From Lingula anatina (lineage: Eukaryota; Animalia; Brachiopoda): a stretch of DNA of 64,000 nt. Shown one piece after another: positions 1 through 64,000 of the stretch. The notes under the pieces are model-generated. The model saw only the letters and a list, made by a program, of their open reading frames with translations, did no database searches and was not told the origin of the DNA. The stretch covers positions 2,542,001-2,606,000 of the forward strand of contig CM120643.1 in the NCBI GenBank assembly GCA_051362555.1, written 5' to 3'. Every line of letters starts with the position of its first letter. Position 1 is the first letter of the stretch. Position numbers and translations under genes: made by a program.

Positions 1-282
1 CTTATTCTGGTAAAGGTTTGTGTAGATTTTTATTTAGCTTCACTTGAAACATTTTAAATAATTATTTTAAATGTCTCTCTAGTTACTGTGATACTAGTAC
101 ATGCATAAAACCTGTGGTTCAGAATTAACATTTATTGACAATTTTCAAAGATCAGTTAAACTATTTTCAAGTTGTATGACAGAAACATTTTAAGATGCCA
201 ATATCACATTGATTTATATCATTGTTCAGTGTTTTGTTAATATTTATAACAGTTGGTATAAATTTAATCTTATTTCCTCTAG

Positions 283-346
283 AACTGAACTTAATATTAA
301 GTCCAGCCATGCCACATTGGTGATATTTCTACAGAACATTGAATAA
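283..346 (+). CDS. Duplicated alternative (short) terminal exon or pseudo-exon: TELNIKSSHATLVIFLQNIE*
   Basis: Own acceptor tatttcctctag (271-282). The first 55 nt are a paralog of 408-462 with mostly third-position differences. TAA at 344-346. Confidence 0.45.
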
Positions 347-407
347 CTCATTGATTTGTAACATTGTTCAATATATTATTAATATATTCAAATCTTATTT
401 CATCTAG

Positions 408-549
408 GACTGAGCTTAACGTCAAGTCCAGCCATGGCACCTTGGTGATATTTCTCCAAAACGAAGCAGGGTTTGTGAAGTGGGCGCCCACCACGGAGAG
501 AGTAAATGAACTCCTACTGGCATACAGGCCAAAGGACAAGCTGAACTAG
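408..549 (+). CDS. Terminal coding exon of an unidentified gene entering from upstream of the window (...TELNVKSSHGTLVIFLQNEAGFVKWAPTTERVNELLLAYRPKDKLN*)
   Basis: Acceptor tatttcatctag at 396-407, a GC-richer open frame to TAG 547-549, then ~3 kb of AT-rich UTR-like sequence with AATAAA near 3217 and 3470. Protein not recognised. Confidence 0.7.
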
Positions 550-1984
550 TGAAATCTGTCCAAGAGTCGACTGAAATGACTGAATCACTGCTATCACACT
601 GACCAAAAGAAAAAGAAACGGCTGAGATGATCCATGATATCCAGGTTGTTAAAAGGTGAAGGTCATTGATGCAGTGGTACCACTGGGACAGGGTACAACA
701 ACACAGGGAAAGGTAGACTCAGCTACAGAAATTCTGAGACAATAAAAGAAGCTGATCAAGCTATGCGTGATGATAAGAGTGGATTATAGCGCCCATGAAA
801 GTGAGTGAATTGGTAGCTTTTTATTGCACAGCTGAAAACTGGTGTTAATGTCTGAATAGCAGGTGACATAGCACATGACATCTTGTTAGCACAGCAGAGA
901 AAGAATTCCTGGAGTGGCTTCTTAAGTATTAATTAACTGAGAAATGAAGCTTGAACAGCAGAAGACAAAAGAAAAAGATGAATATAACTAACATGACTGA
1001 AAATGGAGAAATAAGAAAGGCTACAATAGAAGAGAAAATGGCTTACTTTTTTCTAAGCTGTGCCCATGTTTTAAGCTGTGTGTGCCTGTAGATAGCTGGG
1101 GTTTGTTAAGTTTTACCTCTCACCCATGAGACTTGATTACAAGAGTTTCAAGAATTAACAAGAGCAGTTGGTATTCTGCTTAAATATTAATACTAGAGAA
1201 ATAACAAGCTCAAAAACATTCTCACCTCATTTCTCTGTGGCAACTCCTCTGTGTCTGATTCCAGTAAGAATGGAGAATTAATGAAGTCAAGGCAGAAGAT
1301 CTGTAGGTACACTAACGAGAAAACTACTTTTCTGCCTATGTCTGCATATGTGTCAGCTTTGCTGTCTAGTTTCTAGTCTCATTCAGTGCATGAAACAAGG
1401 GAATGTTCATATATTCAAGGATTTCTTTATTTTTCAAAGAATTTTTCTAAATCATGATTAAGGCTTCTCAAGATGAAAAAAAAGCATACATCCCTATGGT
1501 TGAGAATTGGTGACTTTATAGAGAATAGTTGTTCAGGTTATTTTAGAGTCGTTTATGAAACAAAAGAACATTAAAGGTATCCATTTATAAACAGTTGGTT
1601 TGATATTCCACTTAAGCTGAAAAAAATAGAAATTTGAATTGTAAACTTGAGTCAGTGTATACACATTTACTGACATTGCATTCTCCCCCATACTTATCAT
1701 TCAAGTATTAACTTTGGTCTTCAGGTGTTGGATTATTTTTGCTATTGATGAATGATGAGTTGATATCAAGCCCCTATTCACACTGCAGTATACTCTCTAT
1801 TTCACATCAGTTTGAGAGGCTAACAACTTTATAGCCAGACTGTTATGTAAGAAAGACATCTAAAGAGAGGCTTTGCACTAGTTGCGTCCAGATAAGCAGC
1901 TTCATAATTAAGATTGGTCTTAACGTTTGGAAGAGAATTTAGAAAAGGCAAAAAAAAAAAAAAAAACAGTAGTGTTTTTACACG

Positions 1985-2158
1985 AATTTGAAAGGAACAG
2001 ATCTGGGGATCAAGTATCGCAACAAACTAAAAAGCTTGCCACTTAATTCCTGATTAGACACTGAATAGATTCCCCGCGGGGATTACACATCTAGCATTCA
2101 AGTGTGTTGGCCATATTTGATCCGGGGATCAGTTAGTCCGCTTTTCTGAATGCGCTCT
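1985..2158. mobile_element. MITE family A copy (sub-terminal GGATCAAATATGGC/GCCATATTTGATCC inverted repeats)
   Basis: Homologous to 26815-26950, 44325-44510 and 52450-52590, which are in the opposite orientation. Shared gaatctattcagtgtcta and gcaagctt blocks. Confidence 0.7.
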
Positions 2159-3764
2159 AAGCATCCTCTGTTGTTTAGATAGTGAGAACTCTGTATATTC
2201 TCAATTTGTGTAGTTGCAGTTCAATTATTATTCTTAATTTGTACAGTATAAATTCATGAGTATTTGTTTAATACTTGGATTAAACTCTCTAATAATACTT
2301 TGTAAAAGTAAACATAATGAATTCTTTAGAAATGTTTTGTAAAAGTAAACAGCCTATGGTTTGAATTTTTAAACATAAGATTGGAATATGTTTATAGAAA
2401 GCATGAGGTTTTATTTCTATTTTTACTGCTTTTAACTGTTAAACCATTCAGGTTTTATTGCATGGTATTTATGAGTCTGTTTTTAGCTAATAGTATGAAA
2501 TGTATAAAGCTTGATCAGGTAAGTGTGGTGAATACAAGGGATGTTTTGATTTCTTAGTAAGAATGTTAAGTTGAGGGAGTTTTTTTATCCAGTTCATTTA
2601 GGTCAGGTTTTTATGTTGATTTAAAGTTTTGGTGGGAGTGTAACAGATCAGCTTGTTAAAACAACAAGACACTGCTGGACGGCTATTTATCTGATTTTTA
2701 TGTACACGAAACACATTTTCAGAAAATCCATATTAAATTTCTCTTAGCCAAAGTGAATAATCTGTGGCATTTTGCAATAAATTGCTTTGCCAAAATGGGC
2801 CTGAACATTATTTATTATAGCTCATATGAGAGGCTTTTTTTTCTTTTCATTTTATTGCCTTTAGCTTTCTTTTTAATTGCCATAAATGTGTATAATTTAA
2901 CATAAAGTGTTTCTCTGTCAGGCTGATATTAAACTGAAGAAAAAAGAGAGTTCATGGTTTAAAAAAAATCAAAATATCTTAATGTCTTAGCCCTTTGCAG
3001 TGAGGGGGAAATTCTTATTGGCATTTACTGTACATTGCTTATAAATTTGTATTTTCGTATATGTTAGTCTTTTTGTATGTAGTTTATAGCTCGGTGAAGA
3101 AAACTCTTCTCTGTAGTATTATATTGGATAAGATCACATGAGCTTTGTGAACGGGTAACTATAGCAAAATACTAAGTATTGAAATGGAATTTGCTGGATA
3201 TGTATGTATACATAACAATAAACCCTCTATCTTCAGGGTCAGTTTTCCATCACAGGTGGGAGAATTAGAAGATGTTATTTCAAAATGTTGAATTTCTTGA
3301 TCAACCCTCACAGGAATTTTAGAAAGAAATAGATGCCATTTTCAACTTGGCTTTTAGATAATAACTGTTGTAAATGAATAAGCATCAGTGTTAAGCTAAA
3401 GGCCAACTTACACTGCTAGTTTGAAGCTGAGCTACCACCTAGTCAGGTTTGTGTTGTTTGCCCTTTTGAAATAAACCCTGTGTATATTTTTCCCCAGTCT
3501 CTCCCATTAGAAAAAGGCATCAGTACAAGAACCTGTTTAGCTCAGCTACTTGTCTGAAAGAAAAGAAGCTCAGCTTGTTGTTCTCAGAGTGTGTTGGTCT
3601 TAAGGCGCAGCTGCATCAGACTTCGCGCACTGCAGCAGTTTTGTAGGTGTTCATATATTAACAATGAAGTATTTTCTTATTTTTCTAATCAGTAAGGTGT
3701 TTTTTAAAGAAAAGTACCATTGGTGCTTGCTTGATTTGTAGTTCAGCAAGCATTCTATAGAGGT

Positions 3765-3779
3765 GTTTTTTTTTTTTTC

Positions 3780-3817
<38 letters not shown>
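3765..3817. repeat. Long poly-T tract (another at 4764-4814)
   Basis: Direct observation. Origin (retroposon tail or slippage) unresolved. Confidence 0.9.
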
Positions 3818-3821
<4 letters not shown>

Positions 3822-4761
3822 AACAGTCCAACCGGGGGTAGATGTTTGCACAAATGTTGCTTTTTCACGTATGTGCACTTCTTGTATGTTGTATTTAAAA
3901 ATCATGAAAAGAATTTTAATATTATTCCTAGTTTTGTTGCCAGGGGAACGAAATCAATACAATACAATAAAAGCAGAAATGCCCCAAAAATGTAACAGCA
4001 GATGACTCGACTTGTTTTTGCTCTAAAATTCCATTTCAAAAATTGGGAAAAATCCAGCAAACTTTACCACAGGTATTTATCTCATTTTGAGGCAGTTTCC
4101 GACAATACTGTAATATACCAAAGTACCCTGAATGCACTTTCCAATTGGTAATTTCCATCAATCTGTAAACATTAAGAAAGCAGAATAAAAAGTTATAGGC
4201 TGTATACTCCATGTATACTTCACTGTACCTATAAAAACGTTTTATTTTATAAACTTCACCAAACTATCATAAATAAACTGCAAGTTGCCGGAATAAAATT
4301 CTGGTTTACCCAAGATTTTAGTCTATCGGCCCGCAGCCTGTCCCTGCGCCTTGACGCAGGAAGGGGAGTGGAGGTGCAAGGCGAAAATTTTGGCCCAAAC
4401 TTGGATAAAATTAAAACGGAATAAAATAATTTTATTGAAAAATAATGACCCCTCCGACGTCATTGCGGGGTCACCTGTTACCACATCAAACTACCGCTCT
4501 GAACTCTTTGGTGCGGAACACTGGGCAGTCATGTCCGTCCCCTACATTAACTAGTCCATTTGGAATAAATGAAATAAAAATAAATGAACCACAATAGGAA
4601 GAAAATGTTAGAACTGGTTAGTTGACACCTTCCCTCCTCTTTTACTGTACTTGGGCTTAATTAGAGCGAAGGCACACTTACATTTGGTGGAAGGAATCTT
4701 GTCAGGGTGCGAGCCTGGTTTGCACGCGGCCTGATCCAGACAAGATTGCAGTGTGTGGTGA

Positions 4762-4816
<55 letters not shown>

Positions 4817-5940
4817 ATCAGAAGGCAATATGAACTTTTTGTGAGCTCAATACGACCCATTAGATGTATGTGTGAACCAGGACGAGCCTGTTTGTCCATT
4901 GTTCCTATGTCTGCACACGCCTTATCCGGACCTACGCCAAACTGGACGAGAAAATCTCAATTTTCACAAGTGGTCTTCTCCCTTTCCTTCATTCAGCGTC
5001 TTTTGCCGTTGACCTTCACTTGTTAGTGGTTATGACTTTTTACCATCATAATAACTACTGGAGTTGATTTTAAACCGAAATTATACCCTGTAAAGTTTGT
5101 CAAGCTGTCTTAGAAAAGAACATGGGCGCTAGCCACGGGTAATGATTAACACGCAAAAGTGTTGTTAAAACAACACACAGTGGAGGTTTTAAAGGTTCCA
5201 AACATTGTCTCCATTCATGAATGTTATGAATTTTAATTAATCACGCTTCATTCTTAAAAGCATTATGTCCAATCCATAAAGGAGGAGTGGAGTGGGAGAG
5301 AGAGAGGGTATCAAAGGTCACGTGAGCACGGGAACTGTGGCAGATTAATATTTCATTGTTTTATGCTATGGACTGCTCCCACCTATCAAAACTGACTAAA
5401 TTCACTGTCAATGATAAATGCTCCCGGAGCATCGCGTACAGACTTCAGTTTGGAAATAGAAAAACTGACACGTTTATTATCAGCGGTATTTACACTTTTA
5501 AATATGTTCCACGCTCTAAAAAAATCAAAATCAGTCTTTCAAAATTGGTTGAACTTATTGCAATGTAATTACCCCCGTTTTTAGACCACGTATTGTTATT
5601 TCATGTCACGTTTCTTCATCCTCCTCGTGAGCGCGTGACATTTTAAACAACGTCATTATTAAATACTTTGGTCAGAACAAGTTACATCTGAAATAACGGT
5701 AGGCCTAACTTACTACGACATCTCATTTTCTCAGGACATATTGCATTAAATTCAATTCGATACACATCTCTTTTTTTCCCCATAGAGCCCGTCATTTAAT
5801 GCGACTTTCCATCTGTTTGGCCCTTTATTCGAGTCAGCTCACATATTTGTTGAAATTTATGGAACTTTGCTCTTTGACTCCCGCTTGTTCGCGATTGGGA
5901 CTGGGTCGCCATAGAGAGAAAACAAAAACGCTGCTTTTAA

Positions 5941-6090
5941 ATGGCGTTAACGTGCGACAAGAGCACGCGTCTTATTTTAATTCTGTCATGCCTTAATGTG
6001 GTGTATTTGATGACATTAAGCGGTCACGGTAAGTGGACTCATCATTAAGTGTCGATAGGGTGGGAATGCCGTTTTGGGGGATGGGGGGGG

Positions 6091-6149
<59 letters not shown>

Positions 6150-6491
6150 TGCATAGTTAAAACTTTACGGAAAAGATGAAAATAACACTAAACGGACATA
6201 CGTTTAAGGTCATGTCCGAAGGAATTTGCTCTCTCCCACACAGGTTCCTTTTCTCCAGTTAAATCAGTTGTGTGCGTCGTGTTGTAGATGACAATGAGGC
6301 TTCAAATTGGAAACAAGTGATATATTGAAAATAATTAAAAAATAGCCTAGCTTGGACTGCTCGGAAATATAACCTCCCTTAGAGGGTTTCAACGAAGGTC
6401 TGAGAGGTGACAGACATGGTTATTTCAAGTTCAACAGTTGTTCAACAGTTGTTCTGCTAGTGCCTATACTGCCTATGAGTATTTGCTGTGT

Positions 6492-6530
<39 letters not shown>

Positions 6531-9500
6531 TTTGTATTGATTCACAGTGTGTTCGTGTGTGTGCGGGCGTGCACGTGTATTTGTGTGTCTGTTTGCATGA
6601 GGGAGACTAAGAAAATACACGTGTAACTGATGTAAGAGAGAGATTTTTTCTGTTCTATATAGTTTACGATTCACAGAATTGATGTGAAAATAATGAATTC
6701 TGGGTAATTACTTATATAATATTGGAGTGTCCCGAGTTAAGTTAAAGGGATAAAAACTCTTCATATGAGATCCAAATTTCCGCAATAATACATTGCAAAC
6801 AACACACGGAAATATAATCAATTTCATTTTACCACGAAACGGCGGTTATATGAATTATTCTTGTCATCGGACCGCGTGGACTTCATAGCTGACTACCCTT
6901 GTAATAGTCTCTTAAGAGATTTTAACTAAAAAAACACATTAAAAAATCGACAAAACCTTGACTGTCGGAACGGATACATAAACCATTGATAAGCACGCAT
7001 ACGTCAACCCGTTTTTCTTTCTTTTCGCCAAAATTAGGGGCTATTATCCCTTTAGCCATTGCGATATGCAACCTAGACAGTGTTTGCAAGGTGGCAACAA
7101 TACATACCGTGCCTTTGTTCTTCTGAATATCCAATTCTATATTAATTTAACAACAGATTAACACACATTTACACTATATAGCATAAATATTTTATATTTC
7201 GAGCAATTTTATCGGCGTAAATTATTATCAATATCAAATTATTATTAGTCAACAAGAAAAGAGATATTGCTAAATATTATCTAATAATCAACTTTCACTC
7301 TCTCTGTTTTTCCATCCGTTGTTTTTCCAAAAGAAATCAAGAGTCTCCGGCATCTCCATAGGCAACGCCTCCCAAATAATAAGAGAAACAAACCAAATAT
7401 TGCAAAAATGAAATAAACATAAGGAGAATTTAAAAAGTCTAAAAATAAATCGGAAAAATCTGTGCTCTTTTCATCGCCAGTACATCGCGTCCTCCAAGGC
7501 TTGAAATTATGAATTTGTGACACTTCTGTTGGCTGTTTCATCCATTGGACAAGTTCCTGCACTGTGATGATGTAGACGTCCTTGTAAGATGCGACGTATT
7601 CTATGAATTGTTTGACGATGTCCACCCCCTCGGGGTGGCTTTTAAACCAGCTGGAGTGAAGAAGCAAACACAAGGGGGCGCGGTTGTTCTCATAGTGGAG
7701 ATTAAAATTATGGACGTAGAATTCAAAGACGTCTTCATCCTCGGAAAAATCACACCCCAAAGCGTCGGCCCCGTTGCAGCTTTCCCCCGTCTCTTTCCTG
7801 AACGGGCGATTCACGGGCACTGCCCAAAACCCGGGGTAGGACCCCCTGGGACAGTTTAAGCTCCCCACGCGGCCGTTGTCGCAAACCGTCCCAACTTGAG
7901 GCGGGAAATCCAGGGTGTACGGAAACAGCGGAAGGGATCGATCCTTAAAATGGAGCGAGCCTGTCAGCATTGATTTATCGTACACGAAATTATTATCGTA
8001 CAGAGCTTTGTACATGTTGTCCCCACCTATGCTCATGAACGGCACTCGTACACCAACTAAATCGCCTTCTGGTATTCCTGCCCTTTGGGAAATCTTCCGT
8101 CGTTGCCCTACCATCTCTTTTACGTAGTCTTTATATGTAGCGTTCCCACTCCACCATTGCTCAGGGTAGGTATGACTCAGGGAGTGCACCGCTATTTCAA
8201 GACCTCGACCATGGAGCTCTTTTGCCACTTCATACTGGGTCTCTAGACCAAATCCGTCGGCGGCGTCTGACACGAAGAACGTGCCCCCTATGGGGCATCC
8301 GTTGGGATTCTTGTACTTGGGATTGAAGATGGCCCGGAAGTAGTCGATGTTGACAGAGTGTACTGCGTCGTCAAAGGTGATTAAGATCACTTGAGGCGTC
8401 TTGGACGGTTCGATGTTCCCCGGGGGATTCGAGCTTGGGCAGTGACACTTGGGAATGTGACACTCGGACGGGGCACACGTCTCAGCGTCCGGTGCGCGTC
8501 CCAGTTCATCCGCGTTAACTGTCCCAGCTCCTTGAAGAAATAGACACAAGCTGACGTAGTGATAAACCCACAGTAGAAACGGCAGCGAAGAATATATAAT
8601 CTTCATTCCGATCTCGTATCTCATAAAACGTGGGGCATAAAACCCTGAGAGAGAGAGACAGCGAGGCAAATACGTCGCGACAAGTGATAAAGCTCCCTTA
8701 TGGTATTATAAAGTACTTGCCAGGTGAAGGCCAAACCATCAACAGGATATTAAAGCAGTCTCACTGTGTTAATACTATTTAGCATGGTACAGTATCAACA
8801 TTATTCAGAAACGCGTGAGTAGGTCTTCTACAGATGTGTCATTTTGTCTGTTAAAGTTCATTTCTCTGTGACAAGCCTTTATTCAATCTCCCCGGCTGTA
8901 GAATATGGATAAGACTGAAGAGAAAGTGGCAGTACATGTTCAAGCGAGGTGTTTTCAAGAACTACATTTACTTTAAATCAAAGTTACATATAAATCAACA
9001 AGCACGCGAGTGTCCGCTCACACGTTAAATTGTCTCGAATAATAATAAGGATAGGTTATGTACTTTCAGCGTACTTTGTTCAGTCGACTCCAGTTCTCCC
9101 TAAATAAAGGAATTAGATAAGAATGATCTTATACCTTTATTGTCTCTTTCCAAATTTTATCAGGTTTGCGACCTTATTACCGAAATAAAAACGACTCGTG
9201 AACTTCAAATCCTACACAACAAATATTATTTCAATTTTCTTTCCGAGATGCACTGGACTTAGTAAAGTTGCGGTTCAAATCACTAGTACATCTCCATCAG
9301 GATTTTGGCTATTATTCAAAATCCACTTCACTCTTAGTCTAAATGGTTAAAAAATAGCTGCATTTCATGCATTAACTTCGATCTAATTTCACAGTAGACT
9401 CTCTACTATATGTAGGCCTACGTATGCCCCGTTAAATAAACTGACGCGATAGGCAGCGAATTCAGTTGAGTAAACTGTTAAATAACGTCACGAAATATAA

Positions 9501-12499
9501 ACAAGGAAATTCAATGCACGTTGCGGCGCACCTGCACGTTTAGCTGACACATTGACCGGATGATAAATCTTTCAACCACATAAAACGACCCATTGAAAAT
9601 TACCGAAAAAAAAAAATGAGAAAAAACACATAATTTGAAAAAGATTTCATGAAATTGTCATATATTGCCTCCGTTTTTCAATAAAATCTGACTTTAAATT
9701 AAATAAATAATTAATTAATTAATTTTTTTTTATTTGTTTATTTACTTTTGCTGATATCACAAAGATTGGACTTCAGTGAACTCAGTAACTCAGCTTATTG
9801 GACTGTGAATCTTTTTATAAGCGGGATTCAAAGCTAGTTTTATCGAATAACAAAATGTATCTTCGTGCCTTGGGCGAGAAAAATATGATAAGGAAAGACA
9901 TATAAATTTGATCCTCAAAGCAAGTGGAGTTAGATTCAGAATATTTAGAAAACAGTTTTCTAAATTAATTGGTAAATATTTTGTAGTGAGCCGTCGGTCC
10001 TACGGGTTCTAAAAACAGTATTACTTGATAACTTATCAGTGTCTTTTTTTTTATTCACCAGTTCAAGTAAGTAGGTAATCTTATCAACATCCTAGATCAA
10101 ATAAAATAAATATCACGTTCAATTTTCAGGATCATGTCTGGATGTTGGATGTCGCCACCAGGGGCGCTGTATCACACAAGACGCGAGCAATCAGAGTTGG
10201 TGTGAATGCGACAGAGGATACAGAGGAGAATATTGCGAGAAAGAAACGTACACGGGTATCATATTTCAAAATGTTTTTTCGTGACCATTTTTTGTCGAAA
10301 TATTTTTTGTTTAAAAAATCAACCTGTTTGTATTTTATTTCGCACAGAGCCTATATATTTTTTTATTCTTCTTGTTTTCTTAACAGTAAAAAAACATTAT
10401 CATGTAATCATGTCGTATTGCGACCCGTTATCCTATGAGTAGCCTTTTTTTCGGGGAGGGGGGGTGGGTCAGATCTTTTGAGAAAATCTCACATTATATG
10501 CCGTATATTTTGAGACCAAGACCCTGATCGTGCAGAAACCGTTTTCTCCTTATCCTGCTTCTGAAACTCAAACGTCTTCAGTATAGTATTTGAAGACCAA
10601 AACTAGAAGCTAAATTCTAGTATTATAAAATAACTTGTTCATTTTCTCAGCAAAACCGCACAATTCATTTCGTAGGACACGTGAATGTATTTTAATTGCT
10701 CCCGTAACTAATGGCTCGAGTTTCTAAAGATAAATTAACCTGCGGCTGAAACCAACATGGCAAATAAACTATTCAGTTACACTTCCTGACTAAGACATAA
10801 CAAACAAACTCTTAATCTCTGCTGCGCAGAATACCACAGCTATGTGGAACGCAGGACGTCCTGCTGACAGACCTCATTAAACAAAACGCAGAAAAAAAAT
10901 TTATGAAGAAATTTGTTACTCTCTTGCACAGCGCTCGAGTAGTAAGTAGTGTTGTCCGAGTTGGTGACCTTTTTTTTTTTTTTTTTTTTTGCTTGACTTG
11001 GAACGAAAACTACATGTAGAAGAGGAGACGAAGAGGCGATTATTTGATTTTTTTTATACTATATTTACCTAACAGTTTACCTCTCCAGTTTAACTAATGC
11101 TACTCGCTTAATAAAAACCTTGCTTGCTATTTTGCTATATTGTTTTAGCCCTCTATCTGATACGATTTTTAACCCTCGCTTCTGTAGTCTCGTAAAAATG
11201 TGTGGTGTATTATAAAAATACCCCGAAAAGAGAGTACAGCTGTCACGAGTAAGAACTGAATTAGCGTGGGACTAAGTCATGTAACAGCATAGTGGGATAA
11301 ACAAAGTTTTTTTTTTCTCTTTTTGGTTTTGAAGAAAGAAAAACATACAATATAGAATTCCAAGTCATTGGGAAGATAAATGACTACCGGCGAAATCGGA
11401 CATACTTCGAAGAGGAAATATCGACGCTGGTAAAATTTTATCTATTTGATTATCCATAAGATTCATCGGGGACTATTTTCGTAAGTTGCACCTAGAAGAA
11501 TGGACCTCCATATTTCTATTCAATTTCTTTAACCGGTTTTAGAAAATAATAGGGCAGTAGTTATCATTTTTAGGATGTACGTTTGTCAGTTCGGAAGGTA
11601 AGATATATAGTTCTAAGCATCTGTTTTAAAGAACATATTCAACTACATTGTGCGGGTTGAGTGTGTAATATTGGGCATGTTATACGATATCTTTTACTTT
11701 GAAGCAATTTTAAACACCCAAACAAATGTTAAAAGCAATTTTAATGGCGTTACATTTGGTGTTTTCTGTTCCTTATTTTTAGCTCCTTCAAGTTTACCAA
11801 GGAGTTACTGGGAACGGACTCGTCAACGTTGCCGTAAACAGCGTCAGAGAACGGTATGGCCGGGTCTATAACGAATTCCTAATATTATTGTCACATTTCT
11901 ATTTAGGCAAGAACGATGTCTTGCTGTTTTCACATTTGTTCATTTTCCGAAGTAAATGCAGCTGCGTTTCTCTTTAATTAAATTTATCGAGCTCGGTATT
12001 TATGAGACGCAGTGTTTGACTTACACAGTCATGAGAAATCATGCATTAGTACAAATAATTTTTTTTAAATTTAAAAATAAACAAACATATAAATAAATAA
12101 ATAAAAAGTTTAATTAATTAATTAATTCATAAAAATAAATAAATAAAAGAAATTCATGGAAAAAACACGCCCAACCGTAACATATGAAACCTGTTACAAC
12201 AACAACAAGAACCAAAACCCAAAGCCACAAAAACAACCATATTGCGCACACAAAGGCGCGGGCTGACGTTAGCTGAGCATTGGTTTCCATTTAGGCAGAC
12301 CACTATCTCGGTGAAATCCACGCTGTCTTTCATCCTGTACTTCGACCAACCCTCGGACGCCAGCAGTTTAAATCTCCCCGGGGTATTACTACGGCAGCTG
12401 AAGATGGGGACCCTAGGCCCGTATAACGTCACCACACAGGCCTTTATCTACCAACAAGTTCAACCCAGCAAAGGTAAAAATTATCTTATTTATTTATTA

Positions 12500-12558
<59 letters not shown>

Positions 12559-14294
12559 GTTTAAGACAAATGCCCGAGTAAACTCTCTTATTACTGTGAA
12601 TCGCTTCAGAAATGATAGAGAGATGTTCACATCGCGTTCATTTACTACGGTGACACGAATTTCAACGGTATCGTTGTTTCGCGATAAGGGGCCTATCTGC
12701 ATATACGTGAATGTATCTTCTGTTTAACCCGATTCGATAATTTTTTAATAATCAATCACTGAATGTTGCCTTTGGTGAACGCCAAAATGTGTAATTGCAG
12801 GAACGACATATACCACGGATAATGGCATGCTTCAGTTTTATTCAGAATTGCAATATGTCTTCGTCTAGGTGGTTAGCTACTGAACAAATGTAGTCTAAGT
12901 TGCAAAGCTTGAAATCTGTGGCGACAATTAAATGTAACCTAATTGTCCGCACTTCACTGTGACCTTCCCCTAAAGTTTACAGGCCGTTGTTATATATATG
13001 GCAGAGGGAAACAGGAAAAGATCAACGGAACTAATAAATTTCCTCTGACACAGTTGGTACATATGTCCCCGCCATCCTATAGATAATGGTTTTTCAATGT
13101 AAAAGACTACTAGTCGTATGGACACCTCGGCCTAATGCACTTGTTCTATGTGTGTCAACGCCCGCAGGGATGAGACGGTCATTAAGTGAAAAAGTCTAAA
13201 AAAATATGGCGTGGGATCCAGGGGGCATCTGTTTCGATCTCAAAAATGATTTTTTGGCTCCCCAAAAAATCGGAGATCAGCCGATAGTCGCAAAAATCCC
13301 ATTACTGCGCCTGGAGTGAAATGAGCCGGGGTCATTATGACAGTTCTCCGCCCCAACTGATACAGTTTTGCTGAACTCTACAAAGTTCATCTATTTTTTA
13401 TATTTATTTATGTATTTATTTTGTTTATTTATTTATTTATTGTAGACTAAATAGTTTCAAAGCGGCGGCGAGCTGGTTTATGTTTGAATTTCATCTCGAC
13501 GTCAGTGAATAGATCAACCATTATATAACGCACTAAGGGTTCCGTAAATCTTGCATGGACGCCGAGAAAAAAAATCCCACGTAAAAATCTTTATGACATA
13601 ACTCAACAAGGGCGTTAACACAGGAAATCACTGATGTTGCGCGTCGTCAACTGTCGTCTGCCACAACTGAGCCGCGCTTTGAAATGATCGCCTGCTAATG
13701 AGTCTCGCATCATAGTAGTCCGTCACGTCAAGGAAACGGAAACAATTTACAAACTCAACGCCCGACATTAAATCGTCCCCGTTCGGCTAAGCTAAGAAGA
13801 ATAAAAGGAACATATTTATGAACGCTGTATGTTCCCCACTCCCTATTTCAGATGGTGGTTTCTTTGGATCCAAAGCCGTCATCCAGTACATGACCATCAC
13901 GGCGGCCGCTCTGTTGTTATTGTTCAGTATGGTTTTCCTAGCGTGTGCCTGGCTAACCAAGAGAAGAAATCAAGCCGAGCAGGCAAAGTAAGTTCTATCT
14001 CCTGTTTAATTTTTTTATTAATACATCTACCTGTGCACGTGTAGGCCTATTATAAAACTCATGTGTTGCTAAATTAGTTAAATTCATCCAATCTTTCTTC
14101 ATTTCCCATGCTTTTAGCTCTACTTATTATCATTTTACCATAAGACCATTCGTTTCTTCGAGGAATTAGAATCTCAATACAAAAAGGCCAAAAGGTTCTT
14201 TTTCTTACTCTGTCAACTAAATAAATATGGAACGCATGAAAGACCATTAGTCTTATTTCTGTAAATTTGATAGGATACTCTCAACGCCTCCGGT

Positions 14295-14325
<31 letters not shown>

Positions 14326-16592
14326 TGAATCTACATAAAGACAAACACAAATCCAGTGTTCTTTGATTTAGCTATTTTCTGATATTTTTCGTTTTCAGGA
14401 AATCTCAGTCAGTTGAAATAGTTTCAGATCCGGTCGGTGAGGGTCACCAAGGTAAACACTTTTTTTCAAAGAATTTCCTTTTTCTTTTTTAAATTGTTGA
14501 AAGCGTGAAATAGCCATGAGTCGAAACCCTGACTCATTCCCAGTTGGCAGTCGTAATATCATGTTAGAAAAATGTGTGCCCGACAGCAAATGCGCCATAC
14601 AGGGTCTATTTTTATTCCACGATCGAAATATCAATTTACTTTCAGCATTCTGTACATTCTTTCACACTTAGCCATGTAATGGTAGGCCTAATTGTTCCTG
14701 GTTTGGTGGGTGTATGTTTAATAAATCAACCGTTGAAAATACAAGAATATTTTAACTGAAAAGGGAATAGTGTATTTTTCCGAGGCGTTTTGTTTATTAC
14801 AATATTTTCAAACGGATATTTTCAAGACTAGCTATTTCTTTAACTCCCGGCTTAGGGCCTGTCTTTCATAAGTCCTTGATATATTTTAAATTTGGCTTGT
14901 CGTGTTTTTACAGGCGGTCTCTATGAAGACTTACGAGAAGAGCCGGGCGCCGTAAGTGTCTCCCTCGCTGCAGACCATCTCCCGACTCCACCACCGAGAC
15001 CCAAATTGCAGCCTTCCCCAAGGCCGCCTGCTAGAGAGGCTACTCTACCCATACAACACGCAAGGCGGCTGTCCCACGAGCCTCTTACACGGTGCTCCAT
15101 AGAGGAAACAGAATACATTAACTCTCCCCCTCCTGCTAACATTAATTCGAGAGCCGAGAAGGGGTATGCTTTACGGGGTAAAGGGCAGAACTTCTACGAA
15201 GGAAGAATTGAGGAGTCTCTTAAACAGTGTTCCTGCGACGAAGCAGATAATAATCATTCTCTTCCCACCACAGAAAATGAATATGTTCCGATGACAGGGA
15301 GTATCAAAACTAAAAAAATAAACAAAAATGAGAAGGATCATGTTGAGTATATCATCATGAAAGACGACTGCGGCAAAATCGAAGCAAGCGATCGGGGGCC
15401 CAAGCTGAAGGCGAAACAAAACGACAGTAATGAAAATATATACATAAATAACAACCCTCCCCAGGAGAACGCGTACTTAGAATTAATCGAACAGGAATCT
15501 AATAATAATTTCTTCCAATTTCCAAGACCGGGAAGTCGTCTGCATGCTAGTATGGTGGAGTCATTCGAGAAAACCGCCATGATGAAAAGCCCAAGGTCAA
15601 GGTTACCCGCGAGCGCAAGGTCATCGTCAAAGTCACCACCCAGGTCAAGGTCATCTGTGATGTCATCAAATGGAGGTTATCACAAAGAGTTAATGTCAGA
15701 AGAGATTCCAGGCGTTGCAAATCTTTGCAAGGTTGACTATAACAGGGGGAATGGGACCCCTCATCCTAAACAAAACAACATCATTAAAGCCTGCACGCTA
15801 CCAAGTAAGCTCATGAAAAAGGAAGTCCAAAACACACCCAACGCCAAGTCTCAAAATATTAAACTGAAGTGTGCACAGCATTCTAAAGCTCCCTCTGATT
15901 CCAGTGTGGTTCACTTATGGCGAACTCCACACAATGAAGTCATACAGACAACACCTTCAACAAAACGTTACTGCAGACAGAAGAAAACTGACTCTCTTTG
16001 TCCACCGCCTGATGACTACGGTCCGCCATTAGATAAAGACCTGGGCATTCATCTTACACCAAGATCGAAACGCTACAATAAAAAGGCAACCACAACGTGT
16101 CCCGAGGAAGCGCCCTCTTTTGGTGGATTCAAAAAGAACACGAGTTGTTCTGATAAAGTCCTTTCATTTGGTAGACGTAGCAGCGGAGTGGTTAATATGG
16201 CATTTGCTGATGATCCCGTTGTGGATCTCAGCCCGCCCATCACAGTGGAGGAAAATGGTTATGATTTCGTGGAGGAGTACACAGAGATTGATGATGACGA
16301 ATGCGATTCTCCAGAGGAGTACCAAGAAATTAATGATTTCGATGAAGATGAAGAAGAAGATCCTAGAAAAGCTGTTCTTCTTCCAATACGGATTAAGAAG
16401 AAGAAAAGTCTCACTGATGAATTACCAGCCTACTTCGCCAAGATAAAGCCAAAGACAACTCCCAGTGGTGATATTAAAGCATGCTGTAAAAAGTTAACCA
16501 CCAAGAGTCTCTCTGATGATTACGCTAACATAGAGAGAAGGAAGCTGCCACCAATACCATCAAATAATTTAAGGCATTCCATTGAAAAGTAA
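5941..16592 (+). CDS. Type I membrane protein, ~808 aa: signal peptide, one EGF domain, SEA-like domain, TM helix, long disordered Tyr/Pro-motif cytoplasmic tail
   Basis: Exons 5941-6028, 10130-10255, 11335-11429, 11783-11853, 12295-12473, 13852-13987, 14399-14451, 14914-16592. All GT-AG and phase-compatible (2427 nt). N-terminus MALTCDKSTRLILILSCLNVVYLMTLSGHG; EGF CLDVGCRHQGRCITQDASNQSWCECDRGYRGEYC; TM YMTITAAALLLLFSMVFLACAWL then TKRR. The SEA assignment is from pattern only. Confidence 0.8.
6093..6147. repeat. (GA)n microsatellite
   Basis: Direct observation. Confidence 0.95.
7281..8606 (-). CDS. Chitin deacetylase-like / polysaccharide deacetylase (CE4, NodB domain) with signal peptide and C-terminal TM helix; CDS in one exon
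   Basis: CE4 motifs TFDD, HSLSH, RVPF, YDKS and LLLH, plus CHIPKCHC and NPNGCPI typical of animal CDAs. Hydrophobic N-terminus from ATG 8606 (alternative ATG 8624). TM PYVYFIFAIFGLFLLLFG followed by RRCLWRCRR. Upstream acceptor at 8645-8646. Confidence 0.9.
   Translation of the reverse strand: MKIIYSSLPFLLWVYHYVSLCLFLQGAGTVNADELGRAPDAETCAPSECHIPKCHCPSSNPPGNIEPSKTPQVILITFDDAVHSVNIDYFRAIFNPKYKNPNGCPIGGTFFVSDAADGFGLETQYEVAKELHGRGLEIAVHSLSHTYPEQWWSGNATYKDYVKEMVGQRRKISQRAGIPEGDLVGVRVPFMSIGGDNMYKALYDNNFVYDKSMLTGSLHFKDRSLPLFPYTLDFPPQVGTVCDNGRVGSLNCPRGSYPGFWAVPVNRPFRKETGESCNGADALGCDFSEDEDVFEFYVHNFNLHYENNRAPLCLLLHSSWFKSHPEGVDIVKQFIEYVASYKDVYIITVQELVQWMKQPTEVSQIHNFKPWRTRCTGDEKSTDFSDLFLDFLNSPYVYFIFAIFGLFLLLFGRRCLWRCRRLLISFGKTTDGKTERVKVDY
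12501..12556. repeat. (TTA)n microsatellite
   Basis: Direct observation. Confidence 0.95.
13165..13307. mobile_element. MITE family C copy (CAGGGATGAG..CTCATCCCTG TIRs, hAT-like termini)
   Basis: Homologous copies at 31345-31479, 32090-32222 (inverted), 47368-47487, ~54520-54595 and 62670-62724 share ttttggctccc..aaaagtcgga..gatagtc..aaaatctcatccctg. Confidence 0.7.
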
Positions 16593-17192
16593 AAATGTTT
16601 CAGCACTCTCTAAGATTGCTTTTTTTTTCAAAACAGATCGCAATGAAACCATGAAGTTTATTCCGTATGGGTGAATTTTGATGGAGGATTCAGGAAAAAG
16701 CATGATTCTGAGGGCAGAATTTTCTGAAAACTGACCCATGTCTAAGCCAAGCCTACCTACCAACGCTGTAAAAAAAGCAACAATCATGTACAGTAGACAT
16801 TTATCATATAAAATGCTCTTTTTATTACAGACAGAAAAATATTCTTACAATATTTGTACAACTTCATTTATAATAAAAAAAGAGTTAAAATAAAATTAAT
16901 AATTGACCGTATCGTTTTTACCTCTTTCCAAAAACAATGTCTTGTTTTTTTTACATTCCTGACGTTCTCAAGTGCATAAAAAATCATGTGCACTGAAATA
17001 GCTGACAGTCCTGTATTCATAAATGTTTTTAAAAAATCTGAAGTTCAGCCCAGTTGCAGCAATTATTCAAGGAATTATATCTGCCATGTCTATTTTCTTC
17101 ATTTTGATCAGGTACTGAAGCTCCAACAGTCAATAATTCAGTAAAATATTGTCTTAATAAATGCAACAAGTGAAATGAAATATTCAGTATAA

Positions 17193-20100
17193 CTATTTTC
17201 CTTCAGCGTCACTCACTGATGGAGATTCATTTCCTGAAGGAGAATCACACACCCTCAAAGATGGGCCCTGGTCTAAAAATGCCTGTAATTCATTGTCCAA
17301 ATCTGCAGGGGTGTCATCATGACTCAGATGAGACACAGCCTGTGATTGGGCATCTTCATTATCTCCTGCTCCATCTGATTGGTCCCCTGGATTTGGAATG
17401 GAGATCCCCATAGCAGACCTGACAGCATCAGTGGATACCACTTCTCCAGGAGTCACCTAAAAAAAAATTAAGATACAATTATTAAATTGAAAATATATGA
17501 AAATACCTATGGAATTCTGGTGGCATTTTAATGACCAAATTGTGAAAACGTTGGAAGATTAAACATAATGCCTTTTCAAAAGATTCCCATAAGATATTAA
17601 GTTTCTAGTCACTTTCTAGTCTAAACAAATTCTGTGAAAGTAAAAATCTTAAACTGGCCAATATTAAGTCAACACACAAAATAAAACTCTTACAAGTTAA
17701 AATCACCATCACAATTCCCATCTTTACCTACCTGCTTGGTTAGTTTTGTTAACTGATCTGTCACTTGTCCAGCTAGAAAAAAGGTAGATGTATATATAAA
17801 TAATATAATAATAATATGCACAAAAAAGTAATTAGTATACATACATGTATATACAGAATATATGTAATCATCTCCAATATGTGTAACAGACTGTCATATA
17901 ATAAGTACATAGTAAAAATCAGACATTCAAATTTTAAGTAAAAAAATTGCTGAAATGCACCTGTTGACCCCTAAATAACCAGAAAACAACAACCAACAAA
18001 CCAAGCAACCAGCTTCCAACCAGCAAACAAAGAACCAACCAATCAACCAACCAAACCACCACCAATACACCTCCTGTTCTCTCCCTACCCAGTGTCATCT
18101 CCTTGGCCGAGGGGCCCTGGATGTGGGCTAGGTGTGCGGGGGGTTTCTGTCGCAGCCTCTCCTCCTGACTGTCCCGTAGGTTCTTGATCAGATCTGCCGC
18201 CGTGTTCAGCTCCTTCTGGACCTGCTTCTCTTTGCTTTGTTTCTCTGTAGATAGAATGAGAGATGTGAAATTTTTTTTATTTTGCTTCTCTGTGAGGATG
18301 GAGGGTGAAATAGGAGATAAAGAATTTTGGAATTGAAATCGACTGAGATTGGATTTTTTGAAGCTGTATCAGTTCATGTGAGCATTATCCCTTGTTTGGC
18401 TAAAAATACTTGGTTGACTAGTTTGATAAAATTACTTCTTTGTTACCATTTGAAAGCTATGAACTGATATTCAAAATAGGCACTAAACATGTAGTTTGTT
18501 TTTTTTTTGCTTCTCAAAAATTATACAAGAAATCCATTTCAAGAAACAAAAACTTACCAAAATTGTCTAAGAATGACATATCAATACCCAGTTCTGATTC
18601 CAGGGATTTCAGTTCTTTAAAATTGATTTCTGGATCTGATGACTTCGTCTCTTCACTATCAGTCTCCATTTTTTCTTCATTTGGTTTGTCTCCATCTACT
18701 CCCTGTTTGAAACAAATGAAAAAATTCAGTATTTCTATTTTTTTTACATTCTCAGACAATTTTTATCAATTTCACTTTTCTCTTCCACTAAATTTGGATC
18801 AGCCAATTAATTATGCGATTACTCAGATCTGTTACAGGTTGAAACATTAGACCTGTAGGAAGCGGGATGTGGGAGGTCTAAAAGAACTGCCTATTTAGAT
18901 CAAAGTTGGATCCAGATTCTATGGCATTTCAACAGCTGGTCAACAGAAGGGGTGTAAAGGTCGACTATTTCAATACCTTGTCTGTAACTTTTTGACCTTC
19001 ATCCTTGTTCAGTTTCTCTTCTTGCTTTTTCTTTTCTTCTTCTTCTTTCTGTAACACAATAAAATATATTTATATACAGACTATGTATAAACTTAAATCC
19101 ATTTAACAGACAGCTTTAATCCTTCCAAAATGTCTGGTTTTCTCAGACAAAATCCCATCATTTACTCATTTGTGGCGTATGTTTTAAAAATTGTTTTCAA
19201 AAAAAGAAAATGTACCTTTTTCAGCAGCATTTTCTGTGCCTTGGCGTGCTCTCCTCCAGTGAGATAATTTAACAAACTGTCCACCAGAGTGACCGTCTGG
19301 GTGCCGCAGTTCTCAACAAAATCCTTCAGGCTGGAATACAGTACTCTCTTAATTAAGATTTATTAAACTTACATAATTCTAAAACTGTCTTTTTCTTAAA
19401 ATTACTTTCTCTTTGTCAACAAAGCTGAACTCTTAAGATCAAATTAGAACAATTAACATTTCATAGTGCTGTGGACAGTAATAATATCAGTATGGAAATG
19501 ACAGTACTATTCAAGAAGACTTCCAATGTCATAAGCCCCCTACCTGTTGGCATACTGAACACCAGTTTCACAGCCGTATGTAGAGAGCAACAGGTCTGAA
19601 TCCTCCTTGGAAAGGTTGGCAAACGAAGAGTCGTATGACGGGGCGAAGCTGCTGAATGGGGCGTAACTGAGGTAGTTCACTGGAAGAGTGGAGAAGTGGA
19701 AATAGTACATGATTACAAACTTGACAACCCATCTTAGCTCAATAAAAGTGATTCTCAAGTAACTGATATAGTTTCCCCCAATTTCATGTTATAAATGTAT
19801 ACTTACATCAATATTCTAACAAATATGTAATGATAATAACTTAAAAATTGGATATCTGCCACATATAACCACATCACAACATCACCGTCACCACACACAG
19901 ACACACACATACATACACAGACACACATACACACAAACAGACCCCCCCCCCCCCCACACACACACACACGCAGAGACAACACACACAGCCCAATACCATA
20001 CCTGGTTTGACTACATTTCTCTTATCTTCCTTGAAGCCTGATATAGCCCCCGTGCCCTGGCTGAGTTTACCCACCAGACCTCCTATAGTGATCACTCTCT

Positions 20101-23100
20101 CTGTTTCACTCACTGGAATATAAATCACATCAATAACACTAGTCTATACATGTGATATAGCCCCCGTGCCCTGGCTGAGTTTACCCACCAGACCTCCTAT
20201 AGTGATCACTCTCTCTGTTTCACTCACTGGAATATAAATCATATCAATAACACTAGTCTATACATGTGATATAGCCCCTGTCCCCTGGCTGAGTTTACCC
20301 ACCAGACCTCCTATAGTGATCACTCTCTCTGTTTCACTCACTGGAATATAAATCATATCAATAACACTAGTCTATACATGTGATATAGCCCCCGTGCCCT
20401 GGCTGAGTTTACCCACCAGACCTCCTATAGTGATCACTCTCTCTGTTTCACTCACTGGAATATAAATCATATCAATAACACTAGTCTATACATGTGATAT
20501 AGCCCCCGTGCCTTGGTTCAGTTTACCCACCAGACCTCCTATAGTGATCACTCTCTCTGTTTCACTCACTGGAATATAAATAATATCAATAACACTAGTC
20601 TATACATGTGATATAGCCCCCGTGCCTTGGCTGAGTTTACCCACCAGACCTCCTATAGTGATCACTCTCTCTGTTTCACTCACTGGAATATAAATCATAT
20701 CAATAACACTAGTCTATACATGTGATATAGCCCCCGTCCCCTGGCTGAGTTTACCCACCAGACCTCCTATAGTGATCACTCTCTCTGTCTCACTCACTGG
20801 AAGATAAATCATATCAATAACACTAGTCTATACATGTGATATAGCCCCCGTGCCTTGGCTGAGTTTACCCACCAGACCTCCTATTGTGATCACTCTCTCT
20901 GTCTCACTCACTGGAATATAAATCATATCAATAACACCAGTATGATAAACCCTCTAAACATATGTTTTATGATTAAAGTTGGCCATTATTTCTATACAAA
21001 ACACTGTTTATTTTTAGTTTATTCACTGTTAAGTGTGTGTCCATGATAGGACCAGTCAGAGGGTGGCAAGGTGGGGGTCAACAGATTTCAACCAAATTCA
21101 TAATATTGTTGCATATGGAGGAGATATTAAGATTGAAGGCAACAATCCCAAAAGAAATCATTGGATATAATTATAATATGATATTTTATGTTTTGGCCAT
21201 TTTTGGCTTGATTTTCAGCTTCGGTCAATAAAGCCACTTCATAAGCAAATATGTCAAAACTGATGACTTTTTAAAATTAATTGAAAATTTACTTATTTAA
21301 ACCAGCCATTTGCCATTGAGAATATGTTACTAAATTTCAGTTTAACCCACAAACTAACGAGCCATGCCCATTTTTATGACCCCACCCCCCAAACTCACTT
21401 TTCTACCAAGCAATGTTCAAGCATTCATATCTCTCTTTTTGCAGGCTTGACAGCCATAAAATTTTATAGAAATCCTAAGCATATATTGGTCTAATCATAC
21501 AAAATTCAAAAAGTGTGTTAAACACAACAGAAGATATTGAAAAAGTGCCTCAAACTTTAGCAATTTTAGCAGAAAACCAAACGGCCGAAATCAAGATATC
21601 AGTACATTTTGAGATAATACCTTCCAATAATCAAATTTAATCAAAGACTCACAGCCAGGAATTCAAACTATGCTTTGATAACGGCAAATCTATCCAATTT
21701 TTATAAATACAAAATGGCTGCCATCAAATCTGCCCCAAAATACAGTTACCCTAATTCCTCAAAATAATCAAGAGGCCCATTTTTGCAGGTTTTTTATTTT
21801 GAGATCTGTAATACAGGATTGCTCAAATAATATTCTTTTCAAACAGAGCCATACAACTTCTGAATAAATTTAAATTACTAGTGACAAGTTATTCACCCCC
21901 CCCCCCCCCCCCCCATTTAATAAGTTATTACTGTGCATATCCAGTATCATCAGCATTGTGTATATACCTTATTTTCAGGGAGCAATAGAGAAAAAAATTA
22001 CAAATGATTTTTCTAAAGGTAAAAGGGAATGACTTTCTCATTTTATCAGTTTTCTCAAGTGCAACACTAATTAATCCACTTGAAATGATTTATATTGCAT
22101 TTTTCAACCAATTTTTTTCCTTTCAAATGATTCATAGGCTTTGTAAATACATGTGATATCTTGATATCTATATTCTTTTTCTATAAAGAAAATTAAAACA
22201 GAGTCAGCAACATACAATAACAGGAGGAGTACTTTATTTTCATATTATCAATTGGACAGTAAAAGAACAAAGCAGTTACTTTTTACAGGAGTGAAATCAA
22301 GTTATGAATCTCCAAGGTTCCAATATCACGGTCATCTTTTCCATATACTGAACACAACAGTGATGGGTAGTGTTCCACAGATTTTAATCTTATAACTGAT
22401 TGGTCCCCAAGTTTCTTCTTCTGGTTGAGAGATCCAGGGTCTCCTACAGTAATGATAATTCAGCAATCTTAGAATAAGTGTGGTAACTTGAAGCAACATG
22501 CCACTATAGTTTAGTGTGACTGAACTGTCAATTGTCAATATTTGTCAATTCAATGGCGCCAATTATCCTCCTTTCCTACAAAACTGATTGAGATTACCAA
22601 GCCTAAGATGCACATTTGTTATGGGGGATTGACCCAAGGTGGCTCTAAGTCCAATAGAGGTTTGCCACGATATCCACTACTGCATCTACCTGAAGATGGC
22701 AGGACAGGCTGTCAAAAGAAAATGTATTTAACATATTTTAAACTCATGTTAATTGCTGTATAAGAACAATTACTAAATAATATTCTGATCAAACATATTG
22801 CATAAGTGTAAAAAAGGAAATCAAATATGCATGATTGTAGCTACCAGAATTTCATGATAGAAAAAGAAACAAATGAAAAAAAGGTAAACCCTTTTTCTTC
22901 TCCGTGGAAGTGTTCCAGGCATTACAAAGTTGGTGGTCACATCTGAATCTGATGAATTTGCCTGTGCAATTTCAGGTGACTTTTCTATTATTGTCTGTAA
23001 GATTGTCCAGGTCCAGGTTCACATACAGGCCTAGGATGTAAAATCTGAAAAATAAACATAACATCAATAAATGCTTTACAACAACAGAGGCTTACTGTGT

Positions 23101-26100
23101 TCAGAATAGAAACTATCAAGCAGGGTCAATCTATCTCAGCGGAGTATCACACTCGGGCTCAGTCGTTGTAATAAGCTTAATTGTCTGGCACGCCCCCTTG
23201 CAAAGCAACATGAACAACATAATGGACTGCAAAGTTTTCCTGATTTTACTAAAGTACCTTTAGTTACAAGTGCCCTGTGTAATATGTAAGTCTTGAAAAT
23301 TGAAGCACAGGCAGTTAACTTCAACTTCATTGTAAACACACATAAATCTGCATAGTGAATATAAAACTAAAATATAAAAAACTGGCACAAGTAACATCCC
23401 CTAAAATGCCAAAACTTGAAACTGAATGTGTGCTACATACCTTTGATTCTGGGTAAGAAATTTCCTATGAAGCTGTCTTCAAGCTCAGTATAGTCTTTAA
23501 CTGTTTGTCTTATGATAACACATGTAACAAAGCCCTAGAATTTAATGCAAAAATATACTTCATAAGTTAGCTACACAGTTAATTCTTTTCAGCATACATG
23601 TTTACCATGAAACAGAAATCAAGTAAAACTCTGTGAATTGAAATATACCAGTATGTCTTTTAAATTTGCTTATATTCTTTATATTACTGAATAATATTCA
23701 AACTTATTATTTAAACTGGTTTGAGTTTTTAGTGTATCTGATTCTAGTATATGTATGCCACCACTGATCACTTACCTTACAACAAACATCCAGAGGTAAA
23801 TCGATGAGATGGATATATTGAGGAACCCAAGCCTGACAACAGTCTGAAGTGGTTCAACCAAAAATGCACATTCTAAGGACGACCAGCTGCTATGGTCATT
23901 TCTTCTTATATTCTGGTGCACACCAATCCTTCTGAGATGTATCTAAGCATCTCTAGTGCATGTTCTTCATAAATTTAAGAAAGTATTATATTTAACACTG
24001 TGAAGACGATGTGCTTTGCTCCACAGTTGCTCCGGTGATAATCCTAGTACCCGCCATGTTGAAAATAGGTCACAGAGTTAGCATCGTTATTTTACATTTA
24101 GTTTCTACAACATAAACAAATTAAAAAAATGTATTTTCGCTTCATAAGGTCGTCTGCAGGGCAAACATAATTATTTTAAGGGCTTTTCACAAACCTATAC
24201 ATGGTTTCGACTTATTAATTTAGTTGAAGAAACAGTTTAGCATTTAAGTAGTATAAAGAATATTCGTTTTTAGGCCCTTTTTAAAATTGTTATAGTTCTT
24301 ATTTTACAAGGTTTAACACAGATTTTATTTTACAAAATTTATTTTTCAACCCTTTTCTATCAGCACATACCAAAATTATATGGATACAACCTGCAAAAAA
24401 GAAGTTGTGTGCATTTAAAGAAGGGGAGGGGGTCAAGCATACGGAAAACATGCCTTATTAGAATCAACCTTGTGTGGTCATGACAGTGCCTTTTCAAAAA
24501 TCTGTACTGGGTATTAAAGATCTTTCCTTAACCTATCATGTGGCTTACCTAAATAAATCCTTATGATGTACATGATTTTTTAAAAGAATATTTAAAATTA
24601 TAACTTTTCAAGAGCCAAAAAATGCTATATTTTGGCAAAATTGCCAATAAAAGATCTGCCCCCATATCTCTAAAACTAATGATCCAAAATAAGAAAGCCA
24701 GTGGCTCACAATATCTTTTATGTTGATGATTTACCACACCAAAAATTATTAAAATCTGCTGACCCCCACCTTGCCGCCTTCTGACTGATCTGTCTGGCTT
24801 TCTCATGGACGCGCTCTTAATTATTCTAAATGATCTGAAGAGTTCAGCTCTACTGACAAAGAGAAAGTAATTAAACTAAAAAATTACTTTCATCTTAAAT
24901 CTTAATTCAGTAGGTCATACTTCATTAAAAGTGAGTACTTTTTCTATAATGTCTTTTCCAATCATTTACATACCTATTCCATCATTATCAGGATTCAGAA
25001 CATTCAAGGTTGTGGTGCCATCTTTCTGTCTTCGTAGGAATCCAATCTGAAGGAGTAAAACAGCAATATAGACCAAACACATCACCAAAATAATAACAAT
25101 TTCAGCCAGGCAGTTTCTGCTAATATATCATAGGGTCAAGCAGATTTCAGGCAATGTCACAGCTATTTGTAAATGACATCTATTTCAAATACTAGTAGTG
25201 AGTATGAGTTCTGTAAATCGTAATATGTAATATGATAATCTCACACAAAGCTCACACTTAGCCAGAAAACTAGACCTCTCCAAATCTGAAAACAAACCAG
25301 GTTTGGAGAGAGGAAGGAGACTGAGGGGGGTGGGGGTCTTACCCCCATTACAATAAAGCACCATGATATCATGGTTGTTTTCCAGTCCAGAAAAGCCAAT
25401 ATTCCCTTCCCGGGAAAGGCCAATACAGAACACAAGATCACACTTACCTTGCTATCAGGTCTCCTTAGGGAGAGCTTATCCCCAGCATCCTTTGCAGCAG
25501 CCTGGGCCTGGGCCAAGATCTCCTTGGGGGTCAGGTTGTCTGGTGTGGCCTCATGGACTATGGCACTGGAGGAGAAGGAAAAGATGATCTAAAGATGTGT
25601 TTACAAGCAAAACAGGTCAACCCTACTCAGTTTGATGCCAGTCTATGGAGTGTCTGATTCAGTTAAGGATATGGAATTTCACTCTCTTTTCATGTCCAAT
25701 GTCATATCCACTGCAAAGCAAGCTACAAGTTCAGAACCTAGTTGATATCTACTCTAACCTAAACTGCATTCAGAGCCAGATGATCCGCTGACTTACTAGT
25801 CCACAGAACAAATATCGTGTGCACTTGACAACGGATTCACGCCTTCCACACTCATCATCCCAGTAGGGGAAGAGCAATTTAATATTAGCACTCTTTCAAA
25901 TGGGTTGCACCATATTTGTTCCCCAGAAAAGTTAATCCAAGGATCAACTGGCTGTGAATGCAGCCCTAATGGATTCTTTCCTAGTAAATTATCAGCCTAC
26001 AGCACTTGTATCTATGTACCTTTTAAAAAAATGCATGTACTACAAAGCTGTTTATTCAGACCTGTAAATGTTTGCCAATCAGTTATGTTTCTCACCTAGA

Positions 26101-27060
26101 CTTGACTTGGACTTTCTTTGGTTTCTTGGGCTCAGTGTCCGCGGGGTCATCCTCAATGCCCAGCTGCTCCAGTGTGATATTCTGCATAAAGGGTAGGGTG
26201 CGTTTCATATTCAGGAGACGCTCCTGAAAGAATGCCATGAAATCGTCATGAAACTGCCATGTTAACTTTATTTCAATTCTTTGAGTGGGTTTCACATTCA
26301 AATGGCATTCCTGAAAATTAGCTTGTTATTTTCGTGTAAAATGGGATTTATATAACAAAAGCATAACTAGGTAAGTTTTCATGTTCAGAGGATATGTCTT
26401 ATAATTGCCATGAAATGGTCAAGAATCTGCCAGGTGTACTTTGCATTCTCTTCTACTTAATTTGGACAAGCCAATTAATCAACTATGTTACAGTTAGTTA
26501 CATCAGGCCTATAGACGGGTTTGTTTCATATCAGTGCTGTCTTACCCATCTTCTCATTTTCATCCTCATCCCTTGTTTTTCATGAAACTTGTGTATAGGT
26601 TACAAAGAGAGTGTTTCATGTTAGAGGGCTATGGCAATCATGTTGCCTTACCTTACTCATCATTTTCATCCCCATCCCTTGTAATTTCTTGGCTGCCTTG
26701 TAATAGATGGTGTCTGGTCTGTTGTAGGTCATGGCGTTGTCCAGCATCAACATGAAGTCTGCCTGAGATACAGAAGAGAGCAGGAATAAGGCGGCACTCA
26801 CAACCAAAGTTGATCCATGGTTTAACTGATTCGTGGATCAAATATGGCTGATGCGCTCAAAAGTTACTGTGTAAACACCATGAGGAATCTATTCAGTGTC
26901 TATTGCAACAGGGTTTCAAGTGGGTCGGCCATATTTGATCTGCAGATCTGTTAGTCTGCGAATTAACTTTTGTGTCATAAGCACCAATGCTGTAAAAGAC
27001 TATACCTACTACGTCCAATTAAGTCATATTAGTTTAGATGTCTGTGAAAAAAAAATTTAC

Positions 27061-27092
<32 letters not shown>

Positions 27093-29173
27093 TGTTCCGT
27101 GTTCAGTGCCCATTGTTACCTTATACTCTGCAGCAGTCTGGTATTCCTCTCTGTCTATCTTTGCCTGCATGGTACTGAGATCCATGGGGTGGGAGATTAT
27201 ACTGGAGTACCCTGGGGCTATGATATCATTGACAGGGAAGGCAAAGAATCCATTGACATCTTTCCTGAAGGAGAGAGATACAGCACATGAATTCTACAGT
27301 CTCATAGGGCGAAATCAGAACAACAGGACGTAATTAGAACTAACAGATACAATGATCAAATATTGACATCCTTTTTGAGAGCTTACTGCATAATCCTTGG
27401 ATCTGTTAGTACATGGATTAACTTTGGCTGTGAATGTGGCCTAACATATCAAACTGGGAAGATTTCTTGACTGAATTCATGAGTTAACAGAAAGAATTCA
27501 CTTCTTTTTTTAAATATAACTGCAATTTGGGATCAACTGAACATTTTACATGTAAACTATGTTCACAGAGGCTCACTGCCCTTAGTCTTTATCTTTATAA
27601 ACAATTACTAAGAAAAATTGAACTTCACTCTAAACTGACCGTCAGTTGGCAAAATTTGCCTATATACTTACAATTAGTTATTTTTCTAAATTTGCACAAC
27701 TCTTTCCACAGCAGTGTCAAAAACTATCCACTGGTTCATCTGTCAAATGACCTCATCATGCTACAATGCTACAAAATGTTTTTGAATGATCTTCAATTCA
27801 TTCAGAGACTTTGAGAAATACAATCCATCAATGGTATTCAGAATCAACTAGATCACCCATTAAATTACCTCATCAAGAAGCGCTGTAAGTATTCCAGAAG
27901 TGGTTTCAGGGGATCTTCAGATTTATTCAGTGTGCACGACCTCGGCTCTCGTAGCTTCCTCTCGTACATTTCTGCCGCTTCACGAGATGCCTGGTCATGT
28001 GACTGCAACAGAGCTCGCTTTGCAGGGGGTTCGCCATCCTCGACGTCGATCTCACTCTCTGTGGTTTCTTTTGTTGATTCTTGGTACTAGGGAGATAAAC
28101 AACAAAAATATTCAGGTATGTCTACCTAATGTGGTGCATGCACTTGTACATAAATGGCCAATTCCATGATGAAACACTTATCAGTGGCATTTACAAATAA
28201 ATTTAATTGCCTAATTCCATCATATGAAAATCAATATTTTTCATATTTTTAAAAACAATTTTGGGTAAGCTGTTCTATGCTTGAACATCACAAAGAGAGT
28301 ACTGATATTATAAATGACATAGTGGTGGATCTTCCTATTGGTTATCATATGTTATTTAAACTGTGATGAAAGACATATATATTTAAATTAATCACAGTAA
28401 TCATTTTGTTTTAATTGGATATCTTTCTGAATTCAAACTGACAAAAATTAATTTCCACGTTACAGTGGTAAAAAAAGAGTGTCAAAGTTCATAACAGAGC
28501 TAAGGACCCCAATAGAGCTGTTTTGAAAGAAAGTTTTAGAAATTATTGTGAAAACCAATACTTTAGTTTCACTATGGCTCTCGTGGTGACGTTTATGTTC
28601 ATGGTGGTGATGCTTGTGCCTCTCCTTATCTTTGTCCTTCTCCTTCTTCTTTTTCTTCTTCTTATGTTTGTGTTTTTTCTCCTCATGTGGTCTGTCTTCT
28701 GACACAGAGGTTTGTTCTGCAGTTTCTCCAGACCCTATCTTGATCACCATCTTCAGGGGTTTGTCTGGAGAGAGAAAATACAGAATGGAACATTTAAATT
28801 TGAGAATTTTTTTATAATAATACATATAACAATGCTTCTATAAATAATAATTTCTTCAATGCACACCTTCAACCAATATAAATTGCAATAATTTGACACT
28901 GTTTTTGATAAATATATATATTTATATATAAAATTAATTTTCATTTTTCAAGCTGCTGCTGCAACTTTCATCATTCACTCGTCACTTCATGGACTATTTA
29001 ATTACAAATAAATTTTGTTTGACACATATAACAAAAACAGAAATGGTTAGAAACTAGCTTAATTTGGATTTAATTTATTTACCATGTTTTTCAGACTGTT
29101 TTTCTTGATAGTCTTCCTCTTCGTCCCTCTCTCTCTTTTCACTTTTGTGGTGTTTCTTGTGTTTCTTTCCCAT
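17193..29173 (-). CDS. BRD7: Bromodomain-containing protein 7/9 (BAF-complex subunit), ~708 aa
   Basis: Starts MGKKHKKHHKSE..DKPLKMVIKIG. Bromodomain RKDVNGFFAFPVNDIIAPGYS..DNAMTYNRPDTIYYKAAKKL; conserved YAPFSSFAPSYDSSFANLSKEDSDLL. Exons 29083-29173, 28562-28764, 27869-28086, 27120-27264, 26652-26762, 26096-26223, 25448-25565, 24974-25046, 20002-20112, 19544-19679, 19216-19330, 18977-19048, 18558-18702, 18089-18244, 17732-17772, 17193-17456 (2127 nt, in frame). Probably the single pro-ortholog of vertebrate BRD7 and BRD9. Confidence 0.95.
20039..20941. repeat. Tandem array, 8 x 114 bp; unit = BRD7/9 intron 3' end + acceptor + first 74 nt of exon 9
   Basis: Units start at 20039, 20153, 20267, 20381, 20495, 20609, 20723 and 20837, with only a few substitutions between copies. 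Confidence 0.95.
21033..24816. mobile_element. Degenerate ~3.8-kb DNA transposon with ~70-bp imperfect TIRs and TTAA flanks (Sola3-like termini) in BRD7/9 intron 8
   Basis: Left end TTAA|gtgtgtgtccatga..gtcagagggtggcaaggtgggggtcaacagattt. Right end aaatctgctgacccccaccttgccgccttctgac..tcatggacgcgctc|TTAA. No intact internal ORF. TTAA plus GAG/CTC termini fit Sola3; the family call is inference. Confidence 0.65.
26815..26950. mobile_element. MITE family A copy
   Basis: ggatcaaatatggc..gaatctattcagtgtcta..ggccatatttgatc. Confidence 0.65.
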
Positions 29174-29428
29174 TTTGGACTAATCCTTAAAGTATGAATT
29201 TTAAATTCATCGAGAAAGAAAAACGATAAAAGGATCAGAACAAAGAGGCAGGTGCTACACTTAACAAGCCATTCTTGCGGTGTGTTAAAAAATCCATAGA
29301 TGGCGGTTCTTCCAAGACAAGCTCAGCTTAGCGCATGCGTATTGTGCAAGGCCACAAAGTACGTTTCCGGTCGGATGTTACAACGTGAAACACGTCTGGT
29401 TTCATAATATATGAACGCTTCTGAAAAG
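29174..29428. promoter_or_regulatory. Bidirectional promoter between BRD7/9 (-) and a + strand transcript (probably SLC52A exon 1)
   Basis: CpG-richer patch with YY1-like AGATGGCGG (29298-29306), NRF1-like GCGCATGCG (29331-29339) and ETS-like TTCCGG (~29365). Consensus donor AAG|GTAAGT at 29428/29429. Confidence 0.65.
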
Positions 29429-30967
29429 GTAAGTCTTTGGTAAAATTGTGGTATTTAAGATGAAATTTTTATTTAATATTAGAACAGATGACTGAGAGAA
29501 TTTTCAGTGAATGACTTGGGTGTTCTCATTAGAATTTTTATGCAGAGATATTTTTGTGTAAGTGTCAAAGCCAGAGAAGCATTTGACAGAACAAGGAAGC
29601 GTGGCTGATGAAATTGACCGGTTAAATGTAAGAACAGTAGTTAACTTTCACTTTCCATATGGCGTTCTCAGAAGTCTTTGCTTTGTCAGACCCTTTTGTC
29701 AGGAGTCGACAATTGATCATTTATGGTACCTTGTGATAATTTATGAAACTGGAAACTTTGTAAAATTTACTAAAATGTGCCTTTTGAATAGATGGGGGTG
29801 GGGGTCTCGCATATGATTATGGCATGTGGCATATGATTGATTTTAATGACGTCTGGTCTGAATCAGATCAAACCCAGCAAAAATCGAGTTTGTTTATGTT
29901 GTGTTGTGAAAGGTCAGAGAATGTAAATAGGAACAGCCCAAGATTGTAGCTGAATGTCAAAGGGGAGGGAAAAAGGAGGGAGAGTATACCCTTACAAAAA
30001 TTTTCTATTAGAAAAAAATTGATTTTCATTTAAGTGGGGGCAAAAGAAGTAAGTGAGCCTTATTTCTGATGTTATAAAATTGATTTCAAATGTTAACAGC
30101 TAAGATTCTCGGATTGGCTGAAAGAGATATTTTAATATCGCTTTATTAAAATAAACTGCCTTGGGCCCTATGTTAATTCCTGAATGTCAGGTGGTCAGGG
30201 GTTGAGGTGCAGTAATATTTGGCCGGTATATCACCCCGACACCTGACAGGTATGACAGAAATGATATCTGGAAATGAAAACCTCCTGTTAATGAAAAACT
30301 TCCAAATGCAGTTCATTTGTAAGAGAAGCCTAAAGCGTATTTGCATACAAATTGAAGTTGACATTTCTCTGCAGGCCACTTGATTAAGCTGAGATCATTA
30401 ATGGCAGTGAGTGTGTGAATTTTGTTCCCTGTGGAGTATAACTGGCATGTACACTGCTGTGATGACAGAGATGAGTAGGAGAATAGACAGATGTATTTTA
30501 CTGTCTTTGATATCCCCATGGATAAAAAGGTTGGGGAGTGGGTGGTATTGGTAACAGGGTCATGTAAAAATAAAACTAAAGATACCAAAGAGATCACAGA
30601 AATAAGATACGTTTACAGGCAGAATCAAGATGTCAGGGTTGAGTTAAGAAACAGACACATGCATTTACTATTATGAAATGTCATTGGTTATTGAGGCTTC
30701 TGTATATGGAGGTGGGGTACCAATAGTAGGATCATGTAAAAATAAAATTAAAGTTCATGGATCACAGAAAATAAATGGATTTATTGCCAGAGTCATAATC
30801 AGATAAACATTCCCTTAAGTCTACTGTATGCTATTAAAGTCAACTACAGCCATAACCAATTGTTGAACTTCTGTAAAGTAAATTAAAAGAAATAAGGGAA
30901 CACAGAACTTGTGTCCTTAAAATGATATGGCAGTCACACAATACAAGTATTACTGTAACATGCAGAT

Positions 30968-31003
<36 letters not shown>

Positions 31004-31344
31004 TCTTTGTTGAAGCTGTTACTTTGTATTTTGCACATTTTGTATATAGAAGTGGCTTGAGAACAAATGAGTCACAGATTTTACATCTTATTGCCACTGT
31101 ACATGTATATCATGATAGAATATCAAAAGTCATTAAGATTAAAAAAAGGATGAATATCTGACTCATAACAATAATACGAATAGAATTTATTGCATCTTAT
31201 CCACCAGTTTGTACTATATATATGTATGAAGAGTGATTTGTTTGTTTTTTAAGGCAAGGTTTTTTATGTAAACAAGGGAGTGCCGTGTGGTGCAGAATTT
31301 CACTGTACATCATAACTGTGGTATGGACAGCATTTGCTTTCAGG

Positions 31345-31479
31345 CAGGGATGAGTTCTTTCTGACTATTTGTGTCTTCCCTACTTTTTGAGTGGTGTTGG
31401 TGCTTACAACAGTTATGAAGTTTTTCTGACTGTCGACAGGTTTCCAACTTTTTGGGAGCCTAAAAGTCTCTCATCCCTG
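31345..31479. mobile_element. MITE family C copy
   Basis: Perfect 10-bp TIR cagggatgag / ctcatccctg. Confidence 0.7.
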
Positions 31480-32089
31480 TATATTAATTGACCAGGTGTA
31501 TATATGAACATCGTCTCTGTTTGATAAGATGACAACTACTGATGCAGGACATTTTTTGTTGGTGATACCAAAAACTTAGATGGGAAAGATAACTAGTTCG
31601 TTTTTGGACATGAAAGTTTTTTTTTTCCCACTGTTTTGTATTTTCCTTCCACCTTGAATATTTCCGTCTCTTGGTGACACAGACTGATTGCAGTACTTGC
31701 GTTATAATGTTGACAAACTTAAGACCCATCCTGTATTGGAGCAGTAAATTATAAATGCCATTAAAATGGAAAGTTTCCTGCTAAGAAAGTTAAAAAGACA
31801 TGCTTAGTACCATGTCCACATTTATTTACAGACAAGTTATGGAGTTGTAAAGCACTGAAGTAAGTTTAATGTACAGTACATAGTTTATGCTAAGTAGGTA
31901 CTTATAATAATCAAAAGTTTAAAACACCCCACTGAAACTGACATAAGAAATAAAACTGAAGTGAAAACCAGATAAGATAAATTTGTTTTTCGGGTATTAA
32001 AATGCAATTTTTACATATTTCCTGCATTCTTTTAGAAATTTTCTCAGAATTTACCAACAGGATGTTGTTAAAGGAAATACAGTAAATTA

Positions 32090-32222
32090 CAGGGATGAGG
32101 TTATTCCAACTATCAGCAGAATTCTGACTTTTTGGGAGGCAAAAATGTCATTGGTCTAAGTAGCCCCCTGGATCCTGTGCCATATTTTCTGACTTTTTCA
32201 CATAATGACAGTCTCATACCTG
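32090..32222. mobile_element. MITE family C copy
   Basis: cagggatgag..ctcatacctg; aligns to the reverse complement of 13165-13290. Confidence 0.7.
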
Positions 32223-32348
32223 AAATAAGCTTTGTTTGAAATGTGGTAATAACTACAGCAGTTTATGTAATGTAGTATAATCTACATGTACATGTTATCT
32301 GTCTTGATATCAGCTTGTTGTTGACAATGATAGGGTACATAATATCTA

Positions 32349-32605
32349 TGGGACCATTCCCAGACCCTATCGTACTAACTGTGGATCGACCTATCTCCAA
32401 GGGGACTCTCACTAGATACTAGTAGTAATCAACTTAAGCCGCTTAGATGCCTGTCACATCTCTGAAGCTGCTAGGGGGTAATTAATTATTGTTTAACGGC
32501 TTCAGTAGTCATGCCAGACATCTATACATTCATACATTAAGCTGAAAGCAATTTAGTGAGAAACCTCTTGGAGATGGAACGATCCTATAGATATGGGAAC
32601 CCAGT
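32349..32605. mobile_element. MITE family B copy
   Basis: gggaccattccca..ggggactctcactagatact..gggggtaattaa..tatgggaac; reverse homolog of 58045-58260. Confidence 0.6.
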
Positions 32606-33332
32606 CTACCTTACTCCTCGCAGAACATGACCTGGATCAAGTTTTATAACTGAATATCACATGGGGAAGCACACGTTTATACCTGCATATATATATGTAG
32701 CCAGTACGTGTGTCATGCTTTTGTCACTGTTGAAAGTCTACAGGTTAGTAGTTCACAGATTGCAAAAAACTACTGAGCAAAATCATATACAGTATAGAAT
32801 TAATCAACAGTACTGGTTTAAGTTTCAGATTTTCAGATCTGTTGAAGCTATATTGATTAGATGCTCGGAGATCTGCAGAAAGTTATGAAATTAACTTTGT
32901 TATCTCCCTACTTAGCAGGATCACGCATCCGCATGTCTGTGCATTTGTAATTCAGGCTATCTTTGATTTTATTCTAATTTTTCTTTATGGATGACATTGA
33001 CAGTCACTTGATATGGCAGATATAGGACCAAAATGTGATGTGCTCCCTTTAGGAAGCTGGCACCCTGTGTTTGATAATGCTGAATGTAACAAAGTCTGCC
33101 CAGTGTATTCCCAGTTGTTACTGTTTAAATCTTGAGCCCCAGGGCGTAGAGGTTGAACTCCAAGTAAACGTGCGGTCAGGCACAGAAAACACTGGAGTTA
33201 CTGATATCTGGGTGGGTTACATGGTCAAATATTGTTACATGTAAACTTGAGAGATTATGGTAACTATGTGCACGTTTGGTAATGTCACGCTTTTCTACCC
33301 AAACATATTATTTTTAGATTTGCTGTTTTTTA

Positions 33333-33482
33333 TGTGTGTCTGTGTGCTTGTGTGTGTGTGTGTGTGTGTGTGTCTGTGTGCTAGTGTGTGTGTGTGTGTG
33401 TATGTGTGTGTGTGATGTGTGTGGATGCATGTATGTGTGTGTTTGAGAGAGAGAAAGAGAGAGAGTGGGTGAGAGAGAGAGA
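33333..33482. repeat. Compound (TG)n/(GA)n microsatellite
   Basis: Direct observation. Confidence 0.9.
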
Positions 33483-35697
33483 AAAATCATTCACTTGTAG
33501 CCAATTTTGATTGTATAACATTTTTAACATTCATTCCCTCATTACCATCTCGCTCCATTGCTAGCCTTGATAAAATTTGTTGGTGCTTTTTTCAACAGTG
33601 TATATAATTTGTTGTGCAGTTTACATGTTTTAACATGCTAGTATACTCCAGCCGTTTGCTTGATCAGCTTCAAGACATGTAGAAGACCTTTTCCTGTAGG
33701 GCAAATGCACTAGACCTGGTTCTCTGCCAGACTGATGTAGGTTAGAACAAATAATGATTGAACTTTTTAGACAGTTTTAACAGTATTTGGGTAACCTGGA
33801 GATCTGATTTATTGATAATACCTTTAATTGTGCCAGTAGACAGATTGGTTGTATTAAAAAAAGCCTTGAAAACATTTCATATTTTAAATGTACGTAAAAT
33901 GTGGTATTATTAATCTGGAACAGTTCAAGAAGTAATTAAGCTGCCTGATATAAGGTAATTCCAAATCAGTGTTTTTAAAAAGTTTTCATTATGCCCCCCC
34001 CCCCATGGCCTATTGGCTTGCTATTGTGACGCAGGGAGAGAAATATCTGTATGCTTTCTGCTGAAGTCCCGCTGGGTGATGATGTCATTTCTGTGTGAAA
34101 ATTAATTCAGAATAGAAATGTGCACAGAATTAACCAGGGAAATGTCTGTGAATATTTAGCAATGAGGTAATTTCTGTGCAAGAATTCTCACAGTGCAAGA
34201 ATAGCTGCACAGAATTCACCAGAGATATATTTGCAAATATTATCTGGTGAGAAAAACTTCCCCCTTTGCCCCTGTTAAAGGGTAGGGAAGATATGTACTG
34301 TAGTACATGGAATTCAGATGCTATGTTTACAAACAAGATCAGAACAGTCTTAGGCTGAAGATTTCTTTCTCTGAGCTGAATAAGGCACTGCACTCAGGGA
34401 TACGGGAAAAATGGGGTCATGGGTGGGTGGGGGTGGCTTTGAAAGTAATAAAAAGTGCTGGGAACAGTAAACCAGACTGTGGAGAGAAATATATAGATTT
34501 ATAAAATGTTGAAAGTTTACAATTTATTATTACTAGGTATCAATCCACTGGTACACCCCTTTGTCTGCCAGATGACTAAATGATTGTATTCTTTCATAAT
34601 ATTTGAGAGGAGTAAATATTGAGAGATGCATATGTATCCAATATAATGTGTAGAGTAAATAGTTCTACTAGTATTCTCAGCAGCCAGGCTAACGATGAGA
34701 GACCCAACATTGGACCAACAAAGGAGACTGTCTCTCCCTCTCTGTTAAGTCTAGTTATGTGAAAAAAAAAGTTTACCAATGCCATATTTAGGCAGAACCC
34801 GTTGGATGTGTGAGAGACAAGTTTAAGTCCTCAGCAGGTGTTAAAACACGTGTTAAAGCACATGTTAATACATGTGTCTGTATGGGACATTGTCACTAGT
34901 TTATGTGCGCAAGGTAGGGTTACAACCAAGAGACTGTCATTACTATTGTGATAGGTATTCATTGGTGACTGGCTTTTGTTGTAATTATTGTCTAGATTGA
35001 TGCATAGATATACATCATGGTCACTGCAGAAAAGAACAAACTTTTATACCTCCTCATTTGATTATTATAATACCTCCTTACTCTTTGACTCCTCATTATT
35101 TATCCTGGTGGAGTTTGAGGTGGATAACGTGTCGAAGTTTCTCGTCCAGAAATATTGTTCATTTCACAGATACTGAGGTATGTATAGGTGCTATTGACAT
35201 TTTCTTTAAAAATTGATTGAAAATGTGTTAATTTTACAAAACTTACTTTTCATCAAGATATGGCTATCTTATAGAGAAAGAAACGTTACTGGTGATAATT
35301 GGTGTAATAATGTGTGGATTTTGGATAAAAAGCAAGTTATTAGTAGCAACATCATTATTAGTAGAAAAACTGACAAATTATAGAGATCCTAGCTTTGCTT
35401 GTTTGTTTGTGTGTGTCCATTTCTGTGTAATAATCTGTGTGTGGGCTGAAGATGAAATGTTTGCCCCTTGAGCCTTTTTTTTCTGCACAAATTACCTAGC
35501 TCAATGTTGGAGGCTAAATGCCACAGTCTCATTTAAATAGATATAAATCCTTGAAAATTCCCCACTGGGAATAATGGACAGGAACTCCAATAATGTTGTC
35601 TCTGATTTCTTAACACAAACCGACATTTATGGACGTTATCTACGTAAGATTTGGCTTCCTCTGCAGTATATGTTATTGCTTTTAGTGACATTCGCTA

Positions 35698-35858
35698 AGC
35701 CTGTTCCCAGTGGAGATAGGTGGGCCTAACTTAGTATCACTGTTTAAAGGCCTGTTTTCAGTAGAGGTGGGTTGACTTAACTTATCAACATTGTAAAGGC
35801 TGTTTTTTTTTTTAGTGGGTTTGGGTTGACCTAACTTAGTACCACTTTTTGAAAGCTT
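35698..35858. repeat. Degenerate ~50-bp tandem repeat, 3 copies
   Basis: gcctgtt..agtgg..ggttgacctaacttagta.cact..aaag recurs three times. Confidence 0.6.
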
Positions 35859-38265
35859 GCTGTAATATTAATGAAGGTAATTTCATCCAACTCGTATGGA
35901 AAAACAACTTCCCTGTGTTTTTCACTGATAAGGAAATCTTTTCATTTCATAGTCCCACTCTCTTTTCAGAATTATTCCAAATTCTTGGAATAATAAGCAA
36001 GATATTGATCAATTAAAATGACACCGTCTCTTTTTTTGTCAAAATGTAGAGAAGAATCGTGGTGCTCAGATATTTAAAACCCTTGATTAACCTCCCACAA
36101 TGACAATAATTCGAAAGCTCTCTCAGTCGGTGCATTCAATTTATCATTATATGCCCTCGGGAATAGAATTTTCTCAGAAATCTGGTTATTAGTTCCCACT
36201 TGATGAATGTTCAGGAATCCTTATCTTTTCCTTGTATGAGCTCGAGGGTGTTTTGACAATGGGAAGAGGAGGGGTGGTTTTGGGGAGAATTTTTTCTGGT
36301 TCATGTATCTACAATGTAATGGATTGTACAAACCATGCAGTTTCTAGTTTTACAATAGGTTGATTTTCTGATATAATATTAATATTGAAACTAAGTTAAT
36401 TTCTGATATTATTTATCTGTCATGAATTTTTATCTGATTGTGCTCTTCTCAGGAATGGTAATTTCGGTTTGTGCGCAGATAGCGTGATAATTGAGTTATA
36501 AAACGTTTTTGTAACACGTTTCATAAGAGTGCGTTTTTATGGAGACTGGATACCTGACATTTTGTCACGAGATGAGTGTGTATAGAAAACATCATGAGGG
36601 ATTACTTTTAAAGACAGTGCATGTAAATCAAAACAGAGTTGTATAAGAATGTGGTTTTCTTTGAGTAATTGAAATGATTAATCAAAAAACTTGGTTGCAG
36701 TTATCATTGAAACATTTCCATCGTGTGGAGGTAAATACAGGTTAAGAAGTTCAACATAAATTGAGAGCAATTTTAATCAGCAAAATTCATCAAATTCTCA
36801 CCTGACAGTTGAAGTCAGTTAACAGTTGAAATTTTGGATTATATTGCAGTTAATATACATGAAGTTGTACATTTCAATTTCTATAAGTTCATGAACAGCT
36901 CAGCACTCCTGTTTCTAATGTTTCTGATTCAGAAGCTGTTGTGAACATTAAATCCCTGGAGATGCATTTATAATTTCTCCAGACTGTCACGAAAAGCGGT
37001 GGTAAATCCAGGAAAATCGACAAAGATCTCCATCAGTTAATGTTTCCTTTCCAATTGATCCACAGACCATTTGAAATAAAGCTAGTTTCACAGTTCTGGT
37101 CTTCTGATGTTACCATCTATGAATAATAGTAACCTAAATAATACCTGACAATTAGCTTTTATTACATCTAAGACATGAAAGATGGCAACAGAAGAGTGTT
37201 AATCCATTATGAATTGAGATTATATTCATTTAATCCAGTCATCATCTTGAAAAATAATTATTTTCAGAACATGAATGTGAATATTCCTTTTGAAGGATTT
37301 CCCACTTAACATGTGAGAAAATGAGTAAAGAAAGTGAATTGGTTTTGTAAGGGGTATTCAGAAACTGAGCAAACAAAGGAGTAGAGGGGGCAATGTCCCT
37401 TTTTTACTGGTTTCCCTAAAGTTTCAAATCCATGTAACAGGTGTATAAAATGTTCTGTACACAAATCTATTACTGAAACCCTTGTTTTATTCAGTATGGA
37501 GCCGGAGTGTTAATGTTAGTAAGTGTCAGAATTGCTAATTTGAAAATTTACGTAAGTTTCCCAGATTTCATCCTGTTTTTCTCTCTTTTCCGTTTGTACA
37601 TGTGATCGGAGCATGATGTTTTTTTTTCTTTTTGTGCCGCGGTGATCTTTTACTAGATTGACGCCTGTGTGTATTGATTTTTGTGCTGTTATCAAACCAT
37701 TAGACTCGGGACAGAAAGTCACCTTGACTGGGTGGTAATAGAGAGCCTATAAATGAGGGAAAGTGGTCGTGGAAATCATTTACTTTGGCTGTCACTTCAA
37801 GTAAAGTGGGAACAAGCTGGGAGACAGTCTTCACGTTGACAGTGCTCGACTCTGGAGATTGATATCTTGGTAAATAGAAGTAGCTGTTAGATGAGTCTGA
37901 CCTTTGAAAATACTTTCTTCTCCCATACTAGTAAGGTATTTTTTATGTTGTAGAGGTGGAAAGGTCTGGAATATATATATATATTTATGTGCTACACTGG
38001 AGGTACATGTACATGTACTTTTATGTGTTCCAGTTCCACACCCTCGCTTCTAATACTAATTAAGGGAAAAGTTCTCATTTAGAGGACAGCTGTCAGAGAT
38101 TTATATATAGTAATACGTGGGCAGAGGAAAAAGGAAAAAAGGCAATATCATGTACACGACTATTTAGTTATTGATTTTGTAATAGAAGTGATTGGTAAAG
38201 GTAGGAGGACATTATTTGTCAGATCATTACCAGACTTTGAAGGCTTTCACACAGTGTAATGGAGG

Positions 38266-38269
<4 letters not shown>

Positions 38270-38330
<61 letters not shown>
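38270..38330. repeat. (TG)n followed by a ~32-nt poly-G tract
   Basis: Direct observation. Similar TG/poly-G at 38849-38891 and poly-C at 39335-39362. Confidence 0.9.
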
Positions 38331-38332
<2 letters not shown>

Positions 38333-38858
38333 TTTACTAGTCCTGGTATGCGACTTTTTGATGTAATAGGGGGCTGGGGTTTGGGTCCATTTTCTAGTAT
38401 GTGATCTGTTATGATTTGTTGAGAAGGAAATGAAACCACATCAATTGATGTGGGATTCCGAACAGCTTGAGGGTTATGTAGTAGACAGACAACGAACACT
38501 GGCGAGCTCTGGTGGATGCCTTATGTGCCAAATCGACACAAAGAGGATAGATGATGACTGTCTGATATAATAGTTAAGGGTGGTAGGGGCGTCATTAGCT
38601 AGTATGTGACTTTTTGATATAAGAGTTCAGTGGTATTTTGTGGTCAGATTGTCAAACATACAGTACTGTAATGTACTAACTGGTATAACTTTTCATGATA
38701 TTTGTATGCTATGTACCTCCCATTTAACATGTGTTTTTATGGGATCAATTACCAAATAAATCTTCCTGGTCTTTCTGCTAAGCATTAGGTGAGAAAAAAA
38801 ATATCACAGTAAGAAGAATTTATTCACCATGCTAAGAGACGGATACCGGTGTGTGTTT

Positions 38859-38889
<31 letters not shown>

Positions 38890-39762
38890 GGTCAAACAAA
38901 CTGCCTTTTTGCCTAGTAGTAGTTCAACCTTAAAGGGATATTAACTCTTCGTATGAGACCTTTATTTCACAATAAAAACCTTGTGAATAACTCATAGAAA
39001 TATAATATATTCTGTTTTACCAAGAAAACAGCAGTTATAGCTTTTATTCTGATGTTTGAACTTGTCTTTAGACCACGTGACCTCCATTGATGTCTATACT
39101 CTGTTAAAATCTCTTAAGAGACCAAACTTTTTAGAAAAAAACCAGGGACTGACTTTGAATGTAAAAATGGATTCATTAACCATTGGTAAGTATGGGAAAA
39201 TTGTTGTTTACTCCAGGAAAATTCATTTTTTGGCCGAAAAGAAGAGTTATTATTGCTTTAATCCAAATTTCATGTATGAACATATGCTATGCCAACACCT
39301 AGGTTTCCCAGTAAATAGATATATTTTTTAAAGACCCCCCCCCCCCCCCCCCCCCCCCCCCCATTTTGAAATAGCTGTTTATCTTAAGTTAGAACTATCT
39401 CTTTACGTCAAGAAATAATTTCCAGTAAAGTGGGGTCTTGCATGTTAATAGTTGATATATTAAGTCAAAGTCACCTTGACTTGGCCACCTGCCTATTTAT
39501 AATCTTCCATTGAAATTTTATTCATCATAATTTACAATAGCATGTATTATTATGATATGAGGTGGATAGGAGAGAAGGCTGGCTGGTAATTGTCTTTCAC
39601 ACGTCTATAGTGGCTGACAGGTGTTCTTGAAGGGTGAAGGTGGCCAACACTTTCTTGTTTAATTCATATTTTTATAATTCATACTGAATATTAAAGAAAT
39701 ATGTGATATTCTTCAAACGAGGAAAAAATATATGTTGAATTTATGTTTTCACTTTAATTCAT

Positions 39763-39817
<55 letters not shown>

Positions 39818-40186
39818 TTAATGATGGAAACTGATAAATGTATTGATCACTCCATGTCCATATATTTGCATATATTCTAGAAATAATTAGTGTTTTGACC
39901 TTGTTACTTTGAAATGAATATTGTGTTATGCTTTTATTACATGCACATACTGGAAAAAAGGAAACTATGAAACTTTACATCAAATAAACCTCTCAGTATT
40001 TCATTTCACATAAAAACTTTGTTAATATTTTTTCAAAATTCTTTGTGCTATATCTTAAAGGTAAACTTGCTGATATTTTAACAAACATTCACTCATTTTG
40101 ATACTTATTGATTTATCATTAAACACTGTTCTCTAAATTCCAGAAATGAGACAATGATGAACATGAAAGACATGAAAACGAACTGA

Positions 40187-41963
40187 ATGGTGCAGTTTGA
40201 GGAAGAGACAACAGTCCATCACACTGATCAACATTCCAACCATTCCCGAAGAAATCCATCAGTGCGCAGACAATCTAGCACCGTATCCACTATGGCGCTG
40301 ATGTGTTATGCATCGAAGTCGCGCCCAGTATCCATTCCCGTGGCTGTGATCGTGGCGCTGTTTGGGATCGGCTCCTGGATTGCCATCAATGGATTATGGG
40401 TAGAATTGCCACTTTTGGTCCAACGACTGCCAGAAAGCTGGGATCTCCCATCGTACCTGGCGGTCATCATCCAAATTGCCAACCTAGGACCAATCATATA
40501 CACTGTATCAAACTGTTTGGTGCCCAAACGGATCAAAGAGGTTCCTGTGGCGTATGTTGTAATTACAATGGGAATTGTATCGACATTTTTGCTTGGGTTA
40601 TTTTGGGAGCATCAAACTTACATAGCAGGAGTAAAGCACAGTACGGCATTGCTGGCTCTTGCGTTTTGTCTGGCATTTGTCGACTGCACTTCCTCGGTGC
40701 TGTTTTTACCATATATGGCAGTGTTTAAAGAACAGTACATGACTGCGTATTACATAGGCGAGGGGTTCAGCGGCTTACTTCCAAGTCTTGTGGCGCTAGC
40801 TCAAGGCGCTGGCGAGTATCAGTGTGTGAACCAAACAATTACCAATTCAACGACCAATGAAACGTCATGGCAGTTACACGCCGTGTTGGATGCTCCAAAT
40901 TTCCCAATAAAAGACTTCTTCTTTTTTCTGTTCGCCATGATGCTGACTTGTGGGATATCCTTCACAGCATTGAATTACCTACCTCTCTGTACTAGAGAGC
41001 ACTCTCCTTGTTACAAAGAGGAGTGTGACGCTGGCGACCAAGATTCAGAGGCTGGCAGTAGCAGTGATAACAGCCTCGAGTTGGATGCTGCAGAACCAAC
41101 GAACGATGCCTCGCCCAAGGACAAAAACATGCCGCACATTCACTCTGAGGCTAAATTATTAGATAGTAACATTGTTGAGAGGACGCGGTTGAAGAGGTCG
41201 ATATCTTACCATTTGCCGCAGAATACCTTTATACTTGTTCTCATACTAACTGGTTGGTTGAACGCTTTGAGCAATGGCGTATTTCCAAGTATACAAACTT
41301 ATTCTTGTTTGCCCTATGGGCAGCTAGCTTACAACCTCGCTGTCAAGTTGTCAGCATTGGCCAATCCTCTTGCTTGTCTCATAGCATTTTTCCTGCCCAG
41401 CACAAACAAGAAAGTCATCTCCTCATTGGTTGGATTGGCAACAGCCATTGGTGTTTTCATCATGGTAACGGCTGTGATGAGCCCGCACCCTGTGATGCAC
41501 AGTAGTGTATTTGGAAAGATTTTAATTGTGAGTTTTTTTTATATTATAACTTTAACTGAGATCTATCCATGTAGATAAATAGTCTGAATGAACTGAAGAA
41601 ATGATTAAGTTTTAGAGCACTTTTATCATCATTTAAAGATGACTTGATCAGGTGACAGTATGTGTTATAAATATTTCATCTTTTCCAATTCGCCTAATCT
41701 TAATTGTGGCTCTTTATACCATATTTATGTAAGTTTCCATTTTGTGATTATTTCAGGTTTTAGCATGGGTTCTTATGACGGCCTTCTTCTCCTACAGTAA
41801 GGTCATGATCGCGGTGTTGCTACGGGACGAGGGTCGTAAGGCATTGCTGTGGTGCGGAGCTGTGACCCAAGGAGGGTCATTCATCGGTGCTGTCGTGACT
41901 TTCCTATTAGTCAACGTGGCCAAACTGTTCAAAGATGCTCCGCAGTGTCCCAAAATACAATGA
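40187..41963 (+). CDS. SLC52A: Riboflavin transporter, SLC52A family, ~515 aa
   Basis: Signatures FGIGSWIAINGLWVELPLLVQRLPESWDLPSYL, DCTSSVLFLPY, GEGFSGLLPSLVALAQG, NGVFPSIQTYSCLPYG and ALLWCGAVTQGGS. Exons 40187-41527 and 41757-41963. Acceptor for the main exon at 40142-40143. Confidence 0.95.
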
Positions 41964-44324
41964 TCTGATTGGATAATAGGAGTGGAAAAAAAAGGCGAAA
42001 ATATCGAGCTTGGCTGAAATATTAATATGAAAAGAACCCCTGAAGACACTGGGAGGAGTGAAAACTGTGGCATAGTGTTCATCTTTACAGACAGACCAAT
42101 TAGGCAAGGGGTGGCAAATTCAGCTAACCCAATCTGTGTCACTAAGTGTTTTGATCTATTTCAAAGAAAAGAACTACGATCAATGATCAAATATTGTTGA
42201 ATTATCCGGTGTTTTTGTTGTTATATACAGATGCTGTTAGAGACAGAAGGTGACAGTAAAATAAGCTGACCAAAGTTAAAATAGATTATATTATAATAAT
42301 TTATCTGTGTGTTATTCGTGTCCCTGGTAATGATTTTAAATCTAAAAGATGTCAATACTGGATTTTAAGGGTCTATTTTTTTTTTTTTTTGGGGGGGGAG
42401 GGGGGAAAGGGGGGGGGTCACATTGGGCTTTCCTTGTTTGCTATAGAATGTATTTGATAACAGTATGTTCACAAGTCATGATCACCTCTACAATGTTCAC
42501 TGTAAAGATGGCAACCCATGGTACCGTAGGAATTCCTTGAAAAGTTCCAGAAATTGTTAACTCTAAATTGCTTCTTACCAATTAAAGATTCAGGTACACT
42601 TAATCTATTGGTGAAGTATTTAATACTAGTTTCAGGTATGATGAACTGTTACAAACTTGAGATTAAAAAAAAATGCATCTAGCTCAGTGGTGTCAGTATC
42701 AAGTTTCTGTTTACCTCATTGAAAATATAACATTGTACTTTGCTATCAATAATTCAGTTTAAATGTCCATATTTCAATTTTTTCACGTGTGAATTCCAGT
42801 GGTATTTGATTGACAGGTATATTAAATAGGTAATATCCATTGTATGGAACCACTTAAGTAGGTTAGTATTCTAAATGGACATTTTTTATCTTTTGATTGT
42901 CAGGATAAGCTTTGATTAAATATAAAAAAAAAAAAACTTTTAAAGTATGGAGGTTTCAAAATGAAGCTGGCACACGTCGCACTAAAAGTCCAGCTATTCT
43001 TAAATGTAAATGAACGGGTGCAGCAATTCCAGTGTGTTGTTGTCCAGAATATAATTCTACACAGTCTTTTATTTATTTTAATTATTTGTGACCCACTCAG
43101 GCTAGACTAGTCATTTGCTATGGTTGATGTGTTTTTGAAGGCGTTTTAATCTGCGATATTTTACATTTCATTTGCATGCTGTTTTTCTTGGGGATTGAAG
43201 ATTCTTGGCTGTTCCCCAAGTGAGGCATTAGCTCAGAACTGTACTTTTCCTTGTGTGTTCTTTCTTTGTGGTGGTTAACCACCACATGCCAAGGACTTTC
43301 CCATTTGTTTCAACTTTGCTTTGAAATCCGATGTAATTGCTTTTTGATTAGTTTTACTTGGGACTAGAATTTTAAAACCCCTCTTGTGGATAAAGGAAAG
43401 GATCTGGGATTGGATTCCACATTCCACTTGCTGATCTTTATTTTAGATATGCTGCTGGGGATGTTTGTCTTTAAGTTTTTGTTTTTGTCAGATCATCAAT
43501 TTTTCATCACATTAGGTTAAAGATATTGAAGATTAAAAGATGAGCATTTAATATGAAGCTTAAGTGAAGCCTGAAGCTATGAAAAGCAATCTAGACTTAG
43601 TTATTGTAGCTTTGAAGAAGAGTTGATGGCAGTTTGCATCAACTTGTTGTTAGATTGGAGCACCTTGAGCTTTATGATATTTATTTAACCAGTCATATTT
43701 TCTTGTTTATATGGTATGAATTTAACTGGCTATATTTTGGAATTTAATTTTAATCATTTTATGTTTGCACATTTTAAAACTGATTTTGCACAAAAAAGAA
43801 AAACCAACATTACGTGGAATTTTATTGTTGGAATATTTCATCAGTGTGTGTTGTTTAGTTAGGCAGCTGGAGTTAATTTAATTGGAGTTTTTAGATCTAT
43901 TTTAGTTACACAGAGTGGCCAATTGCCTTTCTAGATATCTTTACATAACACACATCTTTTGTCAATTTTTCTCTGTGTGGCAGTATTTTGTTTGTGGCTT
44001 ATTTATTTTGTTCACGATGAATTTCATCATGTTGCAGTTTTATTTTATTGTCAGTTTGTGCACCTATTTGTTTTAGATGGTCAGATAGTTATTTTAAAAA
44101 TAATGGCAGCTTGTAATTATATAGTGCAATGCACAAAGATTATCATCAAAGATACTCCTAAACAAGACCATCTGCGCTTTGTGATATCATATAAGACGAA
44201 AAATGTGAGAAATCTTGTAAGGTTGGGTCAACTTTTTAGTGATAGGAGTAAACCTTGCTCCCCTGGCATTATCACCTTTATAAGATAGCAGTACTAAGTG
44301 ATACCCAAACGTGTCGAAGTTAAA

Positions 44325-44510
44325 GAGTGCATTTAGAATAGCGGACTATTTAACAGATCCATGGATCAAATATGACCAACCCGCTTGAATGGTTGTTGCG
44401 TAATCCCCACGGGAGGAGGGGGGGGAATCTGCGTCTAATTGAGAATTAAGCAGCAAGCTTTTTAGCGGGTTGCCATATTTGATCCGTGTCTGCTGTTCTG
44501 AAGGTGACCA
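44325..44510. mobile_element. MITE family A copy in the putative SLC52A 3' UTR
   Basis: gagtgcatttagaatagcggac..ggatcaaatatgacc..gcagcaagcttt..gccatatttgatcc. Confidence 0.7.
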
Positions 44511-46974
44511 TAGTGTCGTGCAGTAGACTATTTCAACAGAGTTCAAGAGAAAACAACCAGAGAAATATCTGTGTATGAATGCATAATGTAAATTCTGTCA
44601 GCTTTCATTCCTTGCCATGTTGCTTGCTATTCGGGTCATTATCTCTGACCCCTCTCCTTCAAATCATGCCAAATCTCGCTTGATTTCAGGCTAAGTCACA
44701 ACACTATCTCAGATAATTCCCATTTGCACCTCAATTTTGACCAAACCATTCCAAAGATAAAGATATAGCTTTCTCATCATTGATAGCAAAGATTATTGTC
44801 ACAATGTGAAGGTGTTAAATTATTATAAGTTGAATGAATATCATGTGTAATAAATATTGTTTATGTGAAATGATTAAGCTCTTCTTTAGTTATTCTTTGA
44901 ATATTTTTTCTTAAAGCAGTAAAATGCCCAGGAAAGAGTCACTATTTTATAATAATTGTATCTATTCATGTTATTTAATTTAACTTCCTAGAATGCCTCA
45001 AAGGGTTACCAGTATAGATATTGCTTAGGAAAAATGTTGAATATTACTGGAACTTTGAAATGGAGATTTCTCAGAAGTCAAAAAGTGACAACTTGTTTTG
45101 CAATATCAAAGCAAAGCAATTTATTCTCTACAATTTATCAATCTTACATTGTAACCATAGCAACAAATACTCAGAAGATCTCATTAGTGTATGCGGCAGA
45201 GCCACAGCAGGTATCGAGATAATTATTATCTCAATTAACATCTCAGTCTGGCCTAAAAAAAAAATAAAATTACAATCCAAACAATACTTGGCAATTTTGT
45301 ATCTTTGAGATGAGCAAGTTCATAATACACAAAATATTTAGCATCCTCTTCAGAGTGACAACTCGGTGTTGACCAGCAGCATACAGTAATGTAACCTTCG
45401 TAACAACATAACGGGCATCTCACTGTTACGACCTGAAAATGGGCCAATGACCTCTAACAAGGTCATGGGCCTTTATCTGGGTCAAGGTCATGAAAATGGA
45501 CCAGTGTTTCGTCATGAGACCATAAACTTGATATTTCTTAACACTAAAAGAATGTAGCCTTTATACTTTTCAACAGTTTGTGAAATATTTTGCACAGTTT
45601 GTCCTGCTACACTTAATTTCATAGGTACAACCACAAGATATCGCCAGGTCTCTTAAGCCAACAAAATGGCTTCCAATCCAGTTCAGACTATATCTTCATG
45701 AAGCACTTGTAGCACCACCAGTGACTTTCCTTGATTCGTAACAAGTACACAATAAATCACTGAAATCGGTAACTGAAACGAGAAACTACACGGTAACTTC
45801 AACACAACTTTGTTTTACATAATCTCTGAGTGTGGTCCAATTTTCTCTAAAATCACGAGTATCCAACTACTCACAACTTCAACCTGCTAGGTACAGGGTG
45901 TGTGACTACACATCAACAGATGATCCCATCTTTACAAGGTTTTGATTTTTCCATCCATGGACAATTTCTTACCCTATTCCTGTCTGAAAATGACCTTCAT
46001 TCAGTGCCTACGTTATAACAAATAGTGCTAACTAAATATCCAACTACATTTATTAATCATCACTCTGGTTCTAGTCTAGTTTATTCTCTAATCTTGGTTT
46101 TGAAAACCTTTAAATAATTCTGTTTCATAACTATATACACAGCCCCAGCCTTCGACCTTTGATAACAAACAGACAAGGCAGTAGTCTCCTCTTAACATAT
46201 AATGGCTCATGAGAGAGGCCTTAATAACAAAGATTTAGTTCTTCAACCCTGGACAGAAACTTAACTAATACTGTGGCTTGGTTATGGAGATACTTCAGGA
46301 AATAAGCACAAGACAGTACTCATCTTAAAATAATGGGACAGTGACCTCTATTTGGGTCAAGGTCATGGACTCCCCATCCATGTTACAATAGAAGGGCTTC
46401 TGAATATCAGAATACAATATCCGCGACTCATTAAGAACTCTTGAGTAAGTTATTATCACATATGAAGTCTTCGTCTAACTTGATTAGATCTTTTTAAAGT
46501 TTTATAGAACAATAAAGCACTTTAACATCACTTGTACACAAAGCAGCAAATAGTTTCTTAGCTGTATTGCTCTTTTCTTGTCCATAGTTTTTTCTATTTT
46601 TTTTAAATATTCCATTTGCATTTTTTATTCACTTTTCATTTTTTATTTCATTTTGCTATTTTTATATCACACCTTTTTGCATTCTATGTCTGACAAAACC
46701 TGTATCCTATATTTAGGAGCCACCAGTGAAAAACACACCTTATCAAACAATGATCCTTTTTTACATTTTTCTATTTTTATAATTTTTTCTTTTATTACTT
46801 ATCAGTAGCAATGTTTACCAAGTTGCATTTCAATGTGGCGGCAAAAAGAATTCAGCTTGATTCCAAACTTCTGCCATGAGACCAGTGCTGCCATCTACAT
46901 AATCCTGTCCAAGGTGAGCCAGTTCTGCTTGTATCAGAGGTCAGCTATGGTTGACCTTTGACCTAGAGGTCAAG

Positions 46975-49900
46975 TTAGTGCACTTCCTGGGGGCCGTCCT
47001 GTTCCCTGATGGCCTGACCTTGTTGCTTGGGTTGCATACAGGAGCGGGCCACAGACTCAAACAGCCTGAAATAGCAAGCAAAAAACATGATTCAAACAAT
47101 TTGAGTACATTCATTTAAAATACAAATAACCATTAGTGGACAACCTTTTCTTCCATCTCAGGAGAAAAAAATCTCTTCAATAAATAAGTGAATGTTTTTA
47201 ATTGTCCAATTGAATTAGAAAGAGAACTACGTATAACTCTGATACTGAAACTTAAATAAGTTACAGACTGACCAGTATCACAGTTATTTATAAACAGCTC
47301 TCAAATCTCTTCAATCCAACTGACGTAACCAAACTAAAACCACCCCATGTACAAGTAGATGAGATATGGGATGAGACTGCCACTTTGTGGAAAAGTCAGA
47401 AAATATGGCATGGGTCTAGGCCTATGGTATTTTTTTTAGGACACCAAAAGTCAGAAAACTGCTGTCAGTCAGTAAAATCTCATCTGTACATATGATATAC
47501 GAAAAACAAAAAGTTCTTACTTCTCTATCTCCGGTGCACAGTGGACAAAGTCATGATTCCAGAACTTGAAACTTGGGTTTTTGATCAGCTCAATGAAGGT
47601 GATGAGCAGGCCCCAGGGGTGGGGGCGGTTCACTATCAACCTCTCCAGGAGAACCCTGGGGACAAAAACATAGGAAAAATCTTAATCTTGATCGTTGTAA
47701 ACATTTTAACACCAGAAAGATGCATCTATGAAGATCTACTATAAAGATGTAATATACAATCCAAGCTTTCAGCCCCTAGGCCTTCTTCAGGGATTTGATT
47801 TTTTTTTTTTTTTTTTTTTTTGAAGCTTGGTTTTCTTGACCAGCTCAATGAAGGTGATTTGAAAAAAAGAAAAAAATTCAAATCCCTGAAGAAGGCCTGG
47901 GGGCCGAAATCTTGAATTAGATATACATCTTTATAGTAGATCTTCATAATAGCACCATTATAATAACTTATCTATTTCTTAAAGATCTATACAGTAATTC
48001 CAAATGAATCTTCAAAGCACCAGAAAGAAGGACGGTGCATTTGTTTCAACTTCCACAAATGTTCCTGCAACTCGACAGCAGAGAACACCTTTGTAAAAAC
48101 AGAGTTTACTTTACCCAGCATTTACCACTAAACAGACGCTAGAAGTCTCGTCTAGCTGGCTTAATTAACTGGGAAGGAGGCAGAAAAACGCTAGTGTGTG
48201 TGTGTGTGTCTGTGTGTGCATGCATGCATGCATGGGTAATCAGAAATATGCAATTAATGTAACTCTGAGACGGAGTTTCGTACCTGGTAATCTGTTCCTG
48301 TATTGCCTCACTGTTGGCCTCAGCAAAGAGATAGAGCAAAGTACAGCTGAAGTAGTGGGTGTGACTGTTGGGATAACGCAGCTGGTTGGCTATGGCATTT
48401 AGGAACAGGTAACGACCTGAAATTAAAGCCAATATATAAATATATATACACATATAACACATACAGTGCAATACACAGATCTTTTTATACAGTAACTGTG
48501 AAAAATAAGCAATTTCTTTCTTTTATATTATAAAACAGGCACATAAATAAAAATTTACTGGACTACAACTACTAACTTATCTTTTATTTCAGTCCCACAG
48601 TAAAGACAAAATTTCGAAACTAAGCTTCTTTCGTAAAACCAGCCAAAGACCCACCTTCCGTGTCCAAATCCACGGCCAAATTCTGGAAGATATCCATGTG
48701 GGAGGAGTGCGCGATGGTGCTCATGCTCGGCTGCAGGCCCTTGCTGTGGATAAATGTGATGGCCTGGGTCCCCACGTACAGGACCAGGGCGTTGATCAGT
48801 GGGATGTTGTAACGGTTCCCAGGCTCGCTGGAGATCTGAAGACTGCTGCGAAGCTCGGACAGGAAGGTCACGGGTGACCTGGAGGTCAAGTATGAGTCCA
48901 TGTCCTGCGACAGGAAACAGTTGAATATAGAACTAGCATCATAAAAACTTCAAATTGACAAAATTTGGCTTTGAACTTTTATTTAGTACTGAAGGTGTTG
49001 TGTTCATTAGGTTTAAGAATCCAAGTACTTTACTTAAATTTGACCCAACATCTGTTCATAAAAAGGTTCTTATTACTGAAATTTACATTTTTGTCCTTCT
49101 GCACATATTATACATCCAGTTATGAAAACTATAATATACAGATTCAGATATTTTCTTTCAAACATTTTAAACATAGTAAATTATGTACAACCTCCAACCA
49201 TAAAAATAATTTTAAACTCAAATTTCAATTCTATTCCTTTTCATATATTTTCAGGGAGAACATATGGTATGAGCACTCACATTTTTAAATCCCTTGGGCT
49301 GGATCATCTTGGCAAAGTTGGTCATAATCCTAGGGGGCATGGCAATCTCCGGCAACATGTCCACCTTCAAGTTGGGCGTGAACGGATCTGGCAGACGCAT
49401 GTTGCGCGGGAATGCGCTCAGGATGAGGTTGCGCATCTGGATACAGTTAGGAGGGATGACATCACAGAAGGCGTAGTGGAAGTCGCACAGGAACTCTGGG
49501 AAATCGTGCAACAGAACCAGCAGCACACGTAATGTTCCCTGGAGATAAAATAATCAGATCCTTAGCTAATATAAACTGTTTAAACTTATCATGAATGAAG
49601 AAGTCCAATAAGAATACATAAGAATATATTTCATAAGAGTAAAAACAGTCAAAAAGACATGTCACTGTCGTCTAATCTCCATGCCCCTCTCACCTTGTAC
49701 AACAGCTGTGTTGGTTTGTCCAGATTGGCGTTACGTAAGAATGGCGCCAGGAACTTGAACAGATCGCTCAGGAGTTGTGCGTACATGCTCCACCCCTGTA
49801 ACAGGAAAAACATTATTGCTTGTTAAAGATGTGAATTATACTGTGCTATAATAAGTTGATGAGATGGTTGTAAGAATTCAGAAGGTGTGTCACACAGGTG

Positions 49901-52900
49901 GTGATACAGAACTCAGATGTTACTGAAGTAAAAACACAAGCATGCACCAACCATTAGCAAAAACACGCGTCGTACTCACCCTCTGCTGTGGTGTAATGGC
50001 TAGCATCCTCCCAATGAACACGCGGTGAGATATCAACTCCAACCAGGCAAAGGCAAACCCTGGAGCTTTGGCTGGGCGCAAGATGTGGAAAGTATTGCTA
50101 GAAAGAGAAACACTGGTTACAGATAAAAGTATTCAACAAAGTATTGCTGGAAAGAATAACATTGGTTTAATATAATAGTATTCAACACATCATTGTGAAA
50201 CTTCCATCAAAGGCCACCATTGATCCCTTGGGTCCAATATTAACCAGCATTGCTAAAATCTATGGTTTTACAGTCACAAAATTTGCTACAAACTATGAAC
50301 AGCACTCACCAGAAAGCCGTCAGCACCTGGAAGTTGATGCTCTCCAGGACGTGTTCGGGGGCGTTCAGCTCAATGAACAGCATAATGAAGATCCTGTGGT
50401 AGGGGAGCTGCTGGAAATCTGTCCCTCTCACCTCGTGATCCTGCAGCAGGACGCCAGCCACTATCCCCAGAACCTGACATATGAGAGGAGAATGCATGAG
50501 AGACAAACTCAAATATGGAGGATACATTTTCTTCAAAGCACCGTTTCAGAAAATTACTTAGATGACAGGTGATCTCATTTTTTCAGACTGAAAAATTCTA
50601 ACCTACTTAATCCCAGGATTGTCATTTACTAAAAGTATATCTAAAATCAACATATTTAACATATTTCCCTTGGTGCTAAGATAATATGGATAACTTTTTG
50701 GGTCTTTAAGGTTCAACAAACACATCTTTTTCAGCATGTGAAATCTCTGAAATTACAGTTTTTCAATCTAAATCAAGACCTCCTAAACTGTCTCACCTTA
50801 TTCAGCAGGTTAATCTTGGTCACAGTGTTGGCTGAGTCACCAGAGTGTTTCACCAGGAGAGCAATGAGCCTCACAAAGGCGTCTAGAGTGTGAAAACACT
50901 TGGCTCGTATCAGAGTGGGGCTGCTCTGCTCTGACAGTGCTCTGTAGCAAAGGTCCACGCACATCTCGGTACAGAGGCGGAAGAACCGGGTGATCAGGTC
51001 GTCTGTCTTCAGGATACCCTGCTGGTGCATCTGAAGTGAGACAGGAAGCTGTACATTTTGTATACCATGTATTTAAATGTGATCATATCATTTAGCACAC
51101 TGTCTCTTTTAGAAATTACTCACAGCTATTATAGCATCAGCTGGTATCGCTTTGTCATTAACTGTTGGTGCTGCAGTAGCCTTAGATAATATTTCATCAA
51201 GACAAAGTTCACACTTTATAGCAAAATATTAATAAATACTTATTAACTAAAACAATTGGAATTTCTTCAATTTTTAAAAGATAATTCACTTTATCTCAAG
51301 TTTTTGGTAAGAATTACAGAACTTTTGCAACAGATCTCAAATTCATTATCAAAAAACCTAGGACCTTCACCAGGAAACCGTACCTGCTGTACGAAGGCAG
51401 AGAATGCCTTGGTGCTGTCCCTGCCTGCGGCTGGTGAGTGGTACATGTTGACCCACTCGCGCAACAAGAATTCAGTCTTCTCATGCAGCCCTGGGGGGTC
51501 ATCAAACTCCCGCGCCTGGGATATCCCAGACTGCATCATGCTGGTGGGGCCCCCTGGTGTCCTGTCCATCATACTGGTGTCGTTCTGGGCGCGGATGGCC
51601 TCGATGAGAGCGGCAAGACCGTCTGGGGCTTGGCGGGAGTGGATGGCAATGCGACCCAAAGTCTCAATAGTATTGTAGAAGTCTGCCTGGAATGTGAAAA
51701 TACTCTGTTCCAGTCTGTTCTTCAGTAATGTGTGATAAAAACATGAAGATCTTTTCTTTTCCTTGTTTTTAACTACAAATTTTGCCAGACCTCTGGTGTG
51801 CCAAAAAGAGGCAGTTGCCAAAAGAGCCAACATCTTTTCACCTCTCTGCAGCAAGTCATGTTTTCAAAGCTGACTACTTAGAGTTAGTTACCAAGAAATC
51901 TGCCAAGCTGAACTTTTCACCAGGGAACAGGGAGCCATATTTTTTTCAATCAAACTCAATGCACTAAGTTAGTAACCCCATAAGTTGCTGTATACCCTTA
52001 CCTCAGTATTGGTGGCCATGCCAGTTTGTTTTTCTTCCACACAATATCTCTGCACTAATTGCATGGCAAAGGCCACAGCCATGTAGTTCAGACCATTCTC
52101 CATTTGCTGAAAGAAGGAACACCACATCATAATATTTGAAATATATTTTAGACAAATTCTCTTAATCTAGTAGATTACTATAATCACATCCTGAATTGAG
52201 GTTGAATGAACTTCAGTATCTTAGGGAGGTTTGATCAGAGGCTCCTCACTCACCTGTGCCAGGTGCAAGTCATACTGCTGCATGTTGACCAGGTGGCTTT
52301 TGATCAGGCAATCTACGGCGTCCAGGTTGTACCTGTAGTCCTCACGACACTCCACCAGACACCTGTAACACAAGCCAGGACCATAGCATTATAACATCAA
52401 AACTCCCGATAAACAGACTTTGTAATGTATAAAACATTGCACTCTCACAGGCCTCATTCAGAAAAGAGACCAAACAGATCCGCATGTCAAATACTTGAAT
52501 GCTTGATGCGTAATCCCTGCAGGAAATCTATTCAGTGTCTAATGCTGAATTAGGCAGCAAGCTTTGTAGTGGGTGGCCATATTTGATCTGACACAAGACA
52601 GAAACCAGTGTAAGTGTTATTATCAATTTTTTAAAAACTTTATTTAAAGAAGGTAAACATGTTAAGCGTAAGCTTATCTTCTGGCCCAATGTTACCAGTT
52701 ATTCAGCAACACTGGCTCTGTTCCCTACTTCAACCTTTATCTGCCGAGTGCTAAGCAAGGAGACAGGTGGTCTTTGGTATGACCTGGCCAAAGATTGAAC
52801 CCAGGACCTACTGCTCCGCAGGCGAGCACTCTACCATTATTCTGGTACTAACCTGGTCACCTGCTTGTTGGTCCACTGAGGTCCGTAAGCCCTGGGATCC

Positions 52901-55889
52901 TGAAGTCCGCGGAGGACAAGGAGATGGCAGTCGCGGTACCTGATCAGCAGCTCAGTGTCGGTGAGAGATGGGTTCAGGCCCTCCAGTAATCCCTCTACTG
53001 TCTATAACAGATAATGCAGTAAACACATGACTGTTTTTACAACTACTTGAAAGATGTTTCTTTCCTGCACAAAAAATCAGTCTAATTTTTCTTTTGTCAT
53101 TCCTTTTCTTTTTTTTTTTTTTTGTAACCTGATACTATTTTTATAATTATCCTTATAATTATTATTTTTCATAATTGCTTGTCAATGATAAATATTCAAA
53201 ACAAAACTAAAAAAAAAATTTCATGTGGCATCATGTCTTAAGTCACTGGTTGGCAACTGACAGCAGCCACCTCTATGTCTGACTTATAGAATTACATGAA
53301 ACTTCACAAAATCACTGTAATACTATAACAATTTTATTAAAATTTTTGTATCAAAACAAAGATTATGTGGACAACCACAGCATGACTGAAAGACAACAAT
53401 ATGATTTACGTACAACTAATTTATGACACTGTTAACATTTTCACCCATTACAAGATGCAAAATGAAACCAGATCTTACCTTTTGCAGCAGAGAGAGTGCT
53501 GTCACGATTTCCCTTGAGTTCCTGGCCAGCACGACAGCGTCCAGGATACCATGAAGTGCCGCCACGTGAGCAGTGGACTGAGGCGCTATTATCTGTTTAA
53601 GTTGGTTGTCAATTTCTGTGGCAATCTTCTCGTAAATTGCAGTGATTTCATCAGTGGCGGCGTAGCTGGCTGGTGGTTTGGCTGGGTACACGCCAGCAGC
53701 AGCAGCAGCGGCGGCAGCAGCAGAAGTTGGTGGCGCCGTTTCTGGTGCATTGGGCAGGAATCCTGGGATATTTCTGTGGAACTCTTCATAGACGGAGATC
53801 TGCTGAGGAGTGACCCCACCCACCTGGTATAGAAAAGTGATGATAGGGATAGAACATGTGGTAGAACTGAAACTTCTGACAGCTTGTAAGATGAATTTTT
53901 GAAAATCTTACTTCCATCAACAGATGCTATGATGATGTTAGTATGTAGTTGGGGGACATATTTTCAAATGTTATCAAAACTGGGCTATGTGAAATCATGT
54001 TTGTAGAGGCCACTGATAAAATATGTGCTTGTAAATCCAATTTTTCTTTAGCCCAATAAGACAATGTTAAACATTTGGCCTAAATTTACTTCTCTAAAGT
54101 GAAGCTAGCCGTAACAACATCCATCTTCCAAATCAAAAATTTTTTCTTCTAATTGAAAGAAATTATCCTTGAGTCCCTCTCACCTTCAGTCTAATCTGCT
54201 CTGGCATTCTCTCTGCCTGATACGTGAGGACCACGGGGTCACAGTAACGCCGCCCCTCGTTCCTGGCATGTTTTCTGAGGTCATACTCTGTGGCCAGGCG
54301 GCGGTCAATCTCAGCTATCGCCTTCTCCACGGCCGTCTTCTGGATGAAGGCGCAGGAGAGCTCAGTGTTATCCTGGGCGATGATGGGGGCGGCCTGCTCG
54401 ATCAGCTCCTTCTGGGGCTGCGTTGCACCCTGGGGGGTGATACCAATGGAAATTTATGAAGATACAGAAATTTATGAGTCAACAAAGTATATATAAGAAA
54501 GGTGGCTGGGGCAATTTATCTTTTGAGAGAAAAGAGACTTTTTGGCTCCCCAAGAAGTAGGAAATCTCCTGATAGTCACAAAAATCTCATCCCTGAGAAA
54601 AACGAGAAATGAATTAGGAGGGTCTATTGAATGCCATACACCTTCCCATGTCAACAATACGAAAACACCAAAACAAGGTAGAAATCCCTATCATAAAAAC
54701 ATGCAGCTTTTAATATAAACAGTGAGTCAAACGAGACTTAAATCTCCCCAACTCAAAGAGGGTGCACATATTTCCCGTGCACCCCCTCCACAACCCTACC
54801 TTGAGTATACTGAGGAAGGTGTTCTTGATCTGTGTTCCTATGGTGATGAGGAGTGGCTCACGGCAGGTGATCAGAGCCATGGCTGCCGTCATGCTACGCA
54901 CCATGTGATGGGCGGCAGAGCGCAGACGTGCCTCCTCAGGGTCTAAGGCAAAATCCTGCCGAAAAAAGGCAGTTAAATATCAAGTTGAGCAAGCAAAACA
55001 ATCTGAATGTTAAATGCTTCTGATGCCAAAAATATCTGTAGGGAACTAAGGGACCATAAAAATCACAATTACAAACAAAGGTCCCTACAATTTGAAAGTA
55101 CATTAACTTTAATCTTTTCCACTGACTTTTGAACACTTTTCTATTTTTTTAAGTTTAGAATGCTCTATTTTACAAAATAACCAAAATACAAAACATTATA
55201 ACAATTTCCTTCAAGTAACAAATATAATTGTGATATTCACATATCTGTTGATCTTTCTTGCACTGAGATGTACCTACCTTTTTGACAATCATCTCGCAGG
55301 TGGTGAGCGCAATCTTAATGGAGCGTTCAACAACAGGTGGCAGCAGCTCCTGCACGGCCCTCTCCAGGGCGGGTCTCACGTACTGCTTCAACTGGGGATG
55401 GGCTTGGAACAGGGCAAGCTGGAACGATACAGAGAGGTGCAACATGAGATCATTTGAGGAAAATAGATTAAACATAATTACTAGCCTGAATATGGTAATC
55501 TACATACTTTACTGGTGCATTTTAATATCATATCCAAGGTTAACAATTCAATCATCTGGGATATATCCCAAGACAGGTTTAAACAATTGAAAAACTTACT
55601 AAAATGAGAGAAAGTTTTACATGATAAAAACATATCTGTTCCCCTTCCGAGCCCAGCAATTTCCCTATTGAACAATCAGTGCATCTGGCAACTGTCAATT
55701 TAAATTTAATTCAACACAATTGTTGCAGTTTTCACAAGTGTTTTATGGCAGTAGTCATCATAAAGCATGACTGTGAAATAAGACATTCATTTACCCAGCA
55801 TTTACCACTAAACGGGAATACATATCCTGAATAGCTGGCTTAATAAACTGGGAACCTGAACTTACACTTTCTACCTCTCTCTCTTTCTC

Positions 55890-55939
<50 letters not shown>

Positions 55940-55947
55940 GTGTGAGC

Positions 55948-55978
<31 letters not shown>

Positions 55979-58900
55979 GAGCTAGAATAACAATAATAAA
56001 CTTAATCTCACCTCATACACCATAACTGAAAGCGTACTTTATATTTAAATTTTCCTCATTATGAGAAACAAGACTACACGATTTCCATCAACTTCCCCCT
56101 TCCATAAGAACACACTCACCTGTTCATTGATAGAGACATGGGCGGCCAGTCCCGTCAAACTGGACACATTTACATCGCCAAATGCAAACTGTGGCTGAGG
56201 CGGTGTCATCATGGCTGCCGCCGGTGTGCTGGTCACCACTGGTGTTGGTACAGTGGTGGTGGCACTCACGCTGAATGTTGTCAGGGACGTCGTGGAAGAT
56301 GGTGCCTGGAATATCAATTATCTTTATAGTGATGTTTTACCAAAAGTGGTGCACAGTATTTGTAATCAGATACAGTTTTTAAAGGCAAAAGTATGGGTGT
56401 TCTTTCAGTGAAAGACATATATCTTGATTATGCCAGAAAGAATTTCAGATAAATAACTCTTATTTACAGTAAAGCCATGACAAGTTGGTGAAATTTTATA
56501 GCCAAATATATTATGGCTATGTAAAATTTCCTTATTAAAATATCAATCTTTGAAAAAAATTTATCACTGATACACATTGCTTTTTCTCATTACACCCTAA
56601 AATGGCCAAAATATGCATAAAATGCCTGGAGATGCTCATTTAAAGCTAGTTACACCCTAGAGAGTGACGATCCCTGCAGTCTCTCTCCCTGGCCCACTGC
56701 TTACCTCTTCCATTCCCCCCATCCCCATGGCCAGGGAGGGAGGGGGCACCTGCAGCTGCTCTGAGGTCAGAGGTTCCTTGGGTTTAGGAGGACTCAGCTG
56801 GGGCACCAGACGCTCCATACGGGATGGGTCCTTTAAGTAGTGACCGGCGGTCAAGTCAGACTGGAATGAAAAATAATCATTTAACTTATCAAAACAGTTA
56901 ATTAGACTAGTGACTCATTATTTATTATTTACAGCCATTCCAACTTGTTTGCTTTTGTAATTTGCTTCATATTATATGGATTCTTTTATCTAACATTCAG
57001 TGATAGAATCCAGGCAACTATGAACTTAACAACTGTGCCCTCCCCCATAAAAATTTTTAATATTTTTAAAAACTTATTAACCTACACAGTACCCATTTAT
57101 TTCAGTACCATGTGTTTTATAAAACAGGCACGGAAGTTCTATTAAACTGATACTGATTTTTCTTAAGTAAAATTAGACTGAAACTGTCCTAAAAGCTTAG
57201 ACCAACTTTCTGCAAAACGTTTGTGAAACAGTTAAATTATGTGACTTTGTTCATGCGTGTGTGCATGTCTTTAAGTGAATGCGTAAAAAAAAAGGTTGAG
57301 TCCTACTTACGTTGATGTCAATATTGAGAGTTTTACACAGGACTTCAATCTCAAACTTGAGGTTCAGCTTCAGTTCATGCTCCTGGTGAAGTTCTGCCAG
57401 GACATTCATGATCCCCATGGTCCATGGGTTGGGGGGCTTGAATACCTGGAACACACCAAATAGGGGGGTTAACAACAGAATTTACACAAAATGCAGTGAA
57501 GGAATTCAGTATCTATTCATGGAACTTGAACAAAGTGCAGGAAAAATGCTGCTGTTACTTGCCAAATGTAAACAAATTCTACAAATATGGTAATTATTTA
57601 AAAATTCAAACAAAACTGCTGTTATTACTATTACTGCTATTGGTAAACAAATTCTGCAAATGTTGTAATTATTCAGAAATTCAAACAAAACTGCAAATGA
57701 GATATACAATTCCTGACCCTGGCCAGGTTTTTACACCCTGCTTCTGGGTTATAAAGTAAGAGACAGCAGGTGCTATTTTTGAATTTTCTTTTTAAACCTG
57801 CAGTATTCCTAACTTACCCTGCTTTTGGAGGAGGACTCGATCACTTTGGCCACAAAAGGGACGACGTAGAGCAACTCGCGCTCCCCCTTGCTGTAGGCCT
57901 CATATAGGAGAGACTTCAGGTCAATGTCCTGAAATACAGACATACATCACGTCACGGAAATCTATCCAGTAACAACATGTGAACTTGTTGGCCATTACGC
58001 GCATACATAATATTTTCATATCTATTTCCGGACCTATCATACTAAGACCCCATTCCCAGAGATTAGATCCATCCAACTAGATTGACCTAACTCCCTGGGG
58101 GTTCACGCTAAATAGCTGTCAGCCGAGCGGGCAGGAAAGTTAATTACCCCCTTACAGCTTGTAGTAGGTGGGACGGACACTTAAGCCGGATTATCTGACA
58201 GTAATCTAGTGAGACTCCCCGCGGGGATAGATCAATCTAAAATCTATGGGAATGCGCCCTTAGTCTGGCTATACGTTGTTACTAGGACGTATGACTATCA
58301 CAAAACTTTGTTCATTTTTCTGAACCCTGATGCCATCAAATAAGCTTTGGTCTTCCAAGTCTTCTGTCAACAATGGAAAAACTCCAAAGGGGTGGTAGAC
58401 AACAAACAGCATTCATATCAACTAATATTTCTTCTCCCTCTTACGTTATTTTCAGTATGAAGAAACAGTTTTTAAACCCAATGCATCTCCCAATGGTATA
58501 AAATCATGACAAAAAAGTACATTTTAAAACCAATCACCTAGAATGAAAACTTTTCAAAACCTGACCACCAAAATTACCCACGTTTAACCCAAGTCCCCCC
58601 AGTTTGTTCTACTTACCACGTGGAGGATAGGTTTGTTCTTGGCCAGGGTCAGCATGCCCAGCCAGTGACCTAGATTCTTCAACAGCGTCCTGTCTGAAAA
58701 GTTTGCTACCGCCTTGTCACTTCGCAACAGAATCTGAAATCACAAGACCGTTTACTTAATCTTTTATGACCTTTGACCTTCTCTTTCCATAAATGAATAT
58801 TCTAATATTAGAATAAACTGAACAAAATTGAATACAAAGTTAGATATGATTTAAAGTCCAATTGAATACATATTACACAAAAATTTACTTAAAAGAAACC

Positions 58901-61900
58901 TGAATTTTTTTATACTGATCCTAATGTGAAGGAGACTGGCTAATATTTCCTTGTAAATCATCTGTCCAGCCAAAAGTTGAACCATTTTATCAGTGCCCCA
59001 GTCCCCCCACCTTAATGTTCCTGTACGTCTCCGAGATAATCATGTCCGACAGAGGCTGGATCTTCAAGACCTCAGCAAAGTTGGCGTAGAGCGTGTGGAA
59101 GTTGGGTTCGATGCTAGCCCTCTTCATTACCATGTACTGGGAGACCCAGGGGATGTAGTCTAAGCTGACGTGTTCACGCAGCTCCTCTGCCTGTGTGGGG
59201 AAACAGAATATATACATAATACAGAGTAATGGCAGCTTTTCCCCCTGTGTGGGAGGAAAACAGAATATATACCTAACCTAAATACACAGTTATGGCAGCT
59301 CCTTTGCCTGTGTGGGGGAACAAAATATATATACATACACAGTTATGGCAGCTTTTTCACCTGCCTGGCAGGATCAAAACACCCTCAATATTCACTAACA
59401 TATCACATTAATTCCAGTGACTCTCTTACACACTCAAAGGGGACTCGAGTCTATAAGACTAAATGAAATCTTTCAAACGGTGAAAATCCCCCTTTCCCTG
59501 CTGGTACAGCACCCATCCACCCCTCTTACCTTCTGGGCCATGTTAGCCAGTGACAAGTTGTTGAAGATAAAGAACACTTTGTCTTGGAGAGCCTCTGGGG
59601 GGACGCTGGTCTCCTCTTTCCCCTCTGTCCCTGCCAGCAGGGTGTCAATGTTGGTAGCATTAGCTATAGACGGCTGGAACAACACAGAGATGACAAAATG
59701 TGAAATACAATAACCATGGGTAAATAAAAATTCATGTCTCTGACTGCAGACTGTTGAAAAGAATGTGAATAATTTTCTTTTTAGAGTTAATAACAACTGA
59801 AACAACAACACATTCACCAAGTTTGAAGTAGTTTCAGCAATAATACAATTCTTTGGTAAGTAAAAACCGACAATGGCAAATAATTTAATGATTAACATAA
59901 TTACATAAGTAACTAAATGCATTTTCCTGGCAGTAGAGGAATCACAAATAACCCTACCTTGGTCTGGAAACTAACACTCGTAGGTTTGGTGACGGCAGCA
60001 GTCGCAGCGGCCGTGGTCGTGGTGGTTGTCACGGTGACAGTACTGACCACAGGGGGTCCACTGGGAGTCAGGCTCCGGGTGGAGCTGGTAGAGACCACAG
60101 GACCCTGGGGGCGGTTGGGGGGCTCCTGGGAGCGGGACCCGAAGTCCACGTACTCTATCATGTGCTGGGGGAACTGGCTGAAGTGAGGGATTCTAGCCAG
60201 GTGTTGGCAATACACTGGGTAGTCCTTCAGTCTGGAACAATATAGGTCAAAGGTTATGAAAAACTAGGTCAAAGGTCATGGAAAACTAGGTCAAAGTTTG
60301 TGAGTAACTAGACTTAAGGTCACAAGGTATCAGAATTGATAATGATTAACATGCTGAATCTTCAAATAGGTTGAACTTGTTTTGTCTGCAGTGGAGAATT
60401 TATCCATTCATTAAAGTCAAATACATCACATTCATACTTGACTATTCTGAATGGTTAAAATAAAATCAACAAGGGCAAACAATTTCCACATACTACAGTT
60501 GACAGTACAGCATGTAATCAAGTGAAGGAAAAAGATCAAATGGCAGATACACGATTAAAGAATTTGTGCAATTTAGTCAATATCTTCCTAAGTTAATTTT
60601 TTCTTCCCACTAACACAGGTTTTGTTAACATTTGTTAAAGTCTTCCAAACTTTCCAATTATAACAGATGATTCCCCCCCCCCAAAAAAAATCTCCAATCT
60701 CCCCCTTTACTCCTTCCCAAATCTCCATGCATACCCCCCCCTCTTTACCTGGTTTTGAACCTGTCCAGTGCAGCTATTCCAAACAGGTACATCTTGCTCC
60801 CACTCGGCTTCCTGAGAGCATCCAGCACGTATCTCAATGCTACGCCTAGCGCCATGTAACTAAAAATATCAACACAATTCCATAAGTCAGCACGCCCACA
60901 CAGGACATCACAAGGCTTGGATTGTTAATGAACAATACAAACAAGGTAAAAAAAATATAATAAAATCTTAAAATATTATGTCTTATAAGTGACAGGGCTG
61001 TAGCATGCCCATGTAGGACAGGGGTGGACTGAAGCCATCTTCTGCCCCTTCAGCAAACATTGGCGGATATCTAATTATTTTTTCTGTTGGAACTCAGTCA
61101 AAATTGGAGGATGGATCAACAAGAATAATTAAGAAGACTGTCAGAAAATATTGCTGGAATCACCTCTGTAAGACATCTCAGGTCTTGGATTGAAAATATA
61201 CAGTTCAGGTAAAATAATAGAATAAAATCTCAAAAAATTATTTCCTTTATCTGATTAAACAATAAACCCAGTCTGCAGTTAAGACCAACTATTGACTCAA
61301 ATTCTTGCTCTCCCCATACAAAAGATTTATTATCAAACAACTTACGTGACAAGTCCTTGCTCGATAATTCCACCAAACAAGATGGCGGTGGTCTGCAACT
61401 CTTTCTCAGGGTATTGTGGGAAGAATCGGTACTCCTCAAACAAGTTGCGCAGCATGCACGCAAAAACATCCTGGATAACATAAATGTGAATACTTTAAGA
61501 AATGCACCAAGCAGAAGTGATAACAGATTTGCGGAAAAAATTTAATGACTGTTTTTCTCTTCAGGTAAAAAGAGATAATTGAAAATGGAGCAAATAGGCC
61601 AAACGGATACGGATATGGAGAAATAGTAGCAGAGAACCTTTTCCAATACCAATCTGTCTGCCATCTGCTCTCCTTCAGATTCAGAACAAAATATTATAAA
61701 TAAAAATTAAATAAAATAAAAAATTAATTAATTAATACAACTCAAAGTTAATAATTAATAACCCACCCGTTCTTTCTTCACGGGGGAGTCCTTGAACCTC
61801 TTCAGCATCTCGAGGACCTCGTCAATAGTGATGGTTGGGTGTGGCGGGTGGTTGTAGATCCTCTGGAAATACGAGTTGGCCTCGTCTTCCACCTCCTTAG

Positions 61901-64000
61901 AGAATTGCTGAGTGGGTTCCTGGAACAGACTGGCCACCTCGTCCTGCTGGGAGGCTGGGGAAAACGTGGGATAGGTGTACGTTACACACAGGAAGTAAAT
62001 GGTGCAAAAATGAAAGTGAAACTGAAGATTATCCTTTTTTTTTCTCACTGGGCATTAAGATGTTCTTTTTTTTCCTCCTCACAAAGTTTTTTAGTTTTTT
62101 CTTTTCATTTTTAATATGTGGCCCCTCACAGAGTCTTTTATGCATTTTCTCTCTTTTTTTTTTTTTTTTTTTTTGTGGTCTCCTCAGACTTAAACTAATG
62201 AGTAATGAATTAAGCTAAGGTGGTTCTTCATATAAAATATCAGATTAGCTTTTCATCATGGGAGATCTCTTAAACCAAAATCATATTCTTAAATAAAGAA
62301 TCACAAATATGACAGAACTTGAAATGTACCAACCCCCCCCAGGAAGACTGATCTCCCCCTACCTTGGCGCAGTCTCTCCACATTTGGAGGCTGCTGCTGC
62401 TGTTGTTTTAGCGTGGCATTCATACTGAGGGCGCTGAGTGAGCGTGCTCCAGACGCCATGCTGGTCTGTATGCCCAGGCCACCAGAGGGCATGCTGGTCT
62501 GGATACCAAGGTCTGGAATAGTTACAAATATATTTCAGTATTGCAATTATATTAAACTATAGTAACATGTTACTTTTCTTATCGTAAGATCTATATTGTA
62601 CTGAATGTACTGACCGTTGAATTTACTCACCCTCAGTTACACTCACTTATACAGGCAATAAGATAATATTTTTGGCTCCCAAAAAGTCGGAAATCTTCCA
62701 CAAGTCATAAAAATCTCACTCCTGCTACTGACAGTGCCAGACCACTTACTTTGTAACTGTGAAGTCAAGTTCTGCATGGGGTTGGTCTGCATAGGGTTGA
62801 ACCCTGGCTGTGCAGGGGGCGTGGACTGAGAGACGTTCGGGAAATTCTTGGCTGGCGAGGCCGGGGTGCCACTCAGGGAGGCTGCTAGCCCCTGGGGGAA
62901 GCCTGGTCCACTGGGGAATCCCCCTGGGGGTGGTACCCCTAGTCCTGACAGAGGACCCAAGCTGGTCATGGGGTCCATCTGAAATATGAAGAGTTTCGTT
63001 AACTCAAGGTTAGACAAAGGATGTTTGCCAAAAATAAATAAATGAATAAATAAAAAAAGTTATGATAATAATAACAGTAAAAATAAACTTAAAATAAATA
63101 AATGTATAAATAAATAAATAAAATTAATTAATGATTAAATGAATAAATCATAAAAAATCAAAAAAAGAATCCACCAAAAATATCAACTTATTAATCAAAC
63201 TGTGGACCCAATGGATTTCCAAAATCATAAAAAACTATCACTAAACCCTTCATTTTAAGTGAAACCCCTCCATTTCCGACCCCTTCCCGTACCTGGTTCA
63301 GTCCTGTGGGTGGGGGACCTATGGGGGGTGTGACCCCTTTCCCTCCTACCACCCCCGGGGCTGTCTGTCTGGCCTTCTGGAGGATGTGGGAGGCATTTCC
63401 AAACATGGTGAGGATGTTCTCTGACAGCTCAGGACTCACATTTCTACAAACCAAGGTGCATTATATAAATATGGCGTCTGGTAATACATGAAATTAACTC
63501 GTGAACAAAATATATAGGCAATCTAATTGGGCACATTTTAATAAGACTTTATTTGGTAAAATGGTTGCTCAATATTGAATATTTAAAATCTTAATAACCC
63601 TGGATGTCCCAAAAATTTCTTGCAGAGACCCTTACTTCATTTTGGCAAAGATCATTACTTTCACAAGTCAGCAATACACAAAAAGACGATACCCAAATGA
63701 AATTGCTTGTCTAGGTTTTAATTGTAAAGAGTGACATGAAGAGCTTTTTTAAACACTGCTGATAGAACCCTGGTAACAAACAGCAAATTTCTTTGTATCC
63801 ACACACACAAACTCTTGTCACACACACATAAACAAGCACACACGCACACACACACACACACACGACCCGTATTCTTACCCAGCACACGCGTGCAGACAGG
63901 CCAACATGGTGGTCAGTGTCTCAGGTGGCAGCTGCTGACTCTTGGACTGTGGCTGGTCATCCTTCATCCCTGGACCAGTCAGCTGTGGACAGCGCCTCTT
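46975..64000 (-). CDS. CNOT1: CCR4-NOT complex subunit 1, 3' part (32 exons in window; 5' end lies beyond 64000)
   Basis: Conserved [69 protein letters not shown] and [24 protein letters not shown]. Exons 63879-64000, 63293-63443, 62750-62978, 62363-62512, 61767-61954, 61346-61470, 60749-60859, 59958-60231, 59530-59673, 59011-59190, 58617-58733, 57818-57928, 57311-57445, 56705-56860, 56120-56305, 55278-55418, 54800-54955, 54184-54429, 53479-53823, 52853-53001, 52254-52362, 52002-52106, 51384-51686, 50797-51030, 50310-50473, 49980-50097, 49694-49795, 49281-49538, 48655-48904, 48284-48416, 47521-47655, 46975-47065 (TAA). Confidence 0.97.
47368..47487. mobile_element. MITE family C copy (degenerate)
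   Basis: gggatgagac..gaaaagtcagaaaatatggcatggg..aaaatctcatc. Confidence 0.55.
47758..47795 (-). ncRNA. Minimal type I hammerhead ribozyme motif (intact copy, sense to CNOT1)
   Basis: Minus strand reads AAUCC-CUGAAGA-A-GGCC-UAGG-GGCU-GAAA-GC-UU-GGAUU: stem I AAUCC/GGAUU, CUGANGA core, stem II, GAAA, palindromic AAGCUU in place of helix III, and a UH site. Confidence 0.7.
47881..47918 (+). ncRNA. Minimal hammerhead motif, degenerate mirror copy
   Basis: AAUCC-CUGAAGA-A-GGCC-UGGG-GGCC-GAAA-UC-UU-GAAUU. Core and stem II are intact; the palindrome and stem I each carry one change. Confidence 0.55.
48057..48175 (-). ncRNA. Candidate intronic H/ACA snoRNA (copy 1)
   Basis: Sense to CNOT1. Hairpin CCCAGU..GCUGGG with internal pocket, H box AAAGUA (48107-48112), second hairpin UCUGU..GCAGG, then ACA (48060-48062) + UUU. 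The 5' hairpin is shared with 55718-55854. Confidence 0.65.
50089..50187. repeat. 2 x 49-bp tandem duplication spanning a CNOT1 3' splice site
   Basis: aagtattgctagaaagagaaacactggtt..agtattcaaca is repeated, creating a second ctttccag|CAATAC acceptor 49 nt upstream. Confidence 0.8.
52450..52590. mobile_element. MITE family A copy
   Basis: cattcagaaaag..tgcgtaatccc..aatctattcagtgtctaat..gcagcaagcttt..ggccatatttgatc. Confidence 0.7.
52694..52838 (-). mobile_element. tRNA-derived SINE fragment (resembles Meta-core SINEs)
   Basis: Minus strand: tggtagagtgctcgcc (box A-like) .. gggttcaatc (box B-like) .. ggtcataccaaagac .. tgcttagcactcggcagataaagg. Begins ~13 nt into the intron after the donor at 52852. 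Confidence 0.65.
55718..55854 (-). ncRNA. Candidate intronic H/ACA snoRNA (copy 2)
   Basis: Same 5' hairpin, H box AAAUGA (55787-55792), second hairpin UUCACA..UGUGAA, then ACA (55721-55723) + AUU. Confidence 0.65.
57568..57694. repeat. Intronic direct repeat, 2 copies ~74 bp apart
   Basis: gtaaacaaattct.caaat....gtaattatt....aaattcaaacaaaactgc occurs twice. Confidence 0.75.
58045..58260. mobile_element. MITE family B copy (TA-flanked, CATTCCCA/TGGGAATG TIRs)
   Basis: TA|agaccccattccca..tgggaatgcgccct|TA. Inverted homolog at 32349-32605 (shared taattacccc, acttaagccg and tctagtgaga blocks). Confidence 0.7.
59178..59363. repeat. ~3.3 x 53-63-bp tandem duplication spanning a CNOT1 3' splice site
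   Basis: gcagctcc..cctgtgtggg..aaacagaatatatac units start at 59178, 59232, 59295 and 59348. Confidence 0.85.
60243..60322. repeat. 22-bp minisatellite (taggtcaaaggtcatgaaaaac), ~3.5 copies
   Basis: Direct tandem units next to the acceptor of exon 59958-60231. Confidence 0.8.
62179..62265 (-). ncRNA. Candidate intronic C/D box snoRNA
   Basis: Minus strand: UCUCC-C-AUGAUGA (box C) .. CUGA (D') .. AUGAAGA (C') .. CUGA (D)-GGAGA. 5-bp terminal stem, 87 nt, sense to CNOT1. Confidence 0.8.

What the first reader, a model, noticed from the sequence alone, without database searches (positions are those of the whole stretch)
47727..47948. Double-hammerhead palindrome whose loop is a captured copy of the neighbouring CNOT1 exon
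Seen: a 222-bp inverted repeat in the intron upstream of CNOT1 exon 47521-47655. Each arm holds a minimal type I hammerhead motif (47758-47795 minus, intact; 47881-47918 plus, two changes). The ~39-nt loop (47820-47858, ttgaagcttggttttcttgaccagctcaatgaaggtgat) matches exon sequence 47566-47603 in the same orientation, including an exact 18-mer. Known: minimal hammerheads with a palindromic helix III are typical of Penelope-like retroelements and retrozymes, and are thought to act as dimers. Inference: a ribozyme-bearing mobile element that picked up local host sequence during insertion or repair. In the pre-mRNA the ~90-bp stem should mask the ribozyme and display an exon-derived loop, and could be an ADAR or Dicer substrate.
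Basis: partly seen in the sequence, partly recalled or inferred. Interest (0 to 1): 0.85.

Follow-up and report, generated by a model that had tools for sequence, protein, structure and literature searches.

The report
Penelope stump with exon-copied centre
In a lamp-shell (Lingula) gene intron, two mirror-image ends of a likely Penelope-type jumping gene, each with a hammerhead ribozyme motif, enclose a 39-base copy of the exon next door; this is likely an old repair patch made while the element inserted, a known kind of accident, and the hairpin is predicted to keep the ribozyme switched off.

Summary
It is a 297-bp insertion (47721-48017) between 11-bp direct repeats (47710-20, 48018-28; likely a target-site duplication) in a Lingula CNOT1 intron. 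It has two head-to-head 72-bp arms, a one-sided 62-69-bp tail and a minimal hammerhead in each arm, the published layout of Penelope-like insertions. The arms belong to a multi-copy family; the loop is single-locus. The loop matches the exon 107-144 bp away (35/39) and carries exon alleles seen in other haplotypes. Hairpin parts are shared by haplotypes whose adjacent intron differs at 18 of 65 sites, and contig arithmetic points to centre deletions in two. Folding predicts the ribozyme is fully masked. RNA reads splice normally. Most likely both target strands primed cDNA, and a microhomology-led template switch copied the exon before the ends joined, as reported for L1 and R2. No RT gene was linked, no cleavage tested, and local capture at other copies could not be tested. 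The scan noted similar flank-copied Penelope centres in other genomes. One unexplained point: the paired stem differs less between haplotypes than its flank.

The parts
47521..47655 (-).
   Evidence: translation and splice dinucleotides; RNA depth 13-17 and spliced reads
47566..47603 (+). Donor of the loop, internal to the exon, 107-144 bp from the insertion site
47710..47720 (+). Left copy of the 11-bp direct repeat CACCAGAAAGA (likely target-site duplication)
   Evidence: longest repeat between the two boundary boxes; 78 of 5000 random box pairs have one; family contigs stop at 47718-47721
47721..47798 (-). Inverted (shorter) copy of the element end, no tail
   Evidence: family depth in the thousands
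47758..47795 (-). Minimal type I hammerhead, near family consensus, in pre-mRNA sense; predicted cut between 47763 and 47762
47799..47821 (+). T23 tract at the left junction (TT microhomology with the exon donor)
47820..47858 (+). Loop: templated copy of exon 47566-47603; single-locus
47856..47884 (.). Right junction: GAT microhomology, 8-bp mini fold-back GATTTGAA / TTCAAATC around an A tract
47877..47948 (+). Direct copy of the element end; many family contigs begin at 47877-47880
47881..47918 (+). Decayed hammerhead copy (changes at 47910, 47915)
47949..48017 (+). One-sided tail (62-69 bp), part of the repeat family
   Evidence: record 5 and record 7 end at 48017; loose ends before 47719 read as its reverse complement
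48018..48028 (+). Right copy of the 11-bp direct repeat
48039..48176 (-). Probable H/ACA snoRNA in the same intron, 3' end 10 bp from the insertion
   Evidence: SNORA70 21.8 bits, below the gathering score of 40; two hairpins, H-like and ACA boxes

Best explanation
This 297-bp insert between 11-bp direct repeats is likely an old, inactive stump of a Penelope-like retroelement, whose two mirror-image arms were likely reverse-transcribed separately from the two cut target strands and whose 39-base centre was likely copied from the nearby exon by a microhomology-led template switch before the ends were joined. Shown: repeat-flanked boundaries, head-to-head arms, one-sided tail, multi-copy arms, single-locus loop, match to the exon, junction microhomologies (TT; GAT) and an 8-bp fold-back. 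Inferred steps: (1) the endonuclease makes an 11-nt staggered cut; (2) the bottom strand primes at the distal start (48017) and the top strand at the proximal start (about 47948-47955), which gives the tail; (3) at the RNA 5' end (about 47877) one cDNA snaps back for 8 nt and anneals by ATC/GAT to the top strand exposed by resection, copying 38 nt of exon; (4) it joins the other cDNA through TT/AA. A DNA template is my first choice (about 65:35); copying of the nascent CNOT1 RNA by the top-strand cDNA gives the same orientation. In a head-to-head layout the antisense arm is transcribed first on either strand, so the hammerhead is predicted to be trapped in the long stem, and the insert is probably tolerated rather than functional.
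For: Boundaries: 11-bp repeat where family contigs end. Family: arm depth up to about 8400 against 79-98 (X1, X2), 69 (X9) and 0 (X10) over the loop bin; other copies join an antisense part to a sense part starting at 47877-47880 through different short spacers (table 5c). The family majority restores the hammerhead at 47771, 47910, 47915. Motif class is real: 24 of 32 unrelated loci with the same core have a palindromic helix III not fixed by the search pattern, about 2% expected per locus (three pairs of loci look like duplicates). The loop has G and C where the window's exon has A (47571) and T (47580); other haplotypes' exons have that G (X2, X9, X10) and C (X2, X9, one of two X10 contigs), so the loop records an older allele. 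Masking: helix I and II pair probabilities 0.69-0.95 alone, 0.0 in the element or intron. Tolerated: 9 and 15 reads splice across in two RNA runs, no joint into the hairpin; X10 record 11 has 77 letters for 285 window letters, X2 record 17 lacks 37. Literature: inverted pLTR, one-sided tail, 8-10-bp TSD, host DNA captured between pLTRs (PMC3846280); both strands cut and extended, two RT starts (PMC11167929); locally templated DNA in L1 insertions (PMC11702581); R2 cDNA snap-back onto itself or nearby target DNA (PMC11371274).
Against: No RT or GIY-YIG gene is linked to this family: none among 119 of 123 ORFs from the 32 look-alike loci. No empty site: every haplotype whose junction is visible keeps part of the element, so the TSD rests on position and a 1.6% chance rate. 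The tail (62-69 bp) is longer than the 30-40 bp described. Helix II is 4 bp, shorter than the 7-8 bp given for Schistosoma PLE hammerheads. Local capture is a single case: 0 of 5 testable spacers in other animals' palindromes matched their flank in the same orientation (1 weak opposite-orientation hit), and two share an element-encoded spacer. Against 'no function': the left arm differs between haplotypes at about 5 of 67 sites against 18 of 65 in the adjacent intron (p=0.003) and about 9 of 33 in the unpaired tail (p=0.012), and no fixed change is listed in 26 loop positions. The arm and tail counts are by subtraction from cut tables. A 38-nt insert from over 100 bp away is longer than the 3-10-nt Pol theta insertions in the review read.
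Confidence: 0.78

Rival explanations
1. The reverse transcriptase itself jumped from the element RNA onto the nascent CNOT1 transcript at the site, copied 38 nt and jumped back (RNA-templated capture in cis). This is a variant of step 3 of the best explanation.
For: Top-strand cDNA is antisense to CNOT1 mRNA, so the orientation fits. The one loop difference found against all exon haplotypes seen (47840 C against 47585 T) is A to G in mRNA sense, the mark an edited or miscopied RNA template would leave. L1 RT switches between RNAs (PMC11702581).
Against: The copy crosses no splice junction, so nothing demands RNA. One transition carries little weight. Resected DNA 107-144 bp from the cut explains the same orientation.
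Confidence: 0.25
2. The exon copy entered later, or earlier, by local duplication unrelated to integration (mirage-type duplication, or repair of a break at the hairpin tip).
For: Local duplications are common here: 5 other loci in 64 kb, one a 114-bp array that overlaps an ORF edge. Mirages are described in amphioxus (PMC3087553) and noted for Lingula in e1-10600167. The hairpin is deletion-prone.
Against: Mirages are tandem and span an exon-intron boundary; this copy is exon-internal, single and sits exactly at the arm junction inside the 11-bp repeat, so an earlier origin is very unlikely. No haplotype with both inner arms and no loop was seen, though few were visible.
Confidence: 0.14
3. 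The hairpin has been kept by selection, for example as a dsRNA or cleavage signal that affects release of the snoRNA 10 bp away or turnover of the intron.
For: Lower divergence of arm and loop than of flank and tail; shared across deeply split haplotypes; next to a probable snoRNA.
Against: Inferred deletions of 37 nt and about 208 nt in two haplotypes; right hammerhead decayed; the two arms differ at 7 of 72; haplotypes recombine within tens of bases (X1 is window-like at 47571/47580, other-like from 47616), so local divergence is patchy; whole-element divergence is about 26 of 265.
Confidence: 0.1
4. A foldback or MITE-type DNA transposon that happens to carry the motif.
For: Long inverted arms and a direct repeat; no ORF seen.
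Against: The arms do not reach both ends (one-sided tail); family copies join at varied internal points; the consensus is a complete PLE-type minimal hammerhead.
Confidence: 0.04

Closest known systems
Endonuclease-positive Penelope-like insertions with inverted pLTR and one-sided tail (PMC3846280, passages; PMC8557442, passages; PMC8969392, passages)
   Same: Head-to-head inverted copy, tail on one side, direct repeat of about 10 bp, unrelated host DNA captured between solo pLTRs inside a TSD.
   Different: No ORF remnant; tail 62-69 bp; the captured piece has an identified donor 107-144 bp away, which the passages read do not report.
Minimal hammerheads of metazoan PLEs (PMC4209133, parts 1-2 of 4 read)
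   Same: Core, extra nucleotide before helix II, G10.1-C11.1 in the family majority, palindromic 15.2-16.2, 5-bp helix I; pairs on opposite strands 100-700 bp apart were already seen in Schistosoma.
   Different: Helix II of 4 bp rather than 7-8; both copies locked in one stem; activity untested.
Anolis PAc in vitro mechanism (PMC11167929, parts 1-2 of 4 and passages)
   Same: Both strands cut and extended, two RT start sites that define the tail; fits two separately primed arms.
   Different: That paper does not resolve the joining step; its hammerhead needs the protein and is dispensable for insertion in vitro.
L1 insertions with DNA templated near the site (PMC11702581, section 7 and passages); R2 snap-back junctions (PMC11371274, passages); Pol theta templated insertions (PMC9962433, passages)
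   Same: Short local copy and fold-back at the cDNA junction with microhomology.
   Different: Other element classes, human cells; here a germ-line fossil between two mirror-image PLE ends.
Non-LTR retrozymes (bioRxiv 10.64898/2026.07.22.740005, search-listing abstract and passages)
   Same: Non-coding, hammerhead-bearing, PLE-derived.
   Different: Retrozymes are head-to-tail tandem units; this is a single inverted pair.

Membership tests
EN+ Penelope-like element insertion | RT plus GIY-YIG ORF in, or linked to, the family | not testable with these tools
   No genome held; the stump has no ORF; 0 RT or GIY-YIG hits in 119 of 123 ORFs from look-alike loci of other animals
EN+ Penelope-like element insertion | Inverted copy adjacent to the 5' end (head-to-head) | tested here: met
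   other family copies show antisense-to-sense joints
EN+ Penelope-like element insertion | One-sided tail of 30-40 bp | tested here: inconclusive
   A one-sided extension exists but is 62-69 bp
EN+ Penelope-like element insertion | Short target-site duplication | tested here: met
   11 bp at the family boundaries; 78 of 5000 random box pairs; no empty site seen
EN+ Penelope-like element insertion | Dispersed multi-copy family | tested here: met
   135-142 contigs laid per DNA run on 47600-48040, most over the arms and tail
PLE minimal hammerhead | CUGANGA and GAAA core with one extra nucleotide before helix II | tested here: met
   both arms
PLE minimal hammerhead | G10.1-C11.1 pair and palindromic 15.2-16.2 | tested here: met
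   Family majority has both; left arm has G-U and AGCU, right arm has G-C and a broken palindrome
PLE minimal hammerhead | Self-cleavage as a dimer or with protein | not testable with these tools
   The dimer form scores -17.3 against -27.1 kcal/mol for the best alternative; no cut ends listed at depth under 10
Non-LTR retrozyme | Head-to-tail tandem units | tested here: not met
   single inverted pair, no other copy in the window
Mirage duplication | Tandem copies spanning an exon-intron boundary | tested here: not met
   exon-internal single copy 254 bp away (definition from PMC3087553)

The most novel reading that the evidence does not exclude
During two-ended Penelope integration the reverse transcriptase bridges its two cDNAs by copying the host's own nascent transcript at the target, so centres of PLE palindromes are a fossil record of local RNA. 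Here the resulting hairpin, 10 bp from a snoRNA and slower-changing than its flanks, has also been kept because it shapes processing of the CNOT1 intron.
Probability: 0.07. Interest if true: 0.7.

Novelty: new member of a known kind. Interest (0 to 1): 0.27.

Why it matters
How Penelope-like elements join their two ends is unresolved in the papers read. A centre copied from an exon has an unambiguous donor, orientation and junctions, and it keeps an older allele, so such cases can separate DNA from RNA templates if collected genome-wide. The head-to-head layout also predicts that the hammerhead is silenced in any read-through transcript, which may explain why such stumps are tolerated in introns of essential genes. 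As a single fossil it changes little.

Tried and rejected
Rfam: no hammerhead model matched; the miRNA-family hits are generic hairpin scores far below gathering; nothing at gathering in the window. Viral contigs: 0 matches. No RNA holder listed in the run index. In one search the joint 47854 to 47600 and the C>T at 47840 are artefacts: exon letters 47578-47599 lay outside the stretch and were laid on the loop; I dropped these rows and the RNA depth over the loop. RNA reads on the arms (depth 2-9) mostly show family-majority letters and foreign loose ends, so they come from other copies; the intron is at depth 0 in 47660-47704, which cannot test editing or cleavage. The second sequence type was first read as a paralog; rejected because X9 holds only that type and X1 is a mosaic. 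The G at 47831 in X2 record 17 lies next to a deletion and is not used as proof of the old loop state. The long ORF at L006 is not PLE-like. Core conservation between the two arms is uninformative (p about 0.29). The folds included 2 exon bases (the intron ends at 48283). A paper search for CNOT1-hosted snoRNAs found nothing. The Lingula genome preprint gave no data on PLEs or heterozygosity in the passages returned.

Full report
Observation. The inverted repeat, both hammerhead motifs and the exon match are present as described. The arms differ at 7 of 72 columns. The loop matches exon 47566-47603 at 35 of 39, score 59 against at most 36 for 100 shuffled loops over the whole window. Rfam has no hammerhead hit here, so the motif was checked by hand: AATCC, CTGAAGA, A, GGCC-TAGG-GGCT, GAAA, GCTT, GGATT on the minus strand. 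A neighbouring riboflavin-transporter ORF is 98% identical to Lingula anatina, so the host is a brachiopod.

True extent. An 11-bp direct repeat lies at 47710-47720 and 48018-48028; 78 of 5000 random box pairs of the same size hold such a repeat. Independently, contigs of other family copies stop at 47718-47721 and at 48015-48017. The insert is therefore 297 bp: short inverted arm, T23, loop, A tract, direct arm and a 62-69-bp tail on one side. This is the layout described for endonuclease-positive Penelope-like elements (PMC3846280, passages; PMC8557442, passages). Opposite-strand pairs of minimal hammerheads 100-700 bp apart were reported in Schistosoma (PMC4209133, parts 1-2 of 4).

Family and loop. 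In four DNA runs the arms carry summed depth up to about 8400, the loop bin 79, 98, 69 and 0. Other copies join an antisense part to a sense part starting at 47877-47880 through different spacers of 7-36 letters (table 5c). Majority letters restore a complete minimal hammerhead (47771, 47910, 47915 at 80-96% of depth). A scan of metagenome contigs gave 32 loci with the same core from other organisms; 24 of 32 have a palindromic helix III that the pattern did not fix, and 6 of 31 with upstream DNA have an inverted partner. Of 5 testable spacers, none matched its flank in the same orientation, one had a weak opposite match, and two resemble each other. None of 119 ORFs scanned (of 123; four from a duplicate locus left out) hit RT or GIY-YIG. 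Membership in PLEs thus rests on layout and ribozyme type, not on a linked ORF.

Age. The runs hold a second sequence type that differs at 18 of 65 intron sites next to the insert. X9 has only this type and X1 is a mosaic, so I read these as recombining alleles. Their exon has G at 47571 and mostly C at 47580, the letters found in the loop, so the loop preserves an older allele. All exon versions seen have T at 47585, while the window's loop and X9's loop contigs (depth 73 after removing mis-laid exon sequence) have C at 47840. All four runs carry at least part of the element at this site; no empty site was seen. Record coordinates imply a 37-nt deletion in one X2 haplotype and loss of about 208 nt, including both ribozymes and the loop, in one X10 haplotype, with a TAATA microhomology near both ends. 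These are inferences from tables; the contig sequences were not visible.

Mechanism. An Anolis PLE protein cuts and extends both target strands and starts reverse transcription at two sites that define the tail (PMC11167929, parts 1-2 of 4). Two cDNAs primed from the two strands explain the mirror arms, their unequal outer ends and the TSD. The centre shows TT shared with the donor start, GAT shared with the donor end, and an exact 8-bp fold-back. I infer snap-back, a jump to the exon 107-144 bp away, 38 nt of synthesis and end joining. Snap-back onto the cDNA or nearby target DNA is a known R2 junction class (PMC11371274, passages); three L1 insertions carried DNA templated near the site (PMC11702581, section 7); Pol theta makes such patches, though shorter (PMC9962433, passages). 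Exposed DNA or the nascent CNOT1 RNA would give the same orientation; one A-to-G difference in mRNA sense is the only hint for RNA. All these steps are inferred.

Function. Alone, the left arm forms helices I and II (probabilities 0.69-0.95); in the element or intron they fall to 0.0 and forcing them costs 47 kcal/mol. On either strand the antisense arm is made first. Two RNA runs (about 6% of each read) show exon depth 13-17, none in 47660-47704, and 9 and 15 reads spliced to the upstream exon with no joint into the hairpin. Editing and cleavage could not be tested. Against pure neutrality: the left arm differs between haplotypes at about 5 of 67 sites, against 18 of 65 in the flank (p=0.003) and about 9 of 33 in the unpaired tail (p=0.012), with no listed fixed change in 26 loop positions. 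Patchy ancestry or arm-guided repair could explain this; I could not settle it. A probable H/ACA snoRNA ends 10 bp from the insert.

Rivals. Local duplications are common in this window (5 other loci), and mirage repeats are described in amphioxus (PMC3087553, passages), but they are tandem and span splice sites. A DNA foldback element does not explain the tail or the ribozyme consensus.

Novelty. Layout, paired hammerheads and host DNA captured between pLTRs are published. I found no paper reporting a PLE palindrome centre traced to the adjacent flank (searches; the library lacks most subscription papers, and no supplements were read). Also seen as passages only: bioRxiv 10.1101/2024.08.27.596794, PMC8969392, bioRxiv 10.1101/2024.05.28.596352, bioRxiv 10.64898/2026.07.22.740005. 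This scan's own notes list similar flank-copied centres in other genomes; they are unchecked leads, and my two-ended reading was noted before I saw them. Verdict: real, a new member of a known kind, with an unusually clear donor; interest 0.27.

Noticed in passing
window 48039-48176 (-): Probable H/ACA snoRNA (two hairpins, H-like box, ACA 3 nt from the end; weak SNORA70 score), less diverged between haplotypes (8 listed changes in 138) than the intron.
   Followed up: partly
window 47521-48430: Lingula runs hold sequence types differing at about 28% of sites in a short intron stretch, recombined within tens of bases; suggests deep lineages or introgression under one species label.
   Followed up: partly
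window 19925-21022: Eight-copy 114-bp tandem array that overlaps an ORF edge in a bromodomain-like gene (label recalled); looks like a mirage repeat.
   Followed up: no
window 47341-47487; related copies near 13242, 54530, 62659: Fragment of another abundant dispersed repeat (depth up to about 8400) in the next CNOT1 intron.
   Followed up: no
window 60904-60982 and 61172-61244: Local 75%-identical duplication 268 bp apart inside CNOT1; nature not examined.
   Followed up: no
L012 1241-1578, L014 1260-1585, L004 958-1591, L026 359-665: Head-to-head hammerhead palindromes in other organisms; L012 and L014 share a similar, element-encoded spacer.
   Followed up: partly
window 7281-8705 (-): Long single ORF (474 aa) resembling a polysaccharide deacetylase (label recalled, not searched).
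   Followed up: no
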